Source: Acidobacteriota bacterium (GTDB lineage: Bacteria; Acidobacteriota; UBA6911; JACQSX01; JBPCNK01). From it: a DNA stretch of 50,397 nt. Below the pieces are notes generated by a model. It was not told the DNA's origin and searched no databases. It was given only the letters and a program-made list of their open reading frames with translations. A program made the translations under genes and the position numbers. Below, in pieces: positions 1-50,397 of the stretch. Location: the NCBI GenBank assembly GCA_051001345.1, contig JBPCNK010000126.1:1-50397 (forward strand). The letters run 5' to 3'. The first letter of the stretch is position 1. Each line of letters starts with the position of its first letter.

Positions 1-141
1 CTGGTAGCAGGGCCGGGCCCGTTCGCTTACGCGCGCGGCACCGCCGTTCGCGGCACTGACACCTCTGGCCCGCGACGCGATTGCGGCCCGACGAACGTTC
101 CCCGCCCCTGCCATGAGAAGCAACCATCAACAGTGCCGCGA

Positions 142-340
142 GCGGCACCGTTAATTGGGGCGCCGAGCACAAGCGTGGTCGCTAACCAAGGGTGCAAAAA
201 AGCCGGGCACGTCAAGATTTTCTGGCGGCTGGCGACTTCTCTCGCGACTTGCGACCATAAGGTACAATCAAAGCGAGATGCGAGCCTACGCAGCCATCTT
301 TCTTGTACTGAGCATCGAGCTCGACCTTGGGCTTGGCCGT
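142..340 (+). repeat. Rep-A copy 1: repeated leader cassette, internally deleted form
   Basis: Aligns by eye with 1617-1830 and 16404-16600. Shared blocks: CCGTTAATTGKGGCGCCGA, GTCAAGATTTTCTGGCGxCTGGCGACT heptamer run, GGTACAAT box and the ATG of a small ORF. Here that ORF (MRAYAAIFLVLSIELDLGLGR) runs in frame into the next gene. Confidence 0.8.
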
Positions 341-1291
341 ATGAGAATACCGGCACTGCTCTCTGCAGTGGTCTTTCTCAGCTCGTGTCTTTTTGCTCAA
401 ACAGGGATTTCGCACTCCTTGACTCTGCAGGAAGCCGAGACAATAGCACCGCGCGACAACCCACGGTTGAAGTCTTCGGCTGAGGAAGCGAGAGTCAAGC
501 AGGCTGATGTTGTTTCGGCCGCAATAAGACTCAATCCCGTCTTCAGTTTCGATGGCGATGGTATCAGGCGCCTAACGAGCGACTCCGATTTTCCTGCAGC
601 GACCGCGGACGATTCGCCCAGTGCGACGCCAGGTGTGTTTCCGAGTTCGGCGCCCCAGCCGGTCGTTGCGCTGTCGACCAAGCCTGGAAGCCACGGTTTC
701 CACTGGACACCGGCGCTGCGGCAATCGCTGCTCTTCCTTGGGCTGCAGCACGGCTACATGTTCACCGAAGAAAAAACAAGGCGAGAGTTGGGCGGTCCCT
801 TCTTCAGGGACTACTTCCGTTCCCTCTCTCATCTCAAGGGCTGGAAAGACGGCGGGCGCCAGTTTACAAATTATTTGGCGCATCCCATGCAGGGCTCGTT
901 CTATGGTTTCATCCAGGTGCAGAACGACCCACACGGCATTAGCCAGGCCTTCGGGCCCTCGGCCCCATACTGGAGGAGCCGCATGAAAGCGCTGGCATGG
1001 AGCGCTGCCTGGAGCACACAATTTGAATTGGGACCCGTTAGCCAAGCATCGGTCGGCAACGTTGGCTTGCACAAACGGAAGTTGACGTATGTCGATCTGG
1101 TGATCACTCCCACGCTGGGTACGGCGTTACTTGTTAGTGAAGATGCCCTGGATCGTTACGTGATGCGCTGGGTTGAACGCACGACCGGCAAGAAACTTGT
1201 CATAAATTCGGTCAGAGTTCTCCTGAATCCAACGCGAAGCTGCGCCAACCTGATCCGGTTCAGGACACCTTGGCATCGGGATCGTAAGTAA
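341..1291 (+). CDS. Chimeric secreted protein: TolC/CzcC-type signal peptide plus first ~75 aa, fused to an unrelated ~240-aa domain of unknown function
   Basis: Lies in ORF 155..1291, with ATG at 341 (MRIPALLSAVVFLSSCLFAQ). Residues 1-75 are near-identical to the TolC fragment at 2117 and the paralog at 16711. TolC similarity stops at NPVFSFDGDGIR. The C-terminal part carries NYLAHPMQGSFYG and resembles no family I can name with confidence. There is no SD; an alternative in-frame start lies at 278. Confidence 0.6.
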   Translation: MRIPALLSAVVFLSSCLFAQTGISHSLTLQEAETIAPRDNPRLKSSAEEARVKQADVVSAAIRLNPVFSFDGDGIRRLTSDSDFPAATADDSPSATPGVFPSSAPQPVVALSTKPGSHGFHWTPALRQSLLFLGLQHGYMFTEEKTRRELGGPFFRDYFRSLSHLKGWKDGGRQFTNYLAHPMQGSFYGFIQVQNDPHGISQAFGPSAPYWRSRMKALAWSAAWSTQFELGPVSQASVGNVGLHKRKLTYVDLVITPTLGTALLVSEDALDRYVMRWVERTTGKKLVINSVRVLLNPTRSCANLIRFRTPWHRDRK

Positions 1292-1320
1292 CGAGCGGTC
1301 GGTCTTCCGAGCAACATCAC

Positions 1321-1568
1321 ACCCCGCGAGCTTTTGAGCGATTTCGATTCTGTCCTTCGCGTAAATTTGGCGAGATTCAGCCAAGGAGAGATCTCAAGGG
1401 GAGAACTCGTGAGAGTTGAAATCGAACGCGCCGGTTTGTAAGCGATCTGATGAGTGCTGAACTGGCGCTGGCCAGCGAAAAAGCCGGCCTGCTGCCTCTG
1501 ATGGGACCGCCTGAACTGAGCCGGGACATCGAGACCGCCCATGGTTTGCCGGCGAATGCGGGTCCGTG
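1321..1568 (+). pseudogene. TolC/CzcC-like internal fragment (stop-containing, frameshifted remnant)
   Basis: Manual translation gives ELLSDFDSVLRVNLARFSQGEISRGELVRVEIERAGL, then a stop. After a frame change it reads SDLMSAELALASEKAGLLPLMGPPEL. This is colinear with FEELVRLNTVRFREGQIAEGELLKVLLERIRF...LLELLG of the intact TolC at 27841. Confidence 0.55.
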
Positions 1569-1616
1569 AGAGACCTTCTGATCAAAACAAGCGCCACGGA
1601 CCCGCTCGCGTCGCTC

Positions 1617-2116
1617 GCGGCACCGTTAATTGTGGCGCCGAGCAAAAGCGCGGTCGCTAACCAAGGGCGCAAAAAAGGTGGGCTCGTCAAGATTTTCTGG
1701 CGACTGGCGACTCTCTCGCGACTCGCGACTCGCGACTTTAAGGTATCATTGAAGCGAGATGCGATCCTGCGCAGCAATCTTCCTTCTACTGAGCATCGTG
1801 CTCGATCTGGGCTTTGCCGTCTCCTGCGACGATGAAGCCCTCGCGTTTCTGCCACAGCAAAGCCAATCAGCCGGCTATTCGAGACAGGATCCATCCCCAC
1901 AACAGGACGACGGCGGTTTGGGCCATGAGTGTTTCTGCTGCTGCCGCCACATCCGGCAGGAAGAGCAATCAGACACGTCTGTGCAGTTGCACGCCTCCAT
2001 TCGTGGCTCGGATGCCTACAGTCTGGCGACCGATACAACGCCGGTTCCCCTTTACCAACCCCCGCAATCAAACTCCTGATCACTAAACCGTCCGTTTAGT
2101 TTTTAAGGAGATCATC
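1617..2116 (+). repeat. Rep-A copy 2: full-length form containing an intact small ORF
   Basis: Has the same blocks as copies 1 and 3, plus about 190 bp that the other copies lack. It ends in CTCCTGATCACTAAAC...AAGGAGATCATC ATG, shared with copy 3 (16665-16710). Confidence 0.8.
1759..2079 (+). CDS. Small secreted Cys-rich protein (operon-leader type, CzcI-like position)
   Basis: 106-aa ORF with a hydrophobic N-terminus (MRSCAAIFLLLSIVLDLGFAVSCDDE) and a HECFCCCRH cluster. A TATCAT box lies 10 nt upstream of the ATG. It sits directly upstream of a TolC-type gene start. The same ORF is deleted or truncated in Rep-A copies 1 and 3. Confidence 0.5.
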   Translation: MRSCAAIFLLLSIVLDLGFAVSCDDEALAFLPQQSQSAGYSRQDPSPQQDDGGLGHECFCCCRHIRQEEQSDTSVQLHASIRGSDAYSLATDTTPVPLYQPPQSNS

Positions 2117-2632
2117 ATGAAAATACCGGCACTGCTCTGTGCAGCGGTCTTTCTCAGCTCGTGTCTTTTTGCTCAAACAGAGATTTCGCGCTCCTTGACT
2201 CTGCGGGAAGCCGAAACAATAGCACTGCGCGACAACCCACGGTTGAAGTCTCTGGCTGATGAAGTGAGAGTCAAGCAGGCTGATGTGGTTTCGGCCGCAA
2301 AGAGACTCAATCCCGTCTTCAGCTTCGATGGCGATGGCATCCGGGGACTCAACACCAGTGAAATGGCCTTTCGCCTGGATCAGGAGTTCGAACTCGGGGG
2401 CAAACGTCGACTTCGCACGGAAGTCGTCCAACTGGAAGTTGAAATCGAAGACCTCGTGCTCCAAAACGAGAGGTTCAGGCTGCTGTTGGCGGTCCGCCAG
2501 GCGTATCTTCGAGCGGCCTTTGCCGCTAAACAACTCTCAATTTTTCGCGAGCAGCGACTTTGGTCTTTCAGCGAAACCTCCAGTTCTTCGACGAGCGGCA
2601 TCTGTTCCTCTCTTGTGGTTAAACACATGTAG
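2117..2632 (+). pseudogene. Truncated TolC/CzcC-family outer membrane factor (N-terminal ~145 aa only)
   Basis: AAGGAG SD, signal peptide MKIPALLCAAVFLSSCLFAQ, then TolC-like LTLREAETIALRDNPRLKS...EFELGGKRRLR...AVRQAYLRAAFA. TolC character is lost near 2555, and the ORF ends in unrelated sequence next to the vapC 3' end. Confidence 0.7.
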
Positions 2633-2677
2633 CGCTGCGGGGCATCACTTACGATCCCTTGCCTCCCTGGGGGCGCT

Positions 2678-3067
2678 TCACGCGGCCGCCTTGATATCCG
2701 TCTTGCCAAAGTCCTGCCCCTTGAATAACAGCGGCTCCCCGGTGGCTTTGGCGAGCGCATAGGCGAAGCAGTCGCCAAAATTCAGCCCGGCCGGGTGGCG
2801 GCCCTTGCCGAAGTCGAGAAAGGCCTGGCGCGCGAGGTGCGCCTGCTCAACGCTGAGAAACTCGATGACGATGCCGGCTCTACGAAAAAAAATATCGCAC
2901 TGGCGGCCGGCATCCGGCCCAATCTGAGCTTCAACGACGATGGAGAGCTAAACGAAATTGGCGGCGCTGATGAGGCAGCGATCGGCGTCGTGGATGAGTT
3001 TGGTGTAGAGAGAGGCTTCCGGTTCCCCAAAAATGATGGCGGCGAGCGCCGAGGTGTCGAGGATCAT
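2678..3067 (-). pseudogene. vapC: VapC PIN-domain toxin interrupted by an in-frame amber codon
   Basis: Manual translation from ATG 3067 gives MILDTSALAAIIFGEPEASLYTKLIHDADRCLISAANFV, then TAG at 2948-2950. It continues LSIVVEAQIGPDAGRQ...NFGDCFAYALAKATGEPLLFKGQDFGKTDI to TGA at 2678. The ATGA overlaps the vapB stop. The gene is missing from the ORF track because of the stop. Confidence 0.8.
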
Positions 3068-3339
3068 TTGGGGAGGCCGTGTTCGTCATAGAGGAATTCG
3101 GCGTGGTCGAGATAAGGCCGTTTGATCTGGGAGGAGGCCCGCTTCGCGATGGCGAGCAGTTCCTCGACGGAAGCTTTGCCGCGATGGCTTTGGAGGCGTT
3201 CGTAGCGTTCCCGCAGAGCTTCAGTGACGACATGAGTCATGGTCTCACCGGTGGCTTTGGCAATGGCCTGGGCGAGGCGATGGGCTTCCGGGTCTTTCAC
3301 ATTGAGGCTCATGGTGTTTTTATCTTTCTGTATATTCAT
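3064..3339 (-). CDS. vapB: VapB-family antitoxin (Rv0623-like type)
   Basis: MSLNVKDPEAHRLAQAIAKATGETMTHVVTEALRERYERL is typical of VapB-type antitoxins. It overlaps vapC by 4 nt. The true start may be the internal ATG at 3312. Confidence 0.75.
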   Translation of the reverse strand: MNIQKDKNTMSLNVKDPEAHRLAQAIAKATGETMTHVVTEALRERYERLQSHRGKASVEELLAIAKRASSQIKRPYLDHAEFLYDEHGLPK

Positions 3340-3420
3340 CTATCTTTCTTTATTCTAGTGCCGTTTCCGATTCGTGCCAAGTCCCATTGGTCAAACGGCC
3401 GGATCCCAAGTTGTTTCTTA

Positions 3421-3898
3421 CCTTTCCACCGTTTGGGTGGTGGGGGACCTCTATGAACATAACTTCCGTGATGTTCGCATAGGATCGAGAGCACGGATCA
3501 CGACCGTCGCTTATCCCGGTCGAGAATTCCATGGAAAAGTCAGTTACATCGATCCCCAGGTCAATCCCGAGACGAGGACCAGCCGGGTCCGCGCCGAGGT
3601 GTCAAACTCGGATGCACGGTTTCGTCTCAACATGTTTGTCGAACTGAGGTTTGAAGGGCGAGGGGACGCAGTCATCAGCGTTCCGGAGCAGGCGGTTCAG
3701 TTTGTCGGGGACCGGGCGGTTGTCTACCAGCCCGATCCAAAGATTGCGGGGAAATTCCTGCAGAAGCCGGTCGAGCTGGGCAACAAGGGCGCGGGTTCTT
3801 ACGAAGTGTTGGGCGGTCTTCAGCCGGGCGGCCGAGTCGTCACCAAGGGGAGTTTCATATTGCGTTCAGAAAGTCTGAGGATGAATCCACAACAATGA
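3421..3898 (+). pseudogene. C-terminal fragment of an RND periplasmic adaptor (duplicate of 15573-16050)
   Basis: Nucleotide similarity to the 3' end of the adaptor gene at 14842..16050 starts abruptly at CCTTTCCACCGTTTGGGTGG. The translation LSTVWVVGDLYEHNFRDVRIGSRARITTVAYPGREF...RSESLRMNPQQ is near-identical. There is no N-terminal part. Confidence 0.85.
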
Positions 3899-4523
3899 CG
3901 ATGAACAGAGTTGAAAAAGCGCTGATGAACAATCCCCTGCGCGCCCTGCTACAGCGGCAGTACGAGGCCCCTCTTATGGAGCGTCTTGGTGGACGCGTGG
4001 AAGGCATGTGCGTTCTTGAAATCGGGTGCGGGCGCGGTATCGGCGCCGAGATCATCTTTGAGCGATTCGGAGCGCGGGAGGTTCATGCCTTCGACCTCGA
4101 CCCAGATATGGTCGAACGGGCCCGCCATCGACTGTCCGGCTACCCCCCCGATCGTCTGCGGCTGTTTGTCGGCGATGCGGCGGCGATTGAAGCGGAAGAC
4201 GAATCATTCGATGCGGTCTTCGATTTCGGGATCATTCACCACATCCCCAACTGGAGACGCGCGGTGTCTGAAGTCGCCCGCGTGCTCCGGCCCGGCGGAC
4301 GGTTTTTTTTGAAGAGGTGACGAGCCATGCGCTCAACCGCTGGTCTTACCGGACATTCCTTGAACACCGGGCCGACAACCGCTTCAGCGGAGAAGAATTC
4401 GTCGCGGAACTTGAACGGCAGAGCATCCGTGTCGGAGGCAACTTCGTCGAGCGGTTCTTCGGCGACTTCATTATCGGCACGGGCCGCAAGATACAAGATG
4501 TGAAGGGTAGCCCCGCCTGCTGA
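3895..4523 (+). pseudogene. Class I SAM-dependent methyltransferase split by a frameshift in a T8 run
   Basis: VLEIGCGRGIG (motif I) and VLRPGGRFF lie in ORF 3895..4320. The rest (EEVTSHALNRWSYRTFLEH...) continues in another frame as ORF 4317..4523. The junction is the T8 run at 4303-4310; nine or six T residues would restore GGRFF(F)EEVTSH. Confidence 0.75.
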
Positions 4524-4571
4524 CACCAATCGTTACAGTGGATGGCCAAGATCGCAAAGCCGGCTTTCCGC

Positions 4572-4602
4572 TTGATTCTGGACTTAACTCCAGATTGTAT
4601 AA
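4572..4602 (+). promoter_or_regulatory. MerR-type promoter with a 19-bp spacer and internal dyad
   Basis: TTGATT (4572-4577), a 19-nt spacer containing CTGGA-N6-TCCAG, then TATAAT (4597-4602). It lies upstream of the merR-like gene. Confidence 0.6.
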
Positions 4603-4634
4603 TTTCCTAATTGCCAGAGGAGGACGGTGCCCGA

Positions 4635-5090
4635 ATGGCCCAGGCAGAACTTCGCATTGGTGAACTGGCGGCGCGCACCGGTGTCAGCATCGACACGGTG
4701 CGCTACTATGAGCGCCGGCGCCTGTTGCCGCGCGCTACGCGCACGGGCGGCGGCTTCCGGCTCTTCACACCCGAGACGGTCAAGCGGATTCTCTTTATCA
4801 AACAGGCGCAGCACATCGGCCTTTCGCTGGACACGATTATGGAGCTACTTGCGACACGAGGCGGCGCGGGCCAGTGTCTTCGCGTCAGCGAGCTTTTGCG
4901 CGTCAAGCTAGCAGAGATGGATGAACGCATCAAGGCCATGCGGGATTTTCGCCGAACTCTTTCGGGTCATCTCGCGGCGTGCGAAAGAGAGTTAATGGCG
5001 AGGGGCGCGGCCGCCGCGTGCCCGGTGTTGGAAGGGATCACCCACACCGCCACCTCCCCGAAAGCCGGCCCGCCGAAGGAGAAAAGATGA
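4635..5090 (+). CDS. MerR-family metal-responsive transcriptional regulator
   Basis: LRIGELAARTGVSIDTVRYYERRRLL HTH. Cys residues at GQC, AAC and AACP have MerR-like spacing. A GAGGAGG SD lies upstream of ATG 4635, and the stop overlaps the next start (ATGA). Confidence 0.8.
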   Translation: MAQAELRIGELAARTGVSIDTVRYYERRRLLPRATRTGGGFRLFTPETVKRILFIKQAQHIGLSLDTIMELLATRGGAGQCLRVSELLRVKLAEMDERIKAMRDFRRTLSGHLAACERELMARGAAAACPVLEGITHTATSPKAGPPKEKR

Positions 5091-5722
5091 AAGAGGAAGT
5101 GTTGATGACCAGCGGCGCAGTCGTAGCCGCCGGCGCGGCGAGTCTGTGTTGCATCGGGCCCGTGCTGTTCGCCGCGTTCGGCCTCGGCGCCTTCGGGGCG
5201 GCGACCGTCTTCGAGCCAATGCGGCCGTATCTTTTAGGCGGCGCCGTTCTACTGCTGGCATTCGGCTTCCACCGCGCGTATTTCCGCCGCCAGAGCGTCT
5301 GCGCGCCCGGCGAGGCATGCGCGACCAAACCACTGGACCGAGTGGGGCGCGCCGGGCTATGGATCGCGTCGGTGGCGGTGCTGGCCTTCGCGCTCGCTCC
5401 CTACTACGTCGGCCACATCGCGGCCGCGCTCGTGCGCAGCGAGTCGCCTATGACAACAGCGCCTGCCGCGGCGCCGGCTGCGGAGATGGGCTTCGAAACG
5501 GTCACGGTGCGGGTCGAGGGCATGGACTGCACGAGTTGCGAAATATCGATCAAGGCGGCACTCGAACGGGTGCCGGGCGTGCGCTCGGCGGATGTGAGCT
5601 ACAAACGCGGAGATGTCCGCGTCGAGTACGACAAGCATCAGACCGACGTCAATCAGATCAGGCGGGCCATCGATTCGACGGGTTACAAGACCAAATGGCG
5701 AGAGCCGGCGGGTAGGGACTGA
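5087..5722 (+). CDS. merT: MerT-like mercuric/heavy-metal transporter fused to a C-terminal HMA (MerP-like) domain
   Basis: SLCCIGPVLFAAFGLG...EPMRPYLLGGA...CAPGEAC matches the MerT TM1 CC and loop Cys pair. The C-terminus has VRVEGMDCTSCEISIKAALERVPGV (GMxCxxC). AAGGAG SD is present. Confidence 0.75.
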   Translation: MKEEVLMTSGAVVAAGAASLCCIGPVLFAAFGLGAFGAATVFEPMRPYLLGGAVLLLAFGFHRAYFRRQSVCAPGEACATKPLDRVGRAGLWIASVAVLAFALAPYYVGHIAAALVRSESPMTTAPAAAPAAEMGFETVTVRVEGMDCTSCEISIKAALERVPGVRSADVSYKRGDVRVEYDKHQTDVNQIRRAIDSTGYKTKWREPAGRD

Positions 5723-5763
5723 AGCACAAATTGGGTAGCGCGAGTGAACAAAGGAGACAAGAC

Positions 5764-6357
5764 ATGAAACACTGTTGCGCCGCAAGAGGACAATCCGATA
5801 CGCCGACGGCGCGTCAGGTAAGCCCGGCGGCAGATACGCAGTGCGCGAAGTGCGGCGGGAAAGGGAGCGGCGTCGAGCGCAAGACGGTGCTGCATCACGT
5901 CCTGCCTGCGCTGCTTAACCGGGTCAATGACGAGGTGTATCGCTTCTGCCCCGACCCCGGATGCGCGCTCGTCTACTACGGCGATGGCGGGACACACTTC
6001 ACCGTCAAGGACGTACGCGAACTCGTCACTGTGAAGGCCAGTGGGGACGAGCGGCCCATCTGCTACTGCTTTGGGTTCAACGAAGGCGAGGCGCGCCGGG
6101 AGATCGCCCGCACGGGAACGAGCTCGATCCCGGCGCAGATCAGCGGGCTGATCAAGGCCCGCATGTGCGCCTGCGAGGTGCGCAACCCTTCTGGTGCCTG
6201 CTGCCTCGGACTGGCCACCCAGACGGTCAAATGCCTTTCGGAAGAGCACAAGGCTTCCGCACGTGAGCTTCGAGCGCGGCGGCAGGGGCGGGATTATACA
6301 AAACCCCGTACGGCAATCATCCAAGATTGCAAGTTCTCACCGTTGGTGAACTACTGA
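5764..6357 (+). CDS. Cys-rich metallochaperone-like protein (CopZ N-terminal Zn/Fe-S-type domain suspected)
   Basis: Cys pattern CAKCGGKG...YRFCPDPGCALVYY...ICYCFGF...CACEVRNPSGACCL. AAGGAGA SD precedes ATG 5764. It is third in the mer-like operon. The family assignment is from memory of the motif pattern only. Confidence 0.5.
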   Translation: MKHCCAARGQSDTPTARQVSPAADTQCAKCGGKGSGVERKTVLHHVLPALLNRVNDEVYRFCPDPGCALVYYGDGGTHFTVKDVRELVTVKASGDERPICYCFGFNEGEARREIARTGTSSIPAQISGLIKARMCACEVRNPSGACCLGLATQTVKCLSEEHKASARELRARRQGRDYTKPRTAIIQDCKFSPLVNY

Positions 6358-6527
6358 ATGGCGCAAGCATCGACTATCCGCCCCAGCATGCCAGAGCGGA
6401 TACGACGTTCAAGAAGGCGCCCAAGGTACGGGCCACGAAAGAGCGGCAATTGCCGCTTGTCGCCGAGCGGCCCTACGACGACTCCGAGGATTAGCAACAC
6501 GCCGACAGAGCATTGCTGCCAGCGACT

Positions 6528-7043
6528 TCATTTGCTTCTTCGGATGTCCTTCAATCGAATTACTGACGGTCCGCGCTTTCCTTTCGTGTCTTGAGCGGGG
6601 ATCGTGCCCTCGAACAACAGATCCTTGCCGCTAGAGGCTTTCAAAATTTCGGCCTTGAGTGCCGCCTTTGGATCGGCGACTACATCAAAAATCTCGTTTG
6701 TTCCGGAGATTCTCACGTGCATTCTTTCACCGACGGATTGAATTTGCCCAACCCCAACGGCATTTGCATCCTTGGGTGAAAAGCCGTTCCGCTTGACCGC
6801 CGCAATGATTTGTTCCATCCGGACGCTGTTGCCGGGTTTCAGGCGAATATTCGCGAATCCCTTGTTCAGGCTGACGTTGACAGATTCGACACCGTCAATC
6901 TTCCGTAGCGTCACGCTCACGGCGTGGGCACAGATGCCTCAGTCCATGCCAAAGATGGTCAGGTCGATTTGGCGAAATTCGGCGCTCGCGTTCAGAGACA
7001 ACGCAAACAGTAGCGTTAGAGCGAGGACAACGTGCTTTCGCAT
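6528..7043 (-). CDS. Secreted HMA-domain protein with in-frame TGA at the first metal-binding Cys (candidate selenoprotein, or a nonsense pseudogene)
   Basis: GAGGTG SD, ATG 7043, signal peptide MRKHVVLALTLLFALSLNASA, then FGMD-TGA(6939-6941)-GICAHAVSVTLRKIDGVESVNVSL...IIAAVKRNGF. The track ORF 6528..6920 is only the part after the TGA. A hairpin follows at 6902-6934. Confidence 0.6.
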
Positions 7044-7052
7044 AAAATCACC

Positions 7053-7919
7053 TCAGAAAAAATAGCTGAAATTCACCGCGATTCGAATCGTTTCACGTCC
7101 TAAACCAGTTCCGACATCGCGGTAAATTGGAAATTGAATGCCGCCTTCGATGGCATAATTCTTGTAGATGCCCAAGGCGCTCGGCCCCGCAAAGATTTGG
7201 TGCGCAGCGGAGTTCGGCATCTTGAGACCTCTTCGTTGCACACGTCCGGATTTTTCTCCGGTCACTTCGAGAAATCCGCGCCAGTCCCAATGGGGATATT
7301 CCTTTCGCAATCCAGGAGGCCGGTACCCCCACACTCCCGAATAGGAAAGGATGTCCGGCCTCTTGTCGCCACGAGCTTCGGCAAAACGTGTGTAGCCCAC
7401 GCCGCCCCATACATAATGGCTGCGTGAAGCCATTCCGGTCGATGCCGCCGAATACAAGCCGGGCGCTCTGCGCAGATCCGTCATCATTCCTCTGCCACGC
7501 TGCGGACCCGGAGCAGTAACGCCGACGTAAGCCGTGCTTTCAAAGCGGGTGCCTACATCGGCTCCTCTGCGGTGGAAGCGCCAGGCGCCGATAGCTTCCA
7601 CATCCGGTGTGGCGCTCATCATGGCCGTTCCTCGCGAAATCGGAAGAGCAGCGCTACTGAGCATGTAGGGGGCGCTAACCGAAAGCTGCAGGTCTTCCGT
7701 GATTCCATAGCTGAGCATCGCGCGCAACATGTTTCCGTTGTTGCTTGCGCCGATGCGTGACATCGTCCCGATATCCAAGCTCCAACCGCCCTTGGCGTTT
7801 GTTGGCGTGGTGAAGCCGAACACGGGTCCGTGACCAGAGGCAAGAGCCGTAAACGATACGAGGCAAAGCTGTACAAATAACAGCGCTGCGAAATGGAATC
7901 CCCCGAGACGCGTAGCCAT
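7053..7919 (-). CDS. Putative outer-membrane beta-barrel protein
   Basis: ATG 7919 with a GAGGG SD. Signal peptide ...LCLVSFTALASG, an alternating hydrophobic pattern, and a C-terminal NFSYFF typical of OMP barrels. A MerR-type promoter lies upstream at 8025-8056. The family was not recognised. Confidence 0.55.
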   Translation of the reverse strand: MATRLGGFHFAALLFVQLCLVSFTALASGHGPVFGFTTPTNAKGGWSLDIGTMSRIGASNNGNMLRAMLSYGITEDLQLSVSAPYMLSSAALPISRGTAMMSATPDVEAIGAWRFHRRGADVGTRFESTAYVGVTAPGPQRGRGMMTDLRRAPGLYSAASTGMASRSHYVWGGVGYTRFAEARGDKRPDILSYSGVWGYRPPGLRKEYPHWDWRGFLEVTGEKSGRVQRRGLKMPNSAAHQIFAGPSALGIYKNYAIEGGIQFPIYRDVGTGLGRETIRIAVNFSYFF

Positions 7920-8024
7920 AATTGCCCTCGTTGTGCCCAGAAAACCAGAGCGGAGCCGTGCGACGAACTCCGCCCTTTGGTGTGCTACTTTCGGATCATT
8001 TCTTTTCTCCACGTCCTTCAAATT

Positions 8025-8056
8025 CACTCTACGCCCTATACATCGGTATAGAGTCG
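8025..8056 (-). promoter_or_regulatory. MerR-type promoter/operator (dyad CTATAC-N4-GTATAG) for the OMP and HMA operon
   Basis: On the minus strand: TCGACT, a 20-nt spacer containing CTATACCGATGTATAG, then TAGAGT. The core GACTCTATAC-N4-GTATAGGG is shared with 8824-8855. Confidence 0.6.
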
Positions 8057-8343
8057 ATACTCGGAGAGGAGAAAAATTGAAAATCCGCAGGCTCGGCTAA
8101 AAACGCCACCACCCCCACTGAATGACAGTTGCCAAGGTCACAGCGACCGCAGAACCGTAGACGACGCGCGAAGGGAGCGAGGAGCGTTGCAACACATTCA
8201 GGCGAAACCCGTAAAGCAGCGACAGAACCGACAGAGCCACACAGATCCAGCGTAAAGGCGTTACCAGCAGCCCCAACGATGTGCTTCCCAGACCGAGAAG
8301 TCCCGCGGCGAGCGGAAGAGCTCAACAGGGCCTGGAGAAGAAA

Positions 8344-8814
8344 CTAAACAGCACTGCGACCACTGACGTTCCGTTTCCTACGCTTCGCATGAATGCCGGC
8401 CTTTCCTCCTGTTTCCATTGTCCGCTCGATGAGGGTGCAAATCACGTCCGCGGACAACTTTCGGTCACCTGATGCTTTCCAACGCGCGACGGCGCGGGTC
8501 AACTCGCTGGCGAAAGTCCGAAGCTGGCGGATTTGGCGCTGAGTGCGCTGCAAGTGTCGTTCGGCAATCGAGATCACGTCGTTGCATGGGCACTGGCCTT
8601 GCTCCCGCATTTTGAGGACGTCGCGGATTTCATCCAGTGAGAAGCCGAACTCTTTCGCGTGGCGGATAAACCTCAGCCGATGCAGATCCTCATCATCATA
8701 GATTCGATATCCTGACTCACTCCGCTCGGGATCGGGCAGGAGCTTCTGACGCTCGTAGAACCGCACGGTTTGGACGGAAACAGCAGCTTGCGACGCGAGT
8801 TCCCCGATTCGCAT
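8344..8814 (-). CDS. MerR-family metal-responsive transcriptional regulator
   Basis: MRIGELASQAAVSVQTVRFYERQKLLPDP HTH, with GQCPC and ICT Cys residues in the effector region. The leader is very short (the -10 box ends 9 nt before the ATG). Confidence 0.8.
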   Translation of the reverse strand: MRIGELASQAAVSVQTVRFYERQKLLPDPERSESGYRIYDDEDLHRLRFIRHAKEFGFSLDEIRDVLKMREQGQCPCNDVISIAERHLQRTQRQIRQLRTFASELTRAVARWKASGDRKLSADVICTLIERTMETGGKAGIHAKRRKRNVSGRSAV

Positions 8815-8823
8815 TTCCGAAGC

Positions 8824-8855
8824 ATTCTAAACCCTATACACGCGTATAGAGTCAA
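8824..8855 (-). promoter_or_regulatory. MerR-type autoregulated promoter/operator
   Basis: On the minus strand: TTGACT (8855-8850), a 20-nt spacer with the perfect dyad CTATAC GCGT GTATAG (8834-8849), then TAGAAT (8829-8824). Confidence 0.65.
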
Positions 8856-8934
8856 GTGCCCATGAAGCGATCCGGCAAGCAGACCGTACCTAGCCCCTAC
8901 CTAGCCCGGATTATTCACACAATGAAAAACCTAG

Positions 8935-8969
8935 TCACGAACTTCACGAATTTCACGAATGATCACGAA
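8935..8969 (+). repeat. Four phased direct repeats of TCACGAA (spacing 9, 9, 10 bp)
   Basis: TCACGAA starts at 8935, 8944, 8953 and 8963. Copies of CCTAGCCC lie nearby at 8889-8908 and 9055-9063. Confidence 0.85.
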
Positions 8970-9078
8970 TCTATGAACGGCTTTGAGCACCTTTGGCCGG
9001 GCTTGCAGTTTCAACAAGTTGTCTTGACCACGGATTAGAGCAACCAGTTGTCGAGCCTAGCCCATATGTTTCGAGTCA

Positions 9079-9105
9079 TTCGGGATAATTCGGGATAATT
9101 CGTGA
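9079..9105 (+). repeat. Three phased repeats TTCGGGA/TTCGGGA/TTCGTGA (10-bp period), inverted relative to 8935-8969
   Basis: ATTCGGGATA ATTCGGGATA ATTCGTGATT. TTCGTGA is the reverse complement of TCACGAA. Confidence 0.85.
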
Positions 9106-9158
9106 TTAGCTTTTTGCTTTTTTTGTGAATAGTCCGGGCCTGCGCGGCGCCGGCATAT

Positions 9159-9194
9159 CTGGCGACTGGCGACCGGCGACTGGCGACTCTCTCG
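9159..9194 (+). repeat. GGCGACT-type heptamer run (same motif as in the Rep-A cassettes)
   Basis: CTGGCGACTGGCGACCGGCGACTGGCGACTCTCTC. As in Rep-A, it sits just upstream of a promoter-like region and a small Cys-rich ORF. Confidence 0.85.
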
Positions 9195-9211
9195 GCGCCG
9201 CAACGAAAGTC

Positions 9212-9239
9212 TTGCGCTTGGCAGGGTTGGCCCTATACT
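9212..9239 (+). promoter_or_regulatory. Sigma70-like promoter, probably giving a leaderless mRNA
   Basis: TTGCGC (9212-9217), a 16-nt spacer, then TATACT (9234-9239). The ATG of the next ORF begins 7 nt after the -10 box, and there is no SD. Confidence 0.45.
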
Positions 9240-9245
9240 ACTGCC

Positions 9246-9611
9246 ATGGTTCCGAAAGCCATAGCTGGTCTGCTTCTGGTCAGTTTGTTGACGATCCATG
9301 GAGCGGATCTCTACGCCGCTGTCTCGGTTTTCCTGCCGGATTGCGCAGCCGCCAAGCGCCCCAGTTGTTGCCAGACGGCAGCCAGCGGCGCCTCGGCAGC
9401 TCAGGCATGTTGTGCGACAAGTTGCGGCGATGAGCCCCATCCCTCGGCATTTTCCAATCCTGTTTGCGCATTCCGTGGAGTGGACGCGGCGGCCACGGCG
9501 GCCGTCTCCCTCGAGCCGTTCGTGCAGGATGGCTTTGGGGTCGTCGACGCTGCACCCGTCATCCAGTCCGGCGCCAGCCGGGTGGTTTTGAACTCCGCGT
9601 TTCAAATCTAG
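9246..9611 (+). CDS. Small secreted Cys-rich protein heading the cusA/czcA operon
   Basis: 121 aa with signal-like MVPKAIAGLLLVSLLTIHG and motifs LPDC, SCCQT, ACCATSCGDEPH. Its position is analogous to ORFs 1759 and 46105. Confidence 0.5.
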   Translation: MVPKAIAGLLLVSLLTIHGADLYAAVSVFLPDCAAAKRPSCCQTAASGASAAQACCATSCGDEPHPSAFSNPVCAFRGVDAAATAAVSLEPFVQDGFGVVDAAPVIQSGASRVVLNSAFQI

Positions 9612-9733
9612 AACCCTCCTGGGCGTAGTGTGCCCAAACGCGTCCCCGGGCCAAATCGCCCGCCGGCGACGCGCCCCGTCCAACATCCCAGTTACTGTTT
9701 GATTTTGGACCAGGTCTCTGAGTCTTTGCCGCA

Positions 9734-12700
9734 ATGATCGATCGGATTATTGAATTCTCAATTCGAAACCGCTTCCTGGTGGTGCTCACCTACGCACTGC
9801 TGGCGGGACTGGGCTATTGGGCGCTGCTGACGACGCCCATCGACGCGATTCCCGATCTGAGCGATAACCAGGTTATTGTTTTCAGCGACTGGCCGGGGCG
9901 CAGCCCGCAGGAAGTCGAAGATCAGATCACTTACCCTTTGACAACAAGCCTGCAGGGACTTCCGGATGTGCGCGTGGTCCGTTCTTCTTCGGCGTTCGGT
10001 TTCTCGATGATCAACGTCATTTTCGAAGACCGCGTCGACTTGTACTTCGCGCGCACACGTGTCCTTGAGCGGTTGAACCTGGTCACAAAGAGTTTGCCCG
10101 CGGGGGTCGTGCCGACGCTTGGACCAGACGCCACCGGCGTCGGCCATGTGTTCTGGTACAGCGTCGAAGGACCCCTCAGTCTGCTGGAACTCCGTTCGCT
10201 GCAGGATTGGTACGTCCGCTACCAGTTGAACTCCGTTTCGGGTGTGGCCGAAGTCGCCAGTGTAGGCGGGCAAGTCCAGCAATATCAGATCAACGTCGAT
10301 CCGGTTCGCCTGCGCGCCTTCAAGGTTCCGATGAGCTCCGTGGTGGCTGCGGTGATGTCCAGCAATAAGAACGTGGGTGGCAACGTCCTCGAAACCAGCG
10401 GCGCGTGGTCGGTCGTTCGAGGTATCGGTCTGATTGGCTCCATCCAAGACCTCGAAGAGATCGCCGTGGCCGCACCGGGCGGCGTGCCCGTTCGTGTTCA
10501 GGATGTAGCGGAAGTACGAATTGGAAATGCCTATCGGGCCGCCGCGCTCATCAAGAATCGAGAGGAGGTCGTGGGCGGAGTCGTAGTAGCCCGCTACGGC
10601 GCAAATACGCAGCAGGTCATCGACGCCGTAAAAGAAAAAATTGCGGCTCTGGCTCCCGGACTTCCACAGGGCGTCACGATCGTTCCCTTCTATGACCGGT
10701 CGGATTTGATCCAACGGTCGATCGCCACTCTGCGAAGAGCGCTTATCGAAGAAATTCTTCTGGTGACGATTGCCCACATCATCTTTCTGCTTCACTTTCG
10801 CAGCATTCTGATCGTCACGATCCCTCTGCCGCTTGCGGTCTTGATCTCCTTCCTGTTCATGAAGCAGATGGATATTTCATCGAACATCATGTCGCTGGCC
10901 GGAATCGCCATCGCCATCGGCGTTCTGGTGGATGCAGGGATCGTTGTGACCGAGAACGCGTTTCGTTTCCTCGAGCAACGGCGAGTGGACCCCAAGGACC
11001 GGCCGCTTGTGACCGCCACCGTCCTGGAAGCGACGCGGTTGGTGGGGCGGCCGATTTTCGCGTCCATGGCGATCATCATACTGGCCTTCGCGCCCGTATT
11101 TGCCTTGACTGGGCAGGAAGGAAAACTCTTTCGGCCGCTGGCCTTCACCAAAACCTTTGCAATGGTCGGCGCTACTCTGATTGCGGTGACACTGGTCCCG
11201 GTTCTTTGCACGTACTTGCTGGGCGGCAAGTTCCACCGCGAAGAAGACAACCCTGTGATGCGGCTTCTGGTCGGGATTTACCGGCCCGTACTTCGGTTCG
11301 CCTTGCGTCACAGGAAAACGACCATCGCCGGCGCTGTGGTTCTTTTTGCGATCGCGCTTTGGATGATTCCTCAAATCGGTACGGAATTCATGCCGCCGCT
11401 GAACGAAGGGGATCTCATGTTTATGCCGATCGCGGATCCCGGCATTTCTCTGCCTCAGGCGATCGCGATCGCTAAGAAGCAGGACGATGTAATCCGTAGC
11501 TTCCCGGAAGTCGCGTCCGCGGTTGCCAAGATTGGACGAGCCGATACGTCAACCGATCCAGCGCCTGTCAACATGACGGAAACGATCATCAACTTGAAGC
11601 CTCCGGAACAATGGCGCGCGGGGGTGACGCGCGACAGCCTCATTGCAGAAATGGACCAGGCGATCGCGCTGCCAGGTGTCACCAACATCTGGACCCAACC
11701 CATCATCAATCGCATCAACATGCTCACCACCGGGATCCGGTCCGAGGTAGGAGTGAAGGTTTTTGGAGGCGACTTGAAGGTGCTGGAGGCCAAAGCGCGC
11801 CAGATTGCCGCGCTGGTAAAACAGGTCCCCGGCGCCGCCGATGTCTATCCCGAGCAGATCCTCGGAGCGCCCTATCTGGACATCGACATTGACCGGCAGG
11901 CTGCCGCCCGCTACGGAATCGGCGTCGAGGAGATTCAGAATTCGATTGAAACCGCAATCGGAGAAACTGTCCTGTCGACGACCATTGAGGGCCGTCGCCG
12001 CTTTGCGGTTCGGGTGCGCTACGCACTGGAACACAGAAATGACATCGCGGCGCTCAAGCAGGTTCTGGTCGATGCGCCGGCCGGCTTTCAGGTTCCCCTG
12101 GGGCAGTTGGCTGCTTTCCGAACGGTTTCAGGGCCGTCGATGATCTCCGGCGAAAATGGCCTGCTGGTCGCGACGGTGCTCCTCAATGTTCGCGGCCGGG
12201 ATGTCGGCGGCTTTATCAGCGAGGCCCAGTCGCTGATTCGGGACCGGCTGGAACTCCCACCCGGTTACTACGTCGGCTGGAGCGGTCAATACGAAAACGA
12301 GATTCGTGCGCGCGCAAGGCTGCAGCTTGTGGTCCCAATCGTCGTGGTGATTATTTTTCTGGTGCTCTATCTCACGTACGGCTCGTTTCTGGAAGCGGCG
12401 CACGTGTTGCTGGCCGTCCCGTTTGCCCTGACCGGAGGCGTATTTCTCCTTTACTTCCTTGGCTACAACTTCAGTGTCGCCGTCTGGGTGGGTTTCATCG
12501 CTCTGTTTGGAACAGCCGTTCAGACCGGCGTCGTGATGGTGATCTACCTGCACGAAGCCGTGCGGCGCAGAGCGGACGCTTTGGGACGGCTGGATCGCAA
12601 GAGTTTGATTGAGGCGATCGAGGAGGGAGCGTTGCTGCGCCTCCGGCCGAAAGTGATGACCGTCAGCACGGTCATTGCCGGGCTCTTGCCGATCATGTGG

Positions 12701-12895
12701 AGCACCAGTACCGGCGCCGAAGTAATGAAACCTCTGGCGACGCCGGTACTGGGTGGAATGGTCAGCTCGCTGTTGCACGTTTTGGTCGTAACGCCGGTTC
12801 TTTTTTCCTGGATTCATGAACGCAAGACAGGGGTCAGGGGTCAGGGGTCAGGACGTGATCGTGCTCGTGGCCGTGCTCGTGGCCGTGCTCGTTGA
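9734..12895 (+). CDS. CusA/CzcA-family heavy-metal efflux RND pump (system 1)
   Basis: 1053 aa with typical HME-RND sequence throughout ([16 protein letters not shown]..., 12-TM layout, large periplasmic loops). The last ~23 codons ([21 protein letters not shown]) are encoded by the repeat module and may not be native. Confidence 0.9.
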
Positions 12896-12974
12896 CGTGA
12901 TCGTGCTCGTGCTCGTGGTCGTGGCCGTCGTCGATTACCCGTACCCTTCCGGGTACGGCACTGACATCGGCGGC
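12829..12974. repeat. Intercistronic module, copy 1: (GGGGTCA)3, (NNCGTG)x14 hexamer array, 8-bp hairpin, conserved tail
   Basis: AGGGGTC x3 (12829-12851). Hexamer array at 12852-12935, with 11 of 14 units ending CGTG. Hairpin CCGTACCC-TTCC-GGGTACGG (12939-12958). Tail CACTGACATCGGCGGC. It is paralogous to 30464-30585. Confidence 0.85.
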
Positions 12975-13131
12975 AATCCCGGATTCATGAGCACTGCCAT
13001 GAAAATAAGCGCCGATTCGTCTGTCAGTGCCGTCATGTTCAGTGCCGCGACCGCAGGGAGCGGCTCCGCAGCACCATCTAAAAGAAGCACACGCGACATG
13101 AAATGGGGATTCACCAAACCTGGAGGAAACC

Positions 13132-13554
13132 ATGCAAAGAGTACTGTGCGCCATTGTGGGACTGCTGCTTTTGGCTAGTACGATTCCGGCCTGCCGTCAA
13201 CCGTCGGAGGGCGATTGGAAGCAAGTGGCCAGTGCCGACATCAGCGAAGGGAAAGTCGTAGTCAAGAGCGCCGCCGGAGACCTGAAGGAAGGAAAGAACG
13301 ACATTCGCATCGAGTTCGTCGATGCCGGCGGCAACCTGCTGCCGGTCGAACACGCCGAAGCATCCGCCGCGATGCCGATGCCGGGCATGAGTCCCATGAC
13401 CACATCCATGGAACTGAAGTCCACCGCTGAAGAGCCGGGCCGGTTCACGGCGCAAGCTAACTTTGAAATGCGAGGGGGCTGGCAATGTTCAATCCAATAT
13501 CGTCTGAAAACGGGAGCATCGGGTTCGGCCGCTTTCAACCTTAATGTCAGGTGA
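13132..13554 (+). CDS. YtkA/FixH-like periplasmic lipoprotein with a Met-rich segment
   Basis: GGAGGA SD and lipobox-like LLLASTIPAC. AAMPMPGMSPMTTSMELKSTAEEPGRFTAQANFEMRGGWQCSI fits the YtkA-like pattern as I remember it. Confidence 0.6.
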   Translation: MQRVLCAIVGLLLLASTIPACRQPSEGDWKQVASADISEGKVVVKSAAGDLKEGKNDIRIEFVDAGGNLLPVEHAEASAAMPMPGMSPMTTSMELKSTAEEPGRFTAQANFEMRGGWQCSIQYRLKTGASGSAAFNLNVR

Positions 13555-14845
13555 ACCGATGAATTTTGTGAAGCGACGACATGTCTTGATTCTGTGGCTT
13601 GCATTCCATGCGCTTGGCTTCGGCCAGGAAAGTTCCGTGGAGGTTACACAACGGGAACTGGTTGACCTGGTGAAACGTGGAATCGAGAGCAACCTGTTTC
13701 TTCAGGCCGAGCGTCTGGAGATTGCAGCCCGGGAAGCTCGGGCACTGCAGGCTGGGCTTCGGGCCAACCCAACCCTGATGGCAAACGCGATGAAGGAAAT
13801 CGCGGGTTCCGACCATTTTCTTGGAGCAGGCGCCAGCCAGCCGCTGGAACTCTTCGGACGAAGGAGCGCGCGAAGGGAAGCTGCACTTGCCCAAGTCAAG
13901 GTCGCAAGAGCTGAAGTTTCCGAGCAGGAGGAAATGCTTGCCGGAAGGATCCGGGATCTGTATGGCGAAATCCTCGGGCTCCAGCGCGATATCGCGGTGC
14001 TGCAACAGATCCTTGTCAGTAACCGAAAGACCCACGCATTGGTTCAGGCGCGCATTGACGAAGGCGCGGCCGCGAAGCTGGACGGCACGATTCAGTTGAC
14101 CGAGATTGGAAAGCTCGAAGCGCGGGAGATATCCCTTCAGGGGGAGCATGAGGGAGCGGTGCTGGAATTAAAAACGCTGCTTGGTTTGCCGCCGGATCAA
14201 CCGCTTTTCCTCTCAGGAAGCGTCTTGCATCCGCCCGACATTCCTCCGTTACAGGGCGCGTTGGTTGAAGCGACCGGCCGCGCAGATCTCAAACGGGTCG
14301 ACGCGGCCGAACGGGCGGCGCGGGCAGAGGTGCAGAGAGCCACGGCCGAGTCGCGCTGGGACGTTACGGTTTCGGCGGAATACCGCCGTTCCGACAACGG
14401 TTTTCATCAGCGCGGTTTCAACGACGCCGGCCAACTGGAACGTGTGCGTGGTGTCTTCAACATGCTCATGTTCGGGGCAAGTTTTCAGTTTCCTTTGTTC
14501 AACCGCAATCAGGGCGAAATTCTGGAATTTCAGACGCGCGCAGACATGGAAGTTCGCCGGCGGCGCTACCTGGAGCTGGCGATACACAACGAGCTGCGCG
14601 CGCTGTATCGGCGTGCGGACACTCTGGAAGCCAGCCGGCGAATGTACGAACGGGGCGCGCTGAGACTGGCGGAGGAAACTCTTTCCATCGTTCGGCAAAA
14701 GCACGACCTCGGCGCCATTTCCTTTCTGGACGTATTGCAGGAACAACGCCGCTTCCTTGAAATTCAGACGGGGTACTCCGAGATTCTCAAGGAGCTGTTC
14801 CGCGCCCGATCCGGCATTTTGCGCAGCCTCGGAAGGATCACATGA
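13544..14845 (+). CDS. TolC/CzcC-family outer membrane efflux protein (system 1)
   Basis: 433 aa with two TolC-like repeats (LELFGRRSARREAA..., FPLFNRNQGEI). Overlaps the next gene by 4 nt. The start may be ATG 13559 (MNFVKRRHVL). Confidence 0.85.
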   Translation: MSGEPMNFVKRRHVLILWLAFHALGFGQESSVEVTQRELVDLVKRGIESNLFLQAERLEIAAREARALQAGLRANPTLMANAMKEIAGSDHFLGAGASQPLELFGRRSARREAALAQVKVARAEVSEQEEMLAGRIRDLYGEILGLQRDIAVLQQILVSNRKTHALVQARIDEGAAAKLDGTIQLTEIGKLEAREISLQGEHEGAVLELKTLLGLPPDQPLFLSGSVLHPPDIPPLQGALVEATGRADLKRVDAAERAARAEVQRATAESRWDVTVSAEYRRSDNGFHQRGFNDAGQLERVRGVFNMLMFGASFQFPLFNRNQGEILEFQTRADMEVRRRRYLELAIHNELRALYRRADTLEASRRMYERGALRLAEETLSIVRQKHDLGAISFLDVLQEQRRFLEIQTGYSEILKELFRARSGILRSLGRIT

Positions 14846-16050
14846 AGCATCGACGATTGCTCATCGCCTCCGTCCTGGTTCTCGTATCGCTGCTGGCGGC
14901 AGCGGCCTGGTGGGTGAGCCGAGAGCGAGAGCGAAGTGCGGCGGTCGAAGTACCTCGTTCAATTTCTCCTCCCGCCAAAGCGTCTGTTCCTGCGGTGGTG
15001 GTTGTTCAACTGGATGGTGAATCCGCCAAGCGCGCCGAGATTCAGACGGCGGCTGTGGAGACGCGACCCGTCGCGCAGGAGATCCGGGCTCCAGGAACGG
15101 TCGAGCCGAACCAGTATCGCAATGTAACAGTTTCCAGCATCGTCGCCGGAACGGTCACGGCTGTCACGGCAAAACTGGGCGACTTCGTCGGCCGGGGCAG
15201 ATCCTTGGCGACGATTTCCAGTAAGGAGGTCGCAGAAGCACAAAGAGCGTACGTAACCGCCGCGGCTATGGTTGAAGCCGATCACAAGCGAGTGGTCCGG
15301 ACCGAGAAACTACTTGCCATTGGCGCGGCCAGCCGCCAGGAGCTGGAAGCCGTGCAAGCGGAGCACGCCGAGCACGCAAGCGAACTGGAGTCGGCGCGGG
15401 AGCGCCTGCTGCAGATGGGCATCAATGCGGCGACGATTGCGAAGTTGACCAGCGCGACGGCGATCGGCGCCGATATTTCGGTCGCATCTCCGATCGCGGG
15501 GACCGTACTCGAAAGGAAGATCAACCTCGGACAAGTCATTTCCGAGGGCGTCGAGATGTTTACGGTCACCGACCTTTCCACCGTTTGGGTGGTGGGGAAC
15601 CTCTATGAACAGAACTTCCGTGATGTTCGCATCGGATCGAGAGCACGGATCACGACCGTCGCTTATCCCGGTCGAAAATTCTATGGAAGAGTCAGTTACA
15701 TCGATCCCCAGGTCAATCCAGAGACGAGGACCAGCCGGGTCCGCGTCGAGGTGTCGAACCCGGCTGGGCGGTTTCGTCTCAATATGTTTGTCGAATTGAG
15801 CTTTGAAGGGAAAGGAGACGCCGTCGTCAGTGTCCCGGAGGAAGCGGTTCAGTTTGTCGGGGACCTAGCAGTTGTCTACCAGCCCGATCCGAAGATTGCG
15901 GGGACATTCCTGCAGAAACGGGTCGAGCTGGGCAACAAGGGCGCGGGTTTTTACGAAGTGTTGGGCGGTCTTCAGTCGGGCGGCCGAGTCGTCACCAAAG
16001 GGAGTTTCATATTGCGTTCAGAAAGTCTGAGGATGAATCCACAACAATGA
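14842..16050 (+). CDS. RND efflux periplasmic adaptor (CusB/CzcB family, system 1)
   Basis: 402 aa with a membrane anchor, coiled-coil region (QRAYVTAAAMVEADHKR...) and beta-barrel C-terminus. The 3' 478 nt are duplicated at 3421-3898. Confidence 0.85.
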   Translation: MKHRRLLIASVLVLVSLLAAAAWWVSRERERSAAVEVPRSISPPAKASVPAVVVVQLDGESAKRAEIQTAAVETRPVAQEIRAPGTVEPNQYRNVTVSSIVAGTVTAVTAKLGDFVGRGRSLATISSKEVAEAQRAYVTAAAMVEADHKRVVRTEKLLAIGAASRQELEAVQAEHAEHASELESARERLLQMGINAATIAKLTSATAIGADISVASPIAGTVLERKINLGQVISEGVEMFTVTDLSTVWVVGNLYEQNFRDVRIGSRARITTVAYPGRKFYGRVSYIDPQVNPETRTSRVRVEVSNPAGRFRLNMFVELSFEGKGDAVVSVPEEAVQFVGDLAVVYQPDPKIAGTFLQKRVELGNKGAGFYEVLGGLQSGGRVVTKGSFILRSESLRMNPQQ

Positions 16051-16075
16051 TTCGGGCGCCACAGTCGGAGAACCT

Positions 16076-16198
16076 ATGGGAGATATGATGCGTGGAATGT
16101 CGGGAATGATGGGCGGCATGATGGTGGCTTACTTGCTTGGCGTCATCGTGCTGGCGCTGTTGATCGTTTTCTTGGTGAAAGCGATCAGAAAGAAGTGA
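16076..16198 (+). CDS. 40-aa Met-rich membrane micro-protein (not in the ORF track)
   Basis: GGAGAA SD 5 nt upstream of the ATG. Translation: MGDMMRGMSGMMGGMMVAYLLGVIVLALLIVFLVKAIRKK, i.e. a Met-rich head, one TM helix and a basic tail. It lies 25 nt downstream of the adaptor stop. Confidence 0.45.
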   Translation: MGDMMRGMSGMMGGMMVAYLLGVIVLALLIVFLVKAIRKK

Positions 16199-16242
16199 AT
16201 CCATGAACCGGAGACCACCCCGGATGAAAGTTTGGGCGTGGG

Positions 16243-16290
16243 CCTGGGAACGCGCGCGTCTCGCGCGCCCGCGCTCCCAGGAAAGTATTT
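16243..16290 (+). terminator. GC-rich hairpin followed by a T-run (possible intrinsic terminator of system 1)
   Basis: CCTGGGAACGCGCGCG-TCT-CGCGCGCCCGCGCTCCCAGG followed by GAAAGTATTTT. The stem is imperfect. Confidence 0.4.
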
Positions 16291-16403
16291 TCATGGAGCG
16301 TTCATGAATCCGGGGATTCATCACCCGGGATGAAAATGGGGTGAGCCAGGGTAGACTATTGCGAAGTGCAGCCGCAGTTCAGCGCCGCGACCGAAGGGAG
16401 CTG

Positions 16404-16710
16404 GTCCGTTAATTGTGGCGCCGAACAAAAGCGCGGTCGCAAAAAAGCCGGGCACGTCAAGATTTTCTGGCGACTGGCGACTCTCTCGCGACTGGCGACT
16501 CGCGACTCTGAGGTACAATCAAAGCGAGATGCGGGGCTACGCAGCTATCTTTCTTGTACTGAGCATCGAGCTCGATCTTGGGCTTTGCCGTCTCCTGCGA
16601 CGATGACGCCTTCGCGTGTCAGCCACAGCAAAATCACTCAGCCGGGTATTCGAGACCCCCGCAACCGAACTCCTAATCACTAAACTGTGCGTAGGTATAA
16701 GGAATTCATC
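16404..16710 (+). repeat. Rep-A copy 3: small ORF truncated by an internal deletion
   Basis: Has the same blocks as copies 1 and 2. The small ORF reads MRGYAAIFLVLSIELDLGLCRLLRR and then stops. It ends with AAGGAATTCATC ATG of the next gene. Confidence 0.8.
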
Positions 16711-17667
16711 ATGAAAATACCGGTACTGCTCTGTGCAGTGGTCTTTCTCAGCTCGTGTCTGTTTGCTCAAACAGGGATCTCGCACTCCTTGAGTCTGCAG
16801 GAAGCCCAGACAATAGCACTGCGCGACAACCCACAGTTGAAGTCTCCGGCAGATGAAGTGAGAGTCAAGCAGGCTGATGTTGTTTCGGCCGCAATGAGAC
16901 TCAATCCCGTCTTCAGTTTCGATGGCGATGGTATCAGGCGCCTAACGTGTTTGAGCGGCTTTGATTTTCCTGCAGCGACCGCGTACGGTTCGCCCAGTGC
17001 GAGGCCAGGTGCGTTTCCGAGTTCGGCGCCCCAGCCCGTCGTTGCGCTGCCGACCAAGCCTGGAAGCCACGGTTTCCAGTGGACACCGGCGCTGCGGCAA
17101 TCGCTGCTCTTCCTTGGGCTGCAGCACGGCTACATGCTGACCGAAGAAAAAACCCAGCGAGAGTTGGGCGGTCCCTTTTTTAGGGACTACTTCCGTTCCC
17201 TCTCTCATCTCAAGGGCTGGAAAGACGGCGGGCGCCAGTTTACAAATTACTTGGCACACCCCATGCAAGGATCGTTCTATGGTTTTATCCAGGTGCACAA
17301 CGACCCACACGGCATTAGCCAGGCCTTCGGGCCCTCGGCCCCATATTGGAAGAGCCGCTTGAAAGCGCTGGCATGGAGCGCTGCCTGGAGCACTCAATTT
17401 GAATTGGGACCACTTAGCCAAGCATCGGTCGGCAATGTTGGCTTGCACAAGCGGAAGCTGACGTATGTCGATCTGGTGATCACTCCCACGCTGGGTACAG
17501 CATTACTGATTAGTGAGGATGCCTTGGATCATTACGTGACGCGCTGGGTTGAACGCACGACCGGCAAGAAACTTGTCATAAATTCGGTCAGAGTTCTCCT
17601 GAATCCAACACGAAGCTGCGCCAATATGATTCGGTTCAGGACACCTTGGCATCGGGATCGTAAGTAA
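16711..17667 (+). CDS. Chimeric secreted protein, paralog of 341..1291
   Basis: MKIPVLLCAVVFLSSCLFAQTGISHSLSLQEAQTIALRDNPQLKS...NPVFSFDGDGIRRL, then the same unknown C-terminal domain. It is near-identical to copy 1 apart from a short variable linker. Confidence 0.6.
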   Translation: MKIPVLLCAVVFLSSCLFAQTGISHSLSLQEAQTIALRDNPQLKSPADEVRVKQADVVSAAMRLNPVFSFDGDGIRRLTCLSGFDFPAATAYGSPSARPGAFPSSAPQPVVALPTKPGSHGFQWTPALRQSLLFLGLQHGYMLTEEKTQRELGGPFFRDYFRSLSHLKGWKDGGRQFTNYLAHPMQGSFYGFIQVHNDPHGISQAFGPSAPYWKSRLKALAWSAAWSTQFELGPLSQASVGNVGLHKRKLTYVDLVITPTLGTALLISEDALDHYVTRWVERTTGKKLVINSVRVLLNPTRSCANMIRFRTPWHRDRK

Positions 17668-17692
17668 CGAGTGATTGGCCTTTCGAGCCAGA

Positions 17693-17940
17693 ACCGTCCG
17701 CCCTTTTCTTTCGTGTCCTGAGCGGGGATCGCGCCCTCACAACAGATCCTTGCCTTTAAAGGCTTTCCGACTCTCGGGTTTGAGCGCCTTTAGATCGGCG
17801 TCTACAAATCTCGCTTGTTCCCGAGATTCTCACCTGCATTTTTTCACCTACAGATCGATCTGCCCACGCCCACGTATTTGCATCCTTTGAAAAACCGTTC
17901 CGCTTGACCGCCGCAATGATTCGTTCCATCTGGACGCCCC
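17693..17940 (-). pseudogene. Decayed partial copy of the HMA-domain gene 6528..7043
   Basis: Nucleotide similarity to 6565-6830. A fragment translation, MERIIAAVKRNGFS.KDAN...GEKMQVRISGTSEI, matches MEQIIAAVKRNGFSPKDAN...GERMHVRISGTNEI. It has frame breaks and no N-terminal part. Confidence 0.7.
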
Positions 17941-18122
17941 GCGGTCTTAGGGAATGTCGCAAAGCCCTACTCTGACAGAGGGTTGGAATCAGCCAGGCGG
18001 CCGGCCGCCGCAGCAGAATGTGACAGAGATATCGTCTCACGTTAAGCACGTTGTGACGGAGGTCAGATAGCATTCATTCTGCGACCAAAACGGTGCGCCA
18101 GAAAAACGGGCGGGGGTGACAG

Positions 18123-20175
18123 GTGCCAAACACTTTGAAAACGATTGTGGCCGGATCCGCGCTGCTTTTCTTGACGGCGGCAGCCGGCCTGGTCCAGGGA
18201 CAGCAGGCCGCGCAGTCACAGCCGCGCGGAACCATCTCTGGAGTCGTGCTCGACGTGTCCAGTGGCAACGTCCAGCGGGGCGCCAAGGTGACCGTCGTCG
18301 ACGGACAAGCTGCGGCCGAGAGCGACATGGACGGTCTATATAGTATCGAAGTACCCGCCGGCCGCTACGATTTGCACGTGAGCCACGTCGGCTTCATCGA
18401 CCTGAAGATTCAAAACGTGAGGGTCAAAGCCGGCGAGATCACTTACCAGGACGTGGCGCTCAACTCGGTCAACGCCAGCCTGGGCTCGGTCACCGTCGTA
18501 GCCGAAGCCGAAACCGCCTCGGAAGTGGCGTTGCTGTCTGAGAGGAAAAATGCCGCCGTGGTGACCGACAACATCGGCGCCCAGGAGATCTCAAAGACTC
18601 CCGGCTCGGACGCGGCCGACGTGATGGCCCGTGTGACGGGCGTCTCCATCGTCGATGGGAAATACGTCTACGTAAGGGGCCTGGGCGAGCGCTACAGCAG
18701 CACGATGCTCAACGGCGCTATCATCCCGACCACGCAGCCCGATAAGAGGGTCGTGCCGCTGGACCTGTTTCCTTCGAGCCTGCTGGAGAATATCCGAACG
18801 GAGAAGACGTACTCTCCCGATCAGCCCGGTGAATTCTCGGCTGGCCTCGTCAAGCTCGAGACTAGCGACTTCCCGAGGAAGGCCATGCTGAAACTGTCAT
18901 TCCAGCAAGGCTTCCATAGCAATACCACCTTCAAGGATTTCAGCACCTACCGCGGCGGCGCGCATGACTGGATCGGCTTTGACAACGGCACGCGATCGCT
19001 GCCGGCTTTGATTCCGTCCCAGAGGGTCGTTCCCTTCAGCCCGTTTACGAAGCGCGGCTTCACACCCGAGCAAATCGAGAGTTTCGGCCAAGCATTTCCC
19101 AATGTCTGGGACCCCGCCGTCAAGCAGGCGCCGCCGAACCAGAGCTTCAATCTATTCGCCGGTAACACCTTCGGAGAGCTGGGGCTGGCCTTTTCGCTGG
19201 CGCACGCCAACCAGTTTGAGAACCAGGCTGAGCGGCAAAATATCTACACGGTGTCGAGCGGACAACTGGACCCGCTGGCGTTTCATCGGCGGGGGCCGTT
19301 TGGAGGCCTCTAATCAGAACGTGGCGACCTTCGACCTCTTCAATGTCAACGTGACGCCGGTGGTATCGCGCCTCGGCAACACCGACTTCCTTCCGTCGCT
19401 CAGTGCGATTTACAAAATCAACGGCTCGATGAACCTTCGTGGGGCCTACAGCCGTACGCTCAACCGGCCCGAGTTCCGGGAGCTGGCGCCGTTCGATTTT
19501 ACCGACGTGGTGGGAGGCCGGTCGATCATAGGAACTCCAGACCTGGTGCGGGCGCGGATCCAAAACTATGACGCCCGCTGGGAGTGGTTCGTCAGCGCAG
19601 CCGAGCTTGTAGCTGTGAGCTATTTTTTCAAGAGCTTCAAGGATCCGATCGAACGTGTCGTCGAGCCCACAGCGGCGCTCCGGACCTCCTTCCGCAACGC
19701 CCAAGGCGCCCGCAACCAGGGAGTCGAGATGGAGGTCCGCAAGCATCTTGGACGGGGCTTTCTGATCGCGTCGAATTACACGTTCGTGGATTCCGAGATT
19801 GAGTTGCGGCCCGAGGCCTTGAACGTCGCCACTTCCAAAAAGCGGCCTCTTGCCGGACAGTCGCGCCACCTCTTCAACGGCATCGTCGAGTACCGCCACT
19901 CCGGCTCGGGACCGCTGACACGGCTGTTGTTCAACTATATCGGCAGCCGGATCGCCGACGTTGGCGCATTCGGATTGCCGGACATTTTGGAGGATGGATA
20001 TCCGCAGTTGGATTTTCTGGTGAATGTCCCGCTGGGAGAGTCCGGCTGGGCCCTGAAGTTCAGCGCGGAAAACCTGCTGGACAGAGAAAAGCGTTTCAGC
20101 CAGGGAGGGTTGCCCCACCGGGTCTTCAGGGACGGGCGTACGTTCAAGGCTGGCCTCGCGATGTCGTTCTTTTAG
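18123..20175 (+). pseudogene. TonB-dependent receptor (CarboxypepD_reg-like N-terminus plus plug) with a frame break and probably an internal deletion
   Basis: ORF 18123..19313 carries GTISGVVLDVSSGNVQRGAKVTV and the plug (VYVRGLGERYSSTMLNG...DKRVVPLDLFPS). The barrel C-terminus (WRFIGGGRLE...NRPEFRELAPF...TFKAGLAMSFF) is in the +1 frame in ORF 19102..20175. The switch lies near 19265-19285. Confidence 0.7.
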
Positions 20176-20295
20176 CCGTTTTTTTGGGAAAGGCCCGGCA
20201 CGTAAACGCGCCGGGTATCGGGATCCCGGAACCGGGATCGGATTTTCACTGTTGAAGCACTGCCGGATCAATCTGGCTTGATGAGGAGAAAAGTC

Positions 20296-22057
20296 ATGCG
20301 TAAACGTTCCGTAGGGAGTGTACTGCTGCTGCTTAGTTGCGCGCTGATCACGTTGACGGCGGCAAGGAATTCACCGGACCAGGCCGGGGTGTCTTTGGCA
20401 GTCCTCAACGATATCGCCACAGGGCCCAAGCCTGCCATTTATCTTCGAACCGACAAGACGGCTTACACGCCGGGGGAGAACCTCACGCTGACAGTTACCA
20501 TCGACGCCAGCGGTGTGCTGCAGCCGAAAACCTTCTTTCTGTATCGCATCAACCAACAGACCGGAGAGGTCCGTTACATCAATACTGCTGGCGGCCTGCT
20601 GCCCGCGGGGACGATCACGGACCTGTTCGGGAACAGCTCGAATTTCCCGAGTTATAACGTCCCGACGGTGAGCAACGTGAACTTGTTTGGCGCGTCCGGC
20701 TTTACCGGGGCGGCCCTAGCCGTGCCGGCTGGCCAGACCGGCACGTATCAGTTCGTTTTTGAATTCCGCGATGTGACTGGCCAGCGCGTCTTTGCCCGCT
20801 CCAACACCTTGTATGCCCATGTAGAAGCCATCGATGTGGTGACCGGAAACATTACGGCCAGCCGAACTTTCAGCTCCAATCGCGCATACGCTTTGAGTGG
20901 AGCCGTTTTCGTAAAGACCGGCGCGACCCTGACAATCGAGCCGGGTACGTTCGTCTACGGCGACACGGCCAGTCAGGGCACACTAGTGGTCGAGCAAGGC
21001 GCCAAGATTGTCGCTGCGGGAACGCCGGGCCGCCCGATCATCCTTAGCAGCGGCCAACCGGTGGGTAGCCGGCGGCGCGGTGACTGGGGCGGATTGATTA
21101 TCAGCGGCCGCGCGCCGCTGAACGTTCCTGGAGGGACGGCCATCGGCGAGGGCGGGACCGGCACGTACGGGGGGACCGACCCGAACGACAGCAGCGGCGT
21201 CCTGCGTTACGTCCGGGTCGAGTTCGCCGGGATCCGCTTCAGCCCGGACAACGAGCTCAACGGCATCGCCTTCCAGGCGGTCGGCAAAGGGGACCGTCGT
21301 CGAGTACTGCCAGGTGCACTTCAATCTGGACGACAGTTTCGAGTTTTTCGGCGGCACCGTCGACGCTCGCTATCTGCTTTCGACATTTTCCGGCGATGAC
21401 AACTTCGACTGGACGCAGGGTTGGAACGGCCGCGGACAGTTCTGGGTTGCGCTGCAAAAGGGAGACGACGGAGACAAAGGGATTGAGGCCGACAACAACA
21501 CCAACAACCGTGACCTCGAGCCTCGCTCCAATCCCACCATCTACAACGTCACGCTGATCGGCGCACCGACAACCACCGACGGAAGCAACAGCGATCGCGG
21601 CGTGATGCTGCGCGAGGGGACGGCCGCCAAACTCTATAACGTCATCGTGACCGGTTTCAAGAACGTGGGCGTCGAAATCGACCACAGCGCGACCTTCGCG
21701 CAAGCACAGAACGGGAATCTGATCTTCAACAACTCCCTTTTCTTCGGCAACGGCGCGGTAGGCAACCGCGGCAATTTCTCGAAGGACGCCTCGGAAACCC
21801 CGGCGCCGCCCTTCACGACCGAGAACCACCTGACCGTCCGGATGGACCGCAATCGGGAGGCGGACCCGCTGCTGCGTTCGCCGTATTCGCTGCTGAGTCC
21901 GGACTTCCGTCCCGCTCTCGAGTCCCCCGCCCGGAATCTCCACTATGTCCGGACGACACCCGATGATGGCTTTTTCACACGCGTTGACTTCATCGGAGGC
22001 GTCGATCCGCTCAGTGATTGGACGCAGATGGGCTGGACCACGTTTTCTCCAAACTGA
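20296..22057 (+). pseudogene. TBDR-associated lipoprotein of unknown function, split by a +1 frameshift in a G4 run
   Basis: GAGGAG SD and lipobox LLLLSC. ORF 20278..21399 ends ...NGIAFQAVGKG. Removing one G from GGGG (21289-21292) gives AVGKGTVVEYCQVHFNLDDSFEFFGGTV, which joins ORF 21314..22057. Confidence 0.65.
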
Positions 22058-22063
22058 GGACCC

Positions 22064-22606
22064 ATGCGCCGGCTCAGAATACTTTTCTCGATAGCGACAC
22101 TGACGATGACGTTTGCGGCGATCCCGCAAGCGTCGGGAGGCGGCGGCGCCTCGCCGGGCAGCGGTGGTTTGCGGCTGGCGGGCTCGCAGCCGACGCTGCG
22201 CGCCTTGGGCGAAAGGTACTTGATGGCCCTGGCGGCGCGGACAGACGATGCCAGGGCGATCCAGGCCCTGGCGGTCACGCGTCAGGAGTGGAGTCTGTTT
22301 GTCTGGCCGAAACTGCCGGCAAGCCGCCCGCAGGCGAATTTTCCGCCCGACTTTGTGTGGCAGCAGATGTACCTGCGGAGCATGTCCGAACTCGAACACA
22401 TTCTTCGGGCGCACGCCGGGACGCGGTATGAATTGGTGGACCTGCGCTTTACGGGAGAGACCACCGACTTCGGGACGTTCAAGATCCACAGTGGAAGTTT
22501 ATTGAGAGTGAAGGCCCCGAACGGAGAGGAACAAGAATTGAGGCTGTTCGGCTCGGTCCTGGAAATGAAGGGACGTTTCAAGATTTTCAGTTTTGTCCGC
22601 CGGTGA
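22064..22606 (+). CDS. Hypothetical secreted protein
   Basis: 180-aa ORF with signal-like MRRLRILFSIATLTMTFAAIPQA. It is tightly packed after the lipoprotein gene. No family was recognised. Confidence 0.5.
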   Translation: MRRLRILFSIATLTMTFAAIPQASGGGGASPGSGGLRLAGSQPTLRALGERYLMALAARTDDARAIQALAVTRQEWSLFVWPKLPASRPQANFPPDFVWQQMYLRSMSELEHILRAHAGTRYELVDLRFTGETTDFGTFKIHSGSLLRVKAPNGEEQELRLFGSVLEMKGRFKIFSFVRR

Positions 22607-22638
22607 CGTACCGGCCGTTGATATTGAGGAGATTTCGC

Positions 22639-23391
22639 ATGATTCGAAGGGGCATTCTGTTCGCATTTCTGCTGGGAGTCGGCGCCTCGGCTGCGCTGGC
22701 GCAGCCCAAGACGATTCTGATCCCGCAGCTGGCCCACGGCCAGGGCAACGTCTCGGAAATTTTGTTCATCAATCTGACGAATACGACCAACCTGATCGAC
22801 GTGCGGACCTATGACAACAGCGGAGCACCGATCAACCTGCTTTCGAACTTTTCTTCGCCCCTGGGTCAGGGGGCAACGGCGGTTTCAGCCTCGGGAGTGG
22901 AACTGGCCGGTCTCGGAATCGCCTTTCTCCGCACGGCCAGCGCAGCCCCCAACACTTTGCAGATTGCGTGGGCTGAAGTCTCTTCTTCCGGTCCGGTCGC
23001 CGTCGAGATCGTCATCAGTATTCTCGACGCCAACCAGAAACTGCTCAGTGCGACGAGCGTGCTGCCTCAGCCCCTGACGGCAGCCTTCTCTTTCGCTACG
23101 GTTTTTTCGCAGACGGTCGGGACCGGCGTCGCCCTGGTCAATCCGAAGACGAGCCTTCAATCCGCCAACATTCGGTTGCGCCTGTTCGATCGTTTCGGTC
23201 AGTTTCTGGGAGAGCAGACCGTGACGCTGGCCCCTGGAGGTAAGACCTCGAGGTTCGTGCACGAATTGTTCACCGGTCTTTCGAACTTTGCCGGGAGCGT
23301 GGATGTCCGTTCCGATGTCCCGGTGGGTGTGATGGTGCTGCGCGTCGAGGGGCTCCATCTGACGACGCAACAACTGCTGCCGCCTCGCTGA
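22639..23391 (+). CDS. Hypothetical secreted protein
   Basis: GAGGAG SD before ATG 22639, and signal peptide MIRRGILFAFLLGVGASAALAQ. Beta-rich composition. No family was recognised. Confidence 0.5.
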   Translation: MIRRGILFAFLLGVGASAALAQPKTILIPQLAHGQGNVSEILFINLTNTTNLIDVRTYDNSGAPINLLSNFSSPLGQGATAVSASGVELAGLGIAFLRTASAAPNTLQIAWAEVSSSGPVAVEIVISILDANQKLLSATSVLPQPLTAAFSFATVFSQTVGTGVALVNPKTSLQSANIRLRLFDRFGQFLGEQTVTLAPGGKTSRFVHELFTGLSNFAGSVDVRSDVPVGVMVLRVEGLHLTTQQLLPPR

Positions 23392-23411
23392 TGTTTCGCG
23401 TCATAAGCAAG

Positions 23412-24332
23412 TTAGAATCGCTCCGATCCGCTCCCCCCATGCCCGAATTGGAATAGTTCGGGATGGATCAACTCGGCCAGAATTTCCAGTGATTCGGCCA
23501 GTCGGGGGCCGGGGCGATTGAAGTACTGATTGCCGTCTGCGACATAGACGCGTCCGTTGTGCACGGCATCCAGTGAGGCCCACTCAGGTTTCCGCTCCAA
23601 GCCTCTGAGCGCCTCGCGCGAGCGCTCAATATCCCACCCGCACGGCAAAGCAAGGATGATATCGGGGTTGCTTGCGACAAGCTCCTCCCAGTTCATCCAT
23701 GGCGAGTGTTGTCCGCTGCGGCCAAACAAGTTGACGCCGCCTGCCATCTCCACCAGCTCCGGCATCCAGTTGCCGGCAGCCATCAATGGCTCGATCCACT
23801 CGATGCAGGCAATCGTGGGACGTTCCGTCACCGTCCGCGTTACGCGTTGGATGCGTTCCATCCGTTGCCTGAGTGCCGCCACCAAAGCGGCGCCCGCCGC
23901 CTGTGCTTCCAGCGCTTCAGCGACGCGGGCAATGTCGCTCCATACATCTTCCAGCGAGTTCGGCTCGAGAGAAACAATGCGCGGCTTGCTGCCAAGCCAG
24001 TCACAAACGGCGCGCTCCACGTCGCTCAGACTTGCAGCGCAAACCTGGCACTGCGACTGAGTGATGATCACGTCTGGCCCCAGGCGTTGGAGCTGTTCGG
24101 CGTCGACGCGATAAACGGACAATCCTTCCTGGAGAAGCGCCTTGACGCGCTGGTCGATCTGGTAGCTGGTTCCTTCGATGTTGAATTTCGGCGCCGTGCA
24201 AATCGGAAGGCCTTTGACTGACGCAGGAAAGTCGCACTCGTGGGAGCGCCCCACAAGCCGGCTTTCCAATCCAAGGGCGCACACAATCTCCGTGCTGCTG
24301 GCAATCAGCGAAACGACTCGATCCGGCGGCAT
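23412..24332 (-). CDS. BtuF/FecB-type periplasmic-binding-fold protein (cobalamin-binding-protein-like), no signal peptide
   Basis: 306 aa. RVVSLIASSTEIVCALGL...LVGRSHECDFP, DVIITQ and DIILALPCG are typical of the class III substrate-binding fold. Confidence 0.6.
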   Translation of the reverse strand: MPPDRVVSLIASSTEIVCALGLESRLVGRSHECDFPASVKGLPICTAPKFNIEGTSYQIDQRVKALLQEGLSVYRVDAEQLQRLGPDVIITQSQCQVCAASLSDVERAVCDWLGSKPRIVSLEPNSLEDVWSDIARVAEALEAQAAGAALVAALRQRMERIQRVTRTVTERPTIACIEWIEPLMAAGNWMPELVEMAGGVNLFGRSGQHSPWMNWEELVASNPDIILALPCGWDIERSREALRGLERKPEWASLDAVHNGRVYVADGNQYFNRPGPRLAESLEILAELIHPELFQFGHGGSGSERF

Positions 24333-24422
24333 GCCCGAAAATTACCACAAAGGCACGCCGTCACAAAGCAGTGCTACGGTGCAGGAAACTCGGGATGAGT
24401 TATGCGGTCTGAGAACGTGACC

Positions 24423-24951
24423 TTACAGCAGCAGCGCTCGATAGTTTATGGCGATCAGCGCCAGGCCGAGGCAGAACACGGCGTACCCGAATCCCTGCTG
24501 GAGAGCGGGCGAGGACAGCTGCCTGCCCAGTTTGGAGCCGGCATACGCTCCTGCGGCAGAGGCCAGGATGAATAGAGCCGTGAGGCGGACTGGGAGATTG
24601 CCCTCCATCCACAAGTGGCTCCACAACCCGGAAAACGAATTGACGGTAATGACGATCAGCGACGTGCCGACCGCAGTCCGCATGGTGACCCCGGCGAAGA
24701 GCACCAAAGCGGGAACAATCAGGAAACCTCCGCCGACGCCGAGAAACCCGGTGATCAGGCCCACGCCGGACCCGGCCAGCAACAGAAGGATCGAATACGT
24801 CGGCCCGCTGGGCGATTTGCGCAAGCGGAACCAGAATCGACCCGGCGATGTGCTCGGCATTGAATTCGGCAGGCTCACGGACGTCAATCAGCTTCAGTCG
24901 TTCTCCCGAGTCAATCATTTTTCTCAATTCGGAAACGCTACATTGGTTCAT
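24423..24951 (-). pseudogene. Deletion-fused remnant: rhodanese N-terminal half joined out of frame to a TauE/SafE half
   Basis: From ATG 24951: MNQCSVSELRKMIDSGERLKLIDVREPAEFNAEHIAGS, with no catalytic Cys loop. From about 24800, in another frame: LLLLAGSGVGLITGFLGVGGGFLIVPALVLFAGVTMRTAVGTSL... to the stop at 24423. Confidence 0.55.
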
Positions 24952-24962
24952 TGTTGAATACC

Positions 24963-25586
24963 TCACTTTGCTTTGCCGGCGAATACCAGGTCCGAAGGCT
25001 GCCAGTCGGAACACTGGGTATTTTCGAATGCGGCCATTCCTCCGACGACGTTCTGGACGTGAAAACCTCGCGAGGCCAGCAGGCTGGCTGCAATACTGCT
25101 GCGATACCCACTCCCGCAGACCACGGCAAGCGGCTCGTCCCGCGGCAGTTCTGAAAGTCGGAAGAGAAGGCGCGGCAGTGGAATATGGATGGCGCCGTTG
25201 ATATGAGACTGCGTCCACTCGGCCGGTGTTCGCACGTCGAGCACCCGCGGGGCTGCGCCTTGCTCGAGCGCCAGCTTGAGATCGCACACGCTGCGCTGCG
25301 CGAGCGTTGCCGCGGCGCCAAGATCGGACGCAAGAGTGAAGCCGTCGATATTGTCGTACCCGATGCGCGCCAACTCCAGTTGCGCACGCAGCAGATCCGC
25401 TTGCGTTTCCACAACCAGAACTAACCGGGAACGAAAGTCCACCAAAAAGCCGGCCCAGGTCGAAAACATGGGGCTGTCAATACCGATGTTGAGACTGCCC
25501 GGGAAATGCGCCTCCCCGAAGCGGGCCGCATGCGTGCCTGCCCGGCCTGCTGACGCACCGAGCCACGCGCGTAAGCAAGTGGGCAA
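24963..25586 (-). pseudogene. C-terminal tandem-rhodanese part of an MBL-fold/rhodanese protein; N-terminal MBL domain missing
   Basis: FGEAHFPGSLNIGI...RIGYDNIDGF (inactive rhodanese), then VLDVRTPAEWTQSHINGAIHIPL...VVCGSGYRSS (active-site Cys). The coding similarity ends where the palindromic element at 25561 begins. Confidence 0.6.
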
Positions 25587-25675
25587 TCAGTGGCGACATT
25601 CTGACCGTCGTACAACCGAGCACTAATAGTGTTCATGTTGCCTCTGATTGCCCGCTCGCTTACGCGCGCGGCCCG
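25561..25675. repeat. Palindromic ~110-bp element (Pal-1), copy 1
   Basis: Arms CGCGCGTAAGCAAGTGGGCAATCAG (25566-25590) and CTGATTGCCCGCTCGCTTACGCGCG (25644-25668) are reverse complements, with one mismatch and one G-T. The ~53-nt loop is conserved with the copies at 46551-46770. Confidence 0.85.
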
Positions 25676-25735
25676 GTAACGGCACACCGGCCGAGCGGCC
25701 GGTGACACTCCTGCCGCCAGCCTGACCTCCGACTA

Positions 25736-25765
25736 TTGACAATCGTTTTTATCGCTGCCTATACT
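25736..25765 (+). promoter_or_regulatory. Sigma70-like promoter upstream of the BlaI-like gene
   Basis: TTGACA (25736-25741), an 18-nt spacer, then TATACT (25760-25765). It lies 55 nt upstream of ATG 25821. Confidence 0.45.
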
Positions 25766-25820
25766 GATCACCTTCTGGCGCTCCGGGCCGCCTGCGCTGC
25801 CCAAAGAGCGGAATGAGTTT

Positions 25821-26270
25821 ATGAAGCCTATTCATCCAAGAGTTACCCTCCGCGGTTTTAGGACAGGCGCCCGCGGCGCCGACCGGGTGCTGGGCGAATT
25901 AGAGGCGTCTGTCATGGAATTGCTCTGGCGGGAACCAAGGGCGACCGTCAATGAAGTGGAAGAGCGCCTGCGGCGCCACCGCGAGATCGCCCACACGACG
26001 GTTCTCACCACTCTTGACCGGATGCACCACAAAGGCTATTTGACTCGCGAAAAGCGGGGCAAGGCCTTCGTCTACGCCCCGCGTTACACGCGCGAGGAAT
26101 TTGAGCGGGGCATCGCCCAAGAAGTGCTGGGCACTCTCTTGGGCCAGTTTACCGAGCCGGCGCTCTCCACGTTCGTCGATCTGGTGTCCCAGGATGCCGG
26201 AGTGCTGGATCAGTTGGAAGCCATCATTCGTGAGAAGCGCCGCAAGCAGGGCAAGAACACGACCAGGTAG
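25821..26270 (+). CDS. BlaI/MecI/CopY-family transcriptional repressor
   Basis: LGELEASVMELLWREPRATVNEVEERL...HTTVLTTLDRMHHKGYLTREKRGKAFVYAP is a typical winged-helix BlaI fold. There is no C-terminal CopY Cys motif. Confidence 0.8.
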   Translation: MKPIHPRVTLRGFRTGARGADRVLGELEASVMELLWREPRATVNEVEERLRRHREIAHTTVLTTLDRMHHKGYLTREKRGKAFVYAPRYTREEFERGIAQEVLGTLLGQFTEPALSTFVDLVSQDAGVLDQLEAIIREKRRKQGKNTTR

Positions 26271-26278
26271 ACCCGCTT

Positions 26279-27361
26279 ATGATCCTCGTCGCGATCGAAA
26301 ACTTCGTCCTCCTCAGTACTCTTCTGGGATGTACATCCTTCGTGCTGGCTTGGTCGGCGCGTCGCGCGTCGGAATCCGGCTGGTGGCATCCTCATCCGTA
26401 TACCCTGACCCGTCTTTACGCGCTGGCCCTCGTCGTTCCCCCGCTGGTTGCCGCCTGGTTGGTGGCAGCGGCCCTATTGCCCGAATCATGGCTCGGCGCA
26501 ACGACGTTTGAAGCGGCACACCCGGCCCCGGTGCACAAATGGCATCTCCTCGGCAATCTGACGGCAACACTGGAGCCCGTCCTGGCGTATGCCACGCTCG
26601 TGTTTGCCGCCGCCGCCGTACTTTTGACAGTCCTCTTGAGTGTGCGTGGCAACCTACGCGTTGCAAGAGCGATCGAACGGCTGGAGATGACAGCCGAGCC
26701 CCCGCCTCGCGACCAGCTTGCGCTGGTCGACCGCATGGCGGCGCAACGCGGGTTCCGTGCTGACCTTGTCCTGAGCGACTATCCTTTCCTTTTCGTTTGG
26801 GGGTTCCAGAGATCCTGGCTGGTCGTTTCGTCAGGATTGCTGCAGGCGCTGACACCTGAAGAACTCGCCGGGGCACTAGAGCACGAGGCGGCGCACCATG
26901 TGCGGCGCGACAATTTGATCAAGCTTATTCTCGAGTTTTGCGGCTGCGTTTCGCTCGCCTTCCCACTCTCCTGGCGGCTACTGCGGTGGCGCGCAGAACA
27001 GATTGAAATGGTCTGTGATGAGGTAGCCGTCGCGCGTACTTCAGCTCCGCTGGAGATCGCGGCTGCACTGGTCAAATTGCGACGGCTGACCCTGGAGCCG
27101 GTCGGCTACTGGCGGACCAAGACCTTTACCTGCAGCTTTGTTCCTGAAGATGCGCACAGCTTTGAGCGGCGTGTCCGACGGGTTATAGCCTTTTCCGACG
27201 CGTTGCCTCCGGCGTCGCGCGCCAGAGCGCTGCTACAGGGACACGCGGGGGCAGCGCTCCTGGTTGTCGGCGTCTTCGCCCTGACTCAAACTGCCGTCTC
27301 CGCCTTCGCGCCTCTGGCTGTTCACCAGGCGACCGAATTTCTGATCCGTTTTTTCAAATAG
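26279..27361 (+). CDS. BlaR1-like M56 membrane metalloprotease/signal transducer (no penicillin-binding sensor domain)
   Basis: Multiple TM segments and LEHEAAHHVRRDNL (HExxH). It lies directly downstream of the BlaI-like gene. Confidence 0.75.
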   Translation: MILVAIENFVLLSTLLGCTSFVLAWSARRASESGWWHPHPYTLTRLYALALVVPPLVAAWLVAAALLPESWLGATTFEAAHPAPVHKWHLLGNLTATLEPVLAYATLVFAAAAVLLTVLLSVRGNLRVARAIERLEMTAEPPPRDQLALVDRMAAQRGFRADLVLSDYPFLFVWGFQRSWLVVSSGLLQALTPEELAGALEHEAAHHVRRDNLIKLILEFCGCVSLAFPLSWRLLRWRAEQIEMVCDEVAVARTSAPLEIAAALVKLRRLTLEPVGYWRTKTFTCSFVPEDAHSFERRVRRVIAFSDALPPASRARALLQGHAGAALLVVGVFALTQTAVSAFAPLAVHQATEFLIRFFK

Positions 27362-27376
27362 AAAAGCGATCTACCG

Positions 27377-27844
27377 ATGTTTCTTCACCATTCTCGTGAG
27401 CTACGCACAAAAACTACCGCCAGTAATTTATGGCTGTGGCTTCTGCTCGCACTGGTTTCGACGGGCTTCGGTTCATGCAAGTCGCAGAACGAGGCGGCGG
27501 GCGGGCATGAGCAAGAGACACTGTCGCGCACGGAATTCACCCGGCGGATTGAGAACTTCTTCGAGTACGAGCCGCTGAAGGCGGGTAAACCGAGCCAGTT
27601 CCTGATTCACCTCACCGACCTTTCCGACGGCTCACCGGTCGAGAAGGCCGAGGTGACGCTGACGGTCCGCGCCAGGGGCGGCCGCCAGCAGGTGGGGCAA
27701 ACGACGGCGCGCGTCGGGAAGGTGACGGGAATCTATGTGGCCGACCTGACGATACGTCGGCCGGGCGGCTACGACATCGAGTTTCACGTCCGCAATCCCA
27801 AGCTCGATGAGCGGCTGCCCTTGGGCGGCTTCGAAGTGAAATGA
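27377..27844 (+). CDS. Hypothetical lipoprotein (possible Ig-like/YtkA-like fold)
   Basis: Lipobox-like VSTGFGSC. PLKAGKPSQFLIHLTDLSDGSPVEKAEVTLTVRA...GIYVADLTIRRPGGYDIEFHV. Overlaps the TolC start by 4 nt. Confidence 0.5.
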   Translation: MFLHHSRELRTKTTASNLWLWLLLALVSTGFGSCKSQNEAAGGHEQETLSRTEFTRRIENFFEYEPLKAGKPSQFLIHLTDLSDGSPVEKAEVTLTVRARGGRQQVGQTTARVGKVTGIYVADLTIRRPGGYDIEFHVRNPKLDERLPLGGFEVK

Positions 27845-29154
27845 CGAGAAAACTAATGACGAAACGTTTTCCGATCGTGGCCACCGTCGCTCTGGCCTGC
27901 TCGATGCCCTGCGCGGCGTGGGCGCAAACACCGGCGCCGCCCGCTTCAAAAGTCGCCGCCTTGCCGCAATCTCCTGAGGTCCTGACAATCGAGGAGGCGA
28001 CGGAGCGATTCCTGAGGCGCAACCTCGCGGTGGAGGCCGCGCGTTTTCAGGTGAGTGTGGCCGAAGCCGAGATCGTGGGCGCGCCGCTGCGTCCTCGACC
28101 CGGCCTGACCGTGACGGGCGAAAACCTGCGCGTCGCCGGGTTGACGCCTTTCGACCGTCTTTACGAAGTCAGCGCCGTTGTCGCGCAGCCCATCGAACTT
28201 GGCGGCCGCAGCCGTTTGCGTATGGAAGTCGCAGAGCGGACTGTCGCTGCGGCCAGGTTCCAGTTGACCAGCGTGCTGCAACGACGACTTTACGATCTGA
28301 GACGCACTTACTATGAGTCCGTTCTGCAGCGCATGCTCCTTGAGATCGCACAGAACAACCGTGCGGACTTCGAGGAACTGGTGCGCCTCAACACGGTGCG
28401 CTTTCGGGAAGGGCAGATCGCCGAGGGCGAATTGCTGAAGGTGCTGCTCGAGCGCATCCGGTTTGATTCAGCCAGCGCTCGCGCCAGACTCGGATTGCAG
28501 CAAGCCAACATCCGGTTGCTCGAACTGCTGGGCGAAAACGATTACGCGCGCGCCACCGTCCTCGATGTCCGAGGCGAGCTTGCGTTTCGTCCGGCCACCG
28601 TCGACCTGGAGGGTCTGCGTCAGGCCGCGCTCGTCAATCGACCCGACATTCGGGCAGCCGAGGCGGAGTTCCGCCGAGCCGAATCGGCCGCTCACCTGGA
28701 GCGTTCGCGCGGGAAGGGCGAGATCACACCTTTTTTGGGCTATAGGCGCATCGGCGTGGACCACGCCGTCATCGCCGGCGCCACTTTTCCCCTGCCCTTC
28801 GGTAACCGTAATCAAGGCGGGATCGTGCGTGCCGACGCCGAGAAGAGCGTAGCCGAAGCCAGCCTGCGGCTGACGCGCAACCGGGCACTGGCCGAGGTCG
28901 ACTCAGCCTATCGCGCTTACGAGACCGCCCGCGAACAAGCGCGGGCCTACGAAGCGGGCGTCCTGCGGCAGGCCGACCAGTCGCTTGCCATTACCCTGGC
29001 TGCCTATCGTGAAGGCGCATCGGAGCTGATCGTTCTCCTCGACGCGCAGCGAACGCGTTCCGACATGCGTGCAGACTACTACCGGGCGTTATTCGATTAT
29101 CAGACGAGCCTGTTCCTACTCGAGCAGGCCGCGGGCGTGGAGATCAAACCATGA
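27841..29154 (+). CDS. TolC/CzcC-family outer membrane efflux protein (system 2)
   Basis: 437 aa with a signal peptide, PIELGGRSRLR and FPLPFGNRNQGGI repeat signatures. ATGA overlaps at both ends. Confidence 0.85.
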   Translation: MTRKLMTKRFPIVATVALACSMPCAAWAQTPAPPASKVAALPQSPEVLTIEEATERFLRRNLAVEAARFQVSVAEAEIVGAPLRPRPGLTVTGENLRVAGLTPFDRLYEVSAVVAQPIELGGRSRLRMEVAERTVAAARFQLTSVLQRRLYDLRRTYYESVLQRMLLEIAQNNRADFEELVRLNTVRFREGQIAEGELLKVLLERIRFDSASARARLGLQQANIRLLELLGENDYARATVLDVRGELAFRPATVDLEGLRQAALVNRPDIRAAEAEFRRAESAAHLERSRGKGEITPFLGYRRIGVDHAVIAGATFPLPFGNRNQGGIVRADAEKSVAEASLRLTRNRALAEVDSAYRAYETAREQARAYEAGVLRQADQSLAITLAAYREGASELIVLLDAQRTRSDMRADYYRALFDYQTSLFLLEQAAGVEIKP

Positions 29155-30458
29155 GCCCGCTGCTGAGCCAGCGCAGGATCATCCTTGGCGCCGCAGTACT
29201 GGCGGCAGCCGCTTTGATTCTGGTTTATGTGTTTTGGCCCCGTCCCACGGCGCGGGAGACCGACGCTGGTCCGGCCGTCGCCCAAGCGGCCGGGACGGTG
29301 CAATTCCTGATGGAGCAGCAGTGGCTCATCCGCATGAAGCTGGCGCAAGTTGAGCAACGGACGGTAGCCCGGCAGATCACAACAACGGGCCGCGTGGTCC
29401 CGGCCGCAAACAGTCATGCGGTGATCGCTCCACCGGTCGGAGGGATCATCGCGGGCACACAACTCGCACGCATCGGACAACGCGTTTTGAAAGGACAGAC
29501 CCTCGCAACCGTTCAACAGACCGCCAGCTCCGCCGAGCAGGCGCAAGTACGGGCAGCGGCGGCACAAGTTCAATCTCAGAATGCCCAGGTGGCCATCGAG
29601 AATGCGCGGCTTGAAGCGGAACGCCGCACTGCGGCAGGCGATGTGGAGTCAGCTCGCTTGCGCTTGGAACTGGCGCAGAAAGAGGCTGATCGCGCCCGCC
29701 GGCTCTACGACCAGAAGGCTTTCGCGCTGCGTCAGCTCCAGTCAGCCGAAACCGAACGCGATGCGGCAAGTGCCGCCTACAAAGCGGCCGCCGAGCGCAG
29801 CGCAGCGCTGGCTGCCGCGCGCCCGGTCGCGCCGTCCAGCGCCGGCGTTGGCAGCGCCAATGCCTCCTACGTTGTGCGCGCCCCGCTCAGCGGCTATGTC
29901 ACCAAGGTCAACAAGTCCATCGGCGAACAGGTGGCGCCAGGAGAAGCCATCCTTGAAGTCAGCAGCCTCGAGACGGTATGGGTCGAAGCACCGATCTTCG
30001 AACGTGATTTAGGCCGATTGGGCCGTAACGCTGCCGCGTCTTTCACAACCGCGGCTTACCCGGGCCGAGAGTTTCGCGGCAGGGTCGTAGACCTCGGAGC
30101 GGTGATCGATGAACGGACGCGCGCAGCTACAGTGATCTTCGAGGTGCCCAACGCGGGTCATTCGCTCCGCATCGGGATGCAGGCTGACGTTCGGCTGGAT
30201 GCCGGCCAATCGGTAACCGCGATGATGATCCCGAAGGAAGCGGTGCTCGACAACGAAGGGAAGAAGATTGTCTACGTTCTGCTTTCAGGCGAGGAGTTTC
30301 AGCGGCGCGAGGTGGCGCTTGGCGATGAGTATGGAGACCAGGTGGCGGTGCTCTCCGGTCTCCGATCCGGCGAGCGCGTTGTCACACAAGGAGCTTATCA
30401 GCTCCGCTTGCAGGAGCTGCGGCCAGCCGCCACGGGCGCCCATTCGCATGAGACTTAG
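29151..30458 (+). CDS. RND efflux periplasmic adaptor (system 2)
   Basis: 435 aa with a membrane anchor, long coiled coil (AQVAIENARLEAERRTAAGDVESARLRLELAQKEADRARRLY) and barrel domains. Confidence 0.85.
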   Translation: MSPLLSQRRIILGAAVLAAAALILVYVFWPRPTARETDAGPAVAQAAGTVQFLMEQQWLIRMKLAQVEQRTVARQITTTGRVVPAANSHAVIAPPVGGIIAGTQLARIGQRVLKGQTLATVQQTASSAEQAQVRAAAAQVQSQNAQVAIENARLEAERRTAAGDVESARLRLELAQKEADRARRLYDQKAFALRQLQSAETERDAASAAYKAAAERSAALAAARPVAPSSAGVGSANASYVVRAPLSGYVTKVNKSIGEQVAPGEAILEVSSLETVWVEAPIFERDLGRLGRNAAASFTTAAYPGREFRGRVVDLGAVIDERTRAATVIFEVPNAGHSLRIGMQADVRLDAGQSVTAMMIPKEAVLDNEGKKIVYVLLSGEEFQRREVALGDEYGDQVAVLSGLRSGERVVTQGAYQLRLQELRPAATGAHSHET

Positions 30459-30463
30459 AAATA

Positions 30464-30585
30464 GGGGTCAGGCTTCAGGGGTCAGGGGTCAGGACGTGAT
30501 CGTGCTCGTGGACGTGATCGTGCTCGTGGTCGTGAGCGGCTTGGTGTGCCCGCGACCTTCCGGTCGCGGCACTGCCATCGGCGGC
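30464..30585. repeat. Intercistronic module, copy 2
   Basis: GGGGTCAGGCTTCAGGGGTCAGGGGTCAGG. Seven NNCGTG hexamers (30493-30534). Hairpin CCGCGACC-TTCC-GGTCGCGG (30550-30569). Tail CACTGCCATCGGCGGC. It sits between the adaptor and the pump. Confidence 0.85.
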
Positions 30586-30620
30586 CTCATCCTGACGTTG
30601 ATTTGAGAAGACAGAATTAA

Positions 30621-33600
30621 ATGCTGAACAAGATTATCCAATGGTCTCTCAAGAATCGTCTGCTCGTGCTGATCGCGGGCGTTGTGTTGCTCATCTACGG
30701 CGGCATCGTGGCGCTTGGCGCCCATGTGGATGTCTTTCCCGATCTGACGGCGCCTACCGTCACCATTCTGACTGAATCGCATGGCCTGGCGCCCGAAGAG
30801 GTCGAATCTCTGGTAACGCTGCCCATCGAGGCGGCGATGAACGGCGCCGCGGGTGTCTTCCGCGTGCGCTCCAACTCGGCGATCGGCATCTCGATCATCT
30901 TCGTCGAGTTCGAGTTCGGCACCGATATCTACCGCGCTCGTCAGCTTGTCACCGAGAAACTGCAGCAGGTACGGATGCCCGCCGGCGTCTCCGCTCCCGT
31001 GCTCGGTCCGATCTCCTCGACGATGGGCGAGATCATGCTCATCTCCATGACGAGCAAGACGACCTCGCCGATGGAGTTGCGTTCGCTGGCCGATTGGGTC
31101 GTGCGCCCGCGCCTGCTGGGCGTCTCCGGCGTGTCGCAGGTCATGATCATCGGCGGCGAGACCAAGCAGTTTCAGGTTCTGGTGGATGCGGCCAGGCTGG
31201 CCGACTACAAGTTGACGCTGGAGGAAGTGACAAGGGCGGTGAGCGCTTCAAATGCCAACGCCGCGGGTGGTTTTCTGGAGCGGCCCAACGAGGAGTTTTT
31301 GATTCGCGGTCGGGCGCGCGTGTATTCCCCCGAAGATCTCTCCAACTCGGTGATCACGGTGCGCGAGGGAACGCCCATTCTCATCGGAAACGTCGCCACC
31401 GTCAGGGCTGGGGCGGCGCTCAAGCGCGGCGACGGAAGCTTCAATTCGGAACCTGCGGTGGTCGCCACCATTCAGAAGCAACCCAATGCCAACACACTGG
31501 AGCTGACGGAGAAGATTGAGGCGACGCTGGCCACCGTGAAGGCGACGCTGCCGCCCGATGTGGTCATCGATACCCGGGCGTTTCAGCAAGCCGACTTCAT
31601 CAAGCGCGCCGTCGGCAACGTGAAAGCGTCGCTCATCGAGGGCGGTATCATGGTGACCATCGTGCTGTTCCTGTTTTTGTGGAACTTCCGCACGACGTTC
31701 ATCAGCCTCATGGCCATTCCGCTCTCGCTTCTGTCGGCCATCCTGGTGATGAGTTACTTCGGAATCACGATCAACACCATGACCCTCGGTGGCCTCGCCA
31801 TCGCCGTCGGTGCGCTGGTCGACGACGCCATCATTGACGTCGAGAACGTATTCCGCCGGTTGAAGCAGAACGCGCAACTACCGATACCCGCGGAGACCGC
31901 CACGGTAGTCTTCAAGGCCTCCAGCGAAATCAGAAACTCGATTCTTTTTGCCACCCTCATCATCATTCTGGTTTTCATGCCTCTGTTGAGCCTGAGCGGA
32001 TTTGAGGGGCGTATGTTTGCGCCGCTCGGTTTCGCTTACATCATCTCGATCTTTGTCTCGCTGGTTGTCGCCCTCACCATCACGCCCGTGCTTTGCTACT
32101 ACTTGCTCGGAAGCTCTAAGCTCATCGAGGACGAGAAGGACTCACGGCTGGTCGCCTGGCTCAAGCGCCGCTACGCGCGGATTCTCCCTTGGACGCTGCG
32201 CCGTCCCTACCAGATCGTCGCCGCTTCGGCGGCGATGCTCGTCCTTGCCGTGTTGCTGGCGCCTTTGATGGGCCGGGAGTTTCTGCCCCCCTTCAACGAA
32301 GGCACGCTGAACATCAACGCGAGCCTCCCGCCGGGCACCTCGTTGCGAGAGTCGAACCGGATCGGCAAGATTATCGAAGAAGTAATCCGTCAGACCCCGG
32401 AAGTAGTCTCGACGACGCGGCGCACCGGGCGTGCCGAGCTCGACGAACACGCCGCGGGCGTCAATACGAGCGAGATCGAAGTCGTCACTGAGGAAAGCGA
32501 GAGGAAGCATGCGAAAGTGATGGCTGAAGTCAGGCAGAATCTTGAGCGGCTTCCCGGCGTGACTGCTGAAGTCGGCCAGCCCATCTCGCATCGCATCGAT
32601 CACCTGCTGTCCGGCACGCGCGCGCAAATCGCAATCAAGCTGTTCGGTTCCGACCTGGCGACGCTGCGCGGCAAGGCAGAGGAGATTCGCGCGGCGATGC
32701 AGGGTGTGCCCGGCATCGTGGATCTCCTGGTCGAGCCGCAGGTGGGCGTGCCCCAGGTCCAGATCAACCTGAACCGCAAAGCCGCTGCCGCGGTCGGCTT
32801 ACGCGCCCAGGACCTGGCCGAAACCGTGGACACCGCTTTCAACGGCCACGTCGCCTCGCAGGTGCTGGAAGAGCAACGCACCTACGACGTGCTCGTGCGC
32901 TTGGATGACTCGGCGCGTCAATCGGTCGAATCCATCAGCCGTACTCTGATTGACACTCCAGCCGGCGCCAAGGTGCCCATCGGCCAAGTCGCCGAAGTTC
33001 GCGTGGATCAAGGGCCCAATACGATCAACCGCGAAAACGTCCAGCGCCGCATCATCGTTCAAGCCAACGTGGCGGACCGGGATCTGGGCAGCGTGATTGC
33101 AGACGTTCGGGCGGCCATCGACTCGAATGTATCGTTGCCGCAAGGTTACTTCTTGCAGTACGGCGGGCAGTTCGAGTCGCAGGAACGAGCGTCACGGCGC
33201 ATACTGCTGCTTTCCGTTGCCGCTATCGGAGGCATTTTCCTCTTGCTCTACATCGCGCTCAAATCGGCGCGGTCGGCCCTGCTGGTCATGGCCAACCTGC
33301 CGCTGGCGCTCATCGGCGGCGTGTTCATGGTCTTTCTGTCGGGGGGGACGCTCTCGATTGCCTCGCTGGTGGGTTTCATCACTCTGTTTGGCATCGCAAC
33401 GCGCAACGGGATCATGCTGATCAGCCACTACAGCCACCTGATGGAAGAGGAAGGCGTCGGATTTCGCGATGCAATCGTTCAAGGGTCCATGGAGCGGCTC
33501 AGCCCGATCCTGATGACCGCGCTTGTAACCGGGGCGGGACTCATTCCGCTCGCTCTGGGGGCCGGCCAACCGGGCAAGGAAATTCAACAACCGATGGCGA

Positions 33601-33746
33601 TCGTAATTTTGGGCGGCATCGTGACTTCAACATTCCTCAACATGATCGTCATCCCGGCTCTCTACCTGAAATTTGGAACGGCGAAAACGTCAGCACCTGC
33701 GCACGACTACGCTGCGGGGTCAGAGCTGGCGCCGGCAAATGAATGA
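30621..33746 (+). CDS. CusA/CzcA-family heavy-metal efflux RND pump (system 2)
   Basis: 1041 aa. [17 protein letters not shown]... shows HME-RND architecture throughout. Confidence 0.9.
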
Positions 33747-33793
33747 AAGCAAGGTTGGACCCCGTCTTCGGCTTCGACGGGGGCGGCATTTGA
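33746..33793 (+). other. Short remnant resembling the TolC N-terminal junction segment
   Basis: [15 protein letters not shown] then a stop, compared with AIRLNPVFSFDGDGI in genes 341, 2117 and 16711. It begins at the czcA stop. Confidence 0.4.
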
Positions 33794-34047
33794 GGGCTGG
33801 GCCGCGACCGTCAGGGAACGGGCCCCTTCGGCAACTTTGAATCTGCAGTGCCCATGACTGGCAGCCGCCGGGGCCCCACTCGCTCACGCGCGCGGCGCCG
33901 CTATCGTTCTTTTCGTAACAGCGTCCATGAGTCCCGCCAGAGCCGCACGGACCCGCTCCCTTTGGTCGGCAGTCGGGCGAAGCATGGACGACAAGCCCAT
34001 GGGCACGCCCGATAGCAGATGGCCGTCGGGAGCGGAAACCAGCAGAG

Positions 34048-34073
34048 TTGACACCAAGCTCTCAAAATGAGAG
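34048..34073 (+). promoter_or_regulatory. higBA promoter region with a palindromic operator
   Basis: TTGACA (34048-34053) followed by the perfect inverted repeat CTCTCA-AAA-TGAGAG (34059-34073), 10 nt upstream of the GTG start. Confidence 0.5.
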
Positions 34074-34082
34074 ACTCCCCTG

Positions 34083-34370
34083 GTGCGAGTGATCAGTCAC
34101 CGGGCAATTGTCAAATACGGACTGAAACACTCGAATGCATTGCCCGCTCTCGACACCTGGTATCGCACGACAAGAAGAGCGGCATGGAAGAACCTAGCGG
34201 ATACGCGCAGAGATTTTCCACATGCCGATCTGGTTGACGACAAGACAGTTTTCAACATCAAAGGGAATAGCCATCGGTTGATCGCATGGATCAATTACCG
34301 CACTCAGAAGGTATTTATCCTGGATGTCTTGACCCACGCTGAATACGACAAAGGAGCCTGGAAACGATGA
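34083..34370 (+). CDS. higB: HigB-family type II toxin (mRNA interferase)
   Basis: MRVISHRAIVKYGLKHSNALPALDTWY...W.NLADTRRDFPHADLV...VFNIKGNSHRLIAWINYRTQKVFILDVLTHAEYDK is the typical HigB_toxin pattern. It has a GTG start and a 4-nt overlap with higA. Confidence 0.8.
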   Translation: MRVISHRAIVKYGLKHSNALPALDTWYRTTRRAAWKNLADTRRDFPHADLVDDKTVFNIKGNSHRLIAWINYRTQKVFILDVLTHAEYDKGAWKR

Positions 34371-34780
34371 GCGTTCAAGCCCTCTTGGACAGGAAGCGTT
34401 ATGGCCGGCTGCTGAGCCGGACGCTGCCGAGAGTAATCCGCACCGACAAAGAGTGCGACCGCATGACCGAGGAGCTCTTGGAACTCGAACACAACAGCGA
34501 CCGGCTTTCCGCAGAAGAAAAAGAACTGGCCGACCTGATGACCGTGCTAATCGAACAGTACGAGCAGGCACACTATCCCATGGACAAGCTGTCTACAGCC
34601 CATCAGCGCCTCAGGCAACTGATGGAGGATCGAGGAACCAGGCAGACAGACCTTGTCCCTTTGTTTGGATCTAGCGGAGTGGCTTCGGAAGTGATCAACG
34701 GCAAGCGCTCCATCAGCAAGTCTCAGGCAAAAAATCTGGCGGCATTCTTCCGTGTTCCCATCGATGTTTTTTTGGACTGA
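34367..34780 (+). CDS. higA: HigA-family antitoxin (XRE-type HTH)
   Basis: 137 aa with C-terminal HTH LRQLMEDRGTRQTDLVPLFGSSGVASEVINGKRSISKSQAKNLAAFFRVPIDVF. It lies downstream of higB. Confidence 0.8.
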   Translation: MSVQALLDRKRYGRLLSRTLPRVIRTDKECDRMTEELLELEHNSDRLSAEEKELADLMTVLIEQYEQAHYPMDKLSTAHQRLRQLMEDRGTRQTDLVPLFGSSGVASEVINGKRSISKSQAKNLAAFFRVPIDVFLD

Positions 34781-35089
34781 AATTCCGTCAGTGTCCCGGC
34801 GCGCGTTAAGCGAGCGGGCCCGCGCAGAGATGCTAACTTAACTAATTGCCTTCACCGGCTGTAGCCAGCAACATCTCCGCCAAGACTTGAGCCGGCTGTG
34901 CGATGGTTGCTGCCATTTACAATTCAGGTGGCGCTGCGGCTGACTTTTTGAGTGAGGCAATTGCCCGGGAGCGCGCGCGAATGGCGGTGCCGCGCGAGTA
35001 AGCGAGCGGCACCGCTCCAGGAGTTCGAACTCGGGGCAAACGTCCGGACCGCCCGCAGCAAATAAATTCTGACCAGCCGTTCACTGCGC

Positions 35090-35111
35090 TTGACTCTATA
35101 CGTGGGTATGG
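35090..35111 (+). promoter_or_regulatory. Orphan third copy of the MerR operator (TTGACT plus dyad), -10 box lost
   Basis: TTGACT CTATAC GTGG GTATGG on the plus strand matches the -35/dyad of 8824-8855 and 8025-8056. Similarity stops after the dyad, where TGGCAA replaces TAGAxT. Confidence 0.5.
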
Positions 35112-35150
35112 GGCTTGGCAACCAGCAGCAAAATCAGGAACGAGTAACGC

Positions 35151-35678
35151 TTATTCATTGGAACCCTCCGTTCTTTTGTAACAGGTTGAATTCAAACTAC
35201 CGGCGCCTATGACCAGCGCGCGGGTGAGAAACAGAACAAAGGCAGGTACAAACACCCACTGGGCTGCAGGCGCCAGCCCCACACCAATAACAGGTAACGT
35301 TGGCATCCCGCTTCCGTAAGCCCAATCTCCACGTTGCAGGTGATAGTTTTCAAGCACCACCGTAAGAAGAACCCCGAGCCCTATGTACGCCAAAACTTGA
35401 AGGCCTGTTGGACTCTGGATCCATCCGCGGGATCTGGCGTACAGCGAAACCAGCCAGTAGATGGCCACCAGCATGAGGCCATCTCGGACGGCAAAATTCA
35501 GGCACATGATCGTACCTTCCCACTGAGTCATTCCGGCGACCACGACAAATAGTGGTTTTTGGAGCACCTCCCACATAAAATTGAATGGAATGCCTAAGAG
35601 CGCCAGGTACAGTTCAGGAGTCGTCAGGACCCTGGAAAGAGCCTCTCGGGCCATCTTCAAAGTACCGTCAGAGATCAT
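35151..35678 (-). CDS. Hypothetical integral membrane protein
   Basis: 175 aa with about 5 hydrophobic segments. Its start overlaps the ATPase stop by 11 nt (or an alternative ATG at 35654). No family was recognised. Confidence 0.55.
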
Positions 35679-37617
35679 GAATTACTTTGGGAGGAAAGGC
35701 GGCCCGCAAGGCGTTTAGCACGGCCAGAACGTCGATGACTTCCTGGGTGATGGCGCCGCTCACCGGACTTAAATGGCCGGTGGCTGCGAAGACCATGCCG
35801 ATGACGCTCAGCGCCATGCCACCCACCGCGCTCTGGAGGGCGATAAATCTCATCCGGCGGCTGATATGCATGAACTCGTCCACCTTTTTGAGGGAGTTAT
35901 CCATGACCACGACGCCAGCCGCTTCCGCGGTCACGTCGCTGTTCTGTCCGATCGCCATGCCGACCGTGGCGGCCATCATGGCCGGGGCGTCGTTGATGCC
36001 ATCCCCCACGTAAAGCGTTTTGGCGGCGGCTGTTTCCTTGCGGACAATGGCAAGTTTATCTTCAGGACTCTTCTGGGCGCAGATTTCGGTGATGCCCACC
36101 TGCTCGGCGAGGTAGCGCACCTCCGACTCGCGATCTCCCGACACGATCATCACGCGCGCGAAGTGATGCTTCGGTCCCAAGTGGCTCACAAAGGAGCGGC
36201 TCTCCGCGCGCGGCGCATCCCGAAAGCGCAAGGCTGCCGCGTAGCGCTGGTCAATCGCTACCACGCACTCGAGTCCACCGGCGACCGGAGGAAGCTGATC
36301 GCCACCCGCAACCTGTTGTGCGCCGAGCTGGCTGCGGCTGGTGACTTGCACCTGGCGACCGGAAACGGTTCCGCGCAGCCCCTGGCCGGACGGCTCGCTC
36401 ACCTCGGTGGCCTCCGGTAGTTGGAGCGCATCCTCCTTCGCCGCCGCGAGGATGGCTCGGGCCAGCGGATGCTTGGAGTAGCGCTCCAGACTCGCCACGA
36501 GGGTCAGCACCTCCCGTTGCGCAAAGCCAGGGGCGATGAGCTGTTCCGTCAGCTTTGGCTCACCATAAGTGAGCGTCCCGGTCTTGTCGAAAATCGCGGT
36601 CCGACACTCGGCGATCTGCTCGAGCACAACGGGGCTTTTGACGATAATCGCCCGGCGGGCGCAGAGGGAAATCGAACCGATGATGGCGATGGGAATGGCG
36701 AGAAGCAAAGGGCAAGGCGTGGCGATGACCAACACCGCAAGGAAACGAATGGATTCACCACTGATCACCCAGGCTACAAGGGCCACGGTAAGGGCCACCG
36801 GAGTGTAAATGGCCCCCAGTTGATCGCCCAGCCGCCGCAACTGCGGTCGCTTGGCTTCGGACTCACGCATGACTTCCATGATCTTTGCGTAGCGCGAATC
36901 GGCGGCGCGCTTGGTCGTTCGGATGGTCAGAGCCGATTCTCCGTTGATCGCGCCCGAGATCACCGTCGAGCCGGAGGTCTTGGTAATCTGGAACGGCTCG
37001 CCCGTCAGGTAGGATTCATCCATCACGCCATGTCCCTCAATCACCACGCCGTCCACCGGGCAGATGTCATGCGGATAAATCACGAGCGTGTCGCCCACGG
37101 CAACCTCATGCAGCGCCACATCCACGATTTCAGATTCCCGTTTCCGGTGGGCCATCGAAGGCATCCGTTTGGCCAGCGCGGCCAGCACCGAAGAGGCGCT
37201 GCGCAACGCGTAAGTCTCCAACGCTCCACCTCCGGAGAGCATTAAAACGATAATCGAGCCAGCCAGGTATTCGCCCAACAGGATGGAAGTAATGATGGAA
37301 ATACCGCCCAGCAAATCGGAACCAAATTCCCGCTTCAGGAGCTTCAAAACCAGGTCAAAGAGAAGCGGCAGGCCGCCGAGAGCGAGCGTCGCGAGCAAGG
37401 GAATCTGGTAAGTGCCCGGAGTGGTGTGGAAAGCGAAGCGGAGCACCAGATGCAAAAAAATGGCCACTATGGAAAGCGCCGCGATGACCGTGGTCCTGCG
37501 TTGCCAGAGACCGGACGGCGAATTCCAGGACTGACCGGGCGGCGGCTCTTGACTCAGCTTGAGCTCCGCCCGCTTCTCCGAGCCGCTGGCGGGTCGATGT
37601 TCCGAGATGGTCTTCAT
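35668..37617 (-). CDS. P1B-type heavy-metal ATPase with a TPCP transmembrane motif and no N-terminal HMA domain
   Basis: Motifs [26 protein letters not shown] and [13 protein letters not shown]. The start was taken as MKTISEH (37617), because the longer ORF to 37719 would overlap ackA. Confidence 0.85.
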
Positions 37618-37666
37618 AGACGTCGGTTCCGGCCGCCGGCCGTCGGGCAGTGAGCATCGTGCATTG

Positions 37667-38902
37667 TCAGAGGTTACAAAATTGCTCATAGGTTGACCAG
37701 GCAATCTCCCGTTCTTCATCCGTCGGAATCACCCATATTTGTACTACACTGCCCTCCACGCTTATCTGCATTGCTGCGCGCCCGCTTGCTGCTCGATTAC
37801 GTTCATCTTCTAAACGTAATCCGAGAAACTCCAGTCTCCGGCAGATGCGGCTGCGCATGGAAGCGGAATGCTCACCAATGCCGCCGGTGAAAGCGACCGC
37901 ATCCAGTCCTTCCAGTGCCGCGGCAAACGCGCCAATGTACTTACAGGTGCGGTAAGCGAAGATCTCCAGCGCCAGTTCCGCGCGCTTGTCTTGCTCTAGC
38001 GCCGCTTGTTCCAAGTCGCGTAGATCTGCGCTCAGCCCTGACAGACCGCGCAGTCCGCTTTGGTGATTCAGCAGGTCGTCCACTGCAGCCGCTGTCATGC
38101 CGGCCGTGCGGATGAGGAACAGGACGAGACCGGGATCAACATCGCCGGAGCGCGTGCTCATGACTAACCCTTCAAGCGGCGTGAACCCCATGCTGGTGTC
38201 GATACTCTGGCCATCACGCACTGCACAGACGCTCGCGCCGCTTCCGAGATGACAGGTAATGATTTTGGTTCCTTTCGCGCCCCGCCCCAGACGCTGTATC
38301 AGCCGCTCGGACACGTAAGCGTGCGAGATGCCGTGAAAGCCGTAGCGGCGCAAACCGTAGCGGGCGCAAAGTTCAACCGGCAGGGCATAGGTGCGAGCAA
38401 CTTCCGGTAGTGTCTGGTGGAAGGCTGTGTCGAAGACTGCTATCACCGGAGTACCAGGCAGCGATTGCTGTACCTGTTCAATCACAGCTACGTCCGCAGG
38501 GATGTGCAGCGGAGCCAACTCTTTCAAGGCGCGGAGTTCGTCAAGCATAGAAGCTGTGACGCGCGTCGGATTCACAAGCCTTGAGCCCCCATGCACAACG
38601 CGACACCCGACAGCATCAATCGCCGTCGGTGTTTGGGTGTTCTCGCCGACATGAGCAACAAGGCGGCGGAGAACTTGTTCCACAGCTTGCACCTGCGTGG
38701 TCACTTCAACCGGCTCGATCATCGGCTTCAGCTTCGTCACAAATATCTTAAGTCTGGATTGCGGTGCTCCTATCGACTCGACGATCCCGTTCGCTAAAAC
38801 CGTTGCCGAATCCGTTGTCGTAAATGCCTTGCTCGAATCGGGCATCTGATACAAGCCGAACTTCAGCGTGGCGCTGCCGGGGTTGAGAACCAGAATATTC
38901 AC
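37667..38902 (-). CDS. ackA: Acetate kinase
   Basis: [18 protein letters not shown]..., RVVHGG, FHGISH and HLGSGASV are conserved acetate/propionate kinase motifs. Confidence 0.9.
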
Positions 38903-38979
38903 TCCATCAAATTCCTATGCTATCGCTTCAGGAGAGGGGTGCGCGGTAGGCCAACTCGTGCTGATACCCGACGCCGGCT

Positions 38980-41370
38980 TTAGTACGGCCACTTCCAGTC
39001 GCGAACCTCGGGCATGTCATCACCGTACTTACAAATGTACTGCGTATGTTCGAGAAGCTTATCGCGCATCGCCCGCTTGACGTGTGCAACCTTGGATCCC
39101 AAACTCGGTACGCGATCAATCACATCTTCGACCAGATGGAAGCGGTCGAGATCGTTCAGCACCGTCATGTCGAACGGTGTGGTGGTCGTCCCCTCTTCTT
39201 TGTATCCGCGTACATGAAGGTTCTTGTGGTTCGTCCGGCGGTAGGTCAGCCGGTGGATCAACCATGGGTAACCGTGAAAAGCAAAGAGAATCGGTTTGTC
39301 GGTCGTGAAGAGAGAATCGAAGTCTTTATCAGACAATCCGTGCGAATGTTCGCTCGCGGGTTGGAGCGTCATCAAATCAACGACATTGACCACGCGAACC
39401 TTCAAATCCGGAACATGCTGGCGGAGAAGATCCACGGCGGCGAGTGTCTCCAGCGTCGGAACGTCGCCGGCGCATGCCATCACCACATCAGGTTCCGCAC
39501 CCTGATCATTGCTCGCCCATTCCCAGATGCCTATGCCGGCAGTGGTGTGTTTGACCGCCGCGTCCATGTCGAGGTACTGCAGCGCGGGCTGCTTGCCGGC
39601 GACAATGACATTGACATAGTGGCGGCTCCGCAAACAATGATCGGTCACGGAAAGCAGCGTATTGGCGTCGGGTGGAAGATAAACGCGGACTACCTCCGCT
39701 TTCTTATTGACGACATGGTCTATGAAGCCGGGGTCCTGGTGGCTGAAGCCGTTGTGATCCTGCCGCCAGACGTGTGAAGTGAGCAGGTAGTTGAGCGAGG
39801 CAATCGGGCGACGCCACGGAATGTGTCGGGTGGTCTTCAGCCACTTGGCGTGCTGGTTGAACATTGAATCAACGATGTGGATGAAGGCCTCGTAACAGTT
39901 GAAGAGTCCGTGACGGCCTGTCAGAAGGTAGCCTTCGAGCCAGCCCTGACAAAGGTGCTCGCTCAGAACTTCCATCACCCGGCCATCGGGCGATAGATGA
40001 TCGTCGCTGTCTAGGATCGTGGCCGTAGAGACACGGTCGGTCACTTCAAAGAGCGCGTCCAGACGGTTCGAGGCAGTTTCGTCCGGCCCCATCACGCGGA
40101 AATTCCGGCTGTCGACGTTGCGCTTCATCACGTCGCGCAAGAAGCGTCCCATCACGCGAGTGGCTTCCGCTTTGACCGTCCCCGGTTTGGGAACGTTAAC
40201 GACATAGTCGCGGAAATCCGGAAGCTTCAAATCTCTGAGCAGCAGCCCGCCGTTGGCATGAGGGTTAGCCCCCATCCGGCGTTCGCCCCGCGGGGCCAGT
40301 TCCGCCAGATCCGGCAGCAGGCGCCCGTTTTCATCGAACAGTTCTTCGGGCTTGTAGCTCCGCATCCAGTCTTCCAGCATCTTCAGGTGCTCGGGCTTGT
40401 TCGCCAACTCGGCCAGCGGGACCTGATGTGAGCGGAACGAGTTCTCAGCCGGTAAGCCGTCCACGACCTTTGGCCCAGTCCATCCTTTCGGCGAGCGCAG
40501 AACGATCATCGGCCACTGTGGGCGCTGCGAGAACCCGTTGTCACGCGCCTCGCGCTGAATCGTTTGAATCTCGGCGAGCACGGCGTCCAGAGTTCCGCCC
40601 ATCAGTTGATGCATCGTTTCGGGATCGTCGCCCGCGACGAAGTACGGTTTGTGACCATAGCCGGTCAGGAGGCTCGCGAGTTCTTCGTCGCTTAACCGCG
40701 CCAGCACGGTCGGGTTGGCAATCTTGTAGCCGTTCAAGTGCAGGATGGGAAGGACGGCTCCGTCATGCACGGGGTTCAGGAATTTGTTGGAGTGCCAACT
40801 GGCCGCCAGCGGCCCGGTCTCCGCTTCACCGTCGCCGATGACGCACGCTGCCAGCAAACCGGGATTGTCGAAGACCGCGCCGTAAGCATGCATCAGCGAG
40901 TAACCCAATTCGCCGCCTTCGTTAATCGAACCGGGAGTCTCAGGGGAGGCGTGACTGGGAATACCGCCGGGAAACGAAAATTGGGTGAACAGCTTTCCCA
41001 GCCCTTCGGCATCCTGCGAGATGTTGGGATAAAACTCGCTGTAGGTTCCTTCCAGATAGGTATTGGCAACCATGCCAGGGCCACCGTGGCCGGGGCCGCA
41101 AATATAAATCACGTTCAGGTCATGCTTCTTGATCAGACGATTCAGGTGGACATAAATAAAATTCAGCCCCGGCGTCGTCCCCCAATGGCCGAGCAGCCTG
41201 CGCTTGACGTGCTCGATCTTCAGGGGCTCGCGCAGTAGTGGATTGTCGTAAAGGTAAATCTGCCCGAACGAGAGGTAGTTTGCAGCACGCCAGTAGGCGT
41301 TCATCCGTCGCAGCTCTTCCGCGTTCAGTGGTTGTGCTTCTTTCATCTCAACGACAGCCATTTTCGTCAT
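38980..41370 (-). CDS. xfp: Phosphoketolase (xylulose-5-P/fructose-6-P)
   Basis: About 796 aa. [33 protein letters not shown] and EGGELGY are classic XFP signatures. The start ATG is ambiguous (41370, 41361 or 41346). Confidence 0.9.
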
Positions 41371-41515
41371 CACTTGAGTTTTTTGTATCCTCAACCACAG
41401 GCGCACAGCCGCAGGCTGAATCGCGTATCGCTCGCGCCGCGTGTGCCGCCGTGTCTTGCGGCGTACAGCACGAAGACGCTTCGATTGGCTTCATCACATC
41501 ACTACAACAACTCAT
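41348..41515 (-). CDS. 55-aa Cys-rich micro-protein
   Basis: Strong GGGAGG SD 8 nt upstream of ATG 41515. Translation: [55 protein letters not shown] (7 Cys). The track ORF starts 15 codons further upstream, without an SD. Confidence 0.45.
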
Positions 41516-41691
41516 TGTCTTTTCCTCCCTCAGTCTTTGAGATCGAAATTCAATCAACAAGGCGCTGGGCGCAACGGAGCATCATCTCACAAGTCGATTT
41601 CTGTTGGCGTGGTCGCCTCCTTCGTCAAGCGAGTGATTCTCCATCGCGCGGCCGGAGAATCCAGGCGCAGTGAGCTGTCTCACGGGAAAGC

Positions 41692-43155
41692 CTACTCAAA
41701 CTCCGGTGCTTTGCCCCCTTCGAGTCCTTTCAATTCAACTCCGCGCCCAAGCTCGGCCCGACCGGGCTCGAAGAAAGACACCGGTGCTCCGAATCCGTCT
41801 CCGAGCAGGAAACCTTGAATGGGAACCACGGCCTCCCACGCGCTTTCCAACGCCGCGACATATTGTTCGTTGAGCTTCAGGAGGTTCCGGCGCGCGATCA
41901 ACACCTGCGGGTAGGCGGCCGTCATTTCTCCAAATCGCGCCTGATAAAGCCGGTGGGACTCCTCGGCACGCGGAAGCAGGTCTCGTTTGTAGGACTCAGC
42001 AATTTGGCGCGCCGACGCATATTGGGCAAAGGCCTCTCCGAAGCGCGCGCGAAGTGAGAGCTCCAGACGGCGGGTTTCCTGCTCCGCCGACGAAAGTTCG
42101 CCCATAGCGGCGGCGATGTTTCCCTGGTTTCGGTTGAAAATCGGCAACTGAATCCCCACATCCGCGAAGCCTTCCCAGCCCACCGGCTTCAGACCGAGTT
42201 CGAGCAGTTCCCGATTGTATCGAAGGCCTCCTCGTACCTCGAGGTCAGGAATGCGCGCTGCACGCGCCGCCGAAACTGCGGCTCGCCCGCGCTCGACTCC
42301 CGCCTGCACGATCAACAGCTCCGGACTGGCGCGGAGTATTTCGCGCAGCGCTGCGTTCTCATCCAGGGCGGGAACGTCATCGAGCGCGCCGGCCAGCGGT
42401 ACAGGGCTCATGTCCGGATCGCCCAGAATGGCCGTGAGCTGTCGCCAGATGCGGCCGTATTCGTGGCGCGCTACATCGAGACCGAGCCGCATCTGCTGCC
42501 CTTCGATTTCGGACTCGAGAACATCAGGCCGGTCGGACTGACCCACGTTGTAGAGTCCGTGGGATGTCTGCACGGCTTCATCGGCAAGCTGCGCCAGGTG
42601 CCGGCGGATTTCAATCCGCCGCTGGGCAGCCAATGCCTGGTAATAGAATTGCCGGACGCTATTGCTGACGCGCAGCCGCTGCGCCTGCAACTCCGCCTCG
42701 GCCTGGGCCAGCTCCTGCGAGAATACCTGGCGATTTTTTCCGAGCTTCCCACCCAGAACGATCCGCTGGTCTACAAAAAAACCATGCTCTCCGCCCCGGA
42801 TGATGGGGCCCGGAGAGATTTCGTCGCCTGTATAGCCCACGGTAGGATTCGGGTAGAGTCCCGCCTGCCTGACACGCCCTCGTGCAGCCTGGACGTTAGC
42901 TTCGGCCTGCTTCAGTGTCGGGTTGTTTTGTGTCGCGATTCGTTCAAGCTCGAACAACGACAACCCACCATGCTGCCGTGGCTCCACGATCCCGTCGCGG
43001 GTCTGCAGGGGCGCCAGCGCGGAAGGCGTTGGAGTCTGGTCAGAAGGCGCAGGCGGTTTTTGAGGCGGAGGCTGTTGCTGGGGATTCTGCGCCCACAAGC
43101 TGCTTGAAGTGAAGCAGAACAGGAATAAAAGTGTTATCGCTTTTTCTCTCGACAT
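41692..43155 (-). CDS. TolC-family outer membrane protein (no RND partner adjacent)
   Basis: GAGGTG SD before ATG 43155, signal peptide MSREKAITLLFLFCFTSSSLWAQ, a Pro/Gln-rich linker, and TolC repeats (RIVLGGKLGKNR, LPIFNRNQGNI). Confidence 0.8.
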   Translation of the reverse strand: MSREKAITLLFLFCFTSSSLWAQNPQQQPPPQKPPAPSDQTPTPSALAPLQTRDGIVEPRQHGGLSLFELERIATQNNPTLKQAEANVQAARGRVRQAGLYPNPTVGYTGDEISPGPIIRGGEHGFFVDQRIVLGGKLGKNRQVFSQELAQAEAELQAQRLRVSNSVRQFYYQALAAQRRIEIRRHLAQLADEAVQTSHGLYNVGQSDRPDVLESEIEGQQMRLGLDVARHEYGRIWRQLTAILGDPDMSPVPLAGALDDVPALDENAALREILRASPELLIVQAGVERGRAAVSAARAARIPDLEVRGGLRYNRELLELGLKPVGWEGFADVGIQLPIFNRNQGNIAAAMGELSSAEQETRRLELSLRARFGEAFAQYASARQIAESYKRDLLPRAEESHRLYQARFGEMTAAYPQVLIARRNLLKLNEQYVAALESAWEAVVPIQGFLLGDGFGAPVSFFEPGRAELGRGVELKGLEGGKAPEFE

Positions 43156-43165
43156 TGGGAGCACC

Positions 43166-44728
43166 TCAGGGATGTTTGTGCTGTGCGGGTTTGCGAGGAT
43201 TGCCTTTCCAGTTCTCCTTGAGGCGCTGGATCTCATCGTACTTCTCAGGCGTGAGAACTCGAATCATCGTCATCATTCCCATCATTCCGCCCGTCCATCC
43301 GGGGCGTAAGCCATGCGTTTCGGGTTTGGCCACGGCGTCGTCCATGACCATAAACATGTCCTGCGGAAACCCCGGAACGAGTTTCGACTGCTGGGGCATC
43401 TGCTGGCCTGGGGCCCGGTGTTGCGCGTGTGGGTCTTGCTGAACGGCGTTTTGCTGGGGCTGGGGTGACAAACTCTGGCCCTGGATCTGCACCCCCGAAG
43501 TAGTGACACCGAGATTCGTTACCCGCTCCTCTGCCGTGCTGCCGACACCCAGGCCGCGACCCAGGCTGGGCCCGTTATTTTCGGAGAGAGCATGGCCTTC
43601 GCGAATCACTCCCATCCCTTCTTCCATGCCCAAGCCGGCCGGCATACCGCCGTTGGCGTGCACCATGCCGACCATCGAAGCCATGGCATTCATCATGTGA
43701 TGCGGCAAATGGCAGTGCAGCATCCAGTCCCCTGGATTTTTGGCCTCAAACTCAAAGTCCCGAGCCTGTGCGACTCCAAGAAGAGTCGTGTTGCCGGGGA
43801 ACCACCCCGATTGAGGAATCCGGCCGCCCTCCGTGCCGGTTACGTAGAACGTATTTCCGTGCAGGTGAATGGGATGGTGCGTCATGCTGAGGTTGACCAG
43901 ACGCACGCGTACGCGTTCGCCCAGTTTCACAAGAAGCGGTGTGGTGTCGGGCCCCGCCCTCCCATTAATCGTGAGCCAGTTGAATTCCATCGACATCGTG
44001 TTCGGGATCGTGTTGTTGGGGAGGATCGCCCACTCCTGGAAGATCAATCCGAAATCGCGATCCACTCGCGGCTGGTACGGCTCTTTGGGGTGGATTACAA
44101 ACAGGCCGATCATCCCCATCATCTCCTGCATGGCCATGTGCGAGTGATAGAAGAACGTGCCGTGCTGATCGACGGTGAACTCGTACACAAAACTTCCGCC
44201 GGGAGGAATGGGATCCTGCGATATGCCGACGGCGCCATCCATTTCGATCGGCACTTCCAGACCATGCCAATGCATCGAGAAACTTTCGGGCAGGCTGTTG
44301 TGTACGACGAAGCGCAGGCGGTCTCCCTGGTCGACTTCGATCATGGGCCCCGGCATTGAACCGTTGAAACCCCAGCAATCGACAGTCTTCCCTGGCAAGA
44401 ATTCGCGTTGAACCGGTTCCGCGCTGATGTGGAAGACTTTCACACCGTTTTCGAGTTCCCAGGGCATCTTTGGCACATCGGGCGCTTCGACCAACAGGCG
44501 ATGAGCCGTGTGGTCGGCGGCAGCCATCGCGGCATGGTCATGCTCTGGCGCCGACGGGCCCGGCTTGGCTCCGGCCTTTTTTACGGGGTTTTGGGGCACC
44601 GGCTTTTTAGGCGTTGGTTTGGGCGCCGGGGCAGGCATCTTGTGACCTTCGTGCTGAGCCGCCAGGCCGGCGACACTGGCCCCGACAAGAGCGCTCCCGA
44701 CCAAAAATTTTCTTCGTGACTCGTTCAT
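43166..44728 (-). CDS. Multicopper oxidase (CopA/CueO-like) with a Tat signal and a long Met/Gln/His-rich C-terminal extension
   Basis: AAGGAG SD and SRRKFLVGSA twin-arginine signal. Copper ligand motifs HWHG, HSHM, HPIHLHG and HCHLPHHMMNAM. About 190 aa follow the last motif. Confidence 0.85.
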   Translation of the reverse strand: MNESRRKFLVGSALVGASVAGLAAQHEGHKMPAPAPKPTPKKPVPQNPVKKAGAKPGPSAPEHDHAAMAAADHTAHRLLVEAPDVPKMPWELENGVKVFHISAEPVQREFLPGKTVDCWGFNGSMPGPMIEVDQGDRLRFVVHNSLPESFSMHWHGLEVPIEMDGAVGISQDPIPPGGSFVYEFTVDQHGTFFYHSHMAMQEMMGMIGLFVIHPKEPYQPRVDRDFGLIFQEWAILPNNTIPNTMSMEFNWLTINGRAGPDTTPLLVKLGERVRVRLVNLSMTHHPIHLHGNTFYVTGTEGGRIPQSGWFPGNTTLLGVAQARDFEFEAKNPGDWMLHCHLPHHMMNAMASMVGMVHANGGMPAGLGMEEGMGVIREGHALSENNGPSLGRGLGVGSTAEERVTNLGVTTSGVQIQGQSLSPQPQQNAVQQDPHAQHRAPGQQMPQQSKLVPGFPQDMFMVMDDAVAKPETHGLRPGWTGGMMGMMTMIRVLTPEKYDEIQRLKENWKGNPRKPAQHKHP

Positions 44729-44817
44729 GGCACTCCTTCGCTTGGAAATTCCGGAAAACAAAAGCTCAAGTTAGAAACGGGACGGCGACGAGTTTGGGCG
44801 TCACCGTCCCTGGTCAT

Positions 44818-44982
44818 TCAATTCCGGCACTCCGGATGACCACACTGGCATTTACCAGGATTTGGCGTGGCGCCCGCACGGGAGCAATGATCACAGCAAT
44901 AGGTTTTGCCGTCCTTTGACACGCCTTTGCCTTGATCGACTTTGCACTTGCATCCCGAATGGGCGCAGTTTTCATGAGCCAT
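44818..44982 (-). CDS. bmtA: SmtA/BmtA-type bacterial metallothionein (54 aa, not in the ORF track)
   Basis: GGAGGTG SD. Manual translation: MAHENCAHSGCKCKVDQGKGVSKDGKTYCCDHCSRAGATPNPGKCQCGHPECRN, with 9 Cys and 4 His. The C-x-C-x-V-D...G-x-x-Y-C-C-x-x-C layout resembles SmtA. Confidence 0.7.
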   Translation of the reverse strand: MAHENCAHSGCKCKVDQGKGVSKDGKTYCCDHCSRAGATPNPGKCQCGHPECRN

Positions 44983-45033
44983 CGCTACTCACCTCCTTTC
45001 CGGGAAGGCATTGACCTCCTTCCGTATTTGTTC

Positions 45034-45387
45034 TCAGTGCTGGTGCGGAACCGCCTTACTCTGCGCCGCCTTTGCCTTCTTGCCCTTGGCTGCAACCGCA
45101 CCGAAGTGAACCTTGGTGGCTGTCAGCATGTCCTTGCCTTCGGCTTCGACGACAACTCGGGCCCCCACTTTGAGGTCTGCCATCGACGCAGTCCCGGAAT
45201 CGCGGTGGTACTTTGTGCTGTCGTTGACCATCACTTTTACGGTCTTGCCTTCCTTGGTCTTTACCGTTACATGGCTCCCGTCAAGGGCAGTGATCGTTCC
45301 CATCAGGTGATTGTGGCCTTCGTGCGCCATCAGGCTCGCAGCCAGCAAACCCAACATCGACAATGTGACAATCGTTCGCCTGAACAT
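45034..45387 (-). CDS. Periplasmic protein with an N-terminal HEGHNH motif
   Basis: AGAGGAG SD and signal peptide MFRRTIVTLSMLGLLAASLMA. The mature N-terminus is HEGHNHLMG, followed by a small beta-rich domain. Confidence 0.55.
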   Translation of the reverse strand: MFRRTIVTLSMLGLLAASLMAHEGHNHLMGTITALDGSHVTVKTKEGKTVKVMVNDSTKYHRDSGTASMADLKVGARVVVEAEGKDMLTATKVHFGAVAAKGKKAKAAQSKAVPHQH

Positions 45388-45399
45388 TTCTTGCTCCTC

Positions 45400-46014
45400 T
45401 CATTTGTGTAAGTGTTTGGAACCTGGTTTTTCCTTCTCTTCGCCCTGAAGAAACTCCTGCATTTCTTTTTCCTCGTCCAACTCCGTTTGACTTTTCGGGT
45501 TCATTTTCTTCATCTCTTCCAGTTCCGCCGGTGTCAGCCGGGGAAGCCGCCGAACAAAATGGACGAGCTTCCAACTGTCGTAATCCTCGGCCACGTTTCC
45601 ATCTCCAAAGGCCGGCATTCCGGTCAGCCGAATACCGTTATGGATGGTGTGAAACAATTCGCCATCGGAACGTGACTGCGTACCGGACAGGCGCATGTCG
45701 GGGGGCCTCGGGTATAGTCCTCGTCCGATCGGCGTCTGGCCGCTGCCGTCATTGGCGTGACAAAAGGCACAGTGGTCTGCAAAGTGGGCCATTGCCTCGG
45801 CCAGGTTCTCTTCTGTCTCCGCCACCGGGTTTTTCATGGATTGCATCCCCGTCGGCATCGACAAACTGCGTAGACTTCGCGCCACGAACCCCTCGATTGC
45901 GCTCGGTTCGGAGCGCGCGCTGAATCCGTTCTGCAGTCGCAGCCATACGGCCAGCAGCGCAACCACGAAGGCGACTGCCAACAGTAGGAGTCCTACTTTT
46001 ATTGAGCGTTTCAT
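45400..46014 (-). CDS. Membrane-anchored c-type cytochrome
   Basis: N-terminal TM helix, heme site CAFCH, and distal LTGMPAFG. Confidence 0.75.
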   Translation of the reverse strand: MKRSIKVGLLLLAVAFVVALLAVWLRLQNGFSARSEPSAIEGFVARSLRSLSMPTGMQSMKNPVAETEENLAEAMAHFADHCAFCHANDGSGQTPIGRGLYPRPPDMRLSGTQSRSDGELFHTIHNGIRLTGMPAFGDGNVAEDYDSWKLVHFVRRLPRLTPAELEEMKKMNPKSQTELDEEKEMQEFLQGEEKEKPGSKHLHK

Positions 46015-46104
46015 AAGGCTTTCCAGAAAAAGAAACTACTCGCAGAAACACAGCGCAACTTCCGGCAGACCTGGCCGGATAGAGTTGGGAGGTCTAGGAG
46101 AGAA

Positions 46105-46500
46105 TCAGACTCGGAGGGGCGTAGTTGTTGGGTTCAGCGACTCGCTAGAGAAACCAGGCGGGGAATGGCTGTGGCCGTTTGAATACCCAGCACCAAAGAC
46201 TAAATCGCTCGCCGGGATCTGTAAGCTGATTACGACGAACTGATCTGGCGTGGCGGGGATTACAGCGATCGACTCCTCGGGATGGGAAATCGTGGGGCAA
46301 TGATGAGTTACCGTCTGAGCGGTCGATTCCGGACCGGCAGACTGGGTCGCACCCGCCGTCGAATGGTGTGCGGAGTGACCCGCATCGCCATCCTGCCTGG
46401 GAAGGCTCTGCACTGCGCAATCAATTTCGCACAGATTGAGAGACAGCAGACCCACCGACACCAGCAACAGGATCACAATGCCTACCGACCGCTTTTCCAT
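46105..46500 (-). CDS. Small membrane-anchored Cys/His-rich protein heading the copper cluster
   Basis: 131 aa: MEKRSVGIVILLLVSVGLLSLNLCEIDC...HSAHH...THHCP. The architecture resembles ORFs 1759 and 9246. No clear SD. Confidence 0.45.
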   Translation of the reverse strand: MEKRSVGIVILLLVSVGLLSLNLCEIDCAVQSLPRQDGDAGHSAHHSTAGATQSAGPESTAQTVTHHCPTISHPEESIAVIPATPDQFVVISLQIPASDLVFGAGYSNGHSHSPPGFSSESLNPTTTPLRV

Positions 46501-46550
46501 TGCAGGATTATTGTATCAGCCTCTGTCAAGGGTTGGCGCTTCCGGGGCTT

Positions 46551-46770
46551 CCGGGCCACGCGCGTAGGTAAGTGGCCAATCAGAGGCGACATTTTGACCT
46601 TCGTGCAACCGAGCACTAATCGTGTTCATGTTGCCTTTGATTGCCCGCTCGCTTACGCGCGTGGCCCGGAAGTGGGCCAATCAGAAGCAAGATTTTGACC
46701 TTTGTACAACCGAGAACTAATAGTGTTCATGTTGCCTCTGATTGCCCGCTCGCTTACGCGCGCGGCCCGG
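46551..46770. repeat. Pal-1 palindromic element: tandem copy A (46551-46669) and left-arm-truncated copy B (46670-46770)
   Basis: Copy A arms are CCGGGCCACGCGCGTAGGTAAGTGGCCAATCAG and TTGATTGCCCGCTCGCTTACGCGCGTGGCCCGG. Both copies share the loop GACATTYTGACC...CAACCGAGxACTAATxGTGTTCATGTTGCCT with copy 1 at 25561. Confidence 0.85.
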
Positions 46771-46779
46771 TAATGGGTC

Positions 46780-48651
46780 TCACTTGTGAATGTTTTTGTA
46801 GATTCCTGCCTGGACGAAAACTCGAAATAACTCGGTGTCCAATTGATTCTGCCGGACGCTTCGGTCGATGATGTCCAGCGCCGTGTCCGATCGGACGGCG
46901 CGCTTGTAGGGACGGTCGCTGGCCACCAGCGCATCGTAGATGTCGGCAATGGTCATCATCTTGGATTGCACCGGAATCTCGGCGTCCTTCAGCCTGAACG
47001 GGTAGCCCGTTCCATCGAGCTTTTCATGATGGGCGCGCGCGATGAGCGGCACGGCGCGCAGCTCGCGCGTCCAGGGCATCTGGCGCAGGAAGTTGTAGGT
47101 GTGAAACACATGCGATTCGATCTGCAGCCGCTCGGTGTCGTCCAGGCTGCCCTTGGGTATCGATAGCATGCGCAGCTCGTCGGATGTGATCAGCGGCTGG
47201 TGTTCGCCGTTCCAGTCCTCGTAGCGCATCGAGGCCATCTCGACCAGCCGTCGAAAGTCGCTCTGCGGCAGAACGGTGGGCTCGTTGTATTCGATTATCA
47301 ACCGGAACAGCTCATCGACTTCCTTGAGGTGTTCCTCAGAATCGGAGTCCAGAATCTCCTGGTTCAGCAGGTACTGGTCACGGCCCTTCTCGAGCAGATA
47401 ATCCAGCTTATGCCGGTGCTGTTCATCCAAAAGAGTGCGCCGCACATAGGCAAAGCGCTGGCGGATCAGATCCAACTGCCAGGGATACAGCTTCTTGGCC
47501 TTGATCAGGACGTCCTCGCGCACGCCGACTTTGCCAAAATCGTGGAGCAGCGATGCATAACGCAACTCCTTGATCTGTTCGCGGTTGAAGCGGAGATCCC
47601 GGTACGGCCCGTTGTCGGTTCGGTCGATGGCTTCGGCCAGTCCGACGGTCATCTGCGCGACGCGAAACGAGTGGCCTGAAGTGGTCGGATCGCGCGCTTC
47701 GATCGCCACAATGGAGGCCTTGACGAAACTCTCAAACAGATCCTCGATGTTCTGGTAGAGGTGGTTGTTTTCCAGAGCCACGGCAGCCTGGCTGGACAGC
47801 GAGCGGGCGGTCCGGACAACCGCCTCCGAATACGGAATCACGATCTGTTCGGCGTTATCTTCCGAGACGCGTGCGGCCCAATCCCGCTTGCAGTTGATCA
47901 GTTGGATAACACCCAGGATCTCTCCTTTGACGTTCTTCATCGGCAAAACGACCATCGATCGGGTTCGGTAGCCGCTGGCCTTATCCATTCGGAGGTTCAA
48001 CTTGAACGGAAACAACTCCGGAATCTTGTGGGCATCCTCCAGTTCGACGGTTTCCCCGGTCAGCGCCACATAGCCGGCGACACTGGACGAGTCGATGGCC
48101 AGCGTGAATTCCTTGAGCTGGACGGGAATGCTGTCGTTCTGCACCAGCTTGAAGCGCAGCCGGCGCTCCTTCGAGTCGGTATCCTCGACCAGATAGAGGG
48201 ATCCGGCGTCGCTGCGGCTGATCGCGCGCATCTTCGAGAGGATCAAATCGAGCAGCCGCGGCGTATCCCGTTCCAGACTGAGGGCGATGCCGATGCCGTT
48301 GAGTTCCTCAATCTCGACAAGGGATTGTTCCAACTCGCGGCGCGTCTCGCGGAGCCGGCCGGCCAAATCGAGGTGTTCGAAGGCGCTCTGGATGGTGCGG
48401 CGGATCAACTCGATTGGCGCATCGGCTGGCAAAAAGGCGAACGCGGGAACGTCGGGCACTGTTGTGCCGCCGACGACCAGAATGACTGCCGCGTCTTCAG
48501 GCACCGGCAGCGCGGATGTCATAAGCGCGACGGCAGGCGCCGTCCAGGTGCAGTCGGACGTAATCGGACGACAGGAAAAGTCCGTCCGCAGAGATTCCAC
48601 AATGGCCTCGACCCTTAGGTCGGCCTGGTAGTAAATCTGTCCGGGGTTCAT
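46780..48651 (-). CDS. HD-GYP-domain phosphohydrolase with a GAF-like sensor region (c-di-GMP phosphodiesterase type)
   Basis: 623 aa with LLHDFGKVGV and HHEKLDGTGYP signatures. A GAF-like segment lies upstream (SDAGSLYLVED...VLPMKN). Confidence 0.8.
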   Translation of the reverse strand: MNPGQIYYQADLRVEAIVESLRTDFSCRPITSDCTWTAPAVALMTSALPVPEDAAVILVVGGTTVPDVPAFAFLPADAPIELIRRTIQSAFEHLDLAGRLRETRRELEQSLVEIEELNGIGIALSLERDTPRLLDLILSKMRAISRSDAGSLYLVEDTDSKERRLRFKLVQNDSIPVQLKEFTLAIDSSSVAGYVALTGETVELEDAHKIPELFPFKLNLRMDKASGYRTRSMVVLPMKNVKGEILGVIQLINCKRDWAARVSEDNAEQIVIPYSEAVVRTARSLSSQAAVALENNHLYQNIEDLFESFVKASIVAIEARDPTTSGHSFRVAQMTVGLAEAIDRTDNGPYRDLRFNREQIKELRYASLLHDFGKVGVREDVLIKAKKLYPWQLDLIRQRFAYVRRTLLDEQHRHKLDYLLEKGRDQYLLNQEILDSDSEEHLKEVDELFRLIIEYNEPTVLPQSDFRRLVEMASMRYEDWNGEHQPLITSDELRMLSIPKGSLDDTERLQIESHVFHTYNFLRQMPWTRELRAVPLIARAHHEKLDGTGYPFRLKDAEIPVQSKMMTIADIYDALVASDRPYKRAVRSDTALDIIDRSVRQNQLDTELFRVFVQAGIYKNIHK

Positions 48652-48703
48652 CTCAGACCTTCGGGGAAACTATACGCTGATTTTGGACTACTGCCATGGA
48701 ATT

Positions 48704-48828
48704 GCCAGTAGGCAGCGGGCAGTAGGCAGCAAAATCTGCCGACTGCCCACTACCTTCCGCTACCACCTGCTGCCTTCTGCCTACTGCCTACTGCCTTCTG
48801 CCTACTGGAGCCTGAAGCCTGAAGCCTG
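48704..48828. repeat. Imperfect long palindrome of CAGTAGGCAG-type decamers, followed by (AGCCTGA)2
   Basis: Left arm GCCAGTAGGCAGCGGGCAGTAGGCAGC. Right arm GCTGCCTTCTGCCTACTGCCTACTGCCTTCTGCCTACTGG. Then AGCCTGAAGCCTGAAGCCTG and a TACAAT box at 48830-48835. Confidence 0.8.
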
Positions 48829-48857
48829 TTACAATGGACCTTTTGCCCACAGGAAAA

Positions 48858-50397
48858 ATGATCCGTAAGATCACCATCCGAGGCGCTCGCCAGCACAATC
48901 TCAAGAACATCGACCTGGAGATCCCGCGCGATCGCTTCACGGTCATCACCGGTTTGAGCGGCTCGGGCAAGTCGAGCCTGGCCTTCGATACCATCTATGC
49001 CGAGGGGCAACGCCGCTACATCGAATCGCTTTCCACCTACGCCCGGCAATACCTGGAGCAGATGGAGAAGCCCGACGTGGACCTGATCGAAGGCCTCTCG
49101 CCGGCCATTTCCATCGAGCAAAAATCGACCTCCCGCAGCACCCGGTCCACCGTCGGCACGATTACGGAAATCTACGACTACCTGCGGCTTCTTTTTTCCT
49201 CCATCGGCGTCCCCCATTGCCCGCGCTGCAGCCGCAGGATTTCACGGCAGTCGCTTGAGCAGATCGTCGAGACCATCCTGGCAATGCCCCACAATGAACG
49301 GATCATGGTCATGGCGCCGGTCGTGCGCGAGCGCAAGGGAGAGTTCAAGAAACAACTGGAGCGTTATCTGCGCGAGGGCTATCTCAAAGCCCGCATCGAC
49401 GGCGCTATCGTCAACCTCGATAAGCCCGTGGCCCTGGACAAGCGACGCAACCACACCATCGAGATTATCGTAGACAGGCTTTTGGTTACCCCCGAGGTGC
49501 GCAAACGCCTGGAGCAGTCCGTGCAGACGGCGCTGCGTCTGGCCGACGGATTGGCCACCATTTCGGTGGTGGATGGCGAGCAAATCGTTTTTTCAGAACG
49601 GCTGGCCTGCGTGCACTGCGGCATCAATGTGCCGGTCCTGGAACCGCGGTCGTTTTCCTTCAACAGCGGTTTTGGCGCCTGCCCGGTTTGCGAAGGAACC
49701 GGAAGCCAGCTGGTCATCCACTTCGAAAACCTGATCCTCAACGAAGCGGCGCCGGTGGCCGATCTCCAATTCGCCATCGCCGACCGCGATACGTCCTATT
49801 ACCTCCGGGAAGGGCTGCGGGCGCTGATGCGCAGTTACAAGATCAGACTGAATACTCCGTTTTCGAAGTTGCCATCGGAAGTGCGCGACGCGTTCCTGAA
49901 TGGCACGAGCCGGAAACTGACGTTTCGCTATGGCGATTTCGAGTACGGAGTCGATTTCGCCGGGGCGTTGCGCTGGCTCGAGGAACGATATCTAAATCCA
50001 GCGTCCGACAAGCAGGCGGAAGAAATGCAGAAGCTTTTCACCCAGGGCGACTGCAAGTCCTGCGGCGGAACTCGGCTGAAAGCCGAAAGTCTCTCGGTCC
50101 GAGTGGGCGGCCGTTCCATCTCCGACTACGCGTCGCTTCCGCTCGGGGAGTGCCTGCAGGCCGTCCGCGCCATTGTCCTGACCCCGCGCGAAGAGAAGAT
50201 CGCGGGAGTCCTCCTCAAGGAGATCCGGGACCGCGTCCAGTTCCTGCTCAACGTCGGCCTGGGATATCTGACGCTACACCGCACCGCCTCGACGCTGTCG
50301 GCCGGAGAAGCGCAGCGCGTGCGGCTGGCCACACAGATCGGCTCGCAGTTGAAGGGCGTCCTGTACGTCCTCGATGAACCTTCGGTTGGATTGCATC
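48858..50397 (+). CDS. uvrA: Excinuclease ABC subunit A, 5' partial (runs off the window)
   Basis: [68 protein letters not shown]..., Zn-finger CxxC pairs, and ...[12 protein letters not shown] at the window end. It is open-ended and therefore absent from the ORF track. Confidence 0.9.

Follow-up and report, generated by a model that had tools for sequence, protein, structure and literature searches.

A probable selenocysteine codon with a SECIS-like hairpin in a predicted secreted HMA-domain protein of soil Acidobacteriota and Gemmatimonadota

The locus and its reading frame

The window analyzed here was the whole 50,397-nucleotide stretch of contig JBPCNK010000126.1 from an Acidobacteriota bacterium (GenBank assembly GCA_051001345.1). 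The locus of interest and its neighbors contained the following features:

6528..7043, minus strand: full coding sequence of the HMA(UxxC) protein (171 codons, counting the candidate Sec35), with its own stop TGA at 6530..6528
6939..6941, minus strand: in-frame TGA where the metal-binding loop GMxCxxC has its first Cys, very probably a selenocysteine codon
7049..7054, minus strand: Shine-Dalgarno sequence GAGGTG, read directly, overlapping the barrel-gene stop TGA at 7055..7053
6981..7043, minus strand: predicted signal peptide MRKHVVLALTLLFALSLNASA, then EF (a signal-peptide-like N-terminus; homologue N-termini are alike)
6780..6962, minus strand: HMA domain (ferredoxin-like beta-alpha-beta-beta-alpha-beta), Pfam residues 28-88, spanning the TGA
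6531..6731, minus strand: C-terminal beta-rich domain, about residues 105-171, with confident strands in the predicted structure and no match to a fold family
7053..7919, minus strand: secreted, 12-stranded outer-membrane beta-barrel ending in FSYFF, directly upstream, with no Pfam or NCBIfam family
8344..8814, minus strand: metal-responsive regulator of the MerR family, encoded upstream in the same orientation
4979..5722, plus strand: MerT-HMA fusion, Cys form, a convergent neighbor (MerTP_fusion, 114.8 bits, below the 180-bit cut-off)

The open reading frame listing for the window gave only the tail of the HMA gene (6528..6920). The first-pass annotation had proposed that the frame was longer and ran from the Shine-Dalgarno sequence and ATG through a signal peptide into FGMD-TGA-GICAHAV. 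All of these elements were found where they had been placed, and the frame was open to the stop at 6530..6528. Nine nucleotides lay between the stop of the barrel gene and the ATG of the HMA gene (7043..7041). The N-termini of homologues were hydrophobic and ended in small residues before EF or QL, the N-terminus was unstructured in the predicted structure of an orthologue (P0004), and conservation among homologues extended over the full length of the protein. Because TGA was the true stop of both the HMA gene and the gene upstream of it, the genetic code is not reassigned here.

Elsewhere in the window, a TonB-dependent receptor (18123-19313 and 19102-20175) and OEP/HlyD pieces (2117-2632 and 3374-3898) had a fragmented look. 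Since several genes in the window looked this way, local decay or an assembly error is possible.

Domain architecture and family assignment

When the U was replaced by C, residues 28-88 matched the Pfam HMA domain (PF00403) at 39.9 bits, compared to a cut-off of 24.8 bits (E = 5.5e-10). This match agreed with the earlier proposal that the TGA occupies the first Cys of the HMA GMxCxxC motif. In the predicted structure of orthologue P0004, a strand at residues 23-31 and a helix at residues 36-47 were arranged as in the HMA fold, and target-normalised TM-scores of 0.8-0.9 were obtained against CopZ, MerP, and P-type ATPase HMA domains. Comparison of the model with PDB structures gave no match beyond the HMA part.

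No curated selenoprotein model in NCBIfam reached its cut-off with the window protein. The best NCBIfam match, NF041115, scored 49.7 bits (cut-off 95), and the motif was UxxC rather than UxxU. The MerP model TIGR02052 scored 35.8 bits (cut-off 92.55), and the MerT/CopZ fusion-like selenoprotein model NF045683 scored 16.4 bits (cut-off 375); the window protein has no membrane domain. The protein also differed from P1B-type ATPase selenoproteins, as HMA was the sole domain detected in its 171 residues. In the first-pass annotation, the product had been called a metallochaperone; a more fitting name would be a MerP-like metal-binding protein of the periplasm, secreted and partnered with an outer-membrane barrel.

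Conservation of the TGA codon and its Cys counterparts

A DNA pattern that left synonymous sites free retrieved 87 stretches with TGA at the identical codon. The stretches came from species-representative genomes, mostly of Acidobacteriota and Gemmatimonadota; by our own tally, the 80 with titles comprised 49 Acidobacteriota, 19 Gemmatimonadota, and 12 other or unclassified bacteria. All 87 translated into a signal peptide, FGMD-U-xxC, and a full HMA domain. The same codon was also TGA in nine loci (L001-L009) that were reached via truncated protein homologues. Among the TGA-form loci, L001 came from assembly GCA_030157145.1 and L162 from OY969474.1, a complete chromosome. The TGA form and the hairpin described below were present in about ninety soil-bacterial species.

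Homologues with Cys at this position were found in the same gene neighborhood. For comparison, a control set was drawn from metagenome contigs using a search pattern that forced Cys, and this set hence consisted of Cys forms only. The codon was TGA in every TGA-form sequence examined and TGC or TGT in the Cys forms. Certain Cys forms were 74-76% identical to one Sec form (L139), and the median identity of Sec-Sec pairs was 42%.

Downstream of the TGA, G51, V52, and V55 were invariant, and E53 and S54 were near-invariant. In a close relative (L177), the TGA was kept, and the HMA codons after it differed by 9 synonymous versus 2 non-synonymous changes. An alignment of orthologues, which the first-pass annotation had named as a check on its reading, showed the two features by which selenoprotein genes are recognized. 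Specifically, the in-frame UGA was aligned with Cys in homologues, and the independent TGA homologues (the 87 stretches and L001-L009) shared conserved protein sequence both before and after the UGA.

A conserved SECIS-like hairpin downstream of the TGA

Two RNA elements were located 3' of the TGA (the T of the TGA is +1):

6911..6927, minus strand: SECIS-like hairpin, +15..+31, with an N-CACGC/GCGUG-N stem and a C-G-U-G-A loop
6902..6934, minus strand: window-specific lower stem, +8..+14 with +33..+40, which extends the hairpin

The upper hairpin described in the first-pass annotation was present, with CACGC at +16..+20, the loop CGUGA at +21..+25, and GCGUG at +26..+30. The extent proposed for the hairpin was confirmed in part. 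The portion conserved in the family was a 6-bp stem (15-20 with 26-31) closed by the loop CGUGM. The lower stem paired in the window, but it was not conserved; in the family, it was only 67% paired, and two of its pairs were mostly broken.

Constraint on the hairpin was visible at synonymous sites. Third positions +18, +21, +24, +27, and +30 were 96-100% conserved among 84 Sec sequences, in which the other third positions were 39-75% conserved; in the Cys forms (69 sequences), the same five positions were 48-61% conserved. Ser and Arg codons at +25..27 were always AGC or CGC in Sec forms. The mean local fold energy of +13..+33 was -9.06 kcal/mol in Sec forms versus -1.45 kcal/mol in Cys forms, and a close Cys form (L178) had lost G22 and G30, with its hairpin weakened from -8.0 to -3.6 kcal/mol, a decay between Sec form L139 and L178.

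Similar results were obtained from base pairing. The 6-bp helix was 97% paired among 83 distinct homologous sequences, and RNAalifold returned the same hairpin as its consensus. Helix covariation was 0.124, compared to 0.051 +/- 0.008 after shuffling (0 of 500 shuffles reached the observed value) and 0.009-0.029 with slid partners. Pair 15-31 had the top mutual information among all column pairs tested (C-G 57, A-U 5, U-A 5, G-U 4, U-G 2). Because the upper stem was almost invariant, true covariation rested mainly on this one pair and a few rare changes. The pair was absent in 11 of the 84 family members, which indicated that a mismatch is tolerated. In a divergent member (L155), the same place was taken by another hairpin, also of 6 bp but with the loop GUU.

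The published bSECIS model calls for a loop of 3-9 nt, an upper stem of 4-16 bp, a G in the first two loop positions, a spacing of 16-37 nt, and a minimum free energy of <= -7.5 kcal/mol (PMC13188914). The family element fell within all of these limits, as the loop CGUGM was 5 nt, the stem was 5-6 bp, the spacing was 17 nt, and the energy was <= -7.5 kcal/mol in 83 of 84 sequences when the consensus pairs were enforced. The element resembled bacterial SECIS elements of the E. coli fdhF type, as modeled by Zhang and Gladyshev (per PMC13188914), in lying immediately 3' of the UGA, in its spacing and energy, and in having a small apical loop with a G followed by a U. It was unlike them in being short and nearly invariant in sequence and in having no conserved bulged U, conserved lower stem, or Rfam match. 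Specifically, gathering and permissive Rfam searches returned no SECIS family, and the sole match was a chance sRNA (E = 4.8). The hairpin motif CACGCCGTGMGCGTG was found in the HMA gene only; other genes, searched for it as a possible common SelB site, did not carry it.

The window copy of the element was weakened. It had a C15/A31 mismatch that left 5 bp, and its 66-nt fold was no more stable than those of shuffled sequences (z = -0.02). Its minimum-energy fold was a competing hairpin, which was 0.9 kcal/mol better than the fold with the consensus pairs enforced (-14.1 kcal/mol unconstrained versus -13.2 kcal/mol), and the consensus pairs had a probability of about 0.10. Since the window hairpin was no more stable than shuffles, the window alone cannot decide whether the TGA is recoded; the family comparison does. 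The first-pass proposal that an HMA protein contains a Sec codon followed by a SECIS-like hairpin was supported by the conservation of the TGA and of both protein flanks, by the Cys orthologues, by a constraint on synonymous sites that only TGA forms showed, and by agreement with the bSECIS model. Taken from sequence comparison, these results make it very probable that the TGA at 6939..6941 is a selenocysteine codon.

The weakness of the window copy raises the alternative that the family is truly one of selenoproteins and that this copy is a weakened or inactive allele. In L177, U15 in place of C15 restores the pair with A31, and the consensus pairs reach a probability of 0.98. The window also lacks the usual downstream gene for a CC-motif membrane protein (see below) and has fragmented genes elsewhere. 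On the other hand, the 15-31 pair is also missing from the 11 of 84 members noted above, the window's own lower stem brings the enforced fold to its -13.2 kcal/mol, and the Shine-Dalgarno sequence, signal peptide, frame, and HMA residues are all intact. We therefore consider an impaired allele unlikely, though the best placed of the alternatives to a functional Sec codon.

Decoding of the UGA

In a functional Sec codon, the UGA at 6941..6939 would be read by the standard bacterial route, in which SelB and Sec-tRNA(Sec) are recruited by the downstream mRNA hairpin. The stem would be formed by +15/16..+20 and +26..+30/31, and the loop C-G-U-G-A/C would place G22-U23 17 nt past the UGA. We infer that Sec is actually inserted and that selABCD are present. 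SelA, SelB, and SelD gave no matches when E. coli queries were used in tblastn searches of the 50-kb window and about 1 Mb of related loci, and ARAGORN found no tRNA-Sec in the window and 60 related loci; these searches covered the window and related loci and say nothing about whole genomes. Acidobacteria are known to include Sec-using species (PMC1794560; PMC12013277). Peng et al. 2016 and PMC8318568 contained nothing on Sec use in Acidobacteria or Gemmatimonadetes.

A second alternative is that the UGA is recoded in another way, by a suppressor tRNA that inserts Cys, Ser, or Trp. Possible agents are acidobacterial allo-tRNAs or a selC*-type tRNA(Cys) with a SelB paralogue. The tRNA(Sec)-like allo-tRNAs of Acidobacteria may be nonsense suppressors, and a tRNA(Cys) with a UCA anticodon that mimics tRNA(Sec) occurs in Deltaproteobacteria (PMC5389517); the empty searches for Sec machinery in the window and about 1 Mb of related loci point in the same direction. 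However, plain suppression needs no hairpin, and the hairpin found here fits a SelB-dependent bSECIS in loop size, G-U, spacing, and energy. General suppression would be costly, given that TGA is the real stop of two genes at this locus, and selC* tRNAs have been reported from outside Acidobacteriota and Gemmatimonadota (PMC5389517). In addition, the alternation of Cys and Sec at a metal-binding CxxC is what classically marks a selenoprotein (PMC13188914). Non-Sec recoding is thus improbable, somewhat more so than an impaired window allele.

It is very unlikely that translation stops at the UGA and restarts at the GTG at 6920 to yield two products, a peptide of 34 residues and a protein of 130 residues. 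Gene callers do predict just such split open reading frames, but the HMA fold needs both strand 1 (before the TGA) and helix 1 (after it), and the signal peptide is encoded only upstream of the TGA. Furthermore, start codons after the TGA were not conserved, as the called starts read MSVA, VSVA, MCAH, VAVK, and MKKI.

A nonsense mutation from TGY to TGA in a decaying pseudogene, which the first-pass annotation had offered as the alternative and to which the split or truncated look of other window genes and the unremarkable stability of the window hairpin might have pointed, was effectively excluded by a TGA and downstream frame conserved across phyla (with intact frames on both sides in the 87 stretches and nine loci), by the mostly synonymous change after the TGA in L177, and by RNA-level constraint specific to TGA forms.

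Gene neighborhood and a proposed function

The barrel gene was directly upstream of the HMA gene and on the same strand in 92 of 97 TGA-form stretches and in 73 of 80 Cys loci. The barrel had more than 1,095 homologues, and its predicted structure (pLDDT 86.5) matched FapF (5o68, E = 1e-8) and the COG4313 channel 4rl8. The MerR neighbor best matched ZntR, MerR, CadR, and CueR, all under the equivalog cut-offs, and a MerR homologue was located within 4 kb in 34 Sec-form loci.

A gene for a CC-motif membrane protein, which was weakly MerT-like (E = 7e-4), was present in 56 of 92 Sec loci and 67 of 80 Cys loci. This gene was absent from the window, where the MerT-HMA fusion may therefore be the inner-membrane acceptor. 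In L123 and L170, the gene immediately upstream of the barrel gene encoded true MerA, scoring above the curated cut-off, and MerA-like genes were found in 14 Sec loci. No MerA was found in the window.

Based on these associations, we propose that the HMA(UxxC) protein would be exported to the periplasm, where the Sec35 selenolate and Cys38 thiolate, possibly with Asp34, would bind a soft, thiophilic metal. Hg(II) would be the leading candidate, and Cd, Pb, Zn, Cu(I), and Ag(I) are also possible. The HMA protein and the 12-stranded barrel would be made from one operon, probably under the control of the adjacent MerR-type regulator, and the small CC-motif inner-membrane protein would join the set in most genomes. 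Such a set could act as a MerP-like relay from the outer membrane through the periplasm to the inner membrane and would feed true MerA in some genomes. We give a MerP-like soft-metal role of the HMA protein an even chance of being correct. The broader idea of an uncatalogued, selenium-dependent envelope metal relay that is widespread in soil Acidobacteriota and Gemmatimonadota and is composed of a channel, a Sec-containing MerP-like carrier, the CC-motif protein, MerR, and sometimes MerA is more tentative, and we regard it as rather less probable than that.

Implications

Current selenoprotein catalogues do not list the HMA(UxxC) family, and no curated model covers it. Its gene is routinely annotated as truncated, with a stub of 34-39 residues followed by an "HMA domain protein" of 113-140 residues. 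This affects about ninety species-level genomes as well as many metagenome contigs, all of which a single family model would repair. Among catalogued selenoproteomes, the richest are those of Deltaproteobacteria and Clostridia (PMC1794560). HMA(UxxC) would add a selenoprotein family of soil Acidobacteriota and Gemmatimonadota in which Sec presumably serves as a periplasmic metal ligand and not as a redox residue.

The barrel family, with over 1,000 members, is unannotated, and its tight coupling to the HMA protein suggests a role in metal traffic that could be tested. Should the mercury link hold, selenium availability would be tied to mercury detoxification in soils. If the relay exists, these abundant soil phyla would rely on a supply of selenium to handle mercury or other soft metals, and selenium-mercury antagonism would gain a direct, genetically encoded bacterial form.

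Relationship to known selenoproteins and mercury-binding proteins

The UxxC motif of P-type ATPase selenoproteins presumably sits in their N-terminal HMA domain. If so, these proteins and the window protein share Sec in place of the first Cys of a CxxC, where it is the presumed metal ligand. The HMA domain of the ATPases would be a cytoplasmic appendage of a pump, whereas that of the window protein is free and secreted, with no ATPase domains, and is accompanied by an extra C-terminal beta domain and an outer-membrane barrel partner. ABB15669.1 of Carboxydothermus hydrogenoformans is an example of these P-type ATPase (E1-E2) selenoproteins, for which UxxC and a heavy-metal role have been described (PMC9312934, PMC13188914).

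The window protein was similar to MerP (TIGR02052; PDB 1osd and 1afi) in having a signal peptide and an HMA fold with a GMxCxxC loop, and target-normalised TM-scores of the P0004 model against MerP were about 0.75-0.84. As with MerP, certain family members were encoded in operons with MerR and true MerA, beside the CC-motif membrane protein. In contrast to MerP, the window protein has a candidate Sec at the first Cys and an extra C-terminal domain of about 70 residues, and canonical mer operons are without the barrel that is the obligate partner of the HMA(UxxC) protein. The GOS survey has a "MerP" selenoprotein entry of two sequences, for which no motif was given (PMC2398784). In the literature on a secreted HMA selenoprotein or a Sec-containing MerP module, we found only the P-type ATPase, UxxU, and MerT selenoproteins and this bare GOS entry.

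NF041115, the "UxxU metal-binding (seleno)protein," is like the window protein in being a small, HMA-type metal-binding selenoprotein. It differs in its UxxU motif and 74-position model, compared to the UxxC motif, 171 residues, signal peptide, and second domain of the window protein. NF041115 was formerly named "putative mercuric reductase," from an Olavius symbiont.

In-frame TGA codon in an HMA gene

Direct reading of the window gave one open frame on the minus strand (7043..6528), for which the automatic ORF listing supplied only the tail (6528..6920). The first-pass annotation had extended that ORF upstream, and the Shine-Dalgarno sequence, start codon, and signal-peptide-like N-terminus that it described were all present:

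7054..7049, minus strand: Shine-Dalgarno sequence GAGGTG, overlapping the TGA stop codon (7055..7053) of the upstream gene
7043, minus strand: start codon ATG, after GAGGTG
N-terminus, minus strand: MRKHVVLALTLLFALSLNASA, resembling a signal peptide, followed by EFRQIDLTIFGMD, TGA, and GICAHAVSVTLRKIDGVESV
6941..6939, minus strand: in-frame TGA, between EFRQIDLTIFGMD and GICAHAVSVTLRKIDGVESV

The in-frame TGA was followed by 136 more codons and a TGA terminator (6530..6528). With the in-frame TGA taken as Cys, residues 28-88 matched the Pfam HMA model at 39.9 bits (cut-off, 24.8). Because this match spanned the TGA, the codon was assigned to the first Cys of GMxCxxC, exactly where the first-pass annotation had put it. 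TGA was also a genuine terminator of both the HMA(U) gene and the upstream gene, which indicated that the genetic code was not reassigned. The model of P0004, an orthologue with the putative selenocysteine (Sec) codon from locus L007, had a classical HMA fold (pLDDT 87), with TM-scores (normalised to the target) of 0.8-0.9 against CopZ, MerP, and ATPase HMA domains; its beta-rich C-terminal domain had no match in the PDB.

Conservation of the TGA codon

Protein searches recovered homologues in two size classes: one of about 160-175 residues with GMDCxxC, and one of about 113-140 residues that began just past the motif (MSVAIKKI, MCAHAV, or VCARAV). All of the contigs retrieved for the short forms had TGA at the same codon, with a signal peptide and FGMD ahead of it. 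In the case of P0004, the JGI protein read W at this site and the DNA read TGA; the L007 contig was evidently gene-called under a genetic code that reads TGA as sense, and such gene calls conceal Sec codons as tryptophan.

One genome per species was scanned with GGNATGGAYTGAGSNNTNTGYGCNNNNGCNGTN, a DNA pattern that fixed only amino-acid-determining bases. The scan matched 87 stretches, all of which encoded the same protein; by our own tally, the 80 titled stretches came from Acidobacteriota (49), Gemmatimonadota (19), and other or unclassified phyla (12). The frame was lost about 45-80 codons past the TGA in L111 and L147, possibly pseudogenes or assembly frameshifts and the sole disrupted copies among 97 TGA-form stretches; five other stretches among the 87 ran past a contig or locus end. 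Two MAGs, JBHELH01 (L100 and L136) and DASYUL01 (L147 and L168), each carried two TGA-form copies on separate contigs. Orthologues thus had TGA in the Sec forms and a Cys codon in the others (Cys forms), with the frame conserved on both sides, in line with the first-pass view of this codon.

Conserved hairpin downstream of the TGA

Positions were counted from the T of the TGA (+1). The upper hairpin of the first-pass annotation (CACGC, CGUGA, and GCGUG at +16..+30) was present in the window. Its lower stem (+8..+14 with +33..+40) paired in the window and helped the fold reach -13.2 kcal/mol, but was only 67% paired across the family. The fold of the 66-nt region in the window was no better than that of shuffled sequence (z = -0.02), the minimum-energy fold was a rival hairpin at +20..+39, and the consensus pairs had a probability of about 0.10. 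The hairpin was weakened in the window's allele, and the window by itself was insufficient to decide the Sec reading. Searches of the window revealed no tRNA genes and no Rfam families.

Across 84 distinct Sec-form sequences, third-codon sites +18, +21, +24, +27, and +30 were 96-100% conserved (consensus CAC GCC GTG MGC GTG), compared to 39-75% for the remaining third positions (invariant Gly and Val codons included). The same five sites were 48-61% conserved in 69 Cys forms. The search pattern left +25 to +30 free, and the hairpin sequence was identical in nine loci reached by protein homology. The mean local folding energy of +13..+33 was -9.06 kcal/mol for Sec forms and -1.45 kcal/mol for Cys forms.

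The conserved bases formed a 6-bp helix (15-20 with 26-31) with the loop C21-G22-U23-G24-A/C25; the helix was 97% paired in 83 distinct sequences, and RNAalifold predicted the same hairpin. Pair 15-31, which links a synonymous site with the first position of the next-but-four codon, had the top mutual information among all tested column pairs (C-G 57, A-U 5, U-A 5, G-U 4, U-G 2, and mismatches 11). The covariation score of the helix was 0.124, a value reached by 0 of 500 shuffles (0.051 +/- 0.008) and above that of slid partners (0.009-0.029). The element agreed with the published bacterial SECIS model (PMC13188914) in loop size, stem length, an early loop G then U, 17-nt spacing, and energy, which are all of that model's criteria.

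Three natural experiments agreed with this picture. L177, which came from an independent run and was about 87-90% identical to the window in nucleotides, retained the TGA and differed inside the element solely at C15 (to U), which regained pairing with A31 and gave a helix probability of 0.98. L178, a Cys form 74% identical to the Sec form L139, carried TGC, no longer had G22 or G30, and showed a hairpin energy weakened from -8.0 to -3.6 kcal/mol. The Armatimonadota locus L155 (4659-4706, minus strand) encoded other residues past the motif (UAVCAAAVGSTV) and had a 6-bp hairpin at the same place (CCGUUG-GUU-CAACGG, +20..+34), which suggests that structure was kept while sequence changed.

The TGA therefore very probably encodes Sec and is accompanied by a SECIS element. 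Recoding by suppressor tRNAs, which have been described in Acidobacteria (PMC5389517), would leave the SECIS-like element unexplained, and we consider it quite improbable. The TGY-to-TGA nonsense mutation offered as an alternative in the first-pass annotation was excluded by the TGA conserved in 87 stretches and by the mostly synonymous differences between L177 and the window (9 synonymous and 2 non-synonymous in HMA codons 36-95).

Relationship to known selenoproteins

Selenoprotein reviews (PMC9312934, PMC13188914) list three related families, namely, the P-type ATPase with UxxC, the UxxU metal-binding protein NF041115, and MerT-type proteins, and the GOS survey (PMC2398784) includes an entry named only "MerP" that comprises two sequences. 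The window protein scored below every cut-off of the curated selenoprotein and MerP models: 49.7 bits against NF041115 (cut-off, 95), 35.8 against MerP (92.55), and 16.4 against NF045683 (375). One truncated member is labeled "heavy-metal-associated domain-containing protein" by NCBI, and our literature search found no description of a barrel-paired, secreted HMA(UxxC) protein. Thus, standard decoding, the HMA domain, and the precedent for Sec in metal-binding proteins were already known; neither the HMA(UxxC) family nor its architecture or gene module had been catalogued. Sec users exist among Acidobacteria (PMC1794560, PMC12013277); the literature search found no statement of Sec use in Gemmatimonadota.

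Neighboring genes and putative function

The genes near the HMA(U) gene, and examples of a further neighbor in other loci, were as follows:

7919..7053, minus strand: outer-membrane barrel gene (about 280 residues), directly upstream of the HMA gene
8814..8344, minus strand: adjacent MerR-family regulator gene
4979-5722, plus strand: MerT-HMA fusion gene, convergent to the HMA(U) gene
4611-6357, plus strand: second MerR gene, MerT-HMA fusion gene, and CopZ_Nterm_CC iron-sulfur metallochaperone gene, convergent to the HMA(U) gene
L002:5185-5616 and L178:3521-3943: CC-motif membrane protein genes

A barrel homologue was located just upstream of the HMA gene, on the same strand, in 92 of 97 TGA-form stretches and 73 of 80 Cys-form loci. 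The barrel protein matched no Pfam or NCBIfam family, and every name given to its more than 1,095 homologues was "hypothetical". Its model was confident (pLDDT 86.5) and showed a secreted, 12-stranded protein ending in FSYFF, with FapF and the COG4313 outer-membrane channel as the nearest structures. The stop codon of the barrel gene fell inside the Shine-Dalgarno site of the HMA gene.

A further gene, encoding a membrane protein (about 140 residues) that has a second Cys pair besides its LGTLxCCALP motif, was present in 56/92 Sec loci and 67/80 Cys loci and was missing from the window. The protein resembled only the MerT portion of known fusions, and did so weakly (E 7e-4). In Gemmatimonadota, this gene tended to be upstream of the barrel gene, not downstream of the HMA gene.

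A MerR-family regulator was also adjacent in 34 Sec loci; the regulator at 8814..8344 reached no metal-specific cut-off. In L123 (4444-6207) and L170 (2068-3528), the gene immediately upstream of the barrel gene encoded a true mercuric reductase (MerA), with 543 and 529 bits against TIGR02053 (cut-off, 454). MerA-like genes were present in 14 Sec loci and 0/80 Cys loci, a contrast that is only suggestive given the shorter flanks of the Cys loci; the window contained none.

The comparisons showed a conserved recoding signal (TGA and hairpin), along with a conserved gene set and a secreted HMA protein that was intact. Whether the protein has a MerP-like role in soft-metal handling together with the barrel appeared evenly balanced. 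Sec would be inserted at the UGA via SelB, and the HMA(U) protein would be exported to the periplasm. In the MerP-like role, a soft metal would be bound by the Sec35 selenolate and Cys38 thiolate; the Asp ahead of Sec35 recalls the GMDC loop of ZntA. The metal might be handed over between an inner-membrane protein (CC-motif or MerT-type) and the outer-membrane barrel. The links to MerR and MerA make mercury the leading candidate metal, although not an established one.

The CopZ_Nterm_CC match scored 130 bits (cut-off, 100); this protein and the MerT-HMA fusion were Cys forms in the window and belong to families with known selenoprotein variants (NF045683, NF045877). Several window genes looked split or truncated: a TonB-dependent receptor in two overlapping ORFs (18123-20175, plus strand), short OEP and HlyD fragments (2117-2632 and 3374-3898, plus strand), and a 141-residue methyltransferase (3895-4320, plus strand). 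Frameshifts, decay, or assembly errors might account for them, and they correspond to the decaying region mentioned in the first-pass annotation. The window overall was a metal-resistance island containing CusA/CzcA-type pumps, a Cd-family P-type ATPase, a multicopper oxidase, and two MerR genes.

Follow-up and report, generated by a model that had tools for sequence, protein, structure and literature searches.

The window (the whole stretch of DNA analyzed here, 50,397 nt) is a metal-resistance region that encodes MerR, MerT-HMA, a P-type ATPase, a multicopper oxidase, and two RND efflux systems, the pump genes of which have their nearest named relatives in Acidobacteriota and Pyrinomonadaceae MAGs. 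Gene fragments, several internal duplications, and at least eight tandem arrays with a period of 7 nt are also present in the window. At locus 1 the order is RND (cusA), module, YtkA-like gene, OEP, and MFP; at locus 2 it is BlaI/BlaR-like, YtkA-like, OEP, MFP, module, and RND. The "module" at these two sites is a short repeated unit (copies 1 and 2), for which a preliminary description had proposed four parts (G-run heptamers, an NNCGTG hexamer array of 14 versus 7 units, an 8-bp hairpin with a TTCC loop, and a conserved tail), and which it regarded as a conserved intercistronic feature of RND pumps.

All four parts were identified at both sites, including the variable array (Table 1), and the module is a real, structured, and duplicated unit. 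The 16-nt tail occurs exactly twice in the window (0.09 expected), there are six matches to the heptamer block (0.46 expected), and perfect stems of at least 6 bp with a TTCC loop are found, within the window, only at copies 1 and 2. Because these counts exceed expectation or are confined to the two sites, a chance origin of the likeness can be excluded. In copy 1, TRF reports the heptamers at 12828–12852 (period 7, 3.6 copies, 100% match), and tandem repeat analysis of the hexamer array gives a 12-nt period with 5.3 copies, indicative of local expansion. The cusA-type ORF (9734–12895) extends 22 codons into copy 1, much as the preliminary description had stated, and its TGA stop codon lies in an imperfect unit of the array (CTCGTT/GA). 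In copy 2 the heptamers begin 5 nt 3' of the stop codon of the adaptor (MFP) gene, and the RND start codon follows the module at 30621.

Table 1. Positions of the repeat copies and their parts in the 50,397-nt window.
Feature	Position	Strand	Sequence and remarks
Copy 1, heptamers (H1)	12829..12851	+	AGGGGTC x3 (12829–12849) + AG; within the final cusA codons
Copy 1, hexamer array (H2)	12852..12935	+	14 NNCGTG hexamers, core perfect in 11 of 14
Copy 1, hairpin	12939..12958	+	CCGTACCC-TTCC-GGGTACGG; 8 bp; ~ -14.5 kcal/mol (RNA)
Copy 1, tail	12959..12974	+	CACTGACATCGGCGGC
Copy 1, R sub-module (partial)	12975..13007	+	AATCCCGGATTCATGAGCACTGCCATGAAAATA; beyond the end given in the preliminary description
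Inverted degenerate hairpin-and-tail copy	13022..13070 (degenerate copy 13028–13070)	-	GCTCCCTGCGGTCGCGGCACTGAAC...
Third, partial copy	16283..16409	-	Decayed hairpin + tail CTCCCTTCGGTCGCGGCGCTGAACTGCGGC, then full R TTTTCATCCCGGGTGATGAATCCCCGGATTCATGAACGCTCCATGAAAATAC
Copy 2, heptamers (H1)	30463..30492	+	AGGGGTC AGGCTTC AGGGGTC AGGGGTC AG; heptamers 30463–30490
Copy 2, hexamer array (H2)	30493..30534	+	7 NNCGTG hexamers, 7 of 7 perfect; 18-nt period
Copy 2, hairpin	30550..30569	+	CCGCGACC-TTCC-GGTCGCGG; ~ -16.5 kcal/mol (RNA)
Copy 2, tail	30570..30585	+	CACTGCCATCGGCGGC; 16 nt

The element is longer than first described and has further relatives in the window. At copy 1 it reaches past position 12974, to approximately 13007, by virtue of a partial R segment (CCGGATTCATGA...CATGAAAATA), which is common to copy 1, the 16.3-kb copy, and two copies on another contig (L117, below) and is missing from copy 2; the R consensus in the fuller copies is TTTTCATCC...CCGGATTCATGAAC.CTGC.ATGRAAATAC. 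The third copy, recovered as a weak nhmmer match (E=1e-4) with a profile built from the DNA copies, has neither heptamers nor hexamer array. Immediately beyond copy 1 lies the inverted degenerate copy, and here 13022–13033 forms a perfect 12-nt inverted repeat with 12955–12966.

Across aligned columns the DNA of copies 1 and 2 is 78% identical (89% across a 65-nt core, with a longest identical run of 36 nt), whereas the RND proteins of loci 1 and 2 are 35% identical, their adaptors 28% identical, and their YtkA-like proteins without detectable similarity on comparison. Because the modules have stayed at 78–89% while the flanking proteins stand at 28–35%, the comparison shows, at the level of sequence, that the module did not travel with its surrounding genes and was placed independently of them. 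Four operons orthologous to locus 2 (L108, L109-111, L112-115, and L116; RND 85–86% identical) have the same BlaI/BlaR-YtkA-OEP-MFP-RND order and retain the adaptor ending ...GAHSHET-stop, and none has a module or any module-like motif in the approximately 20 kb inspected for each. Their adaptor–pump spacers are 13–66 nt long and share nothing with one another; that of L116 is only 13 nt and holds nothing except a Shine-Dalgarno sequence, for which reason a conserved intercistronic hairpin was rejected as a general feature of these operons. Because the orthologous spacers are this short and contain no module, copy 2 is an insertion into a short and variable spacer.

For locus 1 the sole close relative is L107, whose cusA is 98% identical in protein and 92.6% identical in DNA, and which has a module at the cusA site orthologous to copy 1. 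Its heptamers read GGGGTCA GGCTTCA GGGATCA GGGGTCA, followed by an extra TAACCA and an array unlike that of copy 1, and its cusA terminates at the TAA immediately 3' of the heptamers. Because heptamers, array, and cusA stop codon all differ at this level of DNA identity, the module changes more quickly than the gene that hosts it, and the C-terminal tail that it adds to CusA is not conserved. The C-terminal tails of 119 cusA homologs (70–74% identity) are ordinary and hydrophilic.

Copies were also recovered outside these loci. The antisense ORF of the module, used as query in a word-indexed search of proteins, recovered one relative (P0001), and a profile built from three antisense peptides identified four module-bearing small ORFs among 1.84 billion representative proteins. 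Three of these (P0001, P0242, and P0245) are from three contigs of a single NCBI Acidobacteriota MAG (ACR2L2_11430, _02125, and _20220), and the fourth (P0243) is from a JGI metagenome contig of 16 kb (L117). The latter has two copies, A and B, inside a larger duplicated segment, the second of them detected with the DNA-copy profile; the segment follows the 3' end of an unrelated gene, and genes for TonB, a kinase, and an esterase are nearby. Thus, copy counts are three in the 50-kb window, at least three in one MAG, and two on the 16-kb contig. Additional copies were found in the MAG, on L117, and in L107. Because the L117 copies occur on a contig with no RND pump, the association with pumps is not general. 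The conserved tie to RND pumps claimed at the outset is not supported, given the orthologous pump operons that have no module, the copies that adjoin unrelated genes (for a 1126-aa protein, and for TonB and a kinase on L117), and the MAG in which three separate contigs carry a copy each, at the least.

The known copies amount to approximately eight sequences from roughly four organisms, so that any reading of them as a family is one from small numbers. The metagenome scan covered 241 million records and the species-genome scan 185,579 genomes, and the two module patterns used found no further true copy: the loop-and-tail pattern TTCCGGNNNNGGCACTGNCATCGG gave 51 metagenome matches, all attributable to chance, inside coding genes and with no array or stem, and none of the 54 species-genome matches to GGTCAGGGGTCAGGNCGTG was a true module. 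No match was found in two scans of viral contigs and one plasmid BLAST search, and a wider family of TTCC-loop hairpins was not apparent past the known copies in approximately 250 kb of related DNA. The element is rare, unlike the abundant classical REPs. A palindromic GGGGTCAGGNCGTGAATC(C)GTGAA element, possibly related, was seen in three Acidobacteriota MAGs.

Comparison of the copies shows a mosaic build. Copy 1 and L117 copy A have CCGGATTCATGARCACTGCYATGRAAATA in common 3' of the tail; in L117, 42 nt that are missing from copy 1 separate the tail from the R segment, and the same 42 nt are present in P0001, as judged from its peptide sequence. Copy B of L117 has another hairpin, GACAGGCT-GGA-AGCCTGTC, in place of the hairpin-and-tail cassette, and this other hairpin occurs three times on that contig. 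With the hairpin decayed in two copies and different in one, the cassette is shown by these alignments to be exchangeable, being intact, decayed, or swapped depending on the copy. The hexamer arrays, of 5 to 14 units, were expanded locally, each with its own period (copy 1, 12 nt; copy 2, 18 nt; L117, 6 nt, CACGTG), which is the signature of slippage.

The preliminary description had drawn attention to an antisense reading of the array as (His-X)n. The reading exists and ends in LTPDP-stop in both copies 1 and 2, and copy 2 does indeed have no start codon (no ATG, GTG, or TTG after the preceding stop), although its coding significance did not survive comparison among copies. A small His-rich metal-binding peptide (...HDHV-LTPDP), encoded antisense on the C-rich strand by a gene duplicated around the genome, would suit a metal-resistance region, and the His frame is open in every copy, ends at a heptamer stop, and has been called as an ORF of 53–67 aa in the four copies elsewhere. 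However, a CACG core leaves all three frames of the C-rich strand open through the array by construction, and the calls as ORFs reflect an ascertainment effect. The ORF parts upstream of the module are unrelated or frame-shifted among copies (MFTGNG..., MRILNM..., MKIFSL..., MNPEIY...), so that there is neither a conserved start nor a conserved N-terminus; the single conserved ATG (TTCATGAATCCGG) opens a frame of 9, 9, 17, or 53 codons depending on the copy. The codon after His always starts with G and so specifies D, E, G, A, or V, varying as freely as any NN after CACG would: L117 reads HVHVHV and P0001 reads VHEHVHERVH, and the acidic partner is unconserved. Among the 1.84 billion representatives no protein family extends beyond the carriers of the module. 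We consider a peptide gene extremely improbable and, because the codon after the His of the CACG core always begins with G, conclude from the reading frames that the putative (His-X)n peptide is a by-product of that core and not a gene, and that the database ORFs are spurious.

A role for translation on the sense strand is also very unlikely. In this reading, an ORF resembling those of MIRUs would bridge the flanking genes and keep translation coupled across the insertion, after the pattern described for MIRUs, whose ORFs reach into the ends of the neighboring genes (PMC3184786). Sense ORFs do pass through both window copies (12816–13178 at copy 1 and 30448–30606 at copy 2), each with an in-frame ATG 12–16 codons ahead of the array, and they overlap the YtkA start at copy 1 and end 15 nt before the RND start at copy 2. 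Both ATGs, however, come from the host gene, in which a His codon takes the synonymous form CAT (CAT-GA), and not from the module, and L107 and the orthologs have CAC at that codon; in L107 a TAA closes the frame, and in L117 the frame (DVHVHVHV) has no downstream gene to couple.

The hairpin is the part of the element for which selection on structure had been claimed, on the grounds of three compensatory base-pair changes. The stems of copies 1 and 2 are both perfectly paired (8 bp, 4-nt loop) despite six base differences, and the three compensated pairs are real. The evidence for covariation is nevertheless weaker than was claimed. The stem alignment comprises five sequences with only two stem types among them, the stem of copy 1 being that of L117 copy A and copy 2 having the other type; two partial window copies have the copy-2-type 3' arm GGTCGCGG without a complementary 5' arm, and 77.5% of cells are paired. 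The three pairs changed on both sides are mutually adjacent and belong to copy 2 alone; 74 of 500 shuffled controls have at least as many double-changed pairs. On this alignment the stem evidence amounts to one block change and not to three independent events. Pairing is clearly kept in the intact copies, with predicted energies of -14.5 and -16.5 kcal/mol, and the simplest reading of the six compensated base changes in the copy 2 stem is still that pairing has been maintained. The same stem pattern would result from templated correction in a quasi-palindrome, a known mutational route. The preliminary description had named further copies without hairpin covariation, at random locations, as evidence against its reading, and this is largely what was found, although a position beside a co-oriented gene is still shared: the hairpin-carrying copies lie just downstream of one.

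These observations bear on whether the module is a selected cis-acting RNA element of metal-efflux operons, recruited to both of them, in which the stability or translation of the adaptor, pump, and downstream genes relative to one another would depend on the hairpin, perhaps together with the G-rich and CGUG tracts. Of the three window copies, two are flanked by efflux genes that are probably co-transcribed, the stems pair perfectly in spite of their six differences, loop and tail are conserved, and the module has been retained at the cusA site across 7% DNA divergence (L107); in addition, the orthologous spacers of L108 and L109, as read from their sequence, contain unrelated stems of 7–8 bp. 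We nonetheless regard such an element as unlikely, given that orthologous operons lack the module (one with a spacer of 13 nt and only a Shine-Dalgarno sequence), that copies adjoin unrelated genes, and that other copies have a hairpin that has decayed or been replaced. In stability, the RNA folds of the whole modules do not exceed those of shuffled sequences (z = +0.61 and -0.46, neither significant), and Rfam gave no match at gathering thresholds in the whole window and none even at E<=1 at either module. A scan for intrinsic terminators identified no site at either module, and no U-run follows the stem, which continues with CACTG (sense) and with GTAATC or GCACAC (antisense).

A DNA-level element, with phased CGTG or palindromic regulator sites or a heptamer G-quadruplex (G4) acting on transcription or replication, is highly improbable. 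The CGTG core is spaced at periods of 6, 12, or 18 nt, symmetric changes in a palindrome would also suit a dimeric binding site, and the TACCC-N4-GGGTA of copy 1 is reminiscent of CsoR-type operators. On the other side, no promoter-like site was found at the modules, array length is unconstrained, and the palindrome differs in sequence among copies and has no matching regulator identified. G-rich heptamer repeats of other bacteria do form G4 in vitro (PMC4692102). Each window copy, however, has only three runs of at least three G, whereas an intramolecular G4 requires four tracts, and ViennaRNA with G-quadruplex folding enabled placed no G4 in the minimum-energy structure of either copy; a canonical G-quadruplex is thus not possible from these sequences, contrary to the G-rich structure that had been suggested.

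With regard to mobility, no terminal inverted repeats were found, as AGGGGTCAGG... at one end does not complement ...CATCGGCGGC / ...ATGAAAATA at the other. Copy 2 has no target-site duplication (best match 8/14, equaled in 1992 of 2000 shuffles). Copy 1 has a flank repeat, TCCYGGATTCATGA, with a 13/14 match that is significant (0 of 2000 shuffles), and this pairs the cusA end TCCTGGATTCATGA with the element's own TCCCGGATTCATGA; it was rejected as a target duplication because its right arm is element sequence, common to L117 and the 16.3-kb copy. The reading of the downstream frame (RIHEHCHENK...) as a displaced cusA tail was rejected for the same reason. A Pfam scan of approximately 40 large ORFs in the window identified no transposase, including RAYT. 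We infer the mobility of the element from its distribution alone.

Targets of diversity-generating retroelements have a variable region followed by a hairpin of 8 bp with a 4-nt loop, which the module resembles. This was rejected, as the copies differ by indels and repeat number and not by adenine-specific substitutions, and as no reverse transcriptase was matched among the large ORFs of the window (Pfam). An Avd-like gene occupies the same spacer in another genome.

The copies are probably those of a lineage-restricted, interspersed mosaic repeat of approximately 120–200 bp in a clade of Acidobacteriota, and the best-supported reading is that the element is previously undescribed. Its gene-independent placement, the empty orthologous sites, the several copies per genome, and the modular and slippage-prone composition are what the sequence comparisons have shown directly. 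Read on the G-rich strand, the element is built of three to four GGGGTCA-type heptamers, a CGTG hexamer array, a short variable spacer with GC-rich hairpin and 16-nt tail, and, in the fuller copies, the R segment; number and period of the heptamer and hexamer tracts differ among copies, in keeping with replication slippage. Copies that bear heptamers would land, or survive, just 3' of the stop codon of a co-oriented gene, and would then be transcribed within the operon mRNA. The sole part with a plausible effect would be the stable 8-bp stem-loop, which may act as an RNA decay barrier in operon mRNA, that is, as a REP-like barrier to 3'-exonucleases or as a processing point, and could thereby uncouple the level of the upstream message from that of the downstream one. 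The stem could have been kept perfect by selection for a role in mRNA, or by templated correction in the palindrome. Metal-efflux operons hold two of the three window copies, a placement that could reflect function and not only chance or local copying.

A more specific proposal, which we hold to be decidedly unlikely, is that the element is a non-autonomous mobile unit of an undescribed kind, with hairpin and conserved tail recognized by a Y1/HUH-type enzyme that is specific for single strands and encoded elsewhere, one-orientation insertion just past stop codons, and a cassette and tracts that tune operon stoichiometry. Movement would then proceed without terminal inverted repeats or target duplications, and, were this true, hairpin cassette and tracts would tune the adaptor-to-pump ratio of metal-efflux systems.

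Under the broader reading as an interspersed mosaic repeat, the consequences are several. An undescribed repeat is documented in the Acidobacteriota, a phylum in which small repeats are almost unstudied, and a tempting false lead, whether a His-rich "hidden gene" or a pump-specific riboregulator, is removed. The element breaks short-read assemblies (two Logan contigs terminate within it), yields spurious calls of small "hypothetical proteins," and has, in this lineage, rewritten the C-terminal end of CusA. Should the hairpin act on mRNA, this would be a natural case of a repeat insertion re-tuning the expression of a tripartite efflux operon.

Among known repeats, the element is like REPs and BIMEs in being extragenic, with a short GC-rich stem-loop (8 bp, 4-nt loop) that agrees with the GC-rich imperfect palindrome of about 20–40 nt expected of REPs, in forming mosaics of variable composition with other short motifs, and in showing neither terminal inverted repeats nor target duplications, unlike MITEs. 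REPs and BIMEs often lie between co-transcribed genes and can stabilize upstream mRNA (PMC3184786). By the definition taken from PMC3733652, a REP has a conserved GTAG or CGTC tetranucleotide at one end of its palindrome; judged by that definition the element has no shared tag, with stem feet ATTAC/CACTG in copy 1 and GTGTGC/CACTG in copy 2. It also differs in its very low known copy number, where REPs and BIMEs number tens to hundreds in a genome, in its two microsatellite tracts, of which REPs and BIMEs have none, and in the absence of a RAYT transposase nearby (among the large ORFs of the window).

The heptamer tract recalls the heptamer repeats of other bacteria, which are GGGAATC in Xanthomonas and GGGGA(C/T)T (STRR-type) in Nostoc (Rehm et al., 2015, PMC4692102), and which lie on the coding strand, 0–50 bp from or overlapping a stop codon, between co-oriented ORFs (PMC4692102). 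Here too the unit is a G-run heptamer, with three to four in tandem, and unit number and sequence vary between close relatives. The G-rich strand runs in the same direction as the gene upstream, and its heptamers start 0–6 nt from, or overlap, the stop codon in copy 1 and L107 (both overlapping the cusA end), copy 2, and L117 copy B (after 5 intervening nt), so that these copies share the stop-codon position of the Xanthomonas and Nostoc repeats. The differences are that the unit is GGGGTCA, that the heptamers are only one part of a larger conserved element, and that the three G-runs are fewer than the four needed for an intramolecular G4.

Like MIRUs, which are transcribed within polycistronic mRNA (PMC3184786), the element is intergenic in operons and has filled and empty sites among relatives and GC-rich internal inverted repeats. 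The ORFs of MIRUs extend into the genes on either side (PMC3184786); comparable ORFs are present in both window copies, missing in L107, and without a role in L117. MIRUs, however, are whole units of 40–100 bp in tandem at approximately 40–50 loci, whereas the element is single at each site, its tandem sub-units are only 6–7 nt, and its bridging ORF is unconserved. MITEs are likewise small, non-coding, and dispersed, with filled and empty sites and the capacity to form secondary structure, but are set apart by terminal inverted repeats and target-site duplications. We therefore file the element in the general class of bacterial interspersed intergenic repeats and in no named family, because each defining feature is lacking in turn: the terminal tag of REPs, the whole-unit tandem arrangement of MIRUs, the four G-tracts, and the terminal inverted repeats and target-site duplications of MITEs. 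A specialist would be unsurprised by repeats of this kind; the family appears to be new, and its composite build is unusual.

Besides copies 1 and 2, the window contains an incomplete third one, situated between the locus-1 adaptor gene and an ORF at 16687; within it lies the palindrome TGAATCCGGGGATTCA (plus strand, from 16305), flanked by ATTTTCAT and ATGAAAAT. Copy 1, at the 3' end of cusA, is associated with a 13/14 direct repeat, TCCYGGATTCATGA (0/2000 shuffles), one arm of which is native cusA 3' coding sequence (W-I-H-E) and the other the element's own segment; this repeat may represent microhomology used in insertion or recombination. In addition, a perfect 12-nt inverted repeat (ACGGCACTGACA/TGTCAGTGCCGT) links the tail of copy 1 to a degenerate inverted hairpin-and-tail copy downstream.

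Two short-read contigs from Logan have an end within the element: L001 begins at the position corresponding to window 12946, in the hairpin loop, and L107, from a close relative with the element at its cusA site, terminates in the hexamer array. The repeat fragments assemblies, which may explain why so few copies have been recorded.

The island has undergone repeated rearrangement. One segment is triplicated and two others are duplicated (86-94% identity), their contents including paralogous genes for which Pfam gave no match, both the gene bodies and the sequence upstream of them, and fragments of OEP and adaptor genes are also present. Among orthologous locus-2 operons, the one encoding P0125 (JGI 3300078620 contig, gene table only) has an adaptor-pump spacer with a 34-aa ORF and a 97-aa PF05635 gene (23S_rRNA_IVP, Avd-like); insertions seem to recur in this spacer. 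In the MAG represented by L109 (13184-23126), the orthologous czc-type operon directly adjoins genes for AAA proteins, a relaxase (MobL/Relaxase) and a coupling protein (TraG/TrwB-like), and lies at the boundary of a conjugative element.

Other repeats were also identified. Further tandem heptamer arrays (units CTCGCGA, CTGGCGA, CAGTAGG, CTGCCTA x10 and CTGAAGC) occur mostly in intergenic or upstream regions of the window, the genome of which seems prone to period-7 repeats. A 101-nt tandem unit, which recurs once more at a distance of 21 kb (91%), constitutes another dispersed repeat family. The 16-kb metagenome contig L117, which has two element copies, carries three occurrences of a REP-like hairpin, two of them in tandem, and shares with the window GC-rich long inverted repeats based on CCTGGGAGCGC.

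Repeats, duplications and gene fragments in the window and on other contigs
Feature	Contig	Coordinates	Strand	Remarks
Partial third element copy	Window	16283-16409	Minus	Hairpin and tail decayed; right-hand segment full
Direct repeat	Window	12806-12819, 12977-12990
Inverted repeat	Window	12955-12966 / 13022-13033
Degenerate inverted copy	Window	13028-13070
Triplicated segment	Window	137-340, 1612-1885, 16382-16656
Duplicated segment	Window	328-876 / 16698-17252
Duplicated segment	Window	3420-3719 / 15572-15871
OEP and adaptor gene fragments	Window	2117-2632, 3374-3898
Heptamer arrays	Window	1715-1737, 9159-9188, 16467-16508, 48706-48828
101-nt unit	Window	46570-46777		2.1 tandem repeats
101-nt unit, third copy	Window	25558-25676
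REP-like hairpin	L117	5190-5250, 13031		GGGACAGGCT-TCC-AGCCTGTC
GC-rich inverted repeats	L117	7434-7507, 12863-12936
GC-rich inverted repeats	Window	16243-16281
GGGGTCAGG-N-CGTGAATC(C)GTGAA units	L064	448-499
GGGGTCAGG-N-CGTGAATC(C)GTGAA units	L074	3396-3452
GGGGTCAGG-N-CGTGAATC(C)GTGAA units	L101	2299-2413

In palindromic or tandem arrangement, GGGGTCAGG-N-CGTGAATC(C)GTGAA units are also present in three further MAGs of Acidobacteriota (contigs L064, L074 and L101), with arms of 23-32 nt and 91-100% complementarity; these units may be distantly related to the heptamer-plus-CGTG head of the element.
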